Positions 1-64,000 of a stretch of DNA of 64,000 bases are shown in pieces. The position numbers and the translations under genes are program-made. The notes below the pieces were generated by a model. The model ran no database searches, was not told the origin of the DNA, and saw only the letters and a list, made by a program, of their open reading frames with translations. The first letter of the stretch is position 1. Each line of letters starts with the position of its first letter. This stretch comes from an uncultured Methanoregulaceae archaeon. GTDB taxonomy: Archaea; Halobacteriota; Methanomicrobia; Methanomicrobiales; Methanospirillaceae. Location: NCBI GenBank assembly GCA_963737635.1, contig CAVTTL010000001.1, positions 352,001 to 416,000 on the forward strand, written 5' to 3'.

Positions 1-26
1 CCAGTGATTTTGTCGGTGAATGCCAT
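1..26 (-). CDS. 5' end of next gene (MAFTDKIT...), possibly a second type II secretion F/TadC-like protein; runs off window
   Basis: ATG at 26..24 lies 1 nt after the stop of the 28..951 gene; the product is guessed from usual operon layout only. Confidence 0.35.
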
Positions 27-27
27 T

Positions 28-951
28 TCAAGACTCCGGGGTCATAGAACTTATCATGATAATGAACATTATCGTGCCAAAGGGAATCATGAGATAGATG
101 ATAACATAGAGAAACATCGGTTTTGAATCTCCCCCAAGGACCGACATGATCGACTGGAGAATGATCAAAAAGAGCGTTCCTGCCACCATTGCTGTTACAT
201 AGGATTCCGAGATTAACGCGAGCGTATCGAGGAACAGTTTCTGGGTCTGGCGGTTCTCTAGGGCGTACTGTTTGGCTTTAGTACGGAAATATTCCGTAAG
301 GTTACCCCCACTGGATATGCTGGCCATTGCGCCCTGTAAAAATTCCTTCATACGCAGGGAGGGGGTGCTCGAAGAGACTATCCTGAGTGCATCAATAAGA
401 TCACGTCCGAAAATATCGATTTCCCGGGCGATATAGCGGGCTTCCACCGAACTTTCCCCATAGATTGGGCTGTCGCCAAGAAGACGGAAAATCTCCGCAG
501 GTGTTATACCGGCAGTAGACATGGAGGTAATATAGTTGATGGCATAAGGAAGCGTAGCGTCGATATTCCGGCGCCGGTTTCCTGCCATGACTGAAGGATA
601 GATGATAAAAATGGCATACGTGATACCTCCAAACACTAGTAATGAGAAGATTACTGCAAAGATGGTCCCAAGAATGAGGCCGTAATGGGAAAGAAAGAGA
701 ACCGTTGCTGGTACTTCACCTTTGTACTTTACAAGGTTGGGGAGTTTTAGAACCCATGTAATCAGTCCCAGTCCTACAGCGGAGATGAGCCCAACGATGA
801 GAGAGCTGATAATTGCAGTAGAGATATAGACTTCAAAAGGGGTTTTTATTCGTGCGGAGAGGATATCATTCCTGAGCTGAGTGTACTGTTCCCGCTGAGC
901 CTTCATCCTCATGCCGAGAAGGTTGAAACAGAATCGTTCAAAACTATTCAT
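28..951 (-). CDS. Type II secretion system F family / TadC-FlaJ-like membrane platform protein
   Basis: 307 aa with several TM segments and a T2SSF-like core (IDATLPYAINYITSMSTAG...FGRDLIDAL...ISSGGNL); overlaps the ATPase stop. Confidence 0.88.
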   Translation of the reverse strand: MNSFERFCFNLLGMRMKAQREQYTQLRNDILSARIKTPFEVYISTAIISSLIVGLISAVGLGLITWVLKLPNLVKYKGEVPATVLFLSHYGLILGTIFAVIFSLLVFGGITYAIFIIYPSVMAGNRRRNIDATLPYAINYITSMSTAGITPAEIFRLLGDSPIYGESSVEARYIAREIDIFGRDLIDALRIVSSSTPSLRMKEFLQGAMASISSGGNLTEYFRTKAKQYALENRQTQKLFLDTLALISESYVTAMVAGTLFLIILQSIMSVLGGDSKPMFLYVIIYLMIPFGTIMFIIMISSMTPES

Positions 952-3363
952 ACAGGTCCTTCCTCACGCGCTCGATAACCACTTCGGGTTCCCGGTAGTA
1001 CGAGATAAGGACCTTAGCGACATCCTTATAATGCCGGATCTTTTTGATACGCATCCACTCCAGCACTTCCTGCCGCCGTTTGAGTTCTTCCCGCATTCGA
1101 TTTTCGTTCCAGCCCTTGGATTCCATAATATCTTCAAGAATGAAGGATTTCCCCGAGTAGCTGATTTCATCGGTTGCCGATCGCCACTTGAAAACCTCGT
1201 TGGTGATAAGCTCATTGGTCCGCGGGTCGATATCAAGAATCTCGACGATTTGTTTGTTCCGGCGAATCCGTTTTCCGCCCATCCTGGCCTGTACCTGAAT
1301 ACAAACGATATCAAGTGCTGACAGCATGTTCCGCGGCACGTCCATGGGCGGGTTTTCGATACGGTGCACGACACTCGATACCGAGTCCGCGTGGATCGTG
1401 GAATAGGTGATATGGCCGGTGCTCATTGCCTGGAAAAGCGTCTGGCATTCCTTGCCACGGACCTCGCCGACAATGATATATTCAGGCCGTTGACGCATGG
1501 CTGCGCGCAGGAGTTCGTACATATTGATCTCTCCCCGGCCCGCCGTATCAAACGAATCTCTCGTTACACTGGGGATCCAGTTGGGATGGGGAAGTTTTAC
1601 TTCGCGGGTATCTTCTAGGGTGACGATCTTAGCCATCGGGGGGATGAAGAGTGAGATCGCGTTTAACGATGTTGTCTTACCGGATGCTGTCCCGCCAGCA
1701 AAAATGGCAGATTTGCCGTTCTCGACTGCGAGCCAGATATATGCAACGGATAAGGGGGCAAACGTATGCCACTCGATGAGATCGGTCGGCGTAATCGGCT
1801 CGTCTTTGAACTTACGGATCGTAAAAGTGGAACCGTGTGCAGTTACTTCCTGGCCGAGTGTCATCTGGATACGGGAACCATCACCCATGGTTGCATCAAG
1901 AATCGGCTCAGCAATGGAGATGTACTTGCCGGCACGCTGGGCGAGTTTCGTAACAAACGAGTCAAGCTCTTCAGCATTATGATACGTCAGAGTGGTCTTC
2001 ATCGATTCATAGCTGGCATGGAAGGCAAAGATAGGAGTGTTGACGCCATCGCAGGAGATATCTTCGATAAATTTATCGTGCATGATCGCATCGATGAGAC
2101 CGTCTCCCAGGAAATCCTTGTGCATATTATAAAGGATCTTCTCACGCTGGACCGGGTTGAGTTTGATCCCATAATCCCCAAGGATGTCATCGACAGAACT
2201 TCTAAGCTGGCGCTTGGCCTCCTCTTTCGAGATATCCTTGGTATTAATATCAAGCATTTCAAAGAGACGTTCTTTTATCTCCTTTAACAGGTCTTTTTCC
2301 GGTTCGGAAAGTACGGGTTCAATGACCTGATAAGTATATTCATGGGTGGAATGATCGTAGATGACCCGGACATATGCATAGGGATCATTTACCGGATATA
2401 ATTCCATCTCTTCGACACCGGCTATTGTTTCAAAAGTGAGATCGACGAGGGGACCATGTAATTTGGGATCGTATTCCACAGTCACTTGGCGTATAGCACC
2501 GAAGAGCGTTGCAAACCTGGACTTCTTTACCGGCGTCTGGTCGGTCTTTTGATTCTCCAAGCTCAATTCAGATTCGAGATCTTTGAATCCCGCATTCGAA
2601 AATTCCCGTTTCCAGATATCGGCGAGTTCCGGAGGCAGGGTACCGGTGCTCTCAAACGCATTTACCCGTCCATGAAGGTTGATCTCTTCAATCTGAAATG
2701 TTGCACCTTTAGGCAGGATAAGTCCGGAATATTCGGATAGCTGGTCTGCTGATATGATTCGCTCGTCCGCTTCAGTCCGTTCAGTACGAGCCGTACTCTC
2801 CCCTTCTCCTGTAATTTTTGCTGCCTTCTTTTTCTTGAAAAATAAAGAGGTCTTATTTTCCCGGGGATCTTCTTCAATAATTTCGACTGGTGGTACAGGA
2901 GGATGTTCGATTGCCGGTAGAGCGGATTTTTTTCCTGATGGGAGGATTGGCGCAGCTGGAGTCTTCGGTTGTTCCATGATTTTTTCCGGTGCTGCACGGA
3001 TATCGTCTTCGCTTGTGCCGGGAGACGCAAGAGACATTTTGGCCGGGGGAGCATCTTCAAGCAGGTCATCCAGATCATCCGCCACATTATTCGGAGGGGG
3101 CGATTTCCCGGGAAGGGAGTCGTCGCGGGCATGAACCGGTTCCGCTCAGCCCCGGGCGTAGTTCCGGTATAACCTATATTGAGTTTTTGTATAAGCGCCG
3201 AGAAATCACCCATGCCTCCTTGATCATCTTCCTGCCCAGGCTTCTTTTCAGAGCGTGGTTCTGCCACTGGTCCGGTAGATTCTTTCTCCGGCGCCTGTAT
3301 GCCCCGGATTTTTTTAAGAAGAGTACTTACACTATCAAGAGTTTCATCATCGTGCGATTTCAA
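944..3363 (-). CDS. Type II/IV secretion (VirB11/FlaI-like) pilus assembly ATPase with long low-complexity N-terminus; probable 1-nt frameshift near 3145
   Basis: Walker A GGTASGKTT, Asp box LEDTRE, Walker B IIVGEVRG, His box STGH..STIHA. The 2662..3363 ORF N-terminus (MKSHDDETLDSVSTLLKK) has a G-rich SD and joins with one added base (about 806 aa). Without the join the ORF is 944..3085. Confidence 0.9.
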
Positions 3364-3494
3364 TCTGGAGTCCCCCCTGTCAGATGTTAACCGTTCCCCG
3401 GAATTTATATAAAAGATCGTTCTTATCTCACACTATATGTATTGTCTGCCATACTGAAGGAAAAAACTTCCCCAGTTCACGATCAACAGTCTTG

Positions 3495-4235
3495 TCAGGC
3501 TTCACTCTCCACTTCATTCTGGATGCTCCTGATCAGGACACGTATGAGACCGAGCTGGGCATCCGCACGCGTAATAATGCAGAGGAAGAGATCTCCGCAG
3601 GGAACGATAATAAATTTGTTCTCCTCAGTTTCGAGGATGAGCTGGCCGGGCTGCCCAAGGTTCATATCCTCAGATATTCTGGTCCCGGCCCGGAGGAAAT
3701 CCTCGGCTCGTGCTGCCACATGTTCAAAATCTGCTTCTCCAAGAGAAAGAACGGGAAATCCTTCATAGAACGCAGAAACGGCAACAACCCCCGGCTGACT
3801 CATAATCTTATTGAGGATAGATTCATCGACGAGAGGAGACGTGTGACCTGACGTCTCATGGCCTCTAGTAGTAAGGGAGAGATCATCCTGCACCTGCGGA
3901 GCAGTGCTGATAAAGAGGCCCCCTAGCGTGCACATAGTTAACGCCTCTTTGTAATCCTCCTGATTGTACGTTTTCAGGACGAAATTTTGCTGGTTTTGTC
4001 CGCCGTTGCTGGCAGGGCTGTTCATAACATAACTGACAGCAGAATTCCCCCGGTAAATGCCATCTTCCCCCTCGAAATATGCTGCAACCAGCTCACCGTC
4101 TCGCATAAGGATAAAACCCCGCCCCCTGCTGGTATCGATCTCGATTACTCCCTTAAACGCTTTGAGAGACTGGACGACGTCATCCTTACGGGGATCGATA
4201 ACGGCACCCGCTTGTCTTCCTGCCGGCAGTTTCAT
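3495..4235 (-). CDS. DUF2226-like N-terminal domain fused to a roadblock/LC7 domain
   Basis: N-term MKLPAG...FKGVIEI...RGFILMRDGELVAAYFE; C-term ILNKIMSQPGVVAVSAFYEG...LILETEENKFIIVP...LCIITRADAQLGLIR resembles MglB/roadblock. Confidence 0.7.
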   Translation of the reverse strand: MKLPAGRQAGAVIDPRKDDVVQSLKAFKGVIEIDTSRGRGFILMRDGELVAAYFEGEDGIYRGNSAVSYVMNSPASNGGQNQQNFVLKTYNQEDYKEALTMCTLGGLFISTAPQVQDDLSLTTRGHETSGHTSPLVDESILNKIMSQPGVVAVSAFYEGFPVLSLGEADFEHVAARAEDFLRAGTRISEDMNLGQPGQLILETEENKFIIVPCGDLFLCIITRADAQLGLIRVLIRSIQNEVESEA

Positions 4236-4259
4236 AAAATAGCCCGAAAAATAATAATC

Positions 4260-4607
4260 CTAGAGAGCTGCGACGATACGTTCCTTGTTTTTCTTTAATT
4301 CATAGCGGATCCTGCCGATATTTGCTGTTGAGTCAGCCACGAGTGCGATCAGTTCGTCCGCCGAAAGAGGGGCAAGGATTATAGGCCCTTTCTCAAGTTC
4401 AATAAGTAACTGGGAGAGCTCACCTTTCCCAAGGGTGATTCCCATCGCTTCAGATGTCCCAAGACCGGTTGAAGCCATAGCGCCGAGCGCCTCAATATCC
4501 AGCTTGCCGGAGACTGCGCTCTCGATCACAAAACCATCTCTTCCCACAACCACTGCTGCGGCAACCCCTTCAACCTTCAAAAATTCATCCAACAACGGCT
4601 TGAGCAT
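4260..4607 (-). CDS. Roadblock/LC7 (MglB-like) domain protein
   Basis: VEGVAAAVVVGRDGFVIES...LIELEKG...ANIGRIRYELKK is a typical roadblock pattern; GGTGA SD before the ATG at 4607. Confidence 0.9.
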   Translation of the reverse strand: MLKPLLDEFLKVEGVAAAVVVGRDGFVIESAVSGKLDIEALGAMASTGLGTSEAMGITLGKGELSQLLIELEKGPIILAPLSADELIALVADSTANIGRIRYELKKNKERIVAAL

Positions 4608-4867
4608 CTTTTCACCATTCAACAAATGTGAGTTTCTTGTTTCGTTCGTATTAATATGTTGGGATTATTTTCCGGGATATGCAGATATATTCTCCAAAAA
4701 TAAAAAAAAATGCCATTCAGTTCTGAACTGGACAACCAGCCCATAAAACCATACCAATTAATTATAATATAATTTAATAAATATTTATTTGTTATCTGCC
4801 ATAGATACAACGGGCCTAATGACCGTGAAAAGAAACTATATACTCGTATGTGATCATTAAAGAGATC

Positions 4868-5568
4868 ATGCAACTTCCCCGCGGGACGTTCCGCGAGATC
4901 CAAAAAAACAAGAAAACTAAAGACCTTCTTTCTGAGCTTGAGGGGGGCCGATTTTCCGGGATCTGCAGCATTTCGGGTCAGGATAGTATCTGTACACTTG
5001 TGATGAAATCGGGAAAATGCATTCTTGCGGAATACAATGCGCTTAAAGGAGATGCCGCAGTCGAGGAACTTTTCAATTCCCTCTCTGGCGGAAATGTGGA
5101 CGCCGCACTCTCAACGCTCGACGAACCTCAGATCCAGCTATCGCTGGAATTCAATAAAGCCGAGCGGATCGTAAAAACCACGCATATTCTTCCGGTCCAG
5201 AAACCTTCTCCAGTACCTCCCGTTCAACGGGAGATAGCAAAGGAAACCGGCCCGCTCCGGCAGCAAACCCGTCCTCGCCGAGCAAAGAGGCGGCAGCCCT
5301 GATAGGACGTTCACCGGATCTGACCCCCGGCCACCGTGCAGGCCCGAAAAATCCTTTCACCGCCCCCCCGTCGTCTATACGTGCAGAAAAAGCACCAATT
5401 TCCGAAGAGCCGGAATCTTCCGTAAAAGATGCCGAACCAACGGATCTGGAAAAAGATCTTGACTTACTTGATTCAATGAACCTTGACCAGGTAACGGATA
5501 AGATCAGGGATGAATGCAAAACGATGGTGAAACATCTTCGGCTCGACCACCTGATGGATAAGGACTAA
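4868..5568 (+). CDS. DUF2226-like protein with Pro-rich linker and helical C-terminus; frameshift around 5240-5260
   Basis: MQLPRGTF...FSGICSI...LVMKSGKCILAEY; continues in another frame to ...DLLDSMNLDQVTDKIRDECKTMVKHLRLDHLMDKD* (TAA 5566-5568); joins with one added base. Confidence 0.65.
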
Positions 5569-5600
5569 GACCCGGGGATTCAAAGGTATGTCGGTTATGT

Positions 5601-6155
5601 TTGGCATTGACAGGTACTGTTCTGCTCTTTGGTGTGGTAATCGCAGTAGTTATCTGCGTTGTAGTAGTCGTCGTAAGAAAAATCCGATCCCGGGCAAAGA
5701 GCGACTCCCGCAACATAAATATGAGTTCGTCGAGGACACCTCTCCATGTACGGAAAATCCCGGCATCCTCTTCGGATAGTTCTTCCGATCAGGATACGGT
5801 TTTTGCCTCTCCATCGCGCCAAAAGGAAGTCGACTCCCTTGGCGGCAAAGTCAATATTTCAGAGAGCCTCACTACTCTTGCGGAAAAATATTCTCTGGAT
5901 GAGATCACTCTTTCTACATCGGATGGCCTCTTGCTCGCATCTTCCCGGAAAACGCCTTCAGCTGATGCTATTGCGAGATATTCCGAGATGTATGCCGGCA
6001 ATTTGCGACCTTGGCCCCCGGGAATCATATTATTTGGCCTTGAGCATAAAGGATCGCTCCTGGTGGGAATTGCCAAAACAAAAGATTTGCTCGTTCAGGA
6101 TGCAGATCAGGATTTGATACGCGAGACAAAAGATATTTTAAACAGGTGGATATAA
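5601..6155 (+). CDS. Membrane-anchored protein with degenerate roadblock-like C-terminal domain
   Basis: N-terminal TM helix plus basic stop-transfer, Ser-rich linker, then SESLTTLAEKYSLDEITLSTSDGLLLASS. Confidence 0.6.
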   Translation: MALTGTVLLFGVVIAVVICVVVVVVRKIRSRAKSDSRNINMSSSRTPLHVRKIPASSSDSSSDQDTVFASPSRQKEVDSLGGKVNISESLTTLAEKYSLDEITLSTSDGLLLASSRKTPSADAIARYSEMYAGNLRPWPPGIILFGLEHKGSLLVGIAKTKDLLVQDADQDLIRETKDILNRWI

Positions 6156-6238
6156 CACGAATATGATACACATATAATAAAAATATTTCAGAATACGCAT
6201 ATTCCCGCTAGGATTATTATCGGGGCAACAGGTGTTTG

Positions 6239-7039
6239 ATGGTAAAAGTATACACGATCGCATCCGGAAAAGGAGGTACCGGTAAAACAACCGTTTCTGT
6301 TAATCTGGGAACGATGCTTGCAAAACTGGGGAAAGAGACCTACCTTATGGATGCTGACATTGGTATGGCAAATGTTGGGCTGATTCTGGGTCTGCAGGAC
6401 GCACCAGTAACCCTGCATGAGATTCTTGCCGGAAAAAACAGTATCGATGAAGGCATCTACCCGGGCCCTGCCGGGCTTAAGGTTATCCCGAGTGGTATCT
6501 CGCTCCAAGGCTTCCAGCAGGCGGATCCGGACAAGATTCGCGACGTTCTTTCTGAAATTGTGAAGAGATGTGAATTTCTGCTGATTGATGCACCTGCCGG
6601 TATAAGCAAGGATGGCGTCGTCCCGCTTGCCGTCGCAGACGAAGTTATTCTTGTGGTTAACCCCGAGTTGTCTTCGATCGTCGATGCACTAAAGACAAAA
6701 ATCCTGACAGAAGTTGTTGGAGGACATATCCTTGGTTCTATTATTAACCGGGTCGATCAGGAGAAAAGCGATGTCATTACCCAGAGGATGGAAAAAGTGC
6801 TCGGTGTAAAAGTCCTCGGAATTATCCCTGAGGATTCCAACGTGAGAAGAGCTGCAGCTGCACGTTCTCCCATTGTCGTGAGTTATCCGGATTCACCGGC
6901 ATCAAAGGCAATACAACGGATTGCGTCGGACCTTGTCGGGGTAGCTTACCGGGATGAAGGCACAGCCAAAACGTCTAAGGAAGGCTTTATCGAACGGTTC
7001 TCGAAGGCACTTTTTAGAAAGAAATCCGATATGAAATAA
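6239..7039 (+). CDS. minD: MinD/ParA family ATPase (archaeal MinD)
   Basis: Deviant Walker A KGGTGKTT, DADIGMAN, LIDAPAG, C-terminal amphipathic helix FIERFSKALF. Confidence 0.92.
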   Translation: MVKVYTIASGKGGTGKTTVSVNLGTMLAKLGKETYLMDADIGMANVGLILGLQDAPVTLHEILAGKNSIDEGIYPGPAGLKVIPSGISLQGFQQADPDKIRDVLSEIVKRCEFLLIDAPAGISKDGVVPLAVADEVILVVNPELSSIVDALKTKILTEVVGGHILGSIINRVDQEKSDVITQRMEKVLGVKVLGIIPEDSNVRRAAAARSPIVVSYPDSPASKAIQRIASDLVGVAYRDEGTAKTSKEGFIERFSKALFRKKSDMK

Positions 7040-7085
7040 CGTTTTTTGCCGTTTGTTTCTTATGTGGGTTTTCGGAAAAGAAATA

Positions 7086-7886
7086 TCAGATCTTTTCTGC
7101 CATTTTAATCTCAGTAAGGGTTTTTTCGCGAATCTGAACTGATACACCTATCATTTCGTTTCTGTCATCTTTCACCGGGCGCGCTGTGAGTGCGACGAAA
7201 CGTTTCTTGTTTGCAAGAGATACGAGAACCGTATTGAGATCATAACTTACGACGATTTTATCTTTAAGTACATCGAGCGCCGGGTCATTGATCCGTTCCC
7301 CTGTCTGCTTGTTTACGAGGATCAACACCTTTTTGAGGGGTTGTGCCAATGCATCTTTTTCCAGGACATCAAGAAGCCTGCAAGAATAAGGATTCAGAAA
7401 AATGATTCGCCCTTTGGTGTCGGTTATTAGCACCGCTTCGAGGGCACTCATAATCTTTTTTATATCCCAGAGAGCCGCCTTGTCAAAATACCGTTTGCGC
7501 ATGCTGTGATTATAAAGGGCAATTTCTATATTCGATACGATCTCATTTGAAGTAAAGGGTTTGAGAAGAAACCCGTACGGCTCAGCCGCTTTCGCACGCG
7601 TGAGTATAGCGTCATCACATTGGCCGGTCAGAAAAATAACCGGAATGCGAAATATAGAATAAATATATCGTGCAGCAGTGATGCCATCCAAGGCGCCGGC
7701 AAGACTGATGTCCATGAGAACGAGATCCGGCAGATATTCTGCTGCCTTCATGATTGCATCTTCACCCGTCATGGCTTTGCCGACAGTAGCATACCCTTTT
7801 TTCTCGAGAATCACACTAATGAGATTGGAGATTATCTCGTCATCTTCCACAATCAGGATCGTGATGGGTAACGGCATGGCATTCAC
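7086..7886 (-). CDS. Response regulator: REC + PAS, no DNA-binding output domain
   Basis: ILIVEDD, LVLMDISL, FLTG, LLKPF; PAS-like EAVLITDTKGRIIFLNP and RPVKDDRNEMIGV. Confidence 0.9.
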   Translation of the reverse strand: MNAMPLPITILIVEDDEIISNLISVILEKKGYATVGKAMTGEDAIMKAAEYLPDLVLMDISLAGALDGITAARYIYSIFRIPVIFLTGQCDDAILTRAKAAEPYGFLLKPFTSNEIVSNIEIALYNHSMRKRYFDKAALWDIKKIMSALEAVLITDTKGRIIFLNPYSCRLLDVLEKDALAQPLKKVLILVNKQTGERINDPALDVLKDKIVVSYDLNTVLVSLANKKRFVALTARPVKDDRNEMIGVSVQIREKTLTEIKMAEKI

Positions 7887-8070
7887 GGGAGTTTTTCGCT
7901 TAATAAAATACGAGACAAGAGTATTTAAATATAGATTTTCATTCTGTAAACAATATCTTTTTGCTCAATTATATATCCCCTAACTGAAAAAACTCTTAAT
8001 ATTATTCTGGCATAAGATTATTGAGAGAATTCTATAAATATAAAGGGGTGGGATGAGTGGCTCCCGTGTC

Positions 8071-9180
8071 TTATTCAGATTTGTTGGTAATAGTAAAGAC
8101 GCAAAACTCATCTCCTTTCGAACGGCATTTTATTTCGCGGGCCTGGACCTTGATCCCAAAAGCCCCCTCAATGATCCCAGCGAGAAGACCGGCAGTACAG
8201 TAGCAGACGTTCTTTCCGGTAGAGCCAAAAGCTTCGGATTCAACGGTATGTTCGAGCGTAATGGTTTTCTCCTTTTTGGCTTCGTTCCATTCACTCTTCA
8301 CCGGCAGGAACCAGCCCATCTGAGAATAAAAGGTAAGCGCCATATTTGAGAGCGTATTTGGATCGGTAATGCCCATTTTCTTATAGTGTTCGACGTTTTC
8401 CTTACCCATGTCCAGGTACGCCCGGTAGTTTACCCCGCCAGCCGGTAACTCGCCCATGGTCTTTTTAAGGGAGTTCATCATTGAGGTGAAAACAAATCTT
8501 GGCATTATGACTACGGGGTCATCGATCAACTTGATCGTCCCTTCTACCGGCCTGTGGTCAATAAACTCGGTGATGGCAGAGTCTCCCTTTACCACCGCTT
8601 GTGCCTTGAACTTCCAGCTGGGTTCTACCTGATCGGCAACAAATTCACAACAATCGTCACCGTTTGCCACGCACTTGGTTTCCAGGCAGTACCAGGATTT
8701 GCCGGTAACAGCAGTCAAGACACCTTCGATCCATCCCATATGAACCCCACAAACGGGCATTTTCCAGTCTTTAAGGATCTCTGATTCGAAGGTATGTTTT
8801 GTGCGCAGGATAATCCTTTTCTCACTCTTCTCAACGAGTTCAAATGGTGCACCCCACCCCTGTTGGTGCTGGAGTTTGAAAACCAGAAGAAGGAAGTCTG
8901 CAGGTGCCAGATCCATACCAAATTTTTTTAAGAGATTGTTCAGGCCGGTGGATCCCAGACCCACGGAACGGAACAGTTTGCGCACTGCCTTCACAGCCAA
9001 TTTCTTGTTGAGGTGGGACTCATACATCTCATAGATTGCCTTGATGAGGTAATTGGGGTTGCTTGCTGTTTTCACGCCGAATACAGAATAACTGCCGGAT
9101 ACCGTATCGAGCTCGATGTAGGGGGTGATGTCTTTCTCGCCTTTGATCAGCGCCTCGAAATCTTCTCGTCCAATCTTCAT
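8071..9180 (-). CDS. Tandem V4R (4-vinyl reductase) domain protein
   Basis: Two V4R motifs: CGVHMGWIEG...ETKCVANGDDCCEF and CYCTAGLLAGIIEG...EIKCRSKGDEFCVF, each preceded by a GWG/GWF-type segment. Confidence 0.85.
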   Translation of the reverse strand: MKIGREDFEALIKGEKDITPYIELDTVSGSYSVFGVKTASNPNYLIKAIYEMYESHLNKKLAVKAVRKLFRSVGLGSTGLNNLLKKFGMDLAPADFLLLVFKLQHQQGWGAPFELVEKSEKRIILRTKHTFESEILKDWKMPVCGVHMGWIEGVLTAVTGKSWYCLETKCVANGDDCCEFVADQVEPSWKFKAQAVVKGDSAITEFIDHRPVEGTIKLIDDPVVIMPRFVFTSMMNSLKKTMGELPAGGVNYRAYLDMGKENVEHYKKMGITDPNTLSNMALTFYSQMGWFLPVKSEWNEAKKEKTITLEHTVESEAFGSTGKNVCYCTAGLLAGIIEGAFGIKVQAREIKCRSKGDEFCVFTITNKSE

Positions 9181-9288
9181 AAGCGATAACTTCTGTTATT
9201 ATATAATTAAAGGATTTCGTATTGGTTTTTGAAGCAAATAACGTCGATAAGAGGTACCTACAAAAGCCAGAACTTTTTTGGCGAAATA

Positions 9289-9900
9289 TTAAAGATCCAG
9301 CATATGGGTCGGGTGAGATTCGTCGAATGTAATGGTAAAGTGCATCACGACCTGTGATCGATCCTGGAGAAGACAGGTATAATCTCCGTACATCACCCGG
9401 AAACTGACTTCGCCATTACCGGTCGTGATATCACTACCAACGACCTTACCGTCTTTCCTGAGTGAGACACGTATGCCGTTCTGCGGATTTTTCTCCCGGC
9501 AGACGGTCAGGCTGACTACCCCGATACCCTGGCTTTTTTTCCCGATCTCCGGTACTGAATGAGTGATATTTTTCCTGAGGTGCGATTTTTCAAAGATCCG
9601 GCATCCCATAACAAGAGCTTCAATTATCTCGGCTTTCACATCACAAAGGACATACTGCCTGCCCTCGCGGATATATGCGACCGCGTTGTCGCCAAAGAGG
9701 GGCCCTTCGGAATCTACGTAAAGCGCTCCCTCAGGTTCACCATTCAGAAATGCAAGATAATACTCACGATTCCCGTCTTTTGCCACAGCTATGGCATTTA
9801 TGCGCCGGGATGCGGCGGACATAAGTATTTCGCCGAGGGAAAACGTTCCCAAGTATTTTGATCCTTTCAGGATATTTTCGAGAATCTCCTGCAGATCCAT
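9289..9900 (-). CDS. DUF2226-like domain plus C-terminal beta-sandwich (carboxypeptidase regulatory-like) domain
   Basis: YYLAFLNGEPEGALY resembles the other DUF2226-like ORFs; C-term GIRVSL...SDITTGNGEVSFRVMYGDY is an Ig/transthyretin-like pattern. Confidence 0.55.
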   Translation of the reverse strand: MDLQEILENILKGSKYLGTFSLGEILMSAASRRINAIAVAKDGNREYYLAFLNGEPEGALYVDSEGPLFGDNAVAYIREGRQYVLCDVKAEIIEALVMGCRIFEKSHLRKNITHSVPEIGKKSQGIGVVSLTVCREKNPQNGIRVSLRKDGKVVGSDITTGNGEVSFRVMYGDYTCLLQDRSQVVMHFTITFDESHPTHMLDL

Positions 9901-10160
9901 GGAATTATCCTCTTATCACATTCCAGGGGGCGGGATTAGGTGAATTCTCCCCGGAATTAGTCTCAATTACTCTCAATCATATATTCACTGCCGGCGTATT
10001 ATATATTTGCAAAGGTATTTTCGAACGCCAAAACAGAGTGTTTTAACCCCCCGGATTTTCCGGAAGCGGGCAATATCCTGTCCGGCTATACTACTGCATA
10101 ATTATTGCGATGGGGAATCGCCATGAATAAGTTGTAGAAGATATAACGGTAAAACTGCTT

Positions 10161-11343
10161 ATGATATTTTATCCGACGGTGATTTCGGCCGTTGCCGTTC
10201 TTGTTACCCTTATCTATGCATCGTATCTGGATATCAAAGACCGGCGCGTTCCATTCAGGACATGGTACCCGATGCTCATTGTCGGGATCTCCGCGACTAT
10301 CGTACTCTTCTACCAGCAGACCGGAAATATGAGTTTGATCTTCGGATACGTTGCATTGGTAGCGAGTTTTCTGTACGCAGACTATCTCGACAACCATGAA
10401 CCCGGAACCCCCTTCCGGCTTCCTTACCTGGCTATAGTCCTTGCCCTTCCCGCTATCTCCTGGTTCGTTATACCGGCTATTTCCACGGGAAAACTGCCTG
10501 AGGCCCAGATTATACCGTGGTACGTGATGTTTGCCGGGCTGCTCGGGTACATGTCCTACCGCGAATATAAAAGACCACCGGAACGCAAACTTACCACAAA
10601 GCAAGCTAAAAAAGAGGCCAGGCGAGAATCGAACGTTGAAGAGGTGCTGAGCCGCTGGTACTTCGTCCTAGTTATTGTGATCCTCGCTGTTGCATCTTTC
10701 TACATGATTGGCGGCGGGATTTGGGTAGGTCTCCGGCATCTATATTGCCCTTGCTGCAGTATTTTGCGGCGTTTTTTATATCTTCGGGCAGATGCGCCTC
10801 TTTGGTGGGGCTGACGCGTGGGCTCTCATCTTTATCGCCTTCTGTGTACCGACATTTCCCCTCACTCCGCTTCTGGACACCCCGCCGTTAGGGTTTTTTT
10901 CGTTTTCGGTATTGATCAACGCTCTTATTCTCAATCTGGCGGCACCGGTAGGCATTTTTATTATAAACGTTGTAAAAAAGAACCGTGCACCGATCCAGTA
11001 CATGTTCTTTGGCTTCCCGGTTAGTGGGGAGAAGATTCAAGATTCGTGGGGTTTTGTGATGGAAGATTTTATCGAGAGAAACGGTAAAGTCGAACGAAAA
11101 TTTATCGGGTTCTGGGATTCCCTGCACCGGATGCGATCTGATGAAGGCAGGGTTTATACAAAAGACCTCCGGGAACGCCCTGAAGAGTTTGAGAAGGAAC
11201 TGGGAGTTTACAAAAAAGCAGAAAAAGTCTGGATTTCCTATGCAGTCCCCTTCATCCTCCCGATTACGGTAGGATTTATTTCAGCAATTATTCTCGGTGA
11301 TTTCCTCTTCGCAATCATAAAAATACTCAGCGGCGGTGCCTGA
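10161..11343 (+). CDS. A24 family prepilin/prearchaellin peptidase (FlaK/PibD-like); frameshift at about 10733
   Basis: Catalytic YLD and FGGADA motifs, C-terminal [14 protein letters not shown]; ORFs 10161..10814 and 10792..11343 join into 393 aa if one C is removed. Confidence 0.88.
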
Positions 11344-11716
11344 AGTGCTCTTCCTGAAATTTCCAGATGGCGGGCTGATCCCGGTGATTGTTCAGGAAAG
11401 AAAAACCGGGGAAGTCCTTATGATGGCGTATGCAAACGATGAGGCAGTCCGCCTCACCCAGACTACCGGATTTGCTCATTACTACAGCCGGAGCCGAAAA
11501 AAACTCTGGAAAAAAGGAGAAGAGAGCGGGCATTTCCAGAAGGTTGAGAAGATCCTTGTCGATTGCGATGAGGACTGCCTTATATACGAGGTCGAACAGA
11601 CCGGCGCTGCCTGCCATACCGGCCACCGAAGCTGTTTTTTCAGGACACTGGATGGTACAATCATAAGTGAGAAGGTTTTTGATCCGGAAAAAGTCTATGG
11701 AAGAACCGGGCACTAA
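11336..11716 (+). CDS. hisI: Phosphoribosyl-AMP cyclohydrolase
   Basis: [22 protein letters not shown] and ACHTG..SCF motifs. Confidence 0.97.
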
Positions 11717-11780
11717 AAGTCAATATCAATTGTTTTCCGCACAGGTCTCCTTTTGCGGCAAATAGCTCTTGAGAGAAACT

Positions 11781-12737
11781 ATGAACAAAGATCCTGAACA
11801 GCTTGAAACCCTTGATCGGTTGAAAGTGCGGACCGCTCATCTTTCGGTCATATCCAATACCTGCCTTGTTATCTTGAAATTCAGCGTGGGTTTCACCATC
11901 GGATCGGTTAGTATCATCTCTGAGGCCATCCATTCCTCCATGGATCTGCTTGCTGCGGTCATTGCTTTCTTTTCGGTGAAAAAATCGGCAGAACCACCCG
12001 ATGCAGGTCACTCATTCGGGCATGGAAAATTCGAGGATATCTCGGGTCTAGTCGAAGCGCTGCTCATCTTTGGAGCGGCGATCATTATAATTGCTGAAGC
12101 CCTGATCAAGCTGCTGACAAGTCAGGGGCAGGAATTTTCACCCGGACAGCTCTCTTTTGGTATTGCAGTGATGGGTATTTCAGTCATCGCCAACTGGTAT
12201 GTTTCTTCACGACTTATGAACGTGGCAAAAGAAACTGAATCTATAGCTCTGGAAAGTGATGCATGGCACCTAAGGACGGACATTTACACTTCCCTTGGGG
12301 TTTTCACCGGACTGATCCTGATCCATTTTACCGGCCGTACTATCCTCGATCCACTCATTGCCATTGGTGTCGGCCTTGTTATCCTGAAAGCCGCCGGTGA
12401 TCTGCTGAAACGATCGTTTGCCGATCTCATCGACCATTCTCTTCCCCCGAAAGACGAAGAGCGAATCAAGGCAATCATCTGTGCGCATTCCAGCGCGTAC
12501 GCCGGATTTCACGGCCTTCGCACACGGCGTTCCGGCCCGGATATCTTCATCGAGTTCCACCTTGTCGTTCCTGGTGAAATCTCGGTAACCCGGTCTCATG
12601 ATCTCGCCGATCATCTCGAATCAGATCTGCTCACAGAGTATCCCAGGGCAAAAGTGACAATCCATATCGAGCCTTGCGAGAAAGGGTCTGATAAGTGTGA
12701 TCTATCCTGTTCCTGCCAAGAAAAAAAGAGAGACTAA
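11781..12737 (+). CDS. Cation diffusion facilitator (FieF-like) metal transporter
   Basis: SEAIHSSMD, HSFGHGKFE, WHLRTD, C-terminal IHIEP. Confidence 0.93.
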   Translation: MNKDPEQLETLDRLKVRTAHLSVISNTCLVILKFSVGFTIGSVSIISEAIHSSMDLLAAVIAFFSVKKSAEPPDAGHSFGHGKFEDISGLVEALLIFGAAIIIIAEALIKLLTSQGQEFSPGQLSFGIAVMGISVIANWYVSSRLMNVAKETESIALESDAWHLRTDIYTSLGVFTGLILIHFTGRTILDPLIAIGVGLVILKAAGDLLKRSFADLIDHSLPPKDEERIKAIICAHSSAYAGFHGLRTRRSGPDIFIEFHLVVPGEISVTRSHDLADHLESDLLTEYPRAKVTIHIEPCEKGSDKCDLSCSCQEKKRD

Positions 12738-12792
12738 ATGAGTGGTCTCCGTAGCGTTTTGCAGGATGATTTTTATAGGACTCCCGGAGCTT

Positions 12793-13827
12793 TTATTTTC
12801 CTCCCGGCCTGCGTCGCAGTGACCGGTCTTCTTCGACGATATAATTGATCACGTTCTCGGCGATATCGGCGGCGTATTCTCCCGCCCTGCGGATACTCTC
12901 GGCAATATAGCTGACCGAGATCGCCGTGACCGTCTCCTGTTTAAAGGCCATATTACTGATATCGCCGCAGATATGTTCCAGGGCCGCGACCGACTCGATA
13001 GTCTTATGGGCCTCCCGGATATCGGCATTGAAAAACGATATGATACTCTTGTCAAAGATCTGCATGGACAGGACACTTGCTTTCTTGAGCGCGTCCACGA
13101 TCTTCGGGTCGAGATCGGCATCCAGGACCGGCCGGGCATTCTCGGCGATCCGGACGGCATGGTCGCCGATTCGTTCGATGATCCTGCTGATCAGGTGATA
13201 GTACATGGCCATGCCCACCGATACCTCCATCTTCCGGGAGAGAGACGGGTTCTGCATGATCATATTGGTCTGGCGGGCGATCAGCCAGTTGAGCCGGTCC
13301 GAGTCCATATCACGGTTGATCACGTCTGTGGCAAGGGTATGATTGTGTTTTTCGAGCGCTGCGATCGCATCTTCGTGCATGTTCCTCACGATCACAAACA
13401 TACGCTTGATGGTGTTGTCAAACGGCATCTCGGACGGGTTGAGAAGGTCTTTTATCATGATGAGCGTGTCGGTCTCTTCGACAACTTCCTGGCCGATGGT
13501 CATCTGGGTGAAATCCCGGACGACCGTTCGGACAAACGGCGGAAACCGCTGTTTCGAACTGATCCGGATCGTCGTGAAACCCGTGATGTAGGTCCCGATC
13601 AGGATCCGGAAGAGAAACGACGGATCGGTGATGTGACCGATGTCGATCTCCTTGACACGCTGGACCGGTTCCTCCGTGGTTTTCTTCGTGACCAGGAGTG
13701 TTCCGTCTGGCTGCGCGATCAGGCCCACCGGATCGTTCTTCTTGATGCGCATCTCCTGGACCCAGTTCTTGGGTAGCGTTACTACAAATGATGACCCCCC
13801 CGTCATCTGTACACGGCGTAATTCCAT
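12793..13827 (-). CDS. Phosphate uptake regulator (AbrB-like N-terminus + two PhoU domains)
   Basis: RRVQMTGGSSFVVTLPKNW AbrB motif; ERIGDHAVRIAE and RRAGEYAADIAE PhoU motifs; divergent from pstS. Confidence 0.92.
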   Translation of the reverse strand: MELRRVQMTGGSSFVVTLPKNWVQEMRIKKNDPVGLIAQPDGTLLVTKKTTEEPVQRVKEIDIGHITDPSFLFRILIGTYITGFTTIRISSKQRFPPFVRTVVRDFTQMTIGQEVVEETDTLIMIKDLLNPSEMPFDNTIKRMFVIVRNMHEDAIAALEKHNHTLATDVINRDMDSDRLNWLIARQTNMIMQNPSLSRKMEVSVGMAMYYHLISRIIERIGDHAVRIAENARPVLDADLDPKIVDALKKASVLSMQIFDKSIISFFNADIREAHKTIESVAALEHICGDISNMAFKQETVTAISVSYIAESIRRAGEYAADIAENVINYIVEEDRSLRRRPGGK

Positions 13828-13962
13828 CTCTGTTTTCCTCCGATGAATAGAGCAATATGATGAATATGCTTATCTCTATTTTAGACTTTTTTGCATATAT
13901 ATCTGTATATTTTATGTCGAAAAACTGTATATGAGTACTCATTAAAGTTATGATCGAAAACC

Positions 13963-14898
13963 ATGAGATCCAAACGGAGTTCGTATGTATTATTGACAGT
14001 GTGCCTTGCGGCATTACTTATCGTATCGATTCTGGTAGCAGGCTGTACCAGTAACGGAAGCACAGCTTCTTCAAGCGCCAGTACCACTGCTGCGGCTGCG
14101 CAGACTAATACTGCGTCATCGGCATCCAACCAGACAGAAACACTCACCCTGACCGGTTCAACCACGGTCCTGCCTATCGCTCAAGCTGTTGCAGATGCAT
14201 ATGAGCAGGCGCACCCGGAGGCGAACATCCAAGTCTCTGGCGGAGGATCGGGAGTTGGTATCCAGACTATCATTAACCAGAAAGTGGACATCGGCATGAG
14301 CTCCAACACCATATCCGCAGCCCAGCAGGCACAGGATCCAAACATGAATATTATCACAATTGCCCACGACGGTATCGCCATCATCGTCAATCCTTCAAAC
14401 ACGATACAGTCCATCTCCCTTGCACAGGTTAAGCAGATCTACAGCGGGAATATCACATCTTGGGCATCTGTCAATGGCGCCGGGGTTCCAAACACGAACC
14501 AGATAGTCCTCGTTGGCCGTGACAGTTCATCAGGAACCCGTGCCTATTTCGATAGTTTCGTGATGAACGGTGTTAATGATTCCATGTCCATGCATGAAGA
14601 CAACTCAAACGGCGCCGTCGCTCAGGAAGTTGCCCAGACGCCCGGTGCAATCGGCTACATATCCATCGGTTACCTCACGCCCAGTGTCAAGGCAGTCCCG
14701 ATTATGCTGGCAAATGGCACCACGATTGCCCCGACCGTCGCCACAGTAACGGATAAAACCTACCCGATCCACCGTGACCTCTTTATGCTCACCAACGGCC
14801 AGCCCACCGGCCTTGCCTCGGACTACATCAATTTCCTCCTCAGCCCAGCCGGCCAGCAGATTGTCGTTGCTCAGGGGTATGTCGCCCTGAACAGCTAA
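13963..14898 (+). CDS. pstS: Phosphate ABC transporter substrate-binding lipoprotein
   Basis: Lipobox LVAGC; GSTTVLP, GGGSGVG, RDSSSGTR, YPIHRDL. Confidence 0.95.
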   Translation: MRSKRSSYVLLTVCLAALLIVSILVAGCTSNGSTASSSASTTAAAAQTNTASSASNQTETLTLTGSTTVLPIAQAVADAYEQAHPEANIQVSGGGSGVGIQTIINQKVDIGMSSNTISAAQQAQDPNMNIITIAHDGIAIIVNPSNTIQSISLAQVKQIYSGNITSWASVNGAGVPNTNQIVLVGRDSSSGTRAYFDSFVMNGVNDSMSMHEDNSNGAVAQEVAQTPGAIGYISIGYLTPSVKAVPIMLANGTTIAPTVATVTDKTYPIHRDLFMLTNGQPTGLASDYINFLLSPAGQQIVVAQGYVALNS

Positions 14899-14926
14899 AA
14901 GAGGTAAAATTTTCTGTAAAACTCAC

Positions 14927-14934
14927 TTTTTTTT
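14927..14934 (+). terminator. Oligo-T tract after pstS (possible partial terminator)
   Basis: T8 run 29 nt after the pstS stop; archaeal termination often uses oligo-T. Confidence 0.4.
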
Positions 14935-14956
14935 ACCCCTCAAGAGGCGATGCACC

Positions 14957-16918
14957 ATTACCCTGTCAGAATATTCTGCCCGAGAAATCACGGGAAGTAC
15001 CGCGACGGTTTCCCGCATCAGGGAGAAATTCGTCAGATCTGTATTCTTCCTCACAGCCATCTTCGCAGTCATTGTTGTTTCATTTATCCTGCTCTTCTTG
15101 TTCCGGGATGGTTATCCCATTTTTGAGACGGTGGGTGTCACTAATTTCCTCTTTGGGACTACATGGGCTCCGGCCCAAGTAGTGCCCATCTACGGAATAT
15201 CTGCTCTCATCATAGGCACGCTCCTTGTCACCCTTGGTGCGATGATCTTTGCCGTCCCGCTTTCCATTGGCTGTGCCATCTATATTTCAGAACTCGCATC
15301 TCCCCGGATAAAAAGCGTCTTTAAGCCGGCAACCGAACTGCTCGCCGGTATACCGTCGGTAGTTTACGGTTTCTTTGGCCTGATCGTCCTGAGCACATTT
15401 ATCCGCACCACATTCAACGTCCCGAGCGGCCAGACCTGGCTTGCCGGGTCGATCATCCTTGGGGTTATGGCACTTCCCACGATCATCAGCGTTTCCGAGG
15501 ATGCTATTAGTTCGGTCCCCCCGGAATACCGGGAAGGATCCCTCGCAACAGGGGCGACTCGCTGGCAGACAATCAGCCGGGTCATTGTGCCGGCGGCTCT
15601 CTCCGGGATCGCGGCGGCGATTATCCTGGGAATCGGCCGTGCAATCGGGGAAACAATGGCAGTCCTGATGGTAACCGGGAATGCCGCGATCATACCGAAT
15701 CCTATCTGGAATGTGCTCTCTTCTGTCCGTACCCTGACGGGAACCTTGGGGATTGAAATGGGCGACGTCGAGATCGGGAGCCAACATTACCATGCACTGT
15801 TTGGTGTGGCGGTAGTACTCCTCATCATCACGCTTATTATCAACATGAGCGCAGTCGCTATTCTGTCGTATATCAGTGAGGGAAGGACCGGAGGCAAAGC
15901 GAAAGGGTCATTGCTTCATTCCCCCACCCTTGATTCGGTTATGGACAAACTTCTCCCACGGTCCCGGATCGTTCTCCTTGCCATCCTTGCGCTCCTGCTC
16001 CTCGTTGCCGGCCTCTGGGAGGTGGCGCTCATCGTCGTTCTTGCGGCAGCCGCTTGGCACTATGGCAGGGGCCGGATCTCGAGACACCATATCGAGATGG
16101 TCGCCTTTGCCTGCGTTGTTGCGGCCGCTCTGGCTGTTCTAGCCATTCTTGCGATAATTCTCGGCTATATTATAGTAAACGGATTACCAGCACTTTCGTG
16201 GGAATTCCTGACGCAACCGCCTACGGACCTTGGCAGGAGCGGCGGGATTTTCCCGGCGATTGTCGGGACTCTTTACCTGGTGGCAGGCGCGATCCTCATT
16301 GCGCTCCCCCTTGGTGTCGGGGCCGCAGTCTACCTAGTTGAATATACCCGGGAGGGGCGGATTACAAAACTGATCAGGACCGGCGTCGACCTCCTCAATG
16401 GGACGCCCTCGATCGTTTTTGGACTCTTCGGCTTTGCCTTCCTTGTGCTCTTCCTTGACATTGGCGTATGCCTCCTTGCCGGAATGATAACCCTTGCGTT
16501 GATGGTGCTGCCTACCATGATCCGTACAACAGAAGAGTCTCTCAAAAACATCCCCCAGTCCCTCCGCGAAGGGAGTCTAGCACTCGGGGCGACGCAGTGG
16601 CAGACTATCCGCAACGTGGTTATCCCTCCAGCCATCCCGGGGATCGTTACCGGTGCAATCCTCTCAATAGGCAGGGCAGCAGGAGAGACTGCGCCGATCA
16701 TGTTCGTAGCGGTCGTCTTCTCGACCCGGTTCCTGCCGACATCGCTCTTTCAGCCCGTGATGGCACTGCCGTATCACCTCTTCATCCTTTCAACTAACGT
16801 ACCGGGCTCATCGACCAACAAGTACGGAACGGCACTGGTTCTCCTGATGCTCGTCGTGGCATTTTACGCGGTCGCTATTCTGATCCGGAATTACTATGCA
16901 AAAAAGGCAAGGGGATAA
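14957..16918 (+). CDS. pstA: Fused phosphate ABC permease PstC-PstA
   Basis: Two permease domains in one frame (ELLAGIPSVVYG/RAIGETMAV and LNGTPSIVFG/RAAGETAP). The frame is open upstream of the TTG at 15098 and includes the first TM helix; start codon uncertain. Confidence 0.9.
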   Translation: MTLSEYSAREITGSTATVSRIREKFVRSVFFLTAIFAVIVVSFILLFLFRDGYPIFETVGVTNFLFGTTWAPAQVVPIYGISALIIGTLLVTLGAMIFAVPLSIGCAIYISELASPRIKSVFKPATELLAGIPSVVYGFFGLIVLSTFIRTTFNVPSGQTWLAGSIILGVMALPTIISVSEDAISSVPPEYREGSLATGATRWQTISRVIVPAALSGIAAAIILGIGRAIGETMAVLMVTGNAAIIPNPIWNVLSSVRTLTGTLGIEMGDVEIGSQHYHALFGVAVVLLIITLIINMSAVAILSYISEGRTGGKAKGSLLHSPTLDSVMDKLLPRSRIVLLAILALLLLVAGLWEVALIVVLAAAAWHYGRGRISRHHIEMVAFACVVAAALAVLAILAIILGYIIVNGLPALSWEFLTQPPTDLGRSGGIFPAIVGTLYLVAGAILIALPLGVGAAVYLVEYTREGRITKLIRTGVDLLNGTPSIVFGLFGFAFLVLFLDIGVCLLAGMITLALMVLPTMIRTTEESLKNIPQSLREGSLALGATQWQTIRNVVIPPAIPGIVTGAILSIGRAAGETAPIMFVAVVFSTRFLPTSLFQPVMALPYHLFILSTNVPGSSTNKYGTALVLLMLVVAFYAVAILIRNYYAKKARG

Positions 16919-16921
16919 CTC

Positions 16922-17683
16922 ATGTCTGATTCAACCGTCATTTCCACAAGAAACCTAAACCTCTGGTACAACGAGAAACATGCACTCCAGGATATTACCA
17001 TGGAGATTGAAAAGAAGAAGACCACCGCACTGATCGGGCCGTCTGGGTGCGGGAAATCCACTCTCCTGCGATGCTTCAACCGGATGAACGATCTCATCAA
17101 CCATGTCAGGATGACCGGTGAAATCCTCATCGATCGCGAAAACCTGCTCAGGGATGGCATGGATGTAGTGGCGCTGAGAAAAAGAGTGGGCATGGTTTTC
17201 CAGCGGCCCAATCCTTTTCCCAAATCGATCTACGAGAACGTCGCATATGGCCCCCGGGTCCATGGGGTAAACGACCGGAAGAATCTGGACGAAATCGTCG
17301 AAAAAAGTCTGCGTCATGCGGCTCTTTGGGATGAAGTCCGGGACCGGCTCAATGATTCCGCACTCGGGCTCTCAGGTGGCCAGCAGCAGCGACTCTGTAT
17401 TGCACGTACCTTGGCAGTCGGTCCCGAAGTAATCCTCATGGACGAGCCCTGTTCGGCTCTAGATCCTATCGCGACAGCAAAGATCGAGAACCTCATCGAA
17501 ATGCTCAAAGAAGAGTATACCGTTATTATTGTCACACACAACATGCAACAGGCAGCCCGTGTCAGTGATTATACCGGATTCATGTACCTTGGTAAGCTTA
17601 TCGAATTCGACCGAACGATAAACATTTTCGAGCACCCGAAAGAAGACCTGACTGAGAACTATATTACCGGGCGATTCGGGTGA
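16922..17683 (+). CDS. pstB: Phosphate ABC transporter ATP-binding protein
   Basis: [33 protein letters not shown]-term YITGRFG. Confidence 0.97.
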
Positions 17684-17693
17684 GGAGGGGAAG

Positions 17694-18344
17694 ATGACTG
17701 ATAAATTCCATATGGAGCTTAAAGATCTCAAAAAAGACGTTTCGGGGATGGCCCGATTTGCATTCTCGATGTTACAGGATTCGCAGGAGGCGTTCATCAA
17801 CCAAGATGCCGCACTCGCGGCAACGGTATTAAACAGGAAAGACCAACTCAGGGAAACGACCGTCGCACTTGAGGAGAACTGTTACCAGCTGATTGCATTA
17901 AACCAGCCGGTGGCAAAAGATATGCGGATTATAGTATGTTCCCTCAAAATCGTCGCCGCATCAGAACGGATTGGGAGGTATGGCAAATCGACGGCAAAGA
18001 TTGTCAAGGAAATTTCCGGAAAACCCCATATAGCTAACATGATGAGTATTCCTCTTATGTCGGAGTACGTGCTTGCGATGGTCGATGATGCAATCACGGC
18101 CTATGAAACCGAGAACCTCAAGAAACTCGATGGTTTTTCGACACGAGACGACGCAATCGATACACTGCGCCATTCTATCTTCCGCGAAGCGATCACCTAC
18201 ATGATGGAAAACCCCAAAACCATCACGCAGGCCACATACTATATTATCATTGCGCGGTACCTGGAGCGATGCGCCGATCATGCCTGCAAGATGGCTGAGA
18301 ACGTCCACTATATGGAAACCGGTGACAGAATCGAGATCAAATAA
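17694..18344 (+). CDS. phoU: Phosphate signalling complex protein PhoU
   Basis: QPVAKDMR, ERIGRY, YLERCADHA. Confidence 0.93.
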   Translation: MTDKFHMELKDLKKDVSGMARFAFSMLQDSQEAFINQDAALAATVLNRKDQLRETTVALEENCYQLIALNQPVAKDMRIIVCSLKIVAASERIGRYGKSTAKIVKEISGKPHIANMMSIPLMSEYVLAMVDDAITAYETENLKKLDGFSTRDDAIDTLRHSIFREAITYMMENPKTITQATYYIIIARYLERCADHACKMAENVHYMETGDRIEIK

Positions 18345-18458
18345 CCGTTTTCCGGTCTAAGAAACTAAAAAAGCATAAGGCGGTCACAACGGATCACATC
18401 GAAGGGTGTGGACTCCAAAGATCAAGAGTGTAAGAGAAATTTCCTTTTTGCCGTTCTT

Positions 18459-18851
18459 TCAGGTAGAGGATTGTACGATAATTGTCCCTTTTATCGCCGC
18501 ATTATCTGTGCAGTGGTACCCGTACGTTCCAGCTATTGTAAATGTAAACTGATATCTATCGTTACTTTCGAGAGGTGGAGACGTAAAGAAGTCTGGATCC
18601 CCGGAATCAGAAGTAATAGTATGCAGTCCCATATCGCGATTGAGCCATGTGACTGTTATACCACGGCTGACAACAAGGATCTGGGGATTGACGCCATCAC
18701 TTTCAAGGAGGATTGTCGTTTGTGGAGTATATGCTGGTGGCGAGTTTACAGCCGGAGTGACCTTACTGGTGCACCCTGCGACAAGGATGAGCATGGCCAT
18801 GATGAGGAGAATACCGGTCGTAAATACTATAGGACCGGGACGGATATGCAT
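18459..18851 (-). CDS. Cupredoxin-fold lipoprotein (degenerate copper site)
   Basis: Lipobox LVAGC; GITVTWLNRD..LHTITSD...GTYGYHC..KGTIIV plastocyanin-like pattern. Confidence 0.8.
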   Translation of the reverse strand: MHIRPGPIVFTTGILLIMAMLILVAGCTSKVTPAVNSPPAYTPQTTILLESDGVNPQILVVSRGITVTWLNRDMGLHTITSDSGDPDFFTSPPLESNDRYQFTFTIAGTYGYHCTDNAAIKGTIIVQSST

Positions 18852-19373
18852 GGAGTAAGGTTCGTGAGAGGATATAAAAAGTTCATGGTTATTTAACGGT
18901 TCGATCGAACAATGTGCACGCCAAAAGCATGAGTCCGTATCGCCACTGATATTAGAGACCCCCTATTGCAGAACAAAACCAACCCCAGTCTCCGCAATCC
19001 TCACTCTCCTTTAAGCTTGCAGGAGTCACGGAAACAATGGCCAAGCAAATCGCCCGGTGATAATTAAAGGATACGATTCAGGCTTGGTTCCCAAACCTGT
19101 TAAGAGAGATCCAAAATTCTAAAAAACTCTAAAAACAATTATAAAAGATTCAAATTCAACAGAATACAGCGTTAACCCAAAATATTCAACGGAAACCTCG
19201 TAAATCGTCAAATTAACATTGGATTTAAGATTTCAATTCTATCAGGAAAACCTTCTCTCTTTTCTTCCCCGAACCCCTTATAAACCCCAACGCCTCATAT
19301 CAGTACCTATCAACGTACCCATTCGTTGAATGAATAGTATACAACATCATACCATAGGGAGGAAGAATATTTT

Positions 19374-21347
19374 ATGATATTGGTACCAGATACAAGTGTC
19401 CTCATCGACGGGCGCATAACCTCGATGATAAAAGCCGGTGAATACAAAGGAGCAACAATAATCGTCCCTGAGGCAGTCATTGCGGAACTCGAAGCTCAGG
19501 CAAATAATGGACGCGAGATTGGATTCTCGGGCCTCAACGAGCTCCAGTCGTTGTGCAAGATGGCCGAGGAGAAAACCATCGAACTCAAGTTCTCCGGCAT
19601 CCGTCCGACACTGGAACAGGTCAAGCTTGCAAGCGGCGGCGAAATCGACGCGATGATACGAGGTATAGCGATCGAAAATTCTGCACGCTTTATCACGAGC
19701 GATAATGTACAGGCAGAAGTGGCCAGAGCAAAAGGGCTCGATGTAATCTACTTAAAACCGCAAGTTACTGATTTTGTCCCTCTCGGGATTGACCAGTTCT
19801 TTGACGAACACACGATTGCCGTTTACCTCAAGGAACGCGTCAGCCCGGTTGCTAAGAAAGGCACAATCAACGAGATGAAACTCGTAAAGATCCGCGATCA
19901 GCCGGTCAGTGAGTACGAACTCCGCAACCTTGCGCAGGAGATTCTCGAACGGGCCAAAAGGGATCCCGATGGGTTCATCGAAATCGAGAAGCGCGGCATC
20001 ACGGTCGTCCAGATTGGTTCCTTACGTATCGCAATTGCCCGCCGGCCATTTTCAGATGGCATGGAGATCACCGCTGTGCGTCCAATCGTGGATGTGACTC
20101 TTGATAACTATGCAAAAGCAGACATAATCAAGAAACGGATCATCTCAGATCAACGTGGTCTTATCATTGCTGGTTCTCCTGGCGCTGGAAAGACCACACT
20201 TGCCCAAGGTATCGCGACGTATCTCTCCGAAAGTGGATATGTCGTCAAAACCATGGAAGCGCCTCGCGAACTTCAGGTTCCGGATCAAATCACACAATAC
20301 ACTACTCTCGACGGCAGCATGTCAAACACTGCTGACGTTCTCCTGCTGGTCCGCCCGGACTTTGTCATCTTCGACGAACTGCGCAAGAATGAGGACTTCA
20401 CGGTCTTTGCAGATATGCGCCTCGCCGGCCTCGGCATGGTCGGGGTCATCCACGCAAACAGCGTCCAGGATGCACTCCAGCGGTTCTCTGACCGCGAAGA
20501 CTTCTCCGTTCTCTCGCAGATCATCAATACCATTGTATTTTTGGAGAAAGGCGTTGTTACAAAGATCTACGATGTAGGGTTTAAGATTAAGGTACCTGAA
20601 GGCATGGGAAGTGAAATGCATATCCGGCCCGTGACTACTGTAACGGATTCCGAGACCGGCAGCCTCGTGCTCGATGTTTTCAGGTACGATGGACAGACTA
20701 TTGTTATGCCTGTGTTACCCGGAGCCGCAGATGCACCTGTCGGACCTGCTCCAAGGGCGATATCCATCCAGAATGTCGGGCAGCCAGTACTTCCGGCTAG
20801 TAAAGCAAGCAGTTCCCTCGCAGCTATTCCTGATGCTACACCTTGGGCAACAGCAGAGGATCACCCAAGCTGGAAGCTTAATGAGAAGGAGATTCAGCGC
20901 GAGATAGGCAGATACACAGATGGCGCTGTCGATGTTGAGATGATCAGCGACACTAAGGCAGTTGTTTATATTGATGACAAGGATGTCCCGGCAGCAATCG
21001 GAAAGGGCGGCAAGAATGTCTCAGCTATCGTTAACAAAATAGGAATCGGCATCGATATTAAGCCCCGGTCCGACCTTGAACGCCAGCATGCCCAGCCAAT
21101 GGCAAAATCAGACGGCGAGATTTCCCTTGGGGGAGGAATCAAAATCCAGACCGATAAAAAGCAGCTTGTCATCATTGCACCGGATCAAAGCGGGAAGATC
21201 GTCGACGTCTTTGCCGGCAAGGAATATCTCTTTACTGCAACGGTCAACGACAGCGGTGAAATCAGCCTAGCCAAAAATTCGAGCATCGCGCAGGAAATGA
21301 TCCGGCGCTACCAGAATAACGAGACTATCAAGCTCAGGCCGGTATAA
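19374..21347 (+). CDS. PINA: PIN domain + P-loop ATPase + KH domains
   Basis: VPDTSVLIDG PIN start, GSPGAGKTT, FDELR, IGKGGKN KH motif; GGGAGG SD. Confidence 0.92.
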   Translation: MILVPDTSVLIDGRITSMIKAGEYKGATIIVPEAVIAELEAQANNGREIGFSGLNELQSLCKMAEEKTIELKFSGIRPTLEQVKLASGGEIDAMIRGIAIENSARFITSDNVQAEVARAKGLDVIYLKPQVTDFVPLGIDQFFDEHTIAVYLKERVSPVAKKGTINEMKLVKIRDQPVSEYELRNLAQEILERAKRDPDGFIEIEKRGITVVQIGSLRIAIARRPFSDGMEITAVRPIVDVTLDNYAKADIIKKRIISDQRGLIIAGSPGAGKTTLAQGIATYLSESGYVVKTMEAPRELQVPDQITQYTTLDGSMSNTADVLLLVRPDFVIFDELRKNEDFTVFADMRLAGLGMVGVIHANSVQDALQRFSDREDFSVLSQIINTIVFLEKGVVTKIYDVGFKIKVPEGMGSEMHIRPVTTVTDSETGSLVLDVFRYDGQTIVMPVLPGAADAPVGPAPRAISIQNVGQPVLPASKASSSLAAIPDATPWATAEDHPSWKLNEKEIQREIGRYTDGAVDVEMISDTKAVVYIDDKDVPAAIGKGGKNVSAIVNKIGIGIDIKPRSDLERQHAQPMAKSDGEISLGGGIKIQTDKKQLVIIAPDQSGKIVDVFAGKEYLFTATVNDSGEISLAKNSSIAQEMIRRYQNNETIKLRPV

Positions 21348-21407
21348 ACCGCCATAGGAGTTTTATAACGCAACAATTCCCATAATAAGAGGAGAAGGTG
21401 AAGGGTT

Positions 21408-24190
21408 TTGAGCGAATTTAACTTGGGCGAATTTGAAAGGGAAGCACATGAGCAGTGGGCAAGGGCATTTGAGTCCAACCCCTCTGACCGCGAAAAATTT
21501 TATCTCACGGTCGCATTCCCGTACCCAAGCGGCGCAATGCACGTTGGACATGGCCGTACCTATATAGTACCCGATGTGATCGCACGATTCTGGCGGATGA
21601 GAGGAAAGCAGGTCCTGTTCCCGATGGCGTTCCATGTCACAGGTGCGCCGGTTGTCGGCATTTCAAAGAGGATTGCAAGGAACGATCCAAAGACGATCCA
21701 CCTGTACCGTGACCTCTACAAAGTCCCACAGGATGTACTCGCGGAATTTACAGAACCGTTAACAATCGTCAAGCATTTTGCTGCAGAATATCAGCGCGTG
21801 ATGACCTCATGCGGTCTCTCGATCGATTGGCGACGGCGGTTTATCACCGTCGATCCAACCTACAGCAAATTCGTCGAGTGGCAGTGGAAACACTTGTACG
21901 AGGCAGGTCATGTAATAAAGGGTGCCCACCCGGTCCGGGTACTGCACTGTAGACGAGAACCCGGTCGGTGATCATGACCTTCTCGAAGGGGACAAAGCTG
22001 AGGTAATCAAGTTCACCCTTGTCATGTTCCGGTATGGCGACACGTTCATCCCGACCGCCACGCTCCGGCCCGAGACCATCCATGGAGTCACTAACCTCTG
22101 GGCAAATCCGAATGTTACCTATGTAAGGGCACTTATTGATGGCAGACCATGGATTGTTTCAAAGGAATCAGCCGAAAAACTTGTGCTGCAGGATCATACA
22201 GTCGAGGTAAAAGAAGAGATCGAAGGAAAGGATCTCATAGATAAGACTGTCACCCACCCCCTCTGCGGCTCCATCCCGATCCTCCCCGCCGATTTCGTCG
22301 ATCCCGACATGGCGACAGGTATAGTGATGAGTGTGCCTGCCCATGCTCCGTTTGACTACATCGCGCTCCGCGATCTCCAGCAGCAGGGAAAATATACGGA
22401 GATCAAACCGATTCCGCTGATCACAGTCGAGGGTTACGGGAATCTCCCTGCCCAGGATGCTGTCGAACGGGCTGGCATTCGCCACCAGATGGACAGCCGG
22501 ATGGAATCCCTTACGCAGGAGATCTACTCCGCCGAGTTCTCAAAAGGAAAACTCTTCGAGAAGTATGGCGGCAAGCCGGTCAAGGTTGCGCGTGAAGAGG
22601 TCGCACAGGAAATGTGCGATAAATATCATTCAGTCGTCATGTACGAGTTTGACACCCGGCCGGTGATCTGCCGGTGCGGGAATAAAGTCAAGGTCAAGAT
22701 CCTCCACGATCAGTGGTTCCTGAAGTACAGCGATCCCGAATGGAAACAGCAGGCTAGCTACCACCTAAAAGATATGGTGCTTGTCCCCCCCGAGGTTCGT
22801 ACTGAGTTTGACCGGACGATTGGCTGGCTCAAGGACTGGGCCTGCACCCGGCGTGTTGGCCTTGGTACCAAGTTCCCATGGGATCCTGCCCAACTGATCG
22901 AGCCGCTTTCGGACTCGACCGTCTATATGGCCTATTATACAATCGCCCACAGGATCCGGGAAATCGAACCAAAACTTCTCACGCCTGAAGTCTTTGACTA
23001 TATCTTCCTCGGAAAGAAATCGCCGGATCTACCCGAGAAAAAGAGGCTTGACGCAATGCGGGAAGAGTTCATGTACTGGTACCCGTATGACTTCCGGTTC
23101 TCGGCAAAGGACCTCATCTCCAACCACCTCACCTTCCAGATCTTCCACCATGTGACGATCTTCCCAAAAGACAAGCTCCCCAAGGGCATGGTTGTTTTCG
23201 GGATGGGGCTCTTAAACGGCGCAAAGATGTCCTCTTCAAAAGGCAATGTTTTCCTGCTTGAGGACGCAGTTGGTGAATTTGGCGCCGATACGGTCAGGAT
23301 GTTCTTGACTGGCAGCGCAGAGCCCTGGCAGGACTTTGATTGGAGAAATGAACTGGTGCTCTCCACAAAAAAACAAATCGAGAGGTTTTATGCCACGGTC
23401 ATGGAGATCCGGGACTCAGGCGGCGAGCCACAGGATATCGACCGCTGGCTTATCAGCAGGCTCCAGGAGCACATCTCAAAGATGACTTCGGCTTTGGAAA
23501 ACTTCCAGACCCGTCAGGCGCTTCAGGAGGCTTCATTCGGGATCGAAACCGATCTGAAATGGTACCGGCGTCGTCTGCCTGATGGCTGCTGTGGCAGCAG
23601 GGACCTGAGCTACCCTCTGCTCGGTATGGACCCGGCTTCTCACACCGTTCATCCCTTTCACCACTGAACATCTCTGGAAAGAACTGGGCAACAAAGACCT
23701 TATTTCGTTTGCAGAGTGGCCGGTAGCGAATGAAAATCTTATCAACTCGAAGATCGAACTTTCCGAGGAACTCCTTGCCCGGACAGTAGAGGATATAGAA
23801 TCGATCCGGAAACTGATCCAGATTACACCTAAATCGATCACCATCGTGCTTGCGCCCTCATGGAAGCATGAAGTCTTCAAAACGATCGCCTGTTCCAGCG
23901 ACCGGAACAAGGTGCTCAAGGAGATCATGAAAGACGAGGAGATGAAAAAGCGAGGCAGAGAAGCGACCGATGCGGTAAAACAGTGCACCACCCTTATTCA
24001 CCGCCTTCCTCCACGGGTTGTTGCGCCTCTCGCAAAGGAATCGGTCAACGAGCGTGCAGTCTTTGAGGCTGCTCAGGCATTTCTCGAAAAGGAGTTTTGC
24101 GTTCCCATTCACGTAGCTGATGCTGAATCGAGCGGGTACGCAAAAGGAGCAACCGCCCTCCCGTTCAAACCAGCTATCGTGATTGAATAG
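21408..24190 (+). CDS. leuS: Leucine--tRNA ligase (archaeal type); two apparent +1 frameshifts (about 21938 and 23605)
   Basis: [28 protein letters not shown]-term [11 protein letters not shown]; three ORF pieces join into 926 aa. Confidence 0.96.
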
Positions 24191-24242
24191 AATTTTCCTT
24201 TTTTAAATCGAGCTGGCCGGGATTATACCGATCCAGATTATA

Positions 24243-24785
24243 TCACGTAACTGGATCGCACCGGTAGCAATGAGATGCCAGGATTGCAGATACTTGCTGA
24301 AGCCATGAGGGATCACTGCATGGGGATGCCGTTCTTCCGGAGCCATCGATCGCGTTGTATGGCAGGAGTTTGACTTCAGCGTTCCAGATCCGGGCAAGGA
24401 TAGCATCGGATGTTTGGATGTCAGTCTTCCCGACAACTTTGCCTGCAACATCCCCGCCGGAATTCCGGATGATCATATGGTAGCACCGAAAATCCCGGCA
24501 GATCTGGGGACGGCTCGGATAGATCGCACAGATAAAACTCGGGCTTTCAGGATTCCTACGGTGGAAGACACATCCATTGCGGGATTTGGTGGTACTCTCA
24601 ATGCCAGATACGTATTCCTCATCGATTTCACGTGCAAATTCCGGCTGGACATGAACCGGGAATAGTTCCCCAGTGATATCATTTTTGCAGTAATAATCCT
24701 GTTCGGTGAGCTGCCGCTCGATCCTGATATAGATGCCGAGGCTGGTACAACACTTCCCGCAATTATCACAACAAAAAAATGCCAT
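24243..24785 (-). CDS. YkgJ family cysteine cluster protein
   Basis: CDNCGKCC...CVF...CAIYPSRPQICRDFRC. Confidence 0.85.
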   Translation of the reverse strand: MAFFCCDNCGKCCTSLGIYIRIERQLTEQDYYCKNDITGELFPVHVQPEFAREIDEEYVSGIESTTKSRNGCVFHRRNPESPSFICAIYPSRPQICRDFRCYHMIIRNSGGDVAGKVVGKTDIQTSDAILARIWNAEVKLLPYNAIDGSGRTASPCSDPSWLQQVSAILASHCYRCDPVT

Positions 24786-24856
24786 ACCCCTCCCTGAATC
24801 CTGTATCGCATGGAGGTAATGTAGGTCCGGGGGTAAAAAGCCGGTGCCGGGGGTTG

Positions 24857-25174
24857 TTATGCTCCTTCTACACTCTTTGCCCGTTTCACCCGTTCTTTTG
24901 TGGAGAATCCGGTCGCCGCATCCAGAAATTTCCTGAACCTTTTATTCGTGTCGATGATAATCTCATCGCTTGCCGCTGTGTCAGATTCGGTGTTCACACG
25001 AAGGGTCTTTCCCCCGGCCCCAGTGATCGCCTCAAGTCGTTTCAGGGCACCGTAACGGATGCGGTACGAGTTCCCGTTTTTTTCCGGCTCGACTCCGAAA
25101 CAATTCCTGAGTTCCGCGACAATCCTTTGGTCGAGATCTTTTGTCAAGCCTCTTTTTATGGGGTACTCCTGCAT
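24857..25174 (-). CDS. Conserved archaeal protein (DUF5611-like)
   Basis: MQEYPIKRG...FRKFLDAATGFSTKER; family recognised from memory. Confidence 0.65.
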   Translation of the reverse strand: MQEYPIKRGLTKDLDQRIVAELRNCFGVEPEKNGNSYRIRYGALKRLEAITGAGGKTLRVNTESDTAASDEIIIDTNKRFRKFLDAATGFSTKERVKRAKSVEGA

Positions 25175-25208
25175 ACTATTTTTTAGGTAGTGCGTGTATG
25201 TTAACTTA

Positions 25209-25937
25209 ATGACGACCGACTCATCGCATGATCTCACGATCTATGCAAAACCGCCACCCAGCGAAGGCGCTGCGGTGCTTATGGGATTTCCGGGGAGCGG
25301 ACTCGTAGGTACGATAGCTCTCCAGTATATGGTCGATCAACTCGAATTCGAGCTGACCGGCACTATGACTTCCCGGTATTTCCCTCCGCTTGCTATGATG
25401 AACAAGGGCGTAATAAATGATCCCGTGAGGTTATACATGAAAAACAATATCGCAGCCATTGTTGCCGATATCCCCATTCACCCTATGATCTGCTATGAGA
25501 TCTCCACGGGCATTCTTGACTGGCTCGCCCCGTATAAACCAAAGGAAGTACTCACCATTGCCGGGATTGTAACTAATGAATCCGAAAAGCGCGTATTTGG
25601 CGTTGCAACAACCACAGAAGCTCTCCAGAGGATCCAGGATCATACGCTGGTGCTTCCCATCGGGAGTATTTCCGGTATAGCCTCAAGTATACTGACAGGA
25701 TGTAAGATCCGGGGTATCCCGGCATTTGGCCTTCTTGGTGAAACTATTAACGCACCGGATCCCCGGTCATCAGCGGCAACTATCGAAGTACTCAACAAGA
25801 TGTACAACCTCGGCCTTGATGTCAAACCGCTTCTGGAGCAGGCTGATGAAATTGAGCAGAGCATGCACAGGATCTCCGAGGAGGTCCAGCAATCTGCGGA
25901 TACGTCGCCGAAAAAAGATCTTCCGATGTATGGGTGA
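25209..25937 (+). CDS. PAC2 family proteasome assembly chaperone-like protein
   Basis: GFPGSGLVG, PDPRSSA, C-terminal PMYG. Confidence 0.9.
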   Translation: MTTDSSHDLTIYAKPPPSEGAAVLMGFPGSGLVGTIALQYMVDQLEFELTGTMTSRYFPPLAMMNKGVINDPVRLYMKNNIAAIVADIPIHPMICYEISTGILDWLAPYKPKEVLTIAGIVTNESEKRVFGVATTTEALQRIQDHTLVLPIGSISGIASSILTGCKIRGIPAFGLLGETINAPDPRSSAATIEVLNKMYNLGLDVKPLLEQADEIEQSMHRISEEVQQSADTSPKKDLPMYG

Positions 25938-26341
25938 GCTTCATGAAGTGCGCTGCATTAACCGGAATATCGCCGGAAGTGATCCGGGATCTTCGCGAGG
26001 GAAGACCCCGAACTATCGAGCTCCAGAGTACCCAGAATATTGTAACCATAGCCGGGATCGAGTCCGGGACCAGTGTCCAGATATTTATGACTTCAACTGA
26101 CGTCGATGATCTGGGCCCCGGGGACGGGGGAATCTGTGTCGATCTGCTGTCATCATCAATTTCCATGAAACGGATTGTAGAGTACTCCAAAGGGATCTAT
26201 TATGAGGAACGGGAGAGGATGTCAGCCAGGGTTCAGGTGAAATATTGCTTCTCATCGGTGGTTCGGGAGGTATTTCATGAGAAACTTTGTTCCCCAACGT
26301 ATGTGGAAGTTCTCAAATCGTCATCTTATCACGCCGGTTAA
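25934..26341 (+). CDS. DUF473 family protein
   Basis: ALTGISPEVIRDL...RTIELQS..N, EERE; overlaps the PAC2 stop. Confidence 0.75.
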   Translation: MSFMKCAALTGISPEVIRDLREGRPRTIELQSTQNIVTIAGIESGTSVQIFMTSTDVDDLGPGDGGICVDLLSSSISMKRIVEYSKGIYYEERERMSARVQVKYCFSSVVREVFHEKLCSPTYVEVLKSSSYHAG

Positions 26342-26501
26342 ATGCCCAGCAGACATTTAACCGGTTTTTTTACTTCGGTTAATATCGATTTTTGTTTGAA
26401 GTCGTACTGCCTTATCGTTGCTGCCTCCTACAGGGACTAACCTCTTCAAATTCATGAAACAGATTAATTAGCCCGGAACACGAAACTAAGAGGCACGACA
26501 A

Positions 26502-26576
26502 GGGCTTGTGGCTTAGCTTGGACATAGCGCCGGGCTTCTAACCCGGACGTCGGGGGTTCAAATCCCCCCAAGCCCG
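26502..26576 (+). tRNA. tRNA-Arg(TCT)
   Basis: Acceptor GGGCTTG/CAAGCCC, anticodon arm CCGGG-CTTCTAA-CCCGG, GGTTCAAATC T loop; T-tract downstream. Confidence 0.95.
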
Positions 26577-26691
26577 TAATTCTCTTTTTTTTACGGAACA
26601 CAAAAGAAGGTTTGTTACGGATTTGTCACATCTGGCGTAACAGCCTGAAAGACGCAAACAGTTACACTAGGACAAAATGAGAGAGAAATGG

Positions 26692-27162
26692 TTACTGCAT
26701 AGCAGTGGCTTCAGCGTCGTCCACAGGTTTTTGGAGGATCTGCACATCCACGATGTTGTGCTGCCGCAGGGCCAGTTTCTTTGCCTTGAAAATATTCTTA
26801 CCATCTTTACCTATTGCTATGCCACGGTCTTCATCACGGACTTCGACCGTAGCTGCCTGTTCTTCTGTTTCGCCGGTAAAGACGATACTGGTCACCTGTG
26901 CGGGAAGGAAACAGTTCTTTAAGAATTGCTCGGGGTTGCTATTATATTCCACAACCTCTATCTTCTTTCCCATAACTTCGGACGCCTTTTTGATAGATAC
27001 TCCCTTTTTGCCGATCGCAAGCCCCATATCCCCGGGATTGACGACAAATATGAGTCTGCCGTTGCGCTCATCAATAACACAGTCACGGCTTCCCGCACCG
27101 GTCAACGATTCGAACTGGGAGATCAGGCGCATGCAGTCTTCAGTCAGTTTGACTTCGACCAT
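26692..27162 (-). CDS. nusA: Archaeal NusA (two KH domains)
   Basis: AIGKKG and AIGKDGKN KH motifs; follows rpl30e. Confidence 0.95.
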   Translation of the reverse strand: MVEVKLTEDCMRLISQFESLTGAGSRDCVIDERNGRLIFVVNPGDMGLAIGKKGVSIKKASEVMGKKIEVVEYNSNPEQFLKNCFLPAQVTSIVFTGETEEQAATVEVRDEDRGIAIGKDGKNIFKAKKLALRQHNIVDVQILQKPVDDAEATAMQ

Positions 27163-27163
27163 A

Positions 27164-27457
27164 TCATGCCGTCCTCTTCAGTGAAAGAATATCTGATTCG
27201 CCAGGACTGACAATAGCTAGCGTGCTTACCATGAATGGTTTACCGCAAGCCTTGCCGAGCGCCAAACTGGACCCCTCAAACGTGTGGATGAAGAGGCTTT
27301 CATACCCGCCAAGCTGGTTTTTAAACTTCTCCGGGCAGTTTGCCGCGATGACCACCATCTGGGCCTTACCCTCTTTTACGCATTTTTCCGTGTTGTTCTG
27401 ACCGAGAATGACGTCTCCGGTCTTGATCGCTCTTCTCAATGAAGCATTAAAATCCAT
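27164..27457 (-). CDS. rpl30e: 50S ribosomal protein L30e
   Basis: AIKTGDVILG...LGKACGKPF...PGESDIL. Confidence 0.96.
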   Translation of the reverse strand: MDFNASLRRAIKTGDVILGQNNTEKCVKEGKAQMVVIAANCPEKFKNQLGGYESLFIHTFEGSSLALGKACGKPFMVSTLAIVSPGESDILSLKRTA

Positions 27458-27500
27458 CTACAATTCTCCTGAAAGTTGGTTGGTTTTTAAGTTTAGATCA

Positions 27501-31316
<3,816 letters not shown>

Positions 31317-31326
31317 GACGCACCTC

Positions 31327-33141
31327 CTATACGACGTCCTCTAATCTCAGGCGGGGTGCTATCCCCATGCTCTTCATCTCATCAAGCAGGAGCTTGAATG
31401 CATAACTCATCTCGACCGGGTAAATATCGGTCTCGTTACCGCAGGCAAGACACCGGGTCATGTTGCGCTTGCGGTCAAGCATCGCCACCATCCCACAATG
31501 GGCGCAGACATATTCCTGAACTTTATCTGACTCGTCAAGCAGCCGCTCCTTTAAAGCCATGGCTGCGCCGTGGCCGATCATAACATCCCGCTCCATCTCA
31601 CCAAACCGGAGACCGCCTTCACGGGCACGACCTTCTGTCGGCTGGCGAGTGAGCACCTGCACGGGTCCTCGTGAACGGGCGTGCATCTTGGAGGAGACCA
31701 TGTGGTACAATTTCTGGTAGTAAATCACACCGATGTAGATATCGGCCTTGAACGCCTTGCCGGTGATGCCATCATACATCACTTCCCGGCCGGTATGGGA
31801 GTATCCAAGGTTTTTGAGAGATGAACGGAGGTCTGCCTCACTCTCGCCACTGAATGCAGTGCCATTGATGCGTCTTCCCTCAAGAGCTCCTACCTTTCCC
31901 CCTATCATCTCAAGCATGTGTCCGATGGTCATACGGCTCGGGATAGCATGGGGATTGATCACAAGGTCGGGCGAAAGCCCGCTCTCAGTGAAAGGCATGT
32001 CCTCCTGACTTGCTATGAGGCCGATTACACCTTTCTGCCCGTGCCGGGACGCAAACTTGTCGCCGATCTCCGGTACACGCAGGTCGCGAGTCCGCACCTT
32101 AACGAGGCGTGAACTGTTTTCACCTTCGGTAATGATGACCGTATCAACAATACCGTGCTCGTTGCTTCGCATCGTGACTGATGTGTCGCGCCGCTTCTCT
32201 ACGGCAATGAGTTCTCCGGAGGGTTCTTCCAGGAACCGTGGCGGCGAGGTTTTTCCTATCAGGACATCCTTTTCTGCGACGATTGTCTCGGGGTTGATCA
32301 CACCATCCTCGTCGAGATTCTTGTAGGATTCCGCACCATGGGCCCCGCTTACATCCTCGTCAGGTACTTCGATCCGGTCTATCTGACCGCCAGGGTACCG
32401 GCGCTCTTCACCCTCGTAAGTCCTGAAGAAATGCGAGCGTCCGAGACCGCGGTCTATCGAGGCCTTGTTAAAGATGAGCGCATCTTCAATGTTATATCCT
32501 TCGTAGGAGAGAATAGCGACCACGAAATTCTGCCCGGCAGGCCGGTCGTCAGACCCGATCAGCTCGGATGTCTGGGTATGGGTGAGGGGTTTCTGGACGT
32601 AATGAAGCAGGTGACCCCGAGTATCGGGGCGGAGTTTCATATTTGCTGCGCCAAACCCAAGTGCCTGTTTGACCATCCCTGCTCCCATCGTTACACGCGG
32701 ACTTGCATTGTGCTCCGGGAATGGGACGTGAGCGGCACCAATACCGAGGATTAGTGAGGGGTCAATCTCCAGATGCGTATGTGCAGGCGTGATATCAGCG
32801 ATATTCATAGCGATAAAAAGGTCTTCCTCTTCCTCTGCATCAACGAACTCGATCAATCCACGTTGCACGAAGTTCGAGAAATCAATCTCACCTTTGGCCA
32901 GCTTTTTGAGATCCTCATCATTAATAAGGGTCTTACCGTCTTTTAGAACAATAAGGGGACGGCGTGCACGGCCGCGGTCGGTAAGGAGGACGACATCACC
33001 GTTATAGTCTTTAAACGAGACGTTAACCTCAGATGAAATAGCGCCCTGCCGGCGCATCGACCGGATATTTTCCACAAGAGTTTTGGGATCATCGACTAGG
33101 CCGATCAATGCCCCATCAACGAATACTCGTGATTTCTTCAT
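31327..33141 (-). CDS. rpoB1: RNA polymerase subunit B'
   Basis: [23 protein letters not shown]. Confidence 0.97.
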
Positions 33142-34697
33142 TTGACCTCACCCCGGATGTGCTCGACGTTGAGCGTATGCAGGATACGCATAATCTCTTC
33201 TTCATCGTTGACACCCTTGCTGATCTCCACCATCTGGGCGAAGTTTTTCACCAGACCACAGTTTGGCCCTTCAGGCGTCTCGCTCGGGCAGATCCGGCCC
33301 CACTGCGTCGGATGCAGATCTCGAGCTTCGAAATGGGGTTGGGAACGTGAGAGAGGCGAGATGACACGGCGCAGGTGGGAAAGTACAGCCATGTGATCGA
33401 CACGATCAAGAAGCTGGGACACACCAGTCCTTCCGCCAACCCAGTTACCAGTGGCAAGCGGGTGAAGCAAACGTTCGGTGAGAACATCCGCTCTCACTGC
33501 CGTCGCGATCGACAGGTCACGGTGCCTCATGCTCGCCCGTTCGAGCTGGTACTTTATATCCCGAGTCAGGCGGTTGAGCGAAATACGGAAGAGATCTTCC
33601 ATGAGGTCGCCTGCCAGTTTGAGTCTCTTGTTTGAGTAGTGATCCTTATCATCGATCCTACGCTTGTTCAAAACAAGATCAAAACATGCCTCTGCCATGC
33701 GTCCAAGGAAGTGTGCTTTTGCGAGCCGTACTGATGCGACTGACTCGGCATAGCCGTCATCGCCTTCCTTAAGGGTGGCAGGCAACGCGTAATTGAGATG
33801 CGGAAGCAGGTAATTGTCAAGCACGAATTCGGCGCGTTTCTTTTGATAGTCTTTAGTCTGGTTGGGAGCGAGTTTCTTACCCACGTACATGACGCCGCCT
33901 TCAACAGAATCGCATTCGCTTTCCTCGAGATTCTGCATCATGAAGGTAAGGATATCTTCATCGGTCGAAACGGCATTGACGACTTCCTGATCATTGGTCA
34001 TGCCCAATGCCCGCATCAGGTCGACGAATTTAAGGTGTCCTGCCACCGAGGGGAAAGAAACCTCAAGGAGATTCTTTTTATTGCGTTCAACCACGACGAG
34101 CGCGCGGTATCCGCGGAACTGCGAGAATACTTTTGCCACGTAAATCCTTTCATTATACCGCTCGGTGAATTCGGTCATGATCTTGTTTGAGGCGAGATCC
34201 TCAAGAGTCATGAGCACACGCTCAGTACCATTCACGATAAAATAAGCGCCCGGATCAAACGCATCTTCTCCGTGTGAGACACGTTCGTCGTCGCTCATAC
34301 CATAGAGGTTACATGCAACTGATCCAACCATAATTGGCAGCTGCCCGATAGTCGTGACAATGGGTTCCTGCCTGTCTTCTCCATGCACCAGCGTCAGTCC
34401 GAGCTGGATAGGTGCAGCGTAGGTTAGATTGCGCAGGCGTGATTCGCTCGGATACAGTTCACCCTGTGATCCGTCTGCTTCGCGTACGAGAGGCTTTTTT
34501 ACCTCGATGTTCCCGAGTTCGACCCAAACCGGGTCATTGTTCCTGCCCCGGTTCTCAATGTCGGTCTCGATAATCTTTTGTTCATTGACCACTTTCTGGA
34601 GATTTTCCGTTAGGAAATAGTTAAAGGAGTCAAGCTGGTGGCGCGCAACATGCTCCCGTGCAAAGTATGCCCTCGATAAAACACTTCTGTCGATCAG
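33138..34697 (-). CDS. rpoB2: RNA polymerase subunit B''; probable CTG start
   Basis: HQLDSFN motif lies upstream of the first canonical start (34592); [19 protein letters not shown]. Confidence 0.95.
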
Positions 34698-34715
34698 ATA
34701 GACCGCCCCCTGCCC

Positions 34716-34967
34716 TTATTTTTTGGGTCTCCTGATAACAAGTCGGTACGCCTCAGCCCTGCCGGCGGTATGACTTTTCCTGATAGTCCGTATCACGTCA
34801 TCGACTTTCGCATCGATTGCCTTCACCGCAGGATCGTCATGGTAGATTTTTGGTAATTGTTCGGTAGTAATATGATAGCGGGAAAGTAACGCTGTAACCT
34901 CTTCCTCGCTCATGAGCTGGTGATCCGGCACCATTACGTGGCTCAACACATTCAGTTTGGAGCTCAA
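34716..34967 (-). CDS. rpoH: RNA polymerase subunit H
   Basis: HVMVPDH...[10 protein letters not shown]...RKSHTAG..YRLV. Confidence 0.96.
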
Positions 34968-35024
34968 TGAAAAACCCCCTTAAAGATAAAACGATTGCCT
35001 CTCAGATGCATCACCGCAAAAAAT

Positions 35025-35041
35025 CCACGATTGGATCGTGG
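35025..35041 (-). terminator. Hairpin followed by a T-tract downstream of tRNA-Lys
   Basis: Minus strand reads CCACGAT-CCA-ATCGTGG then ATTTTTT. Confidence 0.5.
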
Positions 35042-35044
35042 TAA

Positions 35045-35118
35045 CGGGCCCGGAGGGATTTGAACCCCCGACCACCTGGTTAAAAGCCAGGCGCTCTACC
35101 GAACTGAGTGACGAACCC
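35045..35118 (-). tRNA. tRNA-Lys(TTT)
   Basis: Anticodon arm CCTGG-CTTTTAA-CCAGG, GGTTCAAATC T loop, acceptor GGGTTCG/CGGGCCC. Confidence 0.92.
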
Positions 35119-35191
35119 CAGGGAATAAGATGTACAGCATTATAACAATGCGAGAAAAATATATAAATGTTATCTCAATGATACACCAAAT

Positions 35192-35839
35192 TCAGTTCTC
35201 CTGCGAAGGCTCAAGTGCTTTTTCCAGCTGATCATTGATCTCCCGCAACCGGAGTTCGGCCCGGTAAATCTTATCTTCAAGATTCCGGATAGCGGCAATA
35301 TCCTCGCTGGACACTTCACGCCCGGCAACGTTCATTCCACTCGATGCCCGCAAGACCACAAGAAGATTCCGGTCTACCTCTGTGTTTTTGCGGAGCGCGG
35401 CATATTCATCGACTATTGCCATGTCGATGCCTTTGTTCTGTGCAGTAAGCTTTTCCAAGGACAATTCGTTCCTACGGGAAAATATCTGTTGGATTGAGTC
35501 CAGAAGCTGCGAGGGTTTCACCGGTTTTGATACGAAATCATCGATATTCATGCTGTGCTCCCGGGCTTCCACGGCGGTGATTTTCTTTGCAGAAAACATT
35601 AGTACGGGGATATCTTTTGTCGCTGGGTTTTCCTTGATCTTTTCCAGCGTCTCCCAGCCATCCATGGGCTCCATCATAATATCAAGAAGAATAAGATCAG
35701 GTTTGACGGTCTTGAGGATATTGAGGCATTCATTTCCTCCGTTAGCAGTGAGAGGAGTATGACCCTTACGTGAAAGAATAGCCACGAGTCCCTCAAGGAT
35801 AAATGGACTGTCGTCGACGATCAGAATAGTAGCGTCCAT
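35192..35839 (-). CDS. Response regulator (REC + helical C-terminal domain)
   Basis: ILIVDDS, LLDIMMEPMDGW, FVSKP. Confidence 0.9.
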   Translation of the reverse strand: MDATILIVDDSPFILEGLVAILSRKGHTPLTANGGNECLNILKTVKPDLILLDIMMEPMDGWETLEKIKENPATKDIPVLMFSAKKITAVEAREHSMNIDDFVSKPVKPSQLLDSIQQIFSRRNELSLEKLTAQNKGIDMAIVDEYAALRKNTEVDRNLLVVLRASSGMNVAGREVSSEDIAAIRNLEDKIYRAELRLREINDQLEKALEPSQEN

Positions 35840-35983
35840 GTGGGATCTCCATTATTCAAAGATAAACAGGTAGAGTACATAATTAGCTTGAAGACGCGGG
35901 CACGATCACCGCATCTTTATTAATACACAAGTAAGCTATTCAAATGTTTATTTTAGCGCACACGTATTTACAAAAATGAATCA

Positions 35984-36613
35984 TTATTGAATTTTCCCGG
36001 CAAGTTCCCCTTTAATCTGCTGGAGCCGGGTTTCCTGAAACCTGATATTTGTATCCATGTTTTTCAGCGCCCTTGAAATATCATCACTTATGCGAACTTT
36101 CGAATCATTGAAATTGTAGGTGGTTTCAAGGATCTTCATCAGGCGCTTGTTGATATCAATGCTCTTTGAGAGTAAGGCGTATTCGTTGACAATGTCAAAA
36201 CCAACTCCCGATTGCCGGGCCCGATCCATATCAGATCGAAGAGTCTGTCGCCGGCCGAGTACGTGCTCGATCGCATCATAAAGTTCCCTATGGGTGATAG
36301 GTTTGAGCACATAATCTTCGATAAAGATACCATACTCCTCAGCCTCAGCAGGAGTCAGCTGTTTTGCGGTGAGCATAAGTACCGGGACATCTTTTGTCGC
36401 CGGATTTTCCTTGATCTTTTCCAGCGTCTCCCAGCCATCCATTGGCTCCATCATAATATCAAGAAGAATAAGATCCGGAGTTACCGTTTTTAGGATTTCC
36501 AGACATTCTTCACCACCATGTGCAGCAACTGTCCGATATCCCCCTCGTTCGAGCATCGTGACAAATACATCGACAATGAAGGGACTGTCATCCACTACGA
36601 GAATTGTATACAT
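35984..36613 (-). CDS. Response regulator (REC + helical C-terminal domain), paralog of 35192..35839
   Basis: ILVVDDS, LLDIMMEPMDGW, YVLKP. Confidence 0.9.
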   Translation of the reverse strand: MYTILVVDDSPFIVDVFVTMLERGGYRTVAAHGGEECLEILKTVTPDLILLDIMMEPMDGWETLEKIKENPATKDVPVLMLTAKQLTPAEAEEYGIFIEDYVLKPITHRELYDAIEHVLGRRQTLRSDMDRARQSGVGFDIVNEYALLSKSIDINKRLMKILETTYNFNDSKVRISDDISRALKNMDTNIRFQETRLQQIKGELAGKIQ

Positions 36614-36973
36614 TTACATCACCCTCCCTATCTCCGCAGCTACGATACTGATTCGAGAACAAGCTTCTTCCTGCTTTGCATCACTTTTGAGAAGTGCGGC
36701 GACAAGAAAATGTTCCCCGGCTCCCGTAACAAGGATGGATGAATCCGCCGAAAGGATCGATACTGTCGCAAGTGATTTCATTCCGATAAGAGTTCCCGCG
36801 GATTCCGCGGATGCAAGAATAGTTGCAGCCAGTGCACCAAACCATGGTTCATTTAGTTCACGGTCAAAATATTTTCCGGCAATTATGCCATCACGTGAGA
36901 CAATGGCGCATGCAGTCACCCCATCGATTACCCGTATTTTTTCTATAAATGCTGCAATTTTATCCTTTAACAT
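36614..36973 (-). CDS. Roadblock/LC7 domain protein
   Basis: IDGVTACAIVSRDGIIAG...GALAATILASAE; stop abuts the regulator ATG. Confidence 0.88.
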   Translation of the reverse strand: MLKDKIAAFIEKIRVIDGVTACAIVSRDGIIAGKYFDRELNEPWFGALAATILASAESAGTLIGMKSLATVSILSADSSILVTGAGEHFLVAALLKSDAKQEEACSRISIVAAEIGRVM

Positions 36974-37351
36974 GCCCAATGCTCCTATGGTGAACTACCC
37001 GCTGTAATTCATAATATCAGATGACAACATATATACATATCTTTTTTTTTTCTGACTCATTTCTTCAATTACATAGAAGTTACCAGGTGCCCGAATATCC
37101 TGAAAGATTTGTTTTATTTTTGTCCGAAAACGGAGAGAGGCTGAGCCTTCAAGTAAGATAGCGCGTACCACAATTTACATTTATCCGGGTTGATAAAGGG
37201 ATATTCGGTTATAGAAAACATGGCAAAAACTGTACTTGCCCGATAGGATAAATAAATTGCATTTCGTTGCAAGAAAGCTCAAGGAATGGGCAATATATAT
37301 GATCGGGGACCGATTGAATACCCGAGATATCTGAAAGCCGGGAAGATGAAT

Positions 37352-37554
37352 ATGGCGTTCGAAAATGATGTGGTTGTTTTATTCGGCGTAGTGATTGTTA
37401 CTTAGCAGTTTATCATGTATCTGATGTATGTCCACATCCGGCAGCTTCCAACCGAGATCAATGCAATCTAAGGAAAGGAAAGATGAAGATTGCTGATACC
37501 GATCCTGATGGCCTGATCCAAAAAGTTGAGGAATTTAACCACATCAGCCTCTAG
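37352..37554 (+). pseudogene. Degenerate small membrane-protein gene
   Basis: MAFENDVVVLFGVVIVT*QFIMYLMYVHIRQLPTEINAI*G then, in another frame, KMKIADTDPDGLIQKVEEFNHISL*; TM + coiled-coil look, interrupted by stops. Confidence 0.45.
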
Positions 37555-37639
37555 ATTCAGCCGATCTCGCTTCTTGTGCATGAAATCGTTTTTCTGGATA
37601 ACAAGATACATATGGAATATGAGCGAATAGTAAGACCGC

Positions 37640-37713
37640 GGGGCCATAGGGTAGCCTGGCCATCCTAGGAGACTGGGGGTCTTCTGACTCGCGTTCAAAT
37701 CGCGATGGCCCCA
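37640..37713 (+). tRNA. tRNA-Pro(GGG)
   Basis: Acceptor GGGGCCA/TGGCCCC, anticodon arm GGAGA-CTGGGGG-TCTTC, TCGCG-TTCAAAT-CGCGA. Confidence 0.95.
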
Positions 37714-37742
37714 TCCGATCGTTGTTTTTGTGGCGTGTTACC

Positions 37743-38597
37743 GTGAAGATTACGGATTTATGCAGCGATTGCCTGATCTCCCGGGTTCAGCTCGAATGCG
37801 GGATAGTCGGGGCAGATCCCTTAAAAACACAGCAGGTCATGGATTCCTGCACCAAACTCCTTTTTTCCCTGAAGAACACTTCATTAAGCCATCCCCAGAT
37901 TGCAAGCCGCGTTCATCGCCAGGCCTACGAAATGCTTAATAGTCCCGATCCGTTCCAAACCCTGAAACGGCAGGGAAATACAGAAGCGGCAAAAGTTTGC
38001 AGGGAGGTTCGCACCGGCCTATCCAGCTTCCGGGACTATGTGCTTGCATCTGTTATCGGGAATACCTTTGATTATGGCGTCAAAGGGCATGCGGTGACAA
38101 GCAATTTTTCTTGCTTTTTCAAGCAAGAGTTCGGGAAAGGACTGGTGATCGACGATACCGAACGTATCCTCCCAAAGAGTTCACGGGTCGTCTATCTGAG
38201 TGACAATTGTGGTGAGATCGTTTTCGATCGCCTCCTTATCCAGTACCTGAAATCCCGGGGTTCTCATGTAACACTCGCGGTCAAAGAACAGCCGGTGCTC
38301 AATGATGCAACTCTCGAAGATGCCAAAATGCTTGGTCTGGACCATATTGTCGACTGCCTTACGACAAACTGCGAGGGTGGTGAGATCGGGCTCTGCCTGG
38401 AAGAAGCAACACCCGCCCTTTCCGATGCCATTTCGCGGTGTACCCTGATAATAGCAAAAGGGATGGCGAATTTTGAATCTCTCTTCGAACGAACAGATCT
38501 CCCCCCGGTGGCGTACCTGATGGCAGCAAAATGCCAACCGGTGGCAAATGAGGCAGGGGTCCCTCGCGGGTCCAAGATCGCACTGCTCCGTGAATAA
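37743..38597 (+). CDS. DUF89/ARMT1-like damage-control phosphatase
   Basis: CSDC, GNTFDYG, DNCGEIVFD, LNDAT, KGMANFE. Confidence 0.9.
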   Translation: MKITDLCSDCLISRVQLECGIVGADPLKTQQVMDSCTKLLFSLKNTSLSHPQIASRVHRQAYEMLNSPDPFQTLKRQGNTEAAKVCREVRTGLSSFRDYVLASVIGNTFDYGVKGHAVTSNFSCFFKQEFGKGLVIDDTERILPKSSRVVYLSDNCGEIVFDRLLIQYLKSRGSHVTLAVKEQPVLNDATLEDAKMLGLDHIVDCLTTNCEGGEIGLCLEEATPALSDAISRCTLIIAKGMANFESLFERTDLPPVAYLMAAKCQPVANEAGVPRGSKIALLRE

Positions 38598-38809
38598 ATA
38601 TTACAGGAAATTACCTGAACAGCCTGATTTCGCATGATAGTTCATGGGCTATTATTCGTAACGTTTGTCTCACGGGGATAACTCAAATGTAGATATTGAG
38701 ACAGAAGAAATTGTTCTTGTTATATTTTAAGTTTCAATCAATGACTCCATACAAAATATCATTATATCCTCCAGTAGTATGCACATACCAATAACATTTG
38801 AGGATTATT

Positions 38810-39853
38810 ATGACCGGCGTAATTGGGGTGATGACCGGCGGCGGAGATTGTCCTGGTCTCAATGCTGCTATACGGGCAGTTGTGCGTAGCGGGATCGCAA
38901 AAAAATATCAAGTTATCGGAATCCTAAACGGGTGGCAAGGCCTCATCGAAAACGATACCATCCCTCTTACAGATCATTCCGTATCCGGGATAATCTCAAG
39001 AGGAGGAACGATCCTGGGAACCTCCCGGACAGACCCAATGAAAAAACCTGATGATATCAGAACAATTAAACATGTCCTTAAAACGCTTAGTATTGAGGGA
39101 TTGGTTGTAATTGGCGGTGACGGCACCCTCCGCGCAGCATATGAGGTGACCAAACAGGGTATTCCGCTGGTTGGTATACCTAAGACTATCGACAACGATG
39201 TTTTCGGCACTGATGTCACCATTGGATTTGATACAGCGGTCTTCATTGTTACCGAAGCAATAGACCGGCTCCATACAACAGCAGAATCTCACCACCGGAT
39301 TATGGTGATTGAAGTAATGGGACGCAAATCCGGCCTCATTGCACTAGCAGCCGGCATGGCCAGTGGTGCAGATCAAATCCTGGTGCCGGAAGTGAGAGTA
39401 TCGATGGACGAGATCTGCCAGTCGCTTAATGCACGGTATCGGGCCGGAAAAAAATTCTCGATCGTCGTTGTGGCAGAAGGGACAAGCCACGAGGATATTG
39501 CCGGCACAATAGTACCTGAATCCGACCGGGATGAATGCGGACACGAAAAATTTGTTGGTATCGGAAACTTCCTCGGAAAAGAACTGGAACGCAGGCTCGG
39601 GATCGAGACGCGGGTGACAATACTCGGCCACGTTCAGCGTGGCGGGAGCCCGACAGCACAGGATCGGATCCTCGCTACCCGCCTTGGGATTGCGGCCGTT
39701 AACCAGATTCAAGCCAAAAACTTCGGTTGCATGGTCGGTTCCCAGGGAGGCCGGATCGTACCTGTGCCTCTCGAGGAAGTGATTAAACGGTCCAAAGGGA
39801 TCGATCCTGATGAGTATGCACACGCAAAGATGGTTGCCGGGCTCCACGATTAG
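38810..39853 (+). CDS. pfkA: PfkA-family 6-phosphofructokinase (probably ATP-dependent)
   Basis: TGGGDCPGLN, GGDGT, PKTIDND, EVMGR, LGHVQRGG. Confidence 0.93.
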   Translation: MTGVIGVMTGGGDCPGLNAAIRAVVRSGIAKKYQVIGILNGWQGLIENDTIPLTDHSVSGIISRGGTILGTSRTDPMKKPDDIRTIKHVLKTLSIEGLVVIGGDGTLRAAYEVTKQGIPLVGIPKTIDNDVFGTDVTIGFDTAVFIVTEAIDRLHTTAESHHRIMVIEVMGRKSGLIALAAGMASGADQILVPEVRVSMDEICQSLNARYRAGKKFSIVVVAEGTSHEDIAGTIVPESDRDECGHEKFVGIGNFLGKELERRLGIETRVTILGHVQRGGSPTAQDRILATRLGIAAVNQIQAKNFGCMVGSQGGRIVPVPLEEVIKRSKGIDPDEYAHAKMVAGLHD

Positions 39854-39912
39854 AAGGAGAGGTTGATATATCTTTTAAGTAGTGAGTGAAAACGAAAAAA
39901 TCTTGACTCCAC

Positions 39913-41208
39913 TCACATATGCAGCAGGTAAGGCAGCAATATAATGGAGATCAGGACTACGACCATCACATAGCTGATCGCTCCGACCACATATCCGGAA
40001 TATTTTGCAAGACCGCGCCGGTCGAGCAGCCGGTCGACGCCTTCTTTAAGAATATAGCCGCCGTCAAGAGGGATCATGGGTATGGCATTGAAAAGTCCTA
40101 CGTTGATATTGATCCATGCACACCAGAAGAGTAGATGAATCATATCCCAGAACCCGGTAAAAGGAACCTGATAATACGCGGTGTCTGGTGAATCGAAGGC
40201 AAGGATACGCAGGTACTGCATCCCGTCACCGCTTGCAAAGGGAACTATCAAAAATTCAAAGAAACCTAATGGGGAGAGCATCGCGCCGACGGCAGATTTC
40301 ACGCTGCTGCCATCGTAGTACTCAACCCCCATAAATCCGCTTGTCTGGTTATTGCCGTATTCCGCAGGCCATGCCGCTAGCGTGAACGTGTACGTGGAGG
40401 CAAGCCCATTTTTTGTGGTTGACAGGATGATCGCTTCTCCAGGCTTCGTTGTATTAAGGAGCCTTGAAACGTCTGCCCGGCTGGAAACCTCCTGACCATT
40501 TATTGCGGTCACAACTGAGCCTTGGGGCACACTTGCATTATAGGCAGGATATTCCTGGTAGAGTCCATGTATTATCGGTTGATTGCCAGGCATTACCATA
40601 CCAAACAGCAGGATTAGCAGCACAAAGCATGAGAATCCCACAACAAGGTTGTTCGTGATTCCGGCTCCGAACATCCGTATTTTGGGCATGCCTTTTTTCT
40701 GTTCAAGCTCCTCTTCATCCGGTTCGACAAAAAAACCGATCGGGATAACGGCGAAGAGGACCCCCATTCCCTTAACCTTGATCTCTTCAACCCGGCAGAG
40801 GATCGCGTGACCGAATTCGTGAATTACGATAGTTAAAAAAAATGCAAACCATACTGCAAATGTTGACGGTACATAGTTGTTGATTCCCGGCAAGAGAAGG
40901 ATATTTTGCGGCGAGTAAATCCCTGTCGGTTCCGGTTTGACTGCGAGCGTATATTGAACTGATAAAAACAGCATGACCGTCATGAAAACAGAGACGATCA
41001 CTACTGCGATTACGCCGATTGTGCCATAGATCTTAAAAAATGTCCGTAATGCCGTGAATTTATCAAAGAATTTGACCCGGTTTGTCTTGATCGCCATGAT
41101 TGGACCGTAGAAGACAATATGGTCGGGCCAAAGTTTTCTTTTATAGATATAATATGCAACGACGGCATAGACTGCCACGAGAGGGATCAGAGTAAAAAGC
41201 CAGTCCAT
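39913..41208 (-). CDS. Site-2 protease (M50) with PDZ insert
   Basis: HEFGH and NAIPMIPLDGG motifs; PDZ-like VTAING segment. Confidence 0.93.
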   Translation of the reverse strand: MDWLFTLIPLVAVYAVVAYYIYKRKLWPDHIVFYGPIMAIKTNRVKFFDKFTALRTFFKIYGTIGVIAVVIVSVFMTVMLFLSVQYTLAVKPEPTGIYSPQNILLLPGINNYVPSTFAVWFAFFLTIVIHEFGHAILCRVEEIKVKGMGVLFAVIPIGFFVEPDEEELEQKKGMPKIRMFGAGITNNLVVGFSCFVLLILLFGMVMPGNQPIIHGLYQEYPAYNASVPQGSVVTAINGQEVSSRADVSRLLNTTKPGEAIILSTTKNGLASTYTFTLAAWPAEYGNNQTSGFMGVEYYDGSSVKSAVGAMLSPLGFFEFLIVPFASGDGMQYLRILAFDSPDTAYYQVPFTGFWDMIHLLFWCAWININVGLFNAIPMIPLDGGYILKEGVDRLLDRRGLAKYSGYVVGAISYVMVVVLISIILLPYLLHM

Positions 41209-41280
41209 CTGTACTTCATGGACTGGATAAACACATTAAAGCAATGGTGGAAACACAGACTAAAAATTGTGCAATCGCTG

Positions 41281-41943
41281 CTAAATAAATGCTGCAAGGC
41301 TGCTCTGAGATTTTTTTGCAAGCATCATACTTACCGTTTTCCAGCTTTTACGGGAGATGGGCGGAGGTGACCCGTGCTCGTCAATATACGCAGAGAGATA
41401 GGCAATAGTGTACGGGTCTGAAGGATAGCCACTGCCAATTTCACCATATTTTTTTGCGAGTTTTGCAATTTCCTTGTCGCGTATAACTTTCGCAACAATA
41501 CTTGCCGCCGATACAACCGGGTATGTACTGTCAGCATGGTGTTCTGACACAATCTTGCAGGTGATACCCAGATAGCTTCTTACCGTTTCCGCATATCGGA
41601 TCGGGTTCACATCACACGCATCGACATATGCAGTCCGGGGGACGAGTTTTTGGATAACCTCTGCATGTGTCCGGGCGACGCAGGTATTCATGGTCATCTC
41701 TCTCCGGATAACATCGATCTCATTCGCAGAGATCACAACTGTAGCAACCCTGAACCTTTTCTTAATGAGAATAAATAATCGTTCCCTCTCGTGTGGCGCA
41801 AGTTGTTTTGAATCTTTGAAACCCAGATCAGATAAGACATCTGCGGATCGGACGCCGACCGCAGCGACCACCATCGGCCCGAGCACCGAACCTTTTCCGG
41901 CTTCATCGACTCCGCAGATCACAGGATAAAGATTTATATCCAA
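41281..41943 (-). CDS. rnhB: Ribonuclease HII
   Basis: GVDEAGKG, KDSKQL, SAASIVAK, GSGYPSD, C-term PIP-box-like QSSLAAF. Confidence 0.96.
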   Translation of the reverse strand: MDINLYPVICGVDEAGKGSVLGPMVVAAVGVRSADVLSDLGFKDSKQLAPHERERLFILIKKRFRVATVVISANEIDVIRREMTMNTCVARTHAEVIQKLVPRTAYVDACDVNPIRYAETVRSYLGITCKIVSEHHADSTYPVVSAASIVAKVIRDKEIAKLAKKYGEIGSGYPSDPYTIAYLSAYIDEHGSPPPISRKSWKTVSMMLAKKSQSSLAAFI

Positions 41944-42073
41944 ATTATTTCAATGGCGAGGATTATAACCTGAACTCATGGATTTTGTTCCATAGAGTGA
42001 GACGGTGATTAATACGGTCTCGCGCGCAAAGCGGCAAAAGGCGATTTTGCAGATCCCCGAAGGTGTAAAAAAA

Positions 42074-43270
42074 TTAGCGGATTGAGGCGGCAAGCGCCCC
42101 CAGCTCCACAAGAAGTTTTGGATTTACTTTCAATAACTCTTTTATCAACGTGAGCGTGGAAAACTCTCTGATATCCAGCTTCGAAACTGAGTGGATAATG
42201 GCATTGAGTTTCTCATCAGGCTGCTTGATCAGGTATTCCTTGATGTGGTAGTTGCGTTCGATGCTCTTTCCCATCTTTGAATCTCGCCATTCCCTGTCGT
42301 AAGCCATCAGCGCTTTCTTTGAAAGATCACCTTTTGCTATGCAATCAGCCGCGACTTCTGCTGCAAGCTTGCCGGTGAACATCGCATTATAGATACCACC
42401 ACCTGTTAACGGGTCCACTACACGCGCTGCATCGCCAACCAGCATCAGGTTATCTGCAACTGTGCATTCAAGCGGCCGACAGACTGAGACCCCGCCAACA
42501 ATACATTCTATCGTTTTGCCATGAGGAAATTTCTGTTTCACGAACCGGTCAAGGTAGTCTTTTGCCCGGTGCCCATTACCGCTCTTCTTTCCGGAAATTC
42601 CAATACCCACATTTGCGGCTCGTTTTCCCTTGGGAAAAACCCAGAGGTACCCTTCGGGAGCGATGTCATTACCGAGGTAGAATATCGTAGCATGCGGATT
42701 GATGTCGATATCGGTCATCACATATTGTACCGAACTCATAATCTCGCGGACCGGGACGGTCGTATCGATACCACACCACTTGCCAAACTTTGATTCAACC
42801 CCATCAGCTGCAATGACCACTTCGGCCATAACATTATTGACATTGCCGCAGTACTCGAGCCGCGCGCCCTTGAGACAACCGTCATGAATCACCGGCGCGG
42901 ATGCACGGGTCTTGACAAAAACGTCGGCCCCGGCATCTGCAGCCTGCCAGACAAGTTCCCGATCAAAGACCTTGCGGTCAAGGATATATCCTACCTTGCC
43001 TCCGGCTATGGAGGATTCAAGCGTCATCTCAAACCCGTCGGGTGCAACGATGCCTGCCCCGTTCATCTCAGCTGCGATCCAGCGGGGATCGGGATCGATG
43101 AATTCAGCAAGAGCCTCCTTACCTATCCCCTCTGCACAGCGAACCGGAGCTCCGATCGCCGGACGCTTTTCGACAAGACACACAGAGAGCCCTTTCTCTG
43201 CTGCAGTCCGGGCAGCCAGCGCGCCGGCGGGACCGCCGCCAATGACAAGAACTTCATATTTACTTTTCAT
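42074..43270 (-). CDS. Digeranylgeranylglycerophospholipid (geranylgeranyl) reductase
   Basis: GGGPAG FAD motif, [31 protein letters not shown]. Confidence 0.92.
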
Positions 43271-43436
43271 GCACGACCTCAAGCGCACCAAGCGGACAAA
43301 CCTTGGCACAGACACCACAGCTGTTACAGTTCTCTTCAACAGAAAGGTATGCGTCGATCAGTTCAAGCGCACCTTCGGGGCAGACTGACACACAGCATCC
43401 GCAATACCCGCAAATATCCCGGTGTACGTTAAGCAT
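43260..43436 (-). CDS. 2[4Fe-4S] ferredoxin (58 aa, below the ORF-track cutoff)
   Basis: [22 protein letters not shown]...[23 protein letters not shown]; overlaps the reductase start. Confidence 0.92.
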
Positions 43437-43706
43437 TCCGGAGATATGTTGGAGGCCGGTTTCATTAATCTTTACGGATGTTTCGTACGGAGACGAACCG
43501 GTCGTTTAGACCACCCACTTGTTCTGTATTCTATAAATGAGGTGAAACGTGGCGTGTGCAAACAGAAAGATAAAAGTGATCAAACTTTATGTGGAAGAAG
43601 AGAGAATATTTCTTTCACTGATAATATGAAATTAAATCATATTTTCACGCGTTTCTTTTAAGGAATAATTTTTATTTTTCTTTTAGACAAAAATAAATAC
43701 TTTTAC

Positions 43707-43724
43707 TAGGAAATAATCTTCCTA
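43707..43724. promoter_or_regulatory. NrpR-type nitrogen operator GGAA-N6-TTCC upstream of glnA
   Basis: TAGGAA-ATAATC-TTCCTA matches the established methanogen NrpR operator consensus. Confidence 0.85.
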
Positions 43725-43811
43725 TTGCCTGTAGGTATTTTCATTATTCGGCGAATTCTTGGAGCTTAAAAGCAAGTTTAGAAATACCTGCCGGTATAAA
43801 CAGGTGACTGT

Positions 43812-45287
43812 ATGGTTCAAAAGAGCAAGAACACCCCGATGAAGAGTGTGACAAAAGAGCAGATCGGCTCAATCAACACTCTTATAAAAAAGAAGAATAT
43901 CCAGATCGTTGACTTCAAATTCAACGATTTACCGGGTCTCTGGCAGCATTTCTCTATCCCGGCCTCGGAACTTGTCAAAGATTCAAATCCGGATGACGGG
44001 ATCTGGAATGAAGGTATCGGGTTCGACGGTTCGTCGATCAGGGGCTTCCAGAAAATTCAAGAGTCTGATATGATCCTGCACCTGGACGCTTCTACCGCTA
44101 TAGCAGATCCAGTATGTGAAGTACCGACACTCTCGATCATTTGTAATGTTTTTGATCCGATTACCAAAGAGGCATATAGCCGGGATCCGCGATATATTGC
44201 CCAGAAAGCAGAACAGTACCTTAAGGCAACCGGCATTGCTGATGAAAGTTTCTGGGGACCGGAGTACGAGTTTTTCCTTTTCGACGACGTCAAGTACTCC
44301 CAGACGGTTAATCAGGGATTCTATTCGATAGATTCAGTAGAGGGCATTTGGAACTCAGGGCGTGACGAACAGCCCAACCTCGGCTACAAGATTCGCCACA
44401 AGGAGGGCTATTTCCCGGTGCCTCCGCATGACTCACTGCAGGATGTGAGAAGCCACATTATCAACAAGATGATCGAGACAGGAATTCCGGTTGAAGTTCA
44501 TCATCATGAAGTGGCGACAGCGGGTCAAAACGAGATCGATATGCGGTACAGTCCTCTGGTCAAAATGGCAGACAACTGCATGATGTACAAGTATATCGTC
44601 AAGAATATGGCACAGCAATTCGGCATGGTCGCAACCTTCATGCCTAAACCCCTCTTTGGGGACAATGGTTCAGGTATGCACACCCATCAGTCGATCTGGA
44701 AGAACGGCAAGAACCTGTTTTTTGATGCGAAAGGATATGGGATGATCAGCCAGACTGCAAAATATTACATCGGCGGTCTCCTTAAGCATGCCAACGCGCT
44801 CATGGCGTTCTGTGCTCCGTCAACGAATTCCTACAAGCGGCTCGTGCCGGGATACGAAGCACCGGTTAACCTCGTGTATTCCCTGAGGAACAGGTCTGCC
44901 GCGGTCCGTATCCCAATGTACTCGGAAAACCCCAAATCAAAACGGATTGAATTCCGGCCACCGGACCCAATGTGCAATCCCTATCTTTCATTCTCGGCTC
45001 TCTTAATGGCAGGTATTGACGGCGTTAAAAAGAAGATCGATCCGGGCCAGCCGTTTGAAGGAAACACCTACGAGCTCGAGGGCAAGGCAGCAAAGAAGAT
45101 CCCCACCGTCCCCGGTTCACTCGAACAGGCAATCGACGCCTTGGAAGCGGACCACAAATTCCTACTCGAAGGAGGCGTTTTCACCCAAGACGTCATCGAT
45201 GTCTGGATCGAATACAAACGGGCAGAGATCGATTCTGTCCGTCTCCGCCCCCACCCGTGGGAGTTCCACCTTTATTTCGATATGTAA
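43812..45287 (+). CDS. glnA: Glutamine synthetase type I (GSI-beta-like)
   Basis: FDGSSI, HHEVA, FMPKP..GDNGSGMHTHQS, KRLVPGYEAP, NRSAAVRIP; AGGTGA SD. Confidence 0.97.
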   Translation: MVQKSKNTPMKSVTKEQIGSINTLIKKKNIQIVDFKFNDLPGLWQHFSIPASELVKDSNPDDGIWNEGIGFDGSSIRGFQKIQESDMILHLDASTAIADPVCEVPTLSIICNVFDPITKEAYSRDPRYIAQKAEQYLKATGIADESFWGPEYEFFLFDDVKYSQTVNQGFYSIDSVEGIWNSGRDEQPNLGYKIRHKEGYFPVPPHDSLQDVRSHIINKMIETGIPVEVHHHEVATAGQNEIDMRYSPLVKMADNCMMYKYIVKNMAQQFGMVATFMPKPLFGDNGSGMHTHQSIWKNGKNLFFDAKGYGMISQTAKYYIGGLLKHANALMAFCAPSTNSYKRLVPGYEAPVNLVYSLRNRSAAVRIPMYSENPKSKRIEFRPPDPMCNPYLSFSALLMAGIDGVKKKIDPGQPFEGNTYELEGKAAKKIPTVPGSLEQAIDALEADHKFLLEGGVFTQDVIDVWIEYKRAEIDSVRLRPHPWEFHLYFDM

Positions 45288-45354
45288 CCAAATTCCCCTT
45301 TTTTTCCAACAGTTACAATGTTGCCCGGCGCCATCTGATTCCTTTTGGAAAAGG

Positions 45355-46477
45355 TCAAGCAAGAGAGAACGTACCGTACTTTCCGCCGCCACCAGGGTGT
45401 AGGATTACACGGTTCTGTCTTAATGCTTCGATGGCATCTGCAACACGTGGGTGAACCGTCCTTATCTCAGGCAATGGCGTCGAAATGAGGAGATCGATTT
45501 CATTTCCAAAAGATGAAATAAACGCCTCGTAGATTGTCTGGCATTTCTTTGTATGAGGTGACGACGCACCTTCGACAGTCTGGATGATTTGACCGAGCGG
45601 GACAAGATGAATATAGGGAGGACGTGGTTCCGGTGTACCTCGTGAAAGTTCACGGGCACGATCGTAAACGCCCTTCTTGATAAGTTTACCGTCAGCGGGG
45701 CAGTGCCAGTTATAATTCTGCGCTTCTTCAAGAGAATACTGGGTGAAACAGTGGACGCAGGCAGTACCGATTGTATTTTCCTTCTTCCGGGAAAAAGCCC
45801 GCGTTCATCGCAATGTTTCCAGCCTTAATGCAGTCAAGCACATTCCGTATGGAGAGGTTACCAGGAACCTGGAGCCGGTTAAACTCTCGGCCAATTTTCT
45901 CCGGCTGTGGACTGTGAGCATCAGAATTCGAGAGAAATGGTACTCCGAAAAGATCCGGGATACCTGCACCGTAAGAACTGTCTGCCGAGAGTCCCAGTTC
46001 AAGGAAATCAATGGGCTCGCTGCCATAACAACTGGAGATTGAATTGTGGTACGCAAAGAGCGCAGTCCATGGGGTGAATGCATGGGCTGGGCCGATGAGC
46101 GCCCCAACCTCATGGGTCCGTTGTGCGATCGTTTCTCCTGAGAGGTACACGTGGGGTCGACCATTCGTACCAATACTCAGGCTTTTTGGTGCAAGGAGGT
46201 CGCGGAGCTGATCGAACTGTCCGAAATCTTCGGCAAGAATCAGATGGTGGACCCGATGGTCGTCCTCGATCTCGCTGCTTGGAATCACGCACACCTTCTG
46301 TGCGTTAGCCATGAACAGCTTCCATTCCTTTTGCCAGATCGGGTGCAGAGCATCACCGGTTCCGAGAACGTGAAGGCCCTTAACCGTACAGGCAGAAAGA
46401 AGTTTTTCCGGGTGCATGTTGCGGGACACCGCCATCGAAAAAGGCGAATGGATATGTAAATCGGCATTTACGAGCAT
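45355..46477 (-). CDS. PHP-domain TIGR00375 / endonuclease Q family protein; frameshift at about 45767
   Basis: DLHIHS, GPAHAFTPW, SNSDAHS, GKY..ACVHC, C-term PGGGGKYG; joins into 373 aa. Confidence 0.88.
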
Positions 46478-46545
46478 GGGTACTCCTGATTATGCCATCT
46501 GATATATATGAAAGGTGTGCACCTGAAAGGCTGCAGGAATTGTAG

Positions 46546-47304
46546 TCAGCCGATATAGCTCAGTTCTTCATCGTTCTGGCTCTTCTCGCTTTCAAGAAGG
46601 CCGTGTACGACTTTCTCCATTTCCGCTGCACGGTCATTCAGTTGGGTGGGATCGACTGGCACTTCGATGAGTTTTGAAAGAACCAAAAGAACGCTCGCGG
46701 CACTCATGGGGTCAACAACGTACCCACTCGTCTCACCCATCAGGCACACTGCATCTATTCCGCGCCTACTTCCCATCCCAAGAAGCAGACCTGCCGCACC
46801 CACAATTCCCCCACCAGGTTCATCGCGATCAAATGTTACCCCGGCATCCTGAATCTCTTTCTTGAGAGCCTCACGATTTGTTGCACCAAAGACCCGGGGG
46901 GCATAGACCAGATGCCCGACGCCAAATCCCCCGAGGGTGTAGATGCGTTTTACTCCAAGTTCCACGGCAATGTCGAGATACGCGTCAGCCATAAGATAGT
47001 GTCCCTCGTTTGAGGTGCTCTGGAAATCCCCTACGAGGAAAACTACGTGGCGGGTCTGTGACTTATACAGGTATATTTCATTTCTCGGCAGCCGGACAAC
47101 ACCATCTTCCTCAATAATAACCTGCGGGGGGAGATAGATCGAATGGATCTCCCCAATTTTTTCTGCGTCCAGCATATGAATCATATACTCGGCAACGAGT
47201 TTTCCGATTTGCCCGATGCCAGGCAGTCCTCCAATGAGGACAGGATCAGTGAGATTCTTATCGGTAAACGTATCGAAATAACGGATACTGATATCGTCAA
47301 TCAT
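46546..47304 (-). CDS. PAC2 family protein (nop10-linked)
   Basis: GLPGIGQIGK, YTLGGFG, CLMGETSGY..DP. Confidence 0.9.
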   Translation of the reverse strand: MIDDISIRYFDTFTDKNLTDPVLIGGLPGIGQIGKLVAEYMIHMLDAEKIGEIHSIYLPPQVIIEEDGVVRLPRNEIYLYKSQTRHVVFLVGDFQSTSNEGHYLMADAYLDIAVELGVKRIYTLGGFGVGHLVYAPRVFGATNREALKKEIQDAGVTFDRDEPGGGIVGAAGLLLGMGSRRGIDAVCLMGETSGYVVDPMSAASVLLVLSKLIEVPVDPTQLNDRAAEMEKVVHGLLESEKSQNDEELSYIG

Positions 47305-47305
47305 C

Positions 47306-47461
47306 TCACAACCTCTTTGCAATCCGCCGATACCTGCCGAAACGATCCTGTACTGAAAAGCGTGCAGGGTGGGCTATTGACGTCTGCCCGCCGCATATTG
47401 GACAATTAAGAGAAAGAGTATAGGTATGATCTGCGCTGCAGCGACGGATTCTTCCGCTCAT
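47306..47461 (-). CDS. nop10: H/ACA RNP protein Nop10 (51 aa, below the ORF-track cutoff)
   Basis: MSGRIRRC..DHTYTL...CPICG..T..AHPARFSVQDRFGRYRR; conserved position after aIF2alpha. Confidence 0.93.
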   Translation of the reverse strand: MSGRIRRCSADHTYTLSLNCPICGGQTSIAHPARFSVQDRFGRYRRIAKRL

Positions 47462-48249
47462 TGACTTTTCCCGGACTTGGGTTTTTTAACAAGTTTGCCT
47501 TCGCCACCTGCTTTTTCAAGGACGGAAATTGCTGCATTAGCTGCTTTCTCCAGCGCTTTTTCCGCTTTCTTATAATCGGCTGCTGTTACCTTGATCCGGT
47601 AAATAGGTGCACCCAAATACAACAATTCAATATCTGCACCGGCAGTCTTTGCATCACTTGCCTTTTTTAATGCATTCCGTATAACCATCACGCCATCTGA
47701 TGCTGCGGACATAAGAACCAGCTGGCCGGTCACTTCAACTTTTGGTATCTTAACGCTCTCGTGGGCGATATGCACCAGTGCGTCGCTTGCTTTTTTGGAG
47801 AGACCCAGCTTTTTGATGGTTGCATCGCTATCAGTGACCACATCCTCAAATACCGCATATAGCTCGCCGTATTTATCGAGAATTGCATCTTCTATAGCCG
47901 TTGCGGGTTCACCGGATTTCTCTGCAACAAAACCAATCCACTTGCGGGCCTTTGACTCGTTTTTCCACTCGCGGATTTTTTCGCGTCGCTGATGCTCATT
48001 GACATCTTTTAAAGAAAGGTCGATATGGCCCCGATTCCGGTCAACATTGAGGACCTTGCAGACGATCTTTTGGCCTTCACGGATGTGATCACGGATATAT
48101 TTTATCCACCCAGTTGCGATTTCAGAGATGGGGATGAGCCCCTGCCTGCCTCCGTACTCGTCAAGTGATACAAACGCGACAAAATCCTTGACACTTTCTA
48201 CAGTGCAGACTACAAGTTCAGATTCTTGGGGCCACTCTCTGTCAAGCAT
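47458..48249 (-). CDS. eif2a: Translation initiation factor 2 alpha subunit
   Basis: S1 domain ISEIATGWIK...GHIDLSLK, GAPIYRI. Confidence 0.96.
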   Translation of the reverse strand: MLDREWPQESELVVCTVESVKDFVAFVSLDEYGGRQGLIPISEIATGWIKYIRDHIREGQKIVCKVLNVDRNRGHIDLSLKDVNEHQRREKIREWKNESKARKWIGFVAEKSGEPATAIEDAILDKYGELYAVFEDVVTDSDATIKKLGLSKKASDALVHIAHESVKIPKVEVTGQLVLMSAASDGVMVIRNALKKASDAKTAGADIELLYLGAPIYRIKVTAADYKKAEKALEKAANAAISVLEKAGGEGKLVKKPKSGKSQ

Positions 48250-48256
48250 GTGAGGC

Positions 48257-48445
48257 TCACGTATACTCTGCTATAATCTCAGCCTTTACGTTTGCCTTTC
48301 CACCAGCTGGTGTGGCGAGATCGCGTCCGCATACAACACACTTCACGGTGGTGCTTGCCTTGGAAAACACCATCTGCTCGTTATCGCAGTCCGGGCACTT
48401 TACCTTTAAAAAACTGCTTCGATTCGCTCGTGCTTCTCGTACCAT
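48257..48445 (-). CDS. rps27e: 30S ribosomal protein S27e
   Basis: FLKVKCPDCDNEQ..F...VKCVVCG..LATPAGGK. Confidence 0.96.
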   Translation of the reverse strand: MVREARANRSSFLKVKCPDCDNEQMVFSKASTTVKCVVCGRDLATPAGGKANVKAEIIAEYT

Positions 48446-48450
48446 GTTTC

Positions 48451-48729
48451 TCACTCCGTCAACTCGAACTTGGCAACCCGGTAACCTTTGCGAAGGTGCG
48501 CTTTTCCGCACACTGTGCAGCGGTACCTGACGTTGATCTTCTTCGTGGGCTTGTCGCCACCAGGGACTTTCGAGAACTTGCCCATGTTGCCTACTTTTCC
48601 TCTGCGTCCCTTCTGGCGGTCGATCCAGTGGAGGCCGGTTGTTTTGCTCTTCTTGACCTTTTCCACTTCATGGATCTGGTGATTCCTGCAAAAAGGACAG
48701 TATGTTTTGAATTTCACTGGCATCTTCAT
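48451..48729 (-). CDS. rpl44e: 50S ribosomal protein L44e
   Basis: TYCPFC..H..HEV, KPTKK...RCTVCGK. Confidence 0.96.
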
Positions 48730-48998
48730 GATGATTTCACCGATCTGTACTGGATATTGAATCCCAGTATTATTTACTAAGGTTCATATTTAAGATATGG
48801 GTCACCGGCAGTACATGATGTTTCCCGCCGTCCAGATTTTGTGCAATTCTCATCGTGGCGAAGAGTGTTAAGCTTTGGCGCCAGAATATTAAAAAGATTA
48901 GGATAGATAAATCGGTCCGAAGGATTGAGACGAAAAATACCAGACTCTCAGATCATCCTTCCCAAATATTCATCAGGATTCTCCTGATTATGGCCTCT

Positions 48999-49700
48999 TT
49001 ATTTACCGGACGGAAGTGTAATTGCAATGACGAGATTCCGGTCGCTGAGCACGGAAGCATTCCTCTCGGGAAGCGTGGCAACGTCACCTTTTGCAAGAGT
49101 GTAAATCCTCCCATCGACACCCATAAATGTGTCCATTCCTTCGAGCACCCGCACAAGCATATACGGTGGGGTGAGGGTTGGCGCGGCCGAAGAGTCAGAA
49201 GAGAGGGAGACAGGTCTTTCTGCTGCTAACAAAGACTCTTCCTCAGGGGCTTCCCCATCGTCATCCGCGGCCTCGATTACCGCATGTGCTGCTGTTGGTG
49301 CAGGGACTAGAGTCAGTTTTGCATTATGAAGGAGGATATCCTGGCACTCCAGAAGGCCCGCAGCAACCCGGTCAAACATCCCACGCTCGGCGGGTATCAT
49401 CCGTTTGATCTCTTCACGGTCGTAATAATTGCCCTCCGTATGCGTGATGGCGAGTGCGAGGATCTTACGTGAGCGGATAGAAAAGAGCTCATGCATCGTC
49501 TCCTTGATCGCGATCGTTTCTTCTATAAGAGCCCGGGCTTCATCGGAAAGGGGGTCTTCAATTGCATAAACTTTTTTGAGAAGTTCTGCGATCTCAGCAT
49601 GGGTGCGATCGAAGATATCCGGGGATATCTGGACCAATTTCCCGGTTTCACGTTCGGTGAGCAGGGCGCTGCGCAGATCATCAAATCCCATGACAGGCAC
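48999..49700 (-). CDS. GINS complex subunit (Gins15-like)
   Basis: Directly downstream of priS; helical A domain (R..KIL.LA), linker, C-term B domain FMGVDGRIYTL.KGDVATLP..NA. Confidence 0.8.
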   Translation of the reverse strand: MPVMGFDDLRSALLTERETGKLVQISPDIFDRTHAEIAELLKKVYAIEDPLSDEARALIEETIAIKETMHELFSIRSRKILALAITHTEGNYYDREEIKRMIPAERGMFDRVAAGLLECQDILLHNAKLTLVPAPTAAHAVIEAADDDGEAPEEESLLAAERPVSLSSDSSAAPTLTPPYMLVRVLEGMDTFMGVDGRIYTLAKGDVATLPERNASVLSDRNLVIAITLPSGK

Positions 49701-49717
49701 TCGGAGTTAGGGTTATT

Positions 49718-50846
49718 TTATGCGATTTCAGCGATGCCGCGGCAGCACAGAAATACTGCCACAGCCTCAGGTACTGTAGAGATCCCTTTTTGGATCTGAT
49801 AAGTGCTTCCCAGCATCGGCATTGAGAGCGGGAACCGTGAATCCACCCTAACCTCGCGAGCCGAAAAGACCACGGCATCAACCAGGGGATTAAAATCAGC
49901 AAGATCCCGTATCTCAAGCGGTTGCACTCGCATTCCGCTACCCCCGTGAAGGGAGGTTGGCATCCTGATCAGGCGCTTGATGTCAGTAGTGACCGGTTCA
50001 TCCGCAAGCGCAGCCTTTTCGTTCAACCGTTTTCTGAATTCCCCTTCGTTTTCGTGGACGACGGCTTTTATGACCCTGTCTTTGAGAATAGTCGGATCGA
50101 CGGCACCTTGGAGCGAGGTGATGATCTCCCCGCGCTTTTTTAAAAATCCTGCTGCTGATTCCTTCCCAACACCCTCAAGTGAAGTGAGATGCCCGATTGC
50201 CTCTTCCTCGCTCATATTGCCTAGCCATGAAATATACTCGGTGAGCGCCTCGCGGAACCGGGACGACCACCCGGATGATAATGTCGATCCACTCAACAGC
50301 ACCGCAGGATCGACGCCAATGCCGCAGACATAGTCAACAAGTTCCCGCCGTTCGGCACTCCCCCACCCGCGAAAGGCTAGATCCCGCACATGCACATGAT
50401 AACCCCGCCCTCCGGAAAAGACGAGTTCGATCTGTTTTTGATCGATCCCAAGTTCCTGGGTGAGCATGGCCAGCAGTTTTTCGGTCTCAGCTTTTGACCC
50501 GGGAAAGCATCTGGTCATAAGGCCCTTTGACGATATGATCCGCATCCAGATCAAAGATCAAATCAGCGCCGCACCAGCCCTTTTCAGCCATTGTGGGCGC
50601 GTCGGGTTTCTCGTAGTACGCACTCGAATAATAGATATGGGAAGGTACCAAATTTTTGACATAATCAAAAAGAACGTGGCGGTCGGAAAATGCGATATGC
50701 CGGCGCATACGCATTTCCATTGCGCCTGGGTTAAAAAGAACAAAACCCCATTCCCGCTGCTCAAGCGACGATGGGGAAACCAGCATTGCTTTGTGGTAGT
50801 ATTCAGTGAACCGCTGTTGCACAAAAGCCGTCGTTGCCGGGTTCAT
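49718..50846 (-). CDS. priS: DNA primase catalytic subunit; +1 frameshift at about 50493
   Basis: REWGF, DLIFDLDAD, FSGGRGYH, DIKRLIRMPTSLHG; joins into 375 aa. Confidence 0.95.
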
Positions 50847-52423
50847 GACATCTCCTTTATCATATAGGGTCCCTGGCGCTCATATCCCTGTCTCTGGTAA
50901 TAGGGGCGGACACCTATGCCGCTCATGATCGCCATCCGCCTGAACCCGGCTTTTTTCGCGATCTCTTCGGCATGAGAAAGAAGGTGTCTCCCGAAATTCC
51001 GGTGCTGCCATTCTTCTGTTTCTGCCGCTTCCAAGCCAACCGGTACTAGACTCCCATAAACATGAAGCTCTCGTACGAGCGCGGCACCCTGAAGCTCGGG
51101 CCGGAATTCTGACGATGGGAAACGAAGCCGGGCAAACCCGATCAAAGAGTCTCCCGAGACTGCCGATATGAAATGCTCTATGCCGCCGCAGCATTCATAC
51201 CGCGTCACTCGTATTTCGGCGTCCATTGAAGAGGGAAGCCTGCCGATCTCCCGGCAACGGATACAGCGGCAATGCCGGCCCTGTGCTGCAAGGCGGTTCT
51301 GGGCCAGTTGCCGGAAGTTGGAGTGCTTGGATCCGGCAACAATCAGTTTTGCCGGGATATCACGTTGTACCCTCGAAAGCCGGGTATACTCCGGAATAAG
51401 CGTTTTTGCGTACGCGATGAGATCGATGAGTTGATCTTCGTGATACGGAGTATATCTCTTGAGTTCCCAGAGCTCCTCGATCTCTGAACCGGGAGTGACG
51501 AGTGTCGGGTAAATTTTCAAAAAATCCGGTTTGAACCGGGGATCCGAAAAGAGGATTTCGAACATCTCTTTGTCAGCGGCAATCGTAGAATGAGGGAGGT
51601 TTGGCATTACGTGGAATCCAACTTTTATCCCGGCATCACGCAGGAGTCGGTTTGCCTCGGCTGTATCGGCAACCGTGCATCCACGGCGGTTAAACGTAAG
51701 GATCGTATCATCGATATGCTGAACTCCCAGTTCTACTTTGGTGACACCGAGATCGAGCATGCGGTTAATATGCTCTTTTTTGCACCAGTCCGGACGTGTT
51801 TCAAAGGTTATTGCAACGCACCGGACATCGGCACTTTCGTTCGCCTCTTCAACCGCGGCGACAGAAGGTGCCACACTTGCAGGAGCATCACCGGGATACA
51901 CATTCATCGCCTCGATGCACCGGGCAACAAATTCATGCTGATATTCAAGAGGGCGAGCGGTCATCGTCCCTCCCATTACGATCAATTCTACTTTCTCCAC
52001 CCGGTGCCCCAAAGTCTCAAACTGCCCAAGCCGGGCATGGACCTGAAGAAAAGGATCGTAACCATGTTCCCGGGCCCGTTTTGCCGCGGGTTCCTCACCG
52101 GTGTAGCTCTGCGGAGACCCAAACGGATGAGCTGGCCCACCCGGGCAGGGCAGGCATCGCCCATGCGGGCAGGGATATGGCGAAGTCATAACCGCAACCG
52201 GTGCAACTCCCGAAAGGGTCCGGGTAGGCTTGACCAGAAGGACGCGTCGGAGGTCTTCCCGCTCTGCCGGGGTCGCCGCAGCAAGAATCGCAGAGTTCTT
52301 GGGAACTGCGTTCAACCGGTACTTCCGGCAAATCGCGATTTTAGCGGCAATGATATCATTGTCACCAGATGGGAGGGAGAGGATGCGGGAGATGATCTCC
52401 CGGATTGCCAGTGCCTCATCCAT
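50843..52423 (-). CDS. elp3: Elp3 radical SAM / acetyltransferase (tRNA U34 modification)
   Basis: CPHGRCLPCPGG, ETRPDW, RVQRDIP, VRELHVYG, SGIGVRPYY. Confidence 0.96.
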   Translation of the reverse strand: MDEALAIREIISRILSLPSGDNDIIAAKIAICRKYRLNAVPKNSAILAAATPAEREDLRRVLLVKPTRTLSGVAPVAVMTSPYPCPHGRCLPCPGGPAHPFGSPQSYTGEEPAAKRAREHGYDPFLQVHARLGQFETLGHRVEKVELIVMGGTMTARPLEYQHEFVARCIEAMNVYPGDAPASVAPSVAAVEEANESADVRCVAITFETRPDWCKKEHINRMLDLGVTKVELGVQHIDDTILTFNRRGCTVADTAEANRLLRDAGIKVGFHVMPNLPHSTIAADKEMFEILFSDPRFKPDFLKIYPTLVTPGSEIEELWELKRYTPYHEDQLIDLIAYAKTLIPEYTRLSRVQRDIPAKLIVAGSKHSNFRQLAQNRLAAQGRHCRCIRCREIGRLPSSMDAEIRVTRYECCGGIEHFISAVSGDSLIGFARLRFPSSEFRPELQGAALVRELHVYGSLVPVGLEAAETEEWQHRNFGRHLLSHAEEIAKKAGFRRMAIMSGIGVRPYYQRQGYERQGPYMIKEMS

Positions 52424-52426
52424 GAC

Positions 52427-52705
52427 TTAATGTTCGACTGCAACCTGCTGAGTTGGTGCAGTTGCGGTCTCTGGAGAATAGTTCACCACATGCACGCGGT
52501 GATGTCCGTTAATATGGGTCACAACCTCTTCGCCTAATGTGAGGAGAGCATCTTTGTGGGCTTTTTTATCCTTATGAATATGAACTGGCGATATTTCGAG
52601 AGCATCATAGCGGTCTGTTATAATTTCCTCATTAGTAGTATTCTCGTAATACTTCCTGATGTGTACCATCAGCATATGCAGATGCAATAACTCTTCTTTT
52701 TGCAC
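52427..52705 (-). CDS. UPF0058 family protein
   Basis: KEELLHLH...ISPVHIHKDKKAHK.A. Confidence 0.8.
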   Translation of the reverse strand: MQKEELLHLHMLMVHIRKYYENTTNEEIITDRYDALEISPVHIHKDKKAHKDALLTLGEEVVTHINGHHRVHVVNYSPETATAPTQQVAVEH

Positions 52706-52758
52706 ATTATCGCCTTCTCTCTGAAAAGTTAATTTTTCTGTGCGACACATATACCTTT

Positions 52759-53670
52759 TTGGTGAGATTTATAAGAGAAAACATTCACCCAAGGGGATTG
52801 CTTGCGGGACTCGCAATTGGGGACGCATTGGGTGCGCCCTTAGAGGGATCTCCCCAATCTGAAGCCTGGGTGACAAACATGCGGCCCGGAGGGCGCCATT
52901 TCCGGAAGGCCGGCCAGTACACGGATGATACCCTGCAAGCGCTTGCAGTTGCAGAATCCCTTCTCGCATGTAGGGATTTTAACCCATCTGACCTCATACA
53001 GCGGTTTCTTTCCGGGTACCGAAAGCAGCCGGAATGGTATGGACCCACCTCTTCTGCATTTTTTAACCTCGTCTCTTCTGGCACCCTGCCGCATCGTGCC
53101 GCATGGCTTGTTCACCGACATCATCGCGGGAGTCGTACCAATGGGAGTGTGATGCGGGGATTCCCTCTTGGAATTTTTTATCCTTCGGATGTGGTGTACG
53201 ATATCAGCATTGCCTGTTCACGGCTCACCCATTACGATCCTGTTGCCGGTCACTGCTCTGCGTGGCTCACCATGATGGCCAGTGATATGTGCCGGGGTGT
53301 TCCCAGAAAACAAGCGTTTGCGCATGCCCGGTCACGCTGCAGGAGCGCGGAGGTGCTCGCTGTTCTGGGGAACTACGAGCAGCACCATCCTGAACCATCA
53401 CTCGATGCCGTAGAGTGCTCACATGCAGCCCTTTTTTGTTTCATGACCGCTCACACATTCGAGAATGCTCTCCTTTCGGCTATAAATCTTGGAGGGGATT
53501 CGGATACGGTCGGGGCGTGTTGTGGTGCTTTGGCGGGGTCATCGTGGGGAATCGACGCTGCCCCAGAACGATGGACGAAAATACTTGATGGCTTTAATGA
53601 GATTGTTCACCTTGCAGATATGCTCTGGCAGGTTCGGCAGGACAAAAGAGTGGAAGGGACTGACCGATGA
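52759..53670 (+). CDS. ADP-ribosylglycohydrolase (DraG/ARH) family protein
   Basis: GDALGAP.E, YTDDT, NGSVMR, LTHYDP, GGDSDT. Confidence 0.92.
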   Translation: MVRFIRENIHPRGLLAGLAIGDALGAPLEGSPQSEAWVTNMRPGGRHFRKAGQYTDDTLQALAVAESLLACRDFNPSDLIQRFLSGYRKQPEWYGPTSSAFFNLVSSGTLPHRAAWLVHRHHRGSRTNGSVMRGFPLGIFYPSDVVYDISIACSRLTHYDPVAGHCSAWLTMMASDMCRGVPRKQAFAHARSRCRSAEVLAVLGNYEQHHPEPSLDAVECSHAALFCFMTAHTFENALLSAINLGGDSDTVGACCGALAGSSWGIDAAPERWTKILDGFNEIVHLADMLWQVRQDKRVEGTDR

Positions 53671-53682
53671 GCACCGGGTAGA

Positions 53683-54129
53683 TTACACAGGTTTAATCTC
53701 GACGAGCTTCAATGCACGGCCTTTGCTGCAGATATCGGATGCATTACCTAATATCTCGGAGATAAAATATTTCTCACCTTCAACCACACCATCCGGCCGG
53801 CAGAGCGGGTAGCTTTTGCAGTCCGTTTTATTGCAGGAGAATTCCACCTTTATCTTGGAGTTGATCATTGCCATATCGGCACCAATCAGCATAGTCACCG
53901 GTGCCTCCATTACTTCCACTGCGGTCGCCCCGTTGAAATGGACCACACATTCATGGTGGGTACTCCGGACGGTGATGATCCGGTACCGGTGACCCTTGTT
54001 CAAATTGTTGCATGCTTTTTTGATCTTGCAGGTTCCGCACTCCGGTGATTCTCCTTCATAGACGAATTCGACACCTGGTTTTGCAAGGACCGTTCCCACA
54101 ATCGTTACTTTGGTTTTTGTCTCAGCCAT
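53683..54129 (-). CDS. UPF0179 family protein
   Basis: VTIVG..LAKPG.EF.Y.G...EC..C....AC.NL. Confidence 0.8.
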   Translation of the reverse strand: MAETKTKVTIVGTVLAKPGVEFVYEGESPECGTCKIKKACNNLNKGHRYRIITVRSTHHECVVHFNGATAVEVMEAPVTMLIGADMAMINSKIKVEFSCNKTDCKSYPLCRPDGVVEGEKYFISEILGNASDICSKGRALKLVEIKPV

Positions 54130-54170
54130 GGCAACATTCCTGCACGTTTTGGTCTTTTTTTTGCGGCGGA

Positions 54171-55251
54171 TTATTCCGCATAGAGCATCTGGATGAGGTT
54201 CTCCGCTGATTCCCTGGTGATGCCCATATCAAAGATGGTAAAGCGCTCCGGGCGGATAGTTTTTGCCATCAGGAGCGCCTCAACTGCGATCTCATCAGCG
54301 ATGCCAATCTCCGCCGGCGTCACCGGAGCGCCAATTGTCCTGAGAGACTCACGGATTCCTCTCCAGTCGCCTCCGTGAAGGTACATTGATATAATAGTAC
54401 CGATCCCGCAGCTTTCCCCGTGCAGGGCCTTTCCCGGGGCAAGCCGGTCAATGGCATGGGAGAACTTATGCTCTCCGCCGCTCGCGGGCCGCGATGACCC
54501 CGCAATGCTCATTGCAACCCCGCTTGACACAAGGGCCTTTGTGACAAACCACGCTGATCGCTCCTGATGGGGTTTTATGAGATCTGCATTCTTAACGAGA
54601 ATTTCGGCGGTCATCTTTGAGAGGGCTACCGCATATTCACTCATAGGCTCGCCTTTGATCCTGTGTGCCATCTCCCAGTCAAGAATCGCAGTATAATTGG
54701 AGATCACATCAGCGCAACCAGCCGCAAGAAGCCGGTGCGGTGCGGAAGCAATGATTCCGGTGTCTGCGATTATAGCGAGCGGCGGATGTGCTTCGAGCGA
54801 GACATTCCCCTCACTCATGGGAACTGACGCCCGGGCTGAGGCAATGCCATCGTGGGATGCAGCCGTCGGAACAGACACAAACTGCCGGTCGATGTTGTAC
54901 GACACGATCTTTGCCGTATCGATCACCCGGCCTCCCCCGACGCCGATCACAAAGTCCATACCTTCTGCCGCCTGTTCAGCATCCCTGATAATCTCCGGGC
55001 TGATCTCTTCTGCGAAGTAGATCTCTACAGTCCCCAGTTTGGAGAGTTGGTCCCGGACGGTTCTCCCGGCCAGTCTCCATGGTATTCTTGCCGGAGATGA
55101 GAAGAGCCGATTTCCCCATTTTCAGATCGGTGCAGACAGGAGTAATCTGGCCAAGAACATCATGGCCTATCACAACGTCACGGGGTAACTGCATCCACTT
55201 GGACTTGTCAAAGACCTTCTCTTTGAGTAATTTTATGGTATCAGGACTCAT
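54171..55251 (-). CDS. egsA: sn-glycerol-1-phosphate dehydrogenase; +1 frameshift at about 55070
   Basis: WMQLPRDV, GGGRVID, PTAASHDG, SRPASGGEH.FSH, LHGE; joins into 359 aa. Confidence 0.95.
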
Positions 55252-55262
55252 CCGGATAATGA

Positions 55263-56129
55263 ATGATTAGTGATTTCATATACAAATACTACATAGATCC
55301 CGTTAAGTACGGCGAACCCTACAATATCGTCGAGACGCTCACGTATGCTCTCATCCTCGTTATAGGAGTATATCTATTATACCGTTGGTTTTCAAATTCT
55401 GCGTGGCTTTCAGAGCACGGTATAAAACTCGATTCATCGTTTATCCTTGCTACTCTTCCGTATGTTGTTCTTGGTGGCGTGCTCCGGGTTATCCAGGATA
55501 CCGGAATGGTCACCGGCGACTGGCAGTATCTGATCGTTACCCCTCCGATATACTTTGTGCTGTTCTTCTTTACACTCGGGATGATCTTTATCGGAGGCAC
55601 CCTGAAGAAAAACGGACTTGTGAAAGATTTTCTTTCATTTTATGCGTTCATCGGGTGTTTGGCAGTCTTTGTTATCTCGCTGATCCTTGTTGCCTGGGGT
55701 ATGACTCACACCCATATCGATCTCTTCATTCTCGCGATGATCCTTCTTATGGCCGTAACATCAGCGGTGCTGGTCTGGGCATGCATGAGATACGTTCTCT
55801 CATGGGAATATGTCCGGGATCCGCTCTACATTGCCCTCATTTTCGGACAGATGCTGGATGCCAGTGCCACCAGTTACGGACTCACCTTCCACCCGGCCGT
55901 CCATTACATTGAGCAGCATGTTGTCGGATCAAACCTCATCGCGATGACGGGGACCGCTTTTGTCATGTACCCGCTCAAGCTTGTGATCCTCTTCCCGGCG
56001 ATCTATATTATGCAACTCTATCGTAGGGAGGCAAATCCGGCTTTCTGGCACCTGGTGCTTCTGGCTATGATCGTAGTCGGTCTTGCCCCCGGAGTCCGTG
56101 ACATGATCCGGATGGTTCTTTATGTCTGA
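55263..56129 (+). CDS. DUF63 family membrane protein
   Basis: YYIDP...YNIVETL.Y, LDASAT, EQHV, GLAPGVRD. Confidence 0.85.
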   Translation: MISDFIYKYYIDPVKYGEPYNIVETLTYALILVIGVYLLYRWFSNSAWLSEHGIKLDSSFILATLPYVVLGGVLRVIQDTGMVTGDWQYLIVTPPIYFVLFFFTLGMIFIGGTLKKNGLVKDFLSFYAFIGCLAVFVISLILVAWGMTHTHIDLFILAMILLMAVTSAVLVWACMRYVLSWEYVRDPLYIALIFGQMLDASATSYGLTFHPAVHYIEQHVVGSNLIAMTGTAFVMYPLKLVILFPAIYIMQLYRREANPAFWHLVLLAMIVVGLAPGVRDMIRMVLYV

Positions 56130-56715
56130 TCCCGGACATATTCCCATGACGGATCGTGCTTCTTTCGGAAATACCATTACTGTCGCGGTTCTCCTCTTTC
56201 TTGTTGCCACAATTGTCGGTTGGATCGGCACTGCGCACAATCCGGACATAGGGAACGCACTGCTCCAGATGTTCCAAAAAGAGATAGCCGGCCAGATTAC
56301 TATCGGCAATCCGGTTGACATGTGCCTGAATATCTTTGCCAACAACCTTGAAGCATGCATCCTGCTCTTTCTGGGAGGAGCTTCGTTTGGGATTCTTACG
56401 ATGGTGATACTGAGCCTAAACGGGATTGTCATCGGGGCGATTACCGAGATCGTAAGCAAGGGCCATACGGCAATCTTTATAGCCGCCGCTATAGTCCCCC
56501 ATGGAATCTTTGAGATTCCTGCATTTATCATCTCAGGGGCGCTTGGTTTTCTTATGGCGCAGTCACTTATCGGAGAATGGTATGGTTCCGGTGATACTGC
56601 AGCGGATGCAGCACGTTTAGCCCGACTCTTTCTGCTGTATGTGGTGCCTCTTATTGCCGTCGCAGCGGTTGTCGAGGCTTTTATTACACCGGTGATCATA
56701 CAGATAGTAGCTTAA
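56122..56715 (+). CDS. SpoIIM-like (DUF95) membrane protein
   Basis: IFANN, NG, PHGIFEIPA, AAVVEAFITP. Confidence 0.88.
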   Translation: MSDPGHIPMTDRASFGNTITVAVLLFLVATIVGWIGTAHNPDIGNALLQMFQKEIAGQITIGNPVDMCLNIFANNLEACILLFLGGASFGILTMVILSLNGIVIGAITEIVSKGHTAIFIAAAIVPHGIFEIPAFIISGALGFLMAQSLIGEWYGSGDTAADAARLARLFLLYVVPLIAVAAVVEAFITPVIIQIVA

Positions 56716-56724
56716 GAGGTTTTC

Positions 56725-58161
56725 ATGGACGAGGATGCGGGCGCCCTGCCAAAAAAACAGGATTTTTCCGAATGGTACAACGAACTGCTGTGGCGTGCGG
56801 AGATCATGGATGTCCGCTATCCGGTAAAAGGACTCTATGTCTGGTTCCCATATGGATTCGCAATTCGCAAATTCGTATATCTCCACCTGCGCAAACTGCT
56901 TGACCGGGAGCATCAGGAAACACTGTTTCCCCTTTTAATCCCGGAACAGGAGTTCATGAAAGAGGCCGAGCATATCAAGGGGTTCGAAAATGAGGTGTAC
57001 TGGGTAACTCACGGCGGAACGACCCCCCTTGATGTGAGACTTGCACTCCGGCCGACAAGTGAGACGGCCATCTACCCGATGTTTGCACTCTGGGTCCGTT
57101 CTCATGCCGATCTCCCCATCAAGATCTATCAGATTGTGAATACATTCAGGTATGAGACAAAGCAGACTCGCCCCTTGATCCGGCTTCGCGAGATCACCTC
57201 GTTCATGGAATCGCATACCGTTCACGCGACATGGGATGAAGCGGAAGCGCAGGTGGAATCAGAAATAGCTCTTACTCGTGAATTTTACAAAAGCCTCTGC
57301 ATCCCGATCATTATCTCAAAACGCCCTGACTGGGATAAATTCCCCGGTGCTGACTATACGATTGCCGTGGACACAATTATGCCCAACGGTAAAACCCTGC
57401 AGATCGGCACAGTCCATCACCTCGGTGATCACTTCTCCCGGACATTCTCCATAATGTACGAAGATAAAAACGGGGAACAGAAATTTGCATATCAGACTTG
57501 TTATGGGATCTCCGAACGCTGCATCGCGGCCCTGATCTCCGTTCACGGCGATGACAACGGCCTCATCCTTCCCCCGGCAGTCGCTACCTTCCAAGCCGTG
57601 ATCGTGCCAATCATGATTGGAAAACGTCACGATGACGTGCTCGCTGCCACAGAAAAACTTAAACTCGATCTGGAGGTGGCCGGTCTCAGGGTGATACTGG
57701 ATACGAGGGATATGCGGCCGGGGGCGAAGTACTACTGGTGGGAACTCCGGGGTGTCCCGCTCAGGCTCGAACTGGGGCCGAGGGATCTCGACGCCGGAAA
57801 AGCGATGGCGGTAAAACGGACAGGTGGGAAGACCGCGATCTCTCTTGCGACAGCTGCAGGGGATGTTATACAGGTACTCGATACCATCACCTCAGAGATC
57901 AGGGTGAAAGCCGAAGAACATACGATGTCTCATCTCTGCACGGTCGATTCTATTGATGCCCTAAACGCAGCCCTTAATGAAGGAAAAGTTGCGGTCGTCC
58001 ACTGGTGCCAGGATAAGTGCTGCGGGGATGCTATCGAAGAAAAGGCGAACTCGAGCCTGCTCGGGACCGATGTCAGATCAGACTATATAGAGGTCACAGA
58101 CGGGCCATGTATCATCTGCAACAAATCAGGTAAGGCAACTCTCGTCGGCAGGACCTACTGA
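56725..58161 (+). CDS. proS: Proline--tRNA ligase (archaeal/eukaryotic type)
   Basis: FSEWY, LRPTSET, FRYETK.TRPLIR.RE, C-term Zn Cys and GRTY. Confidence 0.97.
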
Positions 58162-58305
58162 GTTTCTACTTAAGGGAAAAATAGCGAGAGAATCCTATGA
58201 AGTCTCCGGAGATCCCGGGCGTTAATGTTAAAAGAGAATACCGCCCCCTATTTACCTAAGCGATCACAAAAAGATGACACTTCCCAAGAGAGACCAGAGG
58301 TATAT

Positions 58306-59271
58306 ATGAAATCAGGAGCCACGGCCGTAGCCCTGCTTGCTGCGCTTCTGGTGATACTTATTCTGCCGCCAGTATCCGCCTCGCTGACTGCCATGACCAG
58401 CGGTCCCCAGACCATCGTGAAGGGAGATACGGCGACTTTCGCAGGTACCGGCGCTGAAAATGGTTCGATAACACTGTGGATCATCGGGCAAAACTACTTT
58501 GAGACACAGACGACAAAACCGGACAAAACCGGGAATTTCACCTTTATTATTACACCAAAAGAGACGACGCTGTTTTCTCCGGGTCAATATGCATTTTTGA
58601 TTCAGGATCCCGGCGCGAACAGGAATTTTGAGATCGGACCGCTGCTCTTGAGCGACGGTATACGTATTGCAGATCAGGGAAAAATTGTGGGTGATATCGG
58701 TCAAATATCATCCTTCCCCGTGGACATCCATCCTCTTGTCAGCATTATTCTCAATTCATCTATGCAATCAGATACTGATGATATTTTTACTCCGTATTAC
58801 TTCTACGTTGAGGATCCGTCTGTCCACTTCAACCGGATAAGTGACACCGGTAACCTGCCTGATCAGACAACCGGGGAAGCTCTTCTTATCACCGGGACGA
58901 CGAACATCGGCCCCGAGAACCTGCTCCATGTTGAGATTAAAAATGCGACTTCCGGAGACGTAGTAACGTCCCAAAATATCCCGGTAGAAGCGGGGGCCAA
59001 TTCCAACCAGTGGACCTATTCTCTCGATGAACCCGGCTTGCCCGCGGGTCCATATACCGTAACGGTCGGCGAACAAGTATACACCACATCGGAAAGTGCA
59101 TCAGCGGAGCTGAATATACTCCAATACCGTATCGCCAGCAACTCGTCCCTGTACGGGCAACCGGAATTACCTGCCGGGGTAACTACCTATGGCGCCCTCC
59201 TTCCTCTGCTCATCAGTTGTGCCGGCCTTGCAATTATCGGGATTATTATGCTGGTATCATTACGTAAGTGA
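58306..59271 (+). CDS. Cell-surface protein: signal peptide, Ig-like beta domains, C-terminal TM anchor
   Basis: Signal peptide ending VSA, ITGTTNI and GPYTVTV motifs, C-term hydrophobic helix + RK. Confidence 0.7.
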   Translation: MKSGATAVALLAALLVILILPPVSASLTAMTSGPQTIVKGDTATFAGTGAENGSITLWIIGQNYFETQTTKPDKTGNFTFIITPKETTLFSPGQYAFLIQDPGANRNFEIGPLLLSDGIRIADQGKIVGDIGQISSFPVDIHPLVSIILNSSMQSDTDDIFTPYYFYVEDPSVHFNRISDTGNLPDQTTGEALLITGTTNIGPENLLHVEIKNATSGDVVTSQNIPVEAGANSNQWTYSLDEPGLPAGPYTVTVGEQVYTTSESASAELNILQYRIASNSSLYGQPELPAGVTTYGALLPLLISCAGLAIIGIIMLVSLRK

Positions 59272-59395
59272 AACATCATGGGAAGACATCTACGAATCTT
59301 CTACAACACGTTGTTATCATTTTTGCTGAATATACCAACAAAACAACAATTCTCTAGCAGTAAAATAAATTGAAAAAAATGAGATTGAGAGAAAT

Positions 59396-59851
59396 TTAGC
59401 ACCGGTTGCAAACGTACTGTATGCGCACGAGTGTGGATCGCATATCACCGGTGATTTGTTTTCTTCCGCCTCCAATAAAGAGCCGGTTACATTTTACACA
59501 CCGCTTGGGTCTGATCGTATCAAGGATACCCATCGGGAGTTCCAAGGAGAAATCCGTTTTTGTCCACTCTTCCCGGGGTTTTTCTGCATTCTCTTCGTAA
59601 CTGGAAAGAAAATCCATGATCTGCGATGGCGGAACCCCAAGATCGACAAATTTCTTAAAAACAAAATAATTGAAGATGAGCCACGAGAGGTCGGAACGAT
59701 CTAAAATGCCGTCATATTCTCCGATGGACTCTTCAAAGTCTTCCAGTGAACAGCCGCACAATGGACATTTACCGCCTACTAACTCGTCAAGAAAAACCTC
59801 TTCCTGACAACTTGGGCAGGTTGTATGAGGCGCATGCATGCGTGATGTCAT
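59396..59851 (-). CDS. Zinc-ribbon hypothetical protein
   Basis: Four CxxC pairs: CPSC, CPLC, CVKC, CNRC. Confidence 0.7.
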   Translation of the reverse strand: MTSRMHAPHTTCPSCQEEVFLDELVGGKCPLCGCSLEDFEESIGEYDGILDRSDLSWLIFNYFVFKKFVDLGVPPSQIMDFLSSYEENAEKPREEWTKTDFSLELPMGILDTIRPKRCVKCNRLFIGGGRKQITGDMRSTLVRIQYVCNRC

Positions 59852-60008
59852 GGTTATTCTCCGTCTTGTTCTAATGTGTCCAAGATGAAAGAAGAAAGAA
59901 TCTCTCGTCGTCCTGAGACTGTTCTCATAATACATGTGCCGGGTTGACACTTATAGGTATCATCCTTGCACATTTACCCCGATAATAGCTTTGTGATACT
60001 GGTGTAAT

Positions 60009-60317
60009 TCAGGACGCCTCAGGTTCCTGAGGCTCCATAACGAGCGCCCCAAAGATCACTTTCTCCAGCACTTGGGAGACATACCGTATATGCATTGCCT
60101 TTTCAAGGTCTTCATTTCGGTGGATATCTGCATAGAGCTGCAGGCGCAAAAGCGCAAAACGGAACTGGTCGAGCGTCTCGTCGTCGAGCTTCATCGCTTG
60201 GCGGTATACCGGTTCCAGAAGATCGGGAAACGCCTGAGGGTTTTCCAGGCAGGTAATAACCGGCTCATAAATGGGGAGTGGTGCTGCTTTTCCGGAAAGG
60301 ATCCGCAGGTAATCCAT
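60009..60317 (-). CDS. Hypothetical protein
   Basis: 102 aa ORF 6 nt downstream of the Mrp gene, helical composition. Confidence 0.7.
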   Translation of the reverse strand: MDYLRILSGKAAPLPIYEPVITCLENPQAFPDLLEPVYRQAMKLDDETLDQFRFALLRLQLYADIHRNEDLEKAMHIRYVSQVLEKVIFGALVMEPQEPEAS

Positions 60318-60323
60318 ACTGGC

Positions 60324-61217
60324 TTATCCCTCGACAACTTTTATGAGTGCTTCCATAACCTTATCCACACTTCCCCATGTCGCACTGTCACCTCGCCGGA
60401 TAATGAACGGCCGGCCTTCGTCTCCGGCCTTACGCATATCTATGTCGATCGGTATTGCACCAAGGAACGGTACCGAGAGTTCATCCGCAATTTTTTTACC
60501 GCCGCCTTTCCCGAACAGGTCGACCTCTTGGCCACAGTGAGGGCAGACCATCCCGCTCATATTCTCGACAACGCCCAGCACCGGCAGACCCAGTCTTTCT
60601 ACAAATTTTATAGCCTTTTTCGAATCGAGCGTGGCAACATCCTGAGGAGTGGTCACGATAACGGCACCGCGCACATTGGGCGCCAGTTGTGCAATCGTAA
60701 GCGCTTCATCACCGGTGCCAGGGGGGAGGTCAACGACAAGGTAGTCCAATGATCCCCAGTTGACATCGGTGAGGAACTGGTTGATCGCTGCCATCTTCAT
60801 TGGTCCGCGCCAGATTATCGGTGTGCTCTTATCAGGGAGAAGGAATGCCATGGATATAACCGAGAGCGCCCCGGTAACATGGACCGGTTCTATTTTATTA
60901 CCGATTGTGGAAAGCTTGTGATCCTCTATCCCTAGCATCTTAGGAATATTGGGGCCGTGCAAATCCAGATCCAGAAGCCCGACTTTGTAGCCGTGGCTGG
61001 AAAGTGCATAGGCAAGGTTCACGGATACTGTCGATTTTCCTACGCCTCCTTTACCCGAAAGCACCAAAATGACATGTTTTACGTCAATATCTGCCTTAGG
61101 GGGCAGGCCGGTTTTCGCATCCGAGCATGTTCCCGCCGTCGAGCAGTTGGAGCATTCATGTGAGCAGGAGTCTTTGTTTGGTTTGTCCGGTAGAGTGCCG
61201 GCAGGTTTCTTTGCCAT
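60324..61217 (-). CDS. Mrp/NBP35 (ApbC) Fe-S cluster carrier ATPase
   Basis: N-term Cys cluster, SGKGGVGKST, WRGP, DLPPGTGD, ENMS...CPHC. Confidence 0.95.
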   Translation of the reverse strand: MAKKPAGTLPDKPNKDSCSHECSNCSTAGTCSDAKTGLPPKADIDVKHVILVLSGKGGVGKSTVSVNLAYALSSHGYKVGLLDLDLHGPNIPKMLGIEDHKLSTIGNKIEPVHVTGALSVISMAFLLPDKSTPIIWRGPMKMAAINQFLTDVNWGSLDYLVVDLPPGTGDEALTIAQLAPNVRGAVIVTTPQDVATLDSKKAIKFVERLGLPVLGVVENMSGMVCPHCGQEVDLFGKGGGKKIADELSVPFLGAIPIDIDMRKAGDEGRPFIIRRGDSATWGSVDKVMEALIKVVEG

Positions 61218-61472
61218 GGGTTGCCTCTAAAGTATAATTGGGTACTTATGTCCTCTAGTATTCTTTTCTTTAGACAATAAATATGCGGAAGGGATAATCG
61301 CCCGTTTCCTCCATGACGGCCACAATGCCCCGGCCACCACTCTGAATGGAAAAACAAAAGTTCCGGGAAATAAGGCAGCGGCTCCCCATTGCAGATATGA
61401 CACCGGATATATGCATGAACAGTATTTTTATGAGACACAGCGTTCATGATGCATACGGGGACGTGAAAGCAT

Positions 61473-61934
61473 ATGGAATCATTACGCGTACGAATTTCTG
61501 TCAGGATTCTGCCGAGCGCATATACCTGTGATGGCGAGGATAAATCACCCGCTATTGAGGTTGACGGCGTAAATGTCCAGCTCTCGAAATGTCTTGCTAT
61601 TATTTGTAACGATCCCGATGCACCGGGAGGAGGAGGTTTTATCCATTGGCTCGCGTGGAACGTCGAACTGGTAAGGATCATACCGGAAAAGATACCAAAA
61701 GATCCTGTAGTTACTTTTCCCATTAAGGCAGTTCAGGGAACGAACAGTTTTGGTAAAATAGGATATTACGGCCCCTGCCCTCCCCACGGGCAGACACACC
61801 GGTACTTCTTTAAGATTTATGGGCTTGACACTGAGCTCGATCTCGCCGCCGGTGCCACAAAAGAGCAGCTGGTACAGGCAATAAACGGGCATGCCGTCCA
61901 GTACGGCGAGACATCGGTGACCTATGGGAGATAA
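61473..61934 (+). CDS. YbhB/YbcL (PEBP) family protein
   Basis: DPDAP, FIHW, YYGPCPP, HRYFF. Confidence 0.93.
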   Translation: MESLRVRISVRILPSAYTCDGEDKSPAIEVDGVNVQLSKCLAIICNDPDAPGGGGFIHWLAWNVELVRIIPEKIPKDPVVTFPIKAVQGTNSFGKIGYYGPCPPHGQTHRYFFKIYGLDTELDLAAGATKEQLVQAINGHAVQYGETSVTYGR

Positions 61935-61988
61935 AACCGGTAATTGCGTCAGCCTTAATGCTGCCCGCTCCCCAGATTGAACGTACAT

Positions 61989-63173
61989 ATGGTACAGCCG
62001 GGAGAGCACGCTGGACAGCATGAGGGTCTGGGGATTTACCGGTACACCTCCGAGCGTGAAGCCCTTCTCTCTCCCCATGCGTCACGAAGCGACCAGGCGA
62101 TGCGGCGCAAGAACCGGAAACCGGAAGATATCCGCACCCCATATTCCCGTGATGCAGATAGAATCATCCATACCCGGGCCTATACACGATATATCGACAA
62201 GACGCAGGTTTTCTATCTGGTAGATAACGATCATATTACGCACCGGGTGATCCACGTCCAGCTCGTCTCAAAGATCGCCCGTACGATTGGCCGTTGCCTG
62301 CGTCTCAATGAGGATCTGATTGAAGCAATCGCTCTCGGTCACGATATCGGTCATATCCCGTACGGGCATTTTGGCGAATCCTGTCTTTCGGATCTCTGCG
62401 AAGAACACGGGATCGGGAAGTTTTTCCATAACGTGCAAAGCGTCAGGTCTCTTGATCGGATAGAGGATCAGGATCTGACCCTTCAGGTGCTGGATGGGAT
62501 CCTCTGCCACAACGGCGAGGCAGATGATATCCGTATCTCCCCGGAACCCTGCCCGGACTGGACGGCATTCGACCGGAAAGTCGAAGTAAACGAGGCGGGG
62601 GGCAGGCGGGCCGGGGCTCCAATGACCCTTGAAGGATGTGTGGTTAAGTTTGCTGACACAATCGCTTATATCGGGCGCGATCTCCAGGATGCACAGGAAG
62701 TCGGCCTTATAAAAGACCCACATGAAATCCCCCGGGAATTCCAAGAAGTGCTAGGAGCCGACAACCGTACTATCATCGACACACTGATTCACGACCTGCT
62801 CGAAAACAGCGATGCCGACGACCGGGGTTTTATTTCTTACAGCGGGGAGGTTGAAAAAGCACTTGCCTCCATCAGGGTATTTTCACAGGACCATATTTAC
62901 AATAACCCAAAACTAACGACGGAACGAGAAAAAATCAGGACTATGTACGGTATCCTTTTTTCAACGTATCTTCAGGATATTGAGGGAGATCGACGTGACT
63001 CAAAGATTTTTACCGATTTTATCCAAGCCACGTGGGTCAACAAGAATTACCTCTTGGCAACATCCCCCGCCGGGCTTGTCCGGGATTTTATAGCCGGGAT
63101 GACTGACAGGTATTTCCTGAAACGATTTGAGGATTGCATGCTCCCTCGTCGGATAGATGGCACATTCAGGTGA
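61989..63173 (+). CDS. HD-domain dNTP triphosphohydrolase-like protein
   Basis: RDADRI, KTQVF, HR..H, GHDIGH.PYGH.GE, ADTIAY, DFIAGMTD. Confidence 0.9.
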   Translation: MVQPGEHAGQHEGLGIYRYTSEREALLSPHASRSDQAMRRKNRKPEDIRTPYSRDADRIIHTRAYTRYIDKTQVFYLVDNDHITHRVIHVQLVSKIARTIGRCLRLNEDLIEAIALGHDIGHIPYGHFGESCLSDLCEEHGIGKFFHNVQSVRSLDRIEDQDLTLQVLDGILCHNGEADDIRISPEPCPDWTAFDRKVEVNEAGGRRAGAPMTLEGCVVKFADTIAYIGRDLQDAQEVGLIKDPHEIPREFQEVLGADNRTIIDTLIHDLLENSDADDRGFISYSGEVEKALASIRVFSQDHIYNNPKLTTEREKIRTMYGILFSTYLQDIEGDRRDSKIFTDFIQATWVNKNYLLATSPAGLVRDFIAGMTDRYFLKRFEDCMLPRRIDGTFR

Positions 63174-63180
63174 AAAAGTA

Positions 63181-63372
63181 TCAGTCGTACTTACCTTTCG
63201 GATGCGCCCAACCGGTAAACCCACAGTAGATGCATCCAATACCGTCGCATTCGGGACAAGGCGTTTTAGGCGCTCGTACGAGAACTGTGCCCGTTTTGTT
63301 GCAGTACATGCATCCGATCCCACCGCAATGACTGCAGATCGCAGGTTCGTAAGTTCCCGGGCCATCAGCCAT
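63181..63372 (-). CDS. Small double zinc-finger protein (CxxCxGxG repeats)
   Basis: CSHCGGIGCMYC and CPECDGIGCIYC; alternative start at 63387. Confidence 0.75.
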   Translation of the reverse strand: MADGPGTYEPAICSHCGGIGCMYCNKTGTVLVRAPKTPCPECDGIGCIYCGFTGWAHPKGKYD

Positions 63373-63390
63373 TTCTACCGACTCCATTCC

Positions 63391-64000
63391 TTACTCGTCG
63401 TCCTCGTCAAGGTACCGGGACAAGGCATCCAGCAGCTCGTCTGCTGACTGGTACCGGTCTGCGGGATTTTTCATAAGGCACTTTAAGATAATCTTCTCCA
63501 CTGCCTCTGCATCGGGATTGTACTCAGTCGGGGGAATCGGCTCGTCCCTGACAATTGCATTGCCGACCTCAACAATACTCTCCCCTCCGAACGGTATTGA
63601 CCCGGTCACTAGTTCGTAAAAGAGGACCCCCAGCTGGTAGATGTCAGTACGGACATCCGTCCTGCCAAATTCTGCTGGGGAAACCTGCTCCGGTGCAGCG
63701 TACGAAAGGGAGAACCCGGCGACACTTGATTTCTCCATCGTAGTTGCGATGACCTTGCTCATGCCCCAGTCAGTAATTTTAGGGACAAAATCACTTGTCA
63801 CGAGAATGTTGTGCGGCTTAATATCACGGTGGATGATACCGTGGGCATGAGCATACGCAAGGCCGTCCGCAATACCATGCACAAGATGTACCGCTTTCCA
63901 GACCGGCAGGGGTTTTGCCACCGATTCCAAGGATCCGGGAACATATTCCATCTCGACATAGGGGACAGGGAGGATATTGACTTCAAGCACTTCGACAATA
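63391..64000 (-). CDS. Hanks-type Ser/Thr protein kinase, C-terminal part (5' end outside window)
   Basis: HRDIKPHN, DWG, YAAPEQ, DIYQLG; frame open to the window edge. Confidence 0.95.
   Translation of the reverse strand, partial: IVEVLEVNILPVPYVEMEYVPGSLESVAKPLPVWKAVHLVHGIADGLAYAHAHGIIHRDIKPHNILVTSDFVPKITDWGMSKVIATTMEKSSVAGFSLSYAAPEQVSPAEFGRTDVRTDIYQLGVLFYELVTGSIPFGGESIVEVGNAIVRDEPIPPTEYNPDAEAVEKIILKCLMKNPADRYQSADELLDALSRYLDEDDE

Follow-up and report, generated by a model that had tools for sequence, protein, structure and literature searches.

What do a type IV pilus ATPase and its platform have to do with the Roadblock, MinD, and V4R genes that stand among them in an uncultured Methanoregulaceae archaeon? 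The window analyzed here, 64,000 nucleotides of a contig in assembly GCA_963737635.1, carries these genes within its first 11,343 positions, and an initial annotation had read them as one module that localizes or switches on a surface filament in response to a V4R/PAS-sensed cue. The listed genes proved real and conserved, but the DUF2226 label, the one-module reading, and the split frames needed revision. Domain and fold assignments, gene order, co-occurrence, and co-loss, all observed in this analysis, are set out below together with the reading that we tentatively favor, at somewhat short of an even chance: an MglA/MglB-like switch, working through PATAN adaptors and together with MinD, would regulate the pilus machine.

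The ATPase, p150, and A24 peptidase genes each occupy two frames within the window. Contigs from four runs, belonging to four studies, carry one-base indels relative to the window at positions 3143, 5253, 5613, 10056, and 10727, and the three split genes are therefore assembly errors. An extra G follows position 3143 (ATPase) in runs X1 and X2 and position 5253 (p150) in all four runs; at 10727 (A24), one base is left out in X1, X2, and X4. The corrected ATPase gene starts at 3363, the frame seen in the window being 944–3085; relatives have a single ATPase ORF of 800–860 residues, and the A24 peptidase is likewise a single ORF in loci L119 and L126.

The locus consists of two units, a PilB3-type pilus core and a roadblock module. 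The core comprises the A24 peptidase, a protein termed p203, the ATPase, and two TadC-like genes. The ATPase (944–3363, minus strand), which has a long N-terminal extension, matches T2SSE with 112.6 bits, and PilB3_C (26.4 bits) and PilB3_N (21.4 bits) both below their cut-off of 27. The neighboring TadC/FlaJ-like membrane platform protein (28–951, minus strand, 307 residues) matches T2SSF with 55.3 bits and an ArlJ-like profile with 93.8 bits, the latter far under its cut-off. A second TadC/TadB-like platform gene reaches into the window with its 5' end (1–26, minus strand; T2SSF 65.5 bits); the whole gene (G000:C1:350974-352026, 350 residues) lies mostly to the left and adjoins the first in 66 of 80 loci. 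At the other end stands an archaeal A24 prepilin peptidase (10161–11343, plus strand), with 82.3 bits to Arc_PepC_II and 26.0 bits to Peptidase_A24, where the cut-off is 26.5. These hmmscan matches bear out the TadC-like protein, the secretion ATPase, and the A24 peptidase as first annotated. The pilins are in trans, with nine Pilin_N matches elsewhere in the genome. For p203 (9289–9900, minus strand; AF2 pLDDT 82), residues 127–203 match 3e8v in VIA with a Z score of 12.6, which indicates a transthyretin-like β-sandwich, and the N-domain is an α/β domain, possibly PATAN/DUF2226-like. In other loci the p203 gene lies directly upstream of that of the ATPase, whose start it overlaps in L119; it is present in 167 of 201 genomes. 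An unrelated gene beside A24, hisI, is kept in 56 of 57 loci and in other families too.

The roadblock module comprises a Roadblock protein, a PATAN-Roadblock fusion, the PATAN-like protein p150, a membrane-anchored Roadblock fold, and MinD. The stand-alone Roadblock/LC7 protein (4260–4607, minus strand; 115 residues from the conserved start, in an ORF that extends to 4625) matches Robl_LC7 with 55.1 bits, adjoins the fusion in 80 of 80 loci, and shows 68–94% identity across families. The 246-residue fusion (3495–4235, minus strand) has 443 homologues; its C-terminal half matches Robl_LC7 (29.5 bits), and a comparison with PDB Roadblock chains gave an E-value of 1.4e-7. Its N-domain is homologous to that of p150 (hhalign 92.4%, E 5.3e-7). 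In the fusion, DUF4388 scores 15.6 bits, under the cut-off of 25, and the DUF4388/PATAN match to the domain shared with p150 recurs in 9 of 23 and 11 of 50 relatives. Delimited by alignment, p150 (4868–5568, plus strand; 446 representatives at E ≤ 0.001) has a PATAN-like N-domain that begins with MQLPRG, then a linker rich in proline and, at the C-terminus, a conserved helix. DUF2226, the label first given to three proteins and to the domain fused to a Roadblock, found no match in the locus or in the rest of the genome and was rejected; the weak but consistent signal suggests a PATAN/DUF4388-like domain, whose PATAN membership falls under the Pfam cut-off. The Roadblock half of the fusion stands as annotated, and its partner domain is PATAN-like.

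The third Roadblock protein of the initial annotation, a single-pass membrane protein with a cytoplasmic domain (5601–6155, plus strand), has an uncertain start because of the assembly indel at 5613. It gave no Pfam or profile match to Roadblock, and we assign it to that family by predicted fold only, the other two being confirmed by Robl_LC7. Its AF2 model (pLDDT 83.6) shows a helix at residues 5–37 followed by an α-β-β-α-β-β-α domain; the best VIA match is 3kye (Z 10.1, rmsd 3.0, 94 residues aligned), and chains of Roadblock, LAMTOR, or MglB proteins make up almost the entire top of the Foldseek ranking. The next gene encodes, as annotated, an archaeal MinD with a membrane-targeting helix (6236–7039, plus strand; minD_arch 313.9 bits against a cut-off of 201.75): the C-terminal helix is amphipathic, and the hydrophobic moment peaks at FIERFSKALFR.

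Hmmscan also upholds the identities of the two putative sensory proteins, a REC-PAS protein with no output domain (7086–7886, minus strand; Response_reg 76.3 bits, PAS_9 30.7 bits) and a 369-residue double V4R protein (8071–9180, minus strand; V4R 88.5 bits in two stretches). The V4R gene was co-lost with the roadblock genes (0 of 5 roadblock-less genomes, compared with 5 of 5 others), whereas REC-PAS is a variable member, present in 30 of 57 loci and retained in roadblock-less genomes G058 and G104. Double V4R is found only in Methanoregulaceae loci (56 of 57), with none in the loci of the other families compared.

Synteny confirms the roadblock, PATAN-like, and MinD genes as a conserved set beside pilus genes, in 80 Methanoregulaceae loci and three further families, and the arrangement is far beyond chance. 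In the 57 related loci that reach from the ATPase to A24 (the spanning loci), Roadblock, fusion, MinD, and p203 are kept throughout, p150 and V4R in 56, and the membrane-anchored Roadblock in 44. Module and pilus core are linked in families f1 (57/57 spanning loci), f4, f5, and part of f6. Family f1 has a divergent layout, f4 and f5 a single array, and f2 and f6 a circularly permuted order; in L119 (f5), the genes from MvhA to TadC share a strand, and no gap between them exceeds about 125 nt. The two units come apart, however, contrary to the one module first proposed: a compact pilus core (A24 / p203-ATPase-TadC-TadB) stands separately in f2 and part of f6, two other families of the Methanomicrobiales, and 1 Mb divides the two in genome G024. 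Genomes with the fusion nearly always have p203 as well (133 of 135), while 34 genomes have the pilus core without the module. No fusion was found in the large non-methanomicrobial families of the phylum sample (e.g., 0/52, 0/64, and 0/54).

A profile search confirmed the absence of an MglA-like GTPase from the window, as previously noted, but genome-wide it found one 0.84 Mb from the locus (G000:C1:1194315-1194836; small_GTP 46.1 bits). In its alignment GTPGQ is invariant and NKCD present in most rows, and the gene has no conserved neighbors in the related genomes compared. Among 201 genomes, 114 carry both fusion and GTPase, 21 only the fusion, 3 only the GTPase, and 63 neither, where the 21 are without a GTPase match at the presence threshold of E ≤ 1e-20; the corresponding counts for fusion and p203 are 133, 2, 34, and 32, and all of these are inflated by the relatedness of the genomes. 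Of the 117 genomes with the GTPase, 114 have the fusion, a co-occurrence more specific than that between the fusion and p203, the pilus marker; a cognate MglA of this kind had been named in the initial annotation as a finding that would refute it. Within the genus, the MinD gene tree requires at least three changes to account for the joint absence of fusion and GTPase, and the GTPase, V4R, and roadblock block, which are unlinked, were lost together at least three times. In G038 and G123, which have no GTPase, the fusion match is reduced to its Roadblock part. Genomes without roadblock genes and GTPase retain MinD, p203, ATPase, TadC, and A24, which means that the module is dispensable for the pilus core. 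MinD or the secretion ATPase had been named as a possible Roadblock target; the co-variation of GTPase and fusion, and the survival of MinD beyond the roadblock genes, speak against this and suggest that the roadblock partners serve the small GTPase encoded far away. A predicted complex of the Roadblock protein, the Roadblock domain of the fusion, the GTPase, and GTP reached an ipSAE of 0.58 (0.58, 0.59, 0.56), against 0.00 for the best control, with partner pLDDT of at least 81 and contacts agreeing by at least 86% between runs; the tool's verdict is 'weak support'. Of the 80 solved complexes, 58 passed the mark, as did 2 of the 110 mismatches, yet only 7 of the solved ones passed with a value up to 0.60, the range in which both passing mismatches also fall; since MglA-MglB complexes are already solved, the pass may reflect likeness only.

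Judged by gene order, the module's oldest and tightest neighbor is an Mvh-type hydrogenase, ahead of the pilus genes. The fusion lies 0.4–2.3 kb downstream of the Mvh-type large subunit, on the same strand, in 60 of the 63 genomes having the subunit (a manual reading of gene coordinates). In f14, a family outside the class, all five fetched loci pair the module with the hydrogenase and have no pilus ATPase within 10 kb of it, the nearest ATPase homologues being more than 0.9 Mb away, and p203 was not found in four of the five genomes. Module and hydrogenase genes form one co-directional array in f2, f6 (L123), and f14 (L144), with overlapping stop and start codons in L144. This suggests that the roadblock partners were formerly tied to a hydrogenase operon, a link that our favored reading leaves unexplained. 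It would be expected if the module were centered on MinD and positioned a non-pilus cargo, with the PATAN-like and Roadblock-fold proteins as MinE-/MinC-like partners in a widespread archaeal cassette; the cargo would be general polarity or the Mvh/Hdr hydrogenase complex, co-transcribed with these genes in most lineages, and the pilus adjacency a Methanomicrobiales-specific accident. The succession of p150, membrane-anchored Roadblock, and MinD on one strand in the window, the NYN gene after MinD in f14, and the pilus cores without a module also fit this alternative, which we nevertheless consider less likely than the favored reading. The whole family to which the window belongs keeps the module although an Mvh-type large subunit turned up in 0 of 105 genomes, which excludes the hydrogenase as an obligatory cargo. 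MinD persists where p150, both Roadblock genes, and the fusion are lost, so these are not obligatory MinD partners; moreover, the fusion tracks the GTPase rather than MinD, which in roadblock-less genomes remains between p203 and the ATPase.

The initial annotation taken literally, with no GTPase, three Roadblock proteins acting on MinD or the ATPase, a V4R/PAS cue, and a module of eleven genes, strikes us as improbable. The locus itself has no GTPase gene, V4R was co-lost with the roadblocks, and the Roadblock family in general is predicted to regulate NTPases (Koonin and Aravind 2000, cited in PMC4316618); yet the genome does encode an MglA-like GTPase, whose carriers nearly all have the fusion, REC-PAS is variable and outlives the roadblocks, V4R is confined to one family, and the two units are separate in other families. 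Least probable of all is that the genes form no functional unit and are neighbors through inherited gene order within one methanogen order, for while hisI is retained at the same frequency as the module genes and all comparisons draw on two related lineages, the set survives three different rearrangements (f1; f4/f5; f2/f6), coding regions overlap, and unlinked genes were repeatedly lost together.

In the MglA/MglB-like reading that we favor, the first unit is the assembly core of a type IV pilus of PilB3 type (euryarchaeal clade 2) with pilins encoded elsewhere, and the second would serve both as a small-GTPase switch and for positioning. Toward the distant GTPase, the stand-alone Roadblock and the fusion would behave like an MglB dimer, and the PATAN-like domains of the fusion and p150, perhaps also of p203, would dock this switch onto the ATPase or the platform. 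We infer these physical contacts, the direction of control, and the pilus as output; the docking is modeled on bacterial PATAN domains. According to bioRxiv 10.1101/2021.06.11.447907, the PATAN domain of Synechocystis binds PilB1 and PilC by itself, in each case at the N-terminal part, and PATAN genes often have homologues of MglA/MglB encoded in their vicinity. MinD, p150, and the membrane-anchored Roadblock fold may set the membrane site of docking, and in Methanoregulaceae the double V4R protein would give a ligand or redox input. Against this reading we count the separate pilus core in f2 and part of f6, the hydrogenase loci of f14 and the tighter, older hydrogenase link as such, the pilus core that outlasts roadblocks and GTPase, the 21 fusion genomes lacking the GTPase, the GTPase gene's want of conserved neighbors, and the PATAN scores under the cut-off.

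The closest known counterpart is the bacterial MglA/MglB polarity switch with PATAN-domain proteins (Myxococcus xanthus, Thermus, Synechocystis), which likewise combines Roadblock-fold proteins, one of them PATAN-like-fused here, with an MglA-like Ras-family GTPase in the same genomes and type IV pilus ATPase and platform genes alongside; MglA and SofG are described as sorting PilB and PilT (PMC4316618). Here, in contrast, the GTPase is unlinked, as is reported for archaeal Group 4 MglA, which has no conserved neighbors (Wuichet and Sogaard-Andersen 2014), the locus showed neither RomR nor a retraction ATPase of the PilT type, the PATAN match is under the cut-off, and an archaeal MinD, a membrane-anchored Roadblock fold, and an ancestral hydrogenase operon link are added. 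In all, the locus has two PATAN-like and three Roadblock-fold proteins. MinD4 and MinD2 of Haloferax volcanii resemble our MinD in subfamily, in a membrane-targeting C-terminus, and in being implicated in the placement of motility machinery; what they place, however, is the archaellum and chemosensory arrays rather than an adhesion-type pilus, and no Roadblock or PATAN partners are reported in the abstracts on them. Euryarchaeal clade 2 (PilB3-type) loci share the ATPase, the two TadC-like genes, and pilins in trans, with no pilin in the locus. The survey of Makarova et al. 2016 (PMC4858521), in its passages on such loci, gives one sentence to Roadblock arCOG02603, 'often encoded in a variety of T4P loci', without the module, the PATAN fusion, or the GTPase or hydrogenase link, and it places MinD arCOG00589 in archaeal T4P loci, where it is expected to be a regulator.

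The reading that we tentatively prefer, while judging it to fall a little short of probable, is that an MglA/MglB-like switch with PATAN adaptors and MinD regulates the pilus machine encoded at this locus. The locus begins with a TadC-like gene (28–951, minus strand, recognized by a profile match), followed on the same strand by a secretion ATPase (944–3085 as an ORF; T2SSE), a 246-residue fusion of a PATAN-like N-domain and a Roadblock domain (3495–4235; Robl_LC7), and a stand-alone Roadblock gene (4260–4625; Robl_LC7). Diverging from these on the plus strand are the p150 ORF (4850–5302), whose N-domain is homologous to that of the fusion, a membrane protein that we call TM-Roadblock for its predicted fold (5601–6155), and MinD (6236–7039; TIGR01969). 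A REC-PAS gene (7086–7886, domain matches), a double V4R gene (8071–9180; PF02830), and p203 (9289–9900, characterized by its predicted fold) lie on the minus strand, ahead of an A24 peptidase in two frames on the plus strand (10161–11343; Arc_PepC_II). A second TadC-like gene is found just left of the window, and beyond it a gap of ~530 bp and then cobQ. The closest relatives are in Methanoregula and other Methanoregulaceae. Directly after the A24 peptidase gene, overlapping it by 8 bases, stands hisI (PRA-CH; 11336–11716), an adjacency that is kept in every family looked at, even where the pilus core is solitary, a remarkably stable pairing for a housekeeping gene.

Three of the genes appear split in the assembly. 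In relatives, the ATPase is a single ORF of 800–860 residues, the N-terminus of which matches window positions 3363–3115 in another frame, p150 has 210–260 residues, and the A24 peptidase is one ORF. We compared positions 2900–11400 with contigs of four sequencing runs from four studies, all sharing 99% identity or more with the window, and found five single-base indels in these 8.5 kb: a base is inserted behind 3143 in both covering runs and behind 5253 in all four, and a base is missing at 5613 and 10056 (four of four runs each) and at 10727 (three of three covering runs). Four substitutions (10301, 10577, 10944, and 11126) are also common to up to four runs. The best-matching run may be the source sample, and the other studies concur. 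Since the indels are common to independent runs, the ATPase, p150, and A24 genes are intact in the population, and a pseudogene reading is ruled out. The genome, with four contigs and 90% completeness, fits an assembly with frame-breaking errors; many more probably occur elsewhere in it, so split ORFs outside the locus should not be taken for pseudogenes.

The initial annotation had counted three roadblock-type proteins, two of which stand: against the Roadblock/LC7 family (PF03259, cut-off 23 bits), the stand-alone protein scores 55.1 bits and the fusion 29.5 bits. The third, TM-Roadblock, gave no Pfam match, no PDB sequence match, an hhalign E-value of 0.19 against a Roadblock alignment, and an Atlas score of only 0.78–0.82, so that membership could not be proved at the sequence level. 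Its likeness lies in the predicted structure, where the AF2 model (pLDDT 83.6) has a single transmembrane helix joined by a linker to an α-β-β-α-β-β-α domain; VIA gives Z-scores of 10.1 to 3kye (rmsd 3.0, 94 aligned residues) and 9.5 to MglB (6h5b), and nearly all structural matches are Roadblock, LAMTOR, or MglB chains (Foldseek E-values from 3.2e-3). TM-Roadblock thus appears to resemble Roadblock at the fold level only. A genome-wide PF03259 scan returned both locus genes and one other, at window positions 36614–36979 (minus strand, 30.2 bits). This gene is directly upstream of two REC-MetOD2 response regulators (35984–36613 and 35192–35839), so that in the stretch 35192–36979 a Roadblock protein is paired with response regulators instead of a GTPase.

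The label DUF2226 (PF09987), previously attached to three of the proteins, had to be abandoned: the three candidates do not match at E ≤ 10, nor does anything in the whole genome at E ≤ 1, whereas the control genomes did give matches, and among p150 relatives the family appears in 1 of 23 at E 0.24 and in 0 of 50 at E ≤ 0.01. The N-domains of the fusion and p150, which both start with M-[KQ]-L-P-x-G, are homologous to each other (hhalign 92.4%, E 5.3e-7) and score 15.6 and 12.5 bits, respectively, against PATAN (DUF4388/PatA_N, PF14332), both under the cut-off of 25 bits. DUF4388 is the sole recurring family among their relatives, found in 9 of 23 (best E 9.3e-4) and in 11 of 50 (best E 2.2e-5), the 50 being taken from the best 150 of 446 representatives. 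The p203 protein has two domains. A transthyretin-like sandwich makes up the C-terminal half (VIA Z 12.6 to 3e8v), and matches to this β-sandwich crowded out the N-domain in both fold searches. The N-domain itself gives weak hhalign matches to PATAN-like profiles (E 0.07, 0.006, and 0.019) and, as a lead only, an Atlas score of 0.83 to a cluster that has DUF2226 in 47% of its members; these are only weak hints towards PATAN or DUF2226. Longer forms of p203 also exist (L072:5081-6031, L053:4625-5599, L061:5171-6148, and G114:C1:1343956-1344549): one of ~324 residues, in some Methanoregula loci, has a duplicated N-domain, and open frames of ~490–510 residues occur in two fusion-less genera, g12 and g5.

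The assignments of MinD, the double V4R protein, and the pilus ATPase and platform were all borne out. MinD scores 313.9 bits (TIGR01969, cut-off 201.75), has the deviant Walker A motif SGKGGTGKT at residues 10–18, and ends in a predicted amphipathic helix, FIERFSKALFR, with a hydrophobic-moment maximum of 2.06, a putative membrane-targeting helix. The V4R protein gives 88.5 bits over two stretches (PF02830, cut-off 31 bits), a match made at the sequence level. The ATPase, which has an N-terminal extension of 230–330 residues, reaches 112.6 bits (T2SSE), and is accompanied by two T2SSF genes and a dedicated A24 peptidase (Arc_PepC_II, 82.3 bits). PilB3_N and PilB3_C score 21.4 and 26.4 bits, slightly under the cut-off of 27. 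By its gene content, with an ATPase, two TadC-like genes, an A24 peptidase, and pilins in trans, the pilus core would belong to the euryarchaeal clade 2 or PilB3 type. Nine Pilin_N genes are present in the genome, every one outside the locus; Pilin_N found no pilin in or beside it, a 103-residue ORF in the gap beyond the second TadC gene aside, and Class_IIIsignal had no match in the whole genome.

The proposal that all these genes form one module is not borne out: the roadblock module (Roadblock, fusion, p150, TM-Roadblock, and MinD) and the pilus core (A24, p203, ATPase, TadC, and TadB) are neighbours in Methanomicrobiales, but are separate units in one family (f2) and in part of another (f6). 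In a class sample of 201 genomes, the fusion was found in 135: 69 of 105 Methanoregulaceae (f1), 31 of 32 in f2, 0 of 24 in f3, 6 of 7 in f4, 11 of 11 in f5, and 17 of 21 in f6. In f2 and some of f6 the pilus core is compact, A24 followed by p203-ATPase-TadC-TadB, with neither a roadblock gene nor MinD; in one f2 genome (G024) it is 1 Mb away from the fusion. This family also holds a second, divergent full-length fusion paralogue (G024:C1:1236600-1237325 and similar places; E ~1e-30) away from the hydrogenase and pilus genes, and its fetched context (L116) has no module gene.

The module itself is associated with a hydrogenase. In other families, Roadblock and the fusion come immediately after a Mvh/Vhu-like [NiFe] hydrogenase operon that comprises ferredoxin, a 175–187-residue protein, and the small and large subunits (L123:3430-10354, L144:6163-14553, and L119:4175-14772), the enzyme being nearest to F420-non-reducing VhuA/VhuG, under cut-off. 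In the f2/f6 array (L123), which is co-directional, p150, TM-Roadblock, MinD, ferredoxin, a hypothetical gene, the two hydrogenase subunits, Roadblock, and the fusion succeed one another behind a hydrogenase maturation protease. Families f4 and f5 have a single array of hydrogenase, Roadblock, fusion, p150, MinD, p203, ATPase, TadC, and TadB, with gaps of at most ~125 nt and several overlapping coding regions. Beyond the class, 15 of 15 genomes of family f14 have the fusion and 1 of 3 of f20 gives a partial match, and it was not found in the remaining sampled families (68 of 401 genomes in total). All five f14 loci have the order hydrogenase small subunit, large subunit, Roadblock, fusion, p150-like gene, hypothetical gene, MinD, and NYN gene, with overlapping start and stop codons; a pilus ATPase was not found within 10 kb, and p203 gave one weak match among five genomes. 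At L144, HdrB/C-like genes lie upstream on the opposite strand and a NYN-LOTUS gene follows MinD. These loci bear on a rival reading, in which the genes form a MinD-centred positioning module with another cargo than the pilus; we consider it rather unlikely.

Across the class sample, an orthologue of the Mvh large subunit occurs in 63 genomes, and a comparison of coordinates places the fusion 0.4–2.3 kb downstream of it on the same strand in 60; of the other three, two have a large-subunit match truncated by the end of a contig, and one has no listed fusion position. Fusion and large subunit are both present in 62 genomes and both absent from 65, with 73 having only the fusion and one only the hydrogenase. 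None of the 105 Methanoregulaceae has the orthologue; in the source genome it was not found, the best match having 25–27% identity. The hydrogenase linkage is older and tighter than the pilus linkage, yet an entire family has kept the module while lacking the hydrogenase, and this linkage is the main unexplained fact. The near-invariable position of Roadblock right after a Mvh-type hydrogenase, which extends over four families and recurs in a second lineage, was unexpected.

The window holds no MglA-like GTPase, and the initial annotation had accordingly proposed MinD or the secretion ATPase as a possible roadblock target. A genome-wide search, which that annotation had already pointed to, found one such GTPase 0.84 Mb from the locus (G000:C1:1194315-1194836): a 173-residue Ras-like protein (Ras 25.5 bits, small_GTP 46.1 bits) with the G1 motif GAFGAGKS/T, GTPGQ at G3 in 20 of 20 alignment rows, and NKCD in most rows. 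This form of G3, with Thr replacing Asp, we take to be a hallmark of MglA. The fusion and the GTPase co-occur in 114 of the 201 genomes and are both absent from 63, with 21 having only the fusion and three only the GTPase, counts that do not account for kinship; in one of the latter three (G102), MinD is 1.3 kb from a contig start, so the fusion gene would drop off the assembly. For p203, the same comparison gives 133 genomes with both, two with only the fusion, 34 with only p203, and 32 with neither. A predicted complex of Roadblock, the Roadblock domain of the fusion, the GTPase, and GTP has an ipSAE of 0.58 (best control 0.00), which lends the pairing weak support and may mirror likeness to solved MglA–MglB structures. 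Next to these observations, the GTPase-less model appears quite improbable. Outside the window, G000:C1:487982-489190 (L150:3982-5190, minus strand) encodes another small-GTPase domain (41.7 bits to Ras; 32.3 bits to small_GTP, under cut-off), fused to a KaiC-like N-terminal region (31 bits) in a 402-residue protein, and a 235-residue ORF with no NCBIfam family match overlaps the start of this gene.

We scanned species-representative genomes for the fusion and obtained 102 relatives; 80 loci were kept, and Roadblock adjoins the fusion in all 80. Among the 57 loci reaching from ATPase to A24, MinD and p203 are present in 57, p150 and V4R in 56, TM-Roadblock in 44, and REC-PAS in 30. The unrelated hisI, present in 56, is retained just as frequently as the module genes, and family-level synteny alone is therefore weak proof. 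Some genomes of the window's own genus have lost the switch and retained the pilus core, as in natural "knock-outs". On the MinD gene tree of this genus (41 rows), a single gene tree made by a quick method that stands in only roughly for the species tree, the joint absence of GTPase and fusion needs at least three changes, by well-supported branches, to four. In one clade of five genomes, the GTPase is lost from every member and the fusion from three; in another GTPase-less pair, the fusion match is limited to the Roadblock part (query positions 137–242). The double V4R gene, the loss of which would take a separate deletion, is absent from five of five genomes lacking both GTPase and fusion and present in five of five others, four of which lack the GTPase alone. 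The reduced genomes retain A24, p203, MinD, ATPase, TadC, TadB, and at times REC-PAS, one of them also keeping a 75-residue p150 remnant, and 40 of the 41 genomes of the genus carry a member of the MinD orthologue group. Many genomes have two close MinD paralogues. A merely inherited gene order, with which the hisI count would agree, is very unlikely beside these repeated joint losses.

As far as gene distributions can tell, the Roadblock pair seems to partner an MglA-like GTPase encoded in trans, and V4R would belong with that pair. Neither MinD nor the pilus core depends on either of them, yet in Methanomicrobiales these are their preferred neighbours. If the preferred reading of a switch acting on the pilus is correct, its mechanism could lie in the two or three PATAN-like domains encoded beside the ATPase with its extended N-terminus, for which PATAN–pilus binding in a bacterium offers a precedent. 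The hydrogenase–Roadblock link may couple what happens at the cell surface to energy metabolism in methanogens that scavenge hydrogen. A bolder version, to which we give only a slim chance, is that Roadblock, PATAN, MinD, and MglA form a hydrogen- or redox-coupled polarity switch, ancestrally co-transcribed with the Mvh-type hydrogenase and hence made alongside the enzyme, wired to the PilB3-type pilus in Methanomicrobiales, and provided with a cysteine-bearing double-V4R sensor as a substitute input in the hydrogenase-less Methanoregulaceae; if so, adhesive pili would be built or placed by hydrogen supply, for example, towards a syntrophic partner. The locus bears on the role of methanogen-specific MglA GTPases, the partners of archaeal MinD, and the control of archaeal adhesion pili, and offers a concrete set of proteins: the Roadblock pair, two PATAN-like proteins, a membrane-anchored Roadblock fold, MinD, a V4R protein, and a distant GTPase.

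Our literature search found no description of the module, its coupling to an archaeal MglA, the hydrogenase–Roadblock operon, or the function of archaeal MglA, and the supplementary tables of PMC4858521 and PMC4316618, outside the scope of that search, may list these genes. Parts of the arrangement have precedents. Makarova et al. 2016 (PMC4858521) state in one sentence that Roadblock genes of arCOG02603 are often found in T4P loci, name MinD (arCOG00589) as the commonest T4P-associated regulator, and describe PilB3-type loci without pilins. According to bioRxiv 10.1101/2021.06.11.447907, the PATAN domain of Synechocystis is by itself able to bind the N-terminal portions of PilC and of the ATPase that extends the pilus, and genes for MglA/MglB frequently lie close to those for PATAN proteins. 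Finally, Wuichet and Sogaard-Andersen 2014 (PMC4316618) report that Group 4 MglA is confined almost entirely to methanogenic Euryarchaeota and found no conserved neighbours for it, and the MglA-like gene found here, with no conserved neighbours across seven loci, resembles the archaeal Group 4 genes in standing apart.
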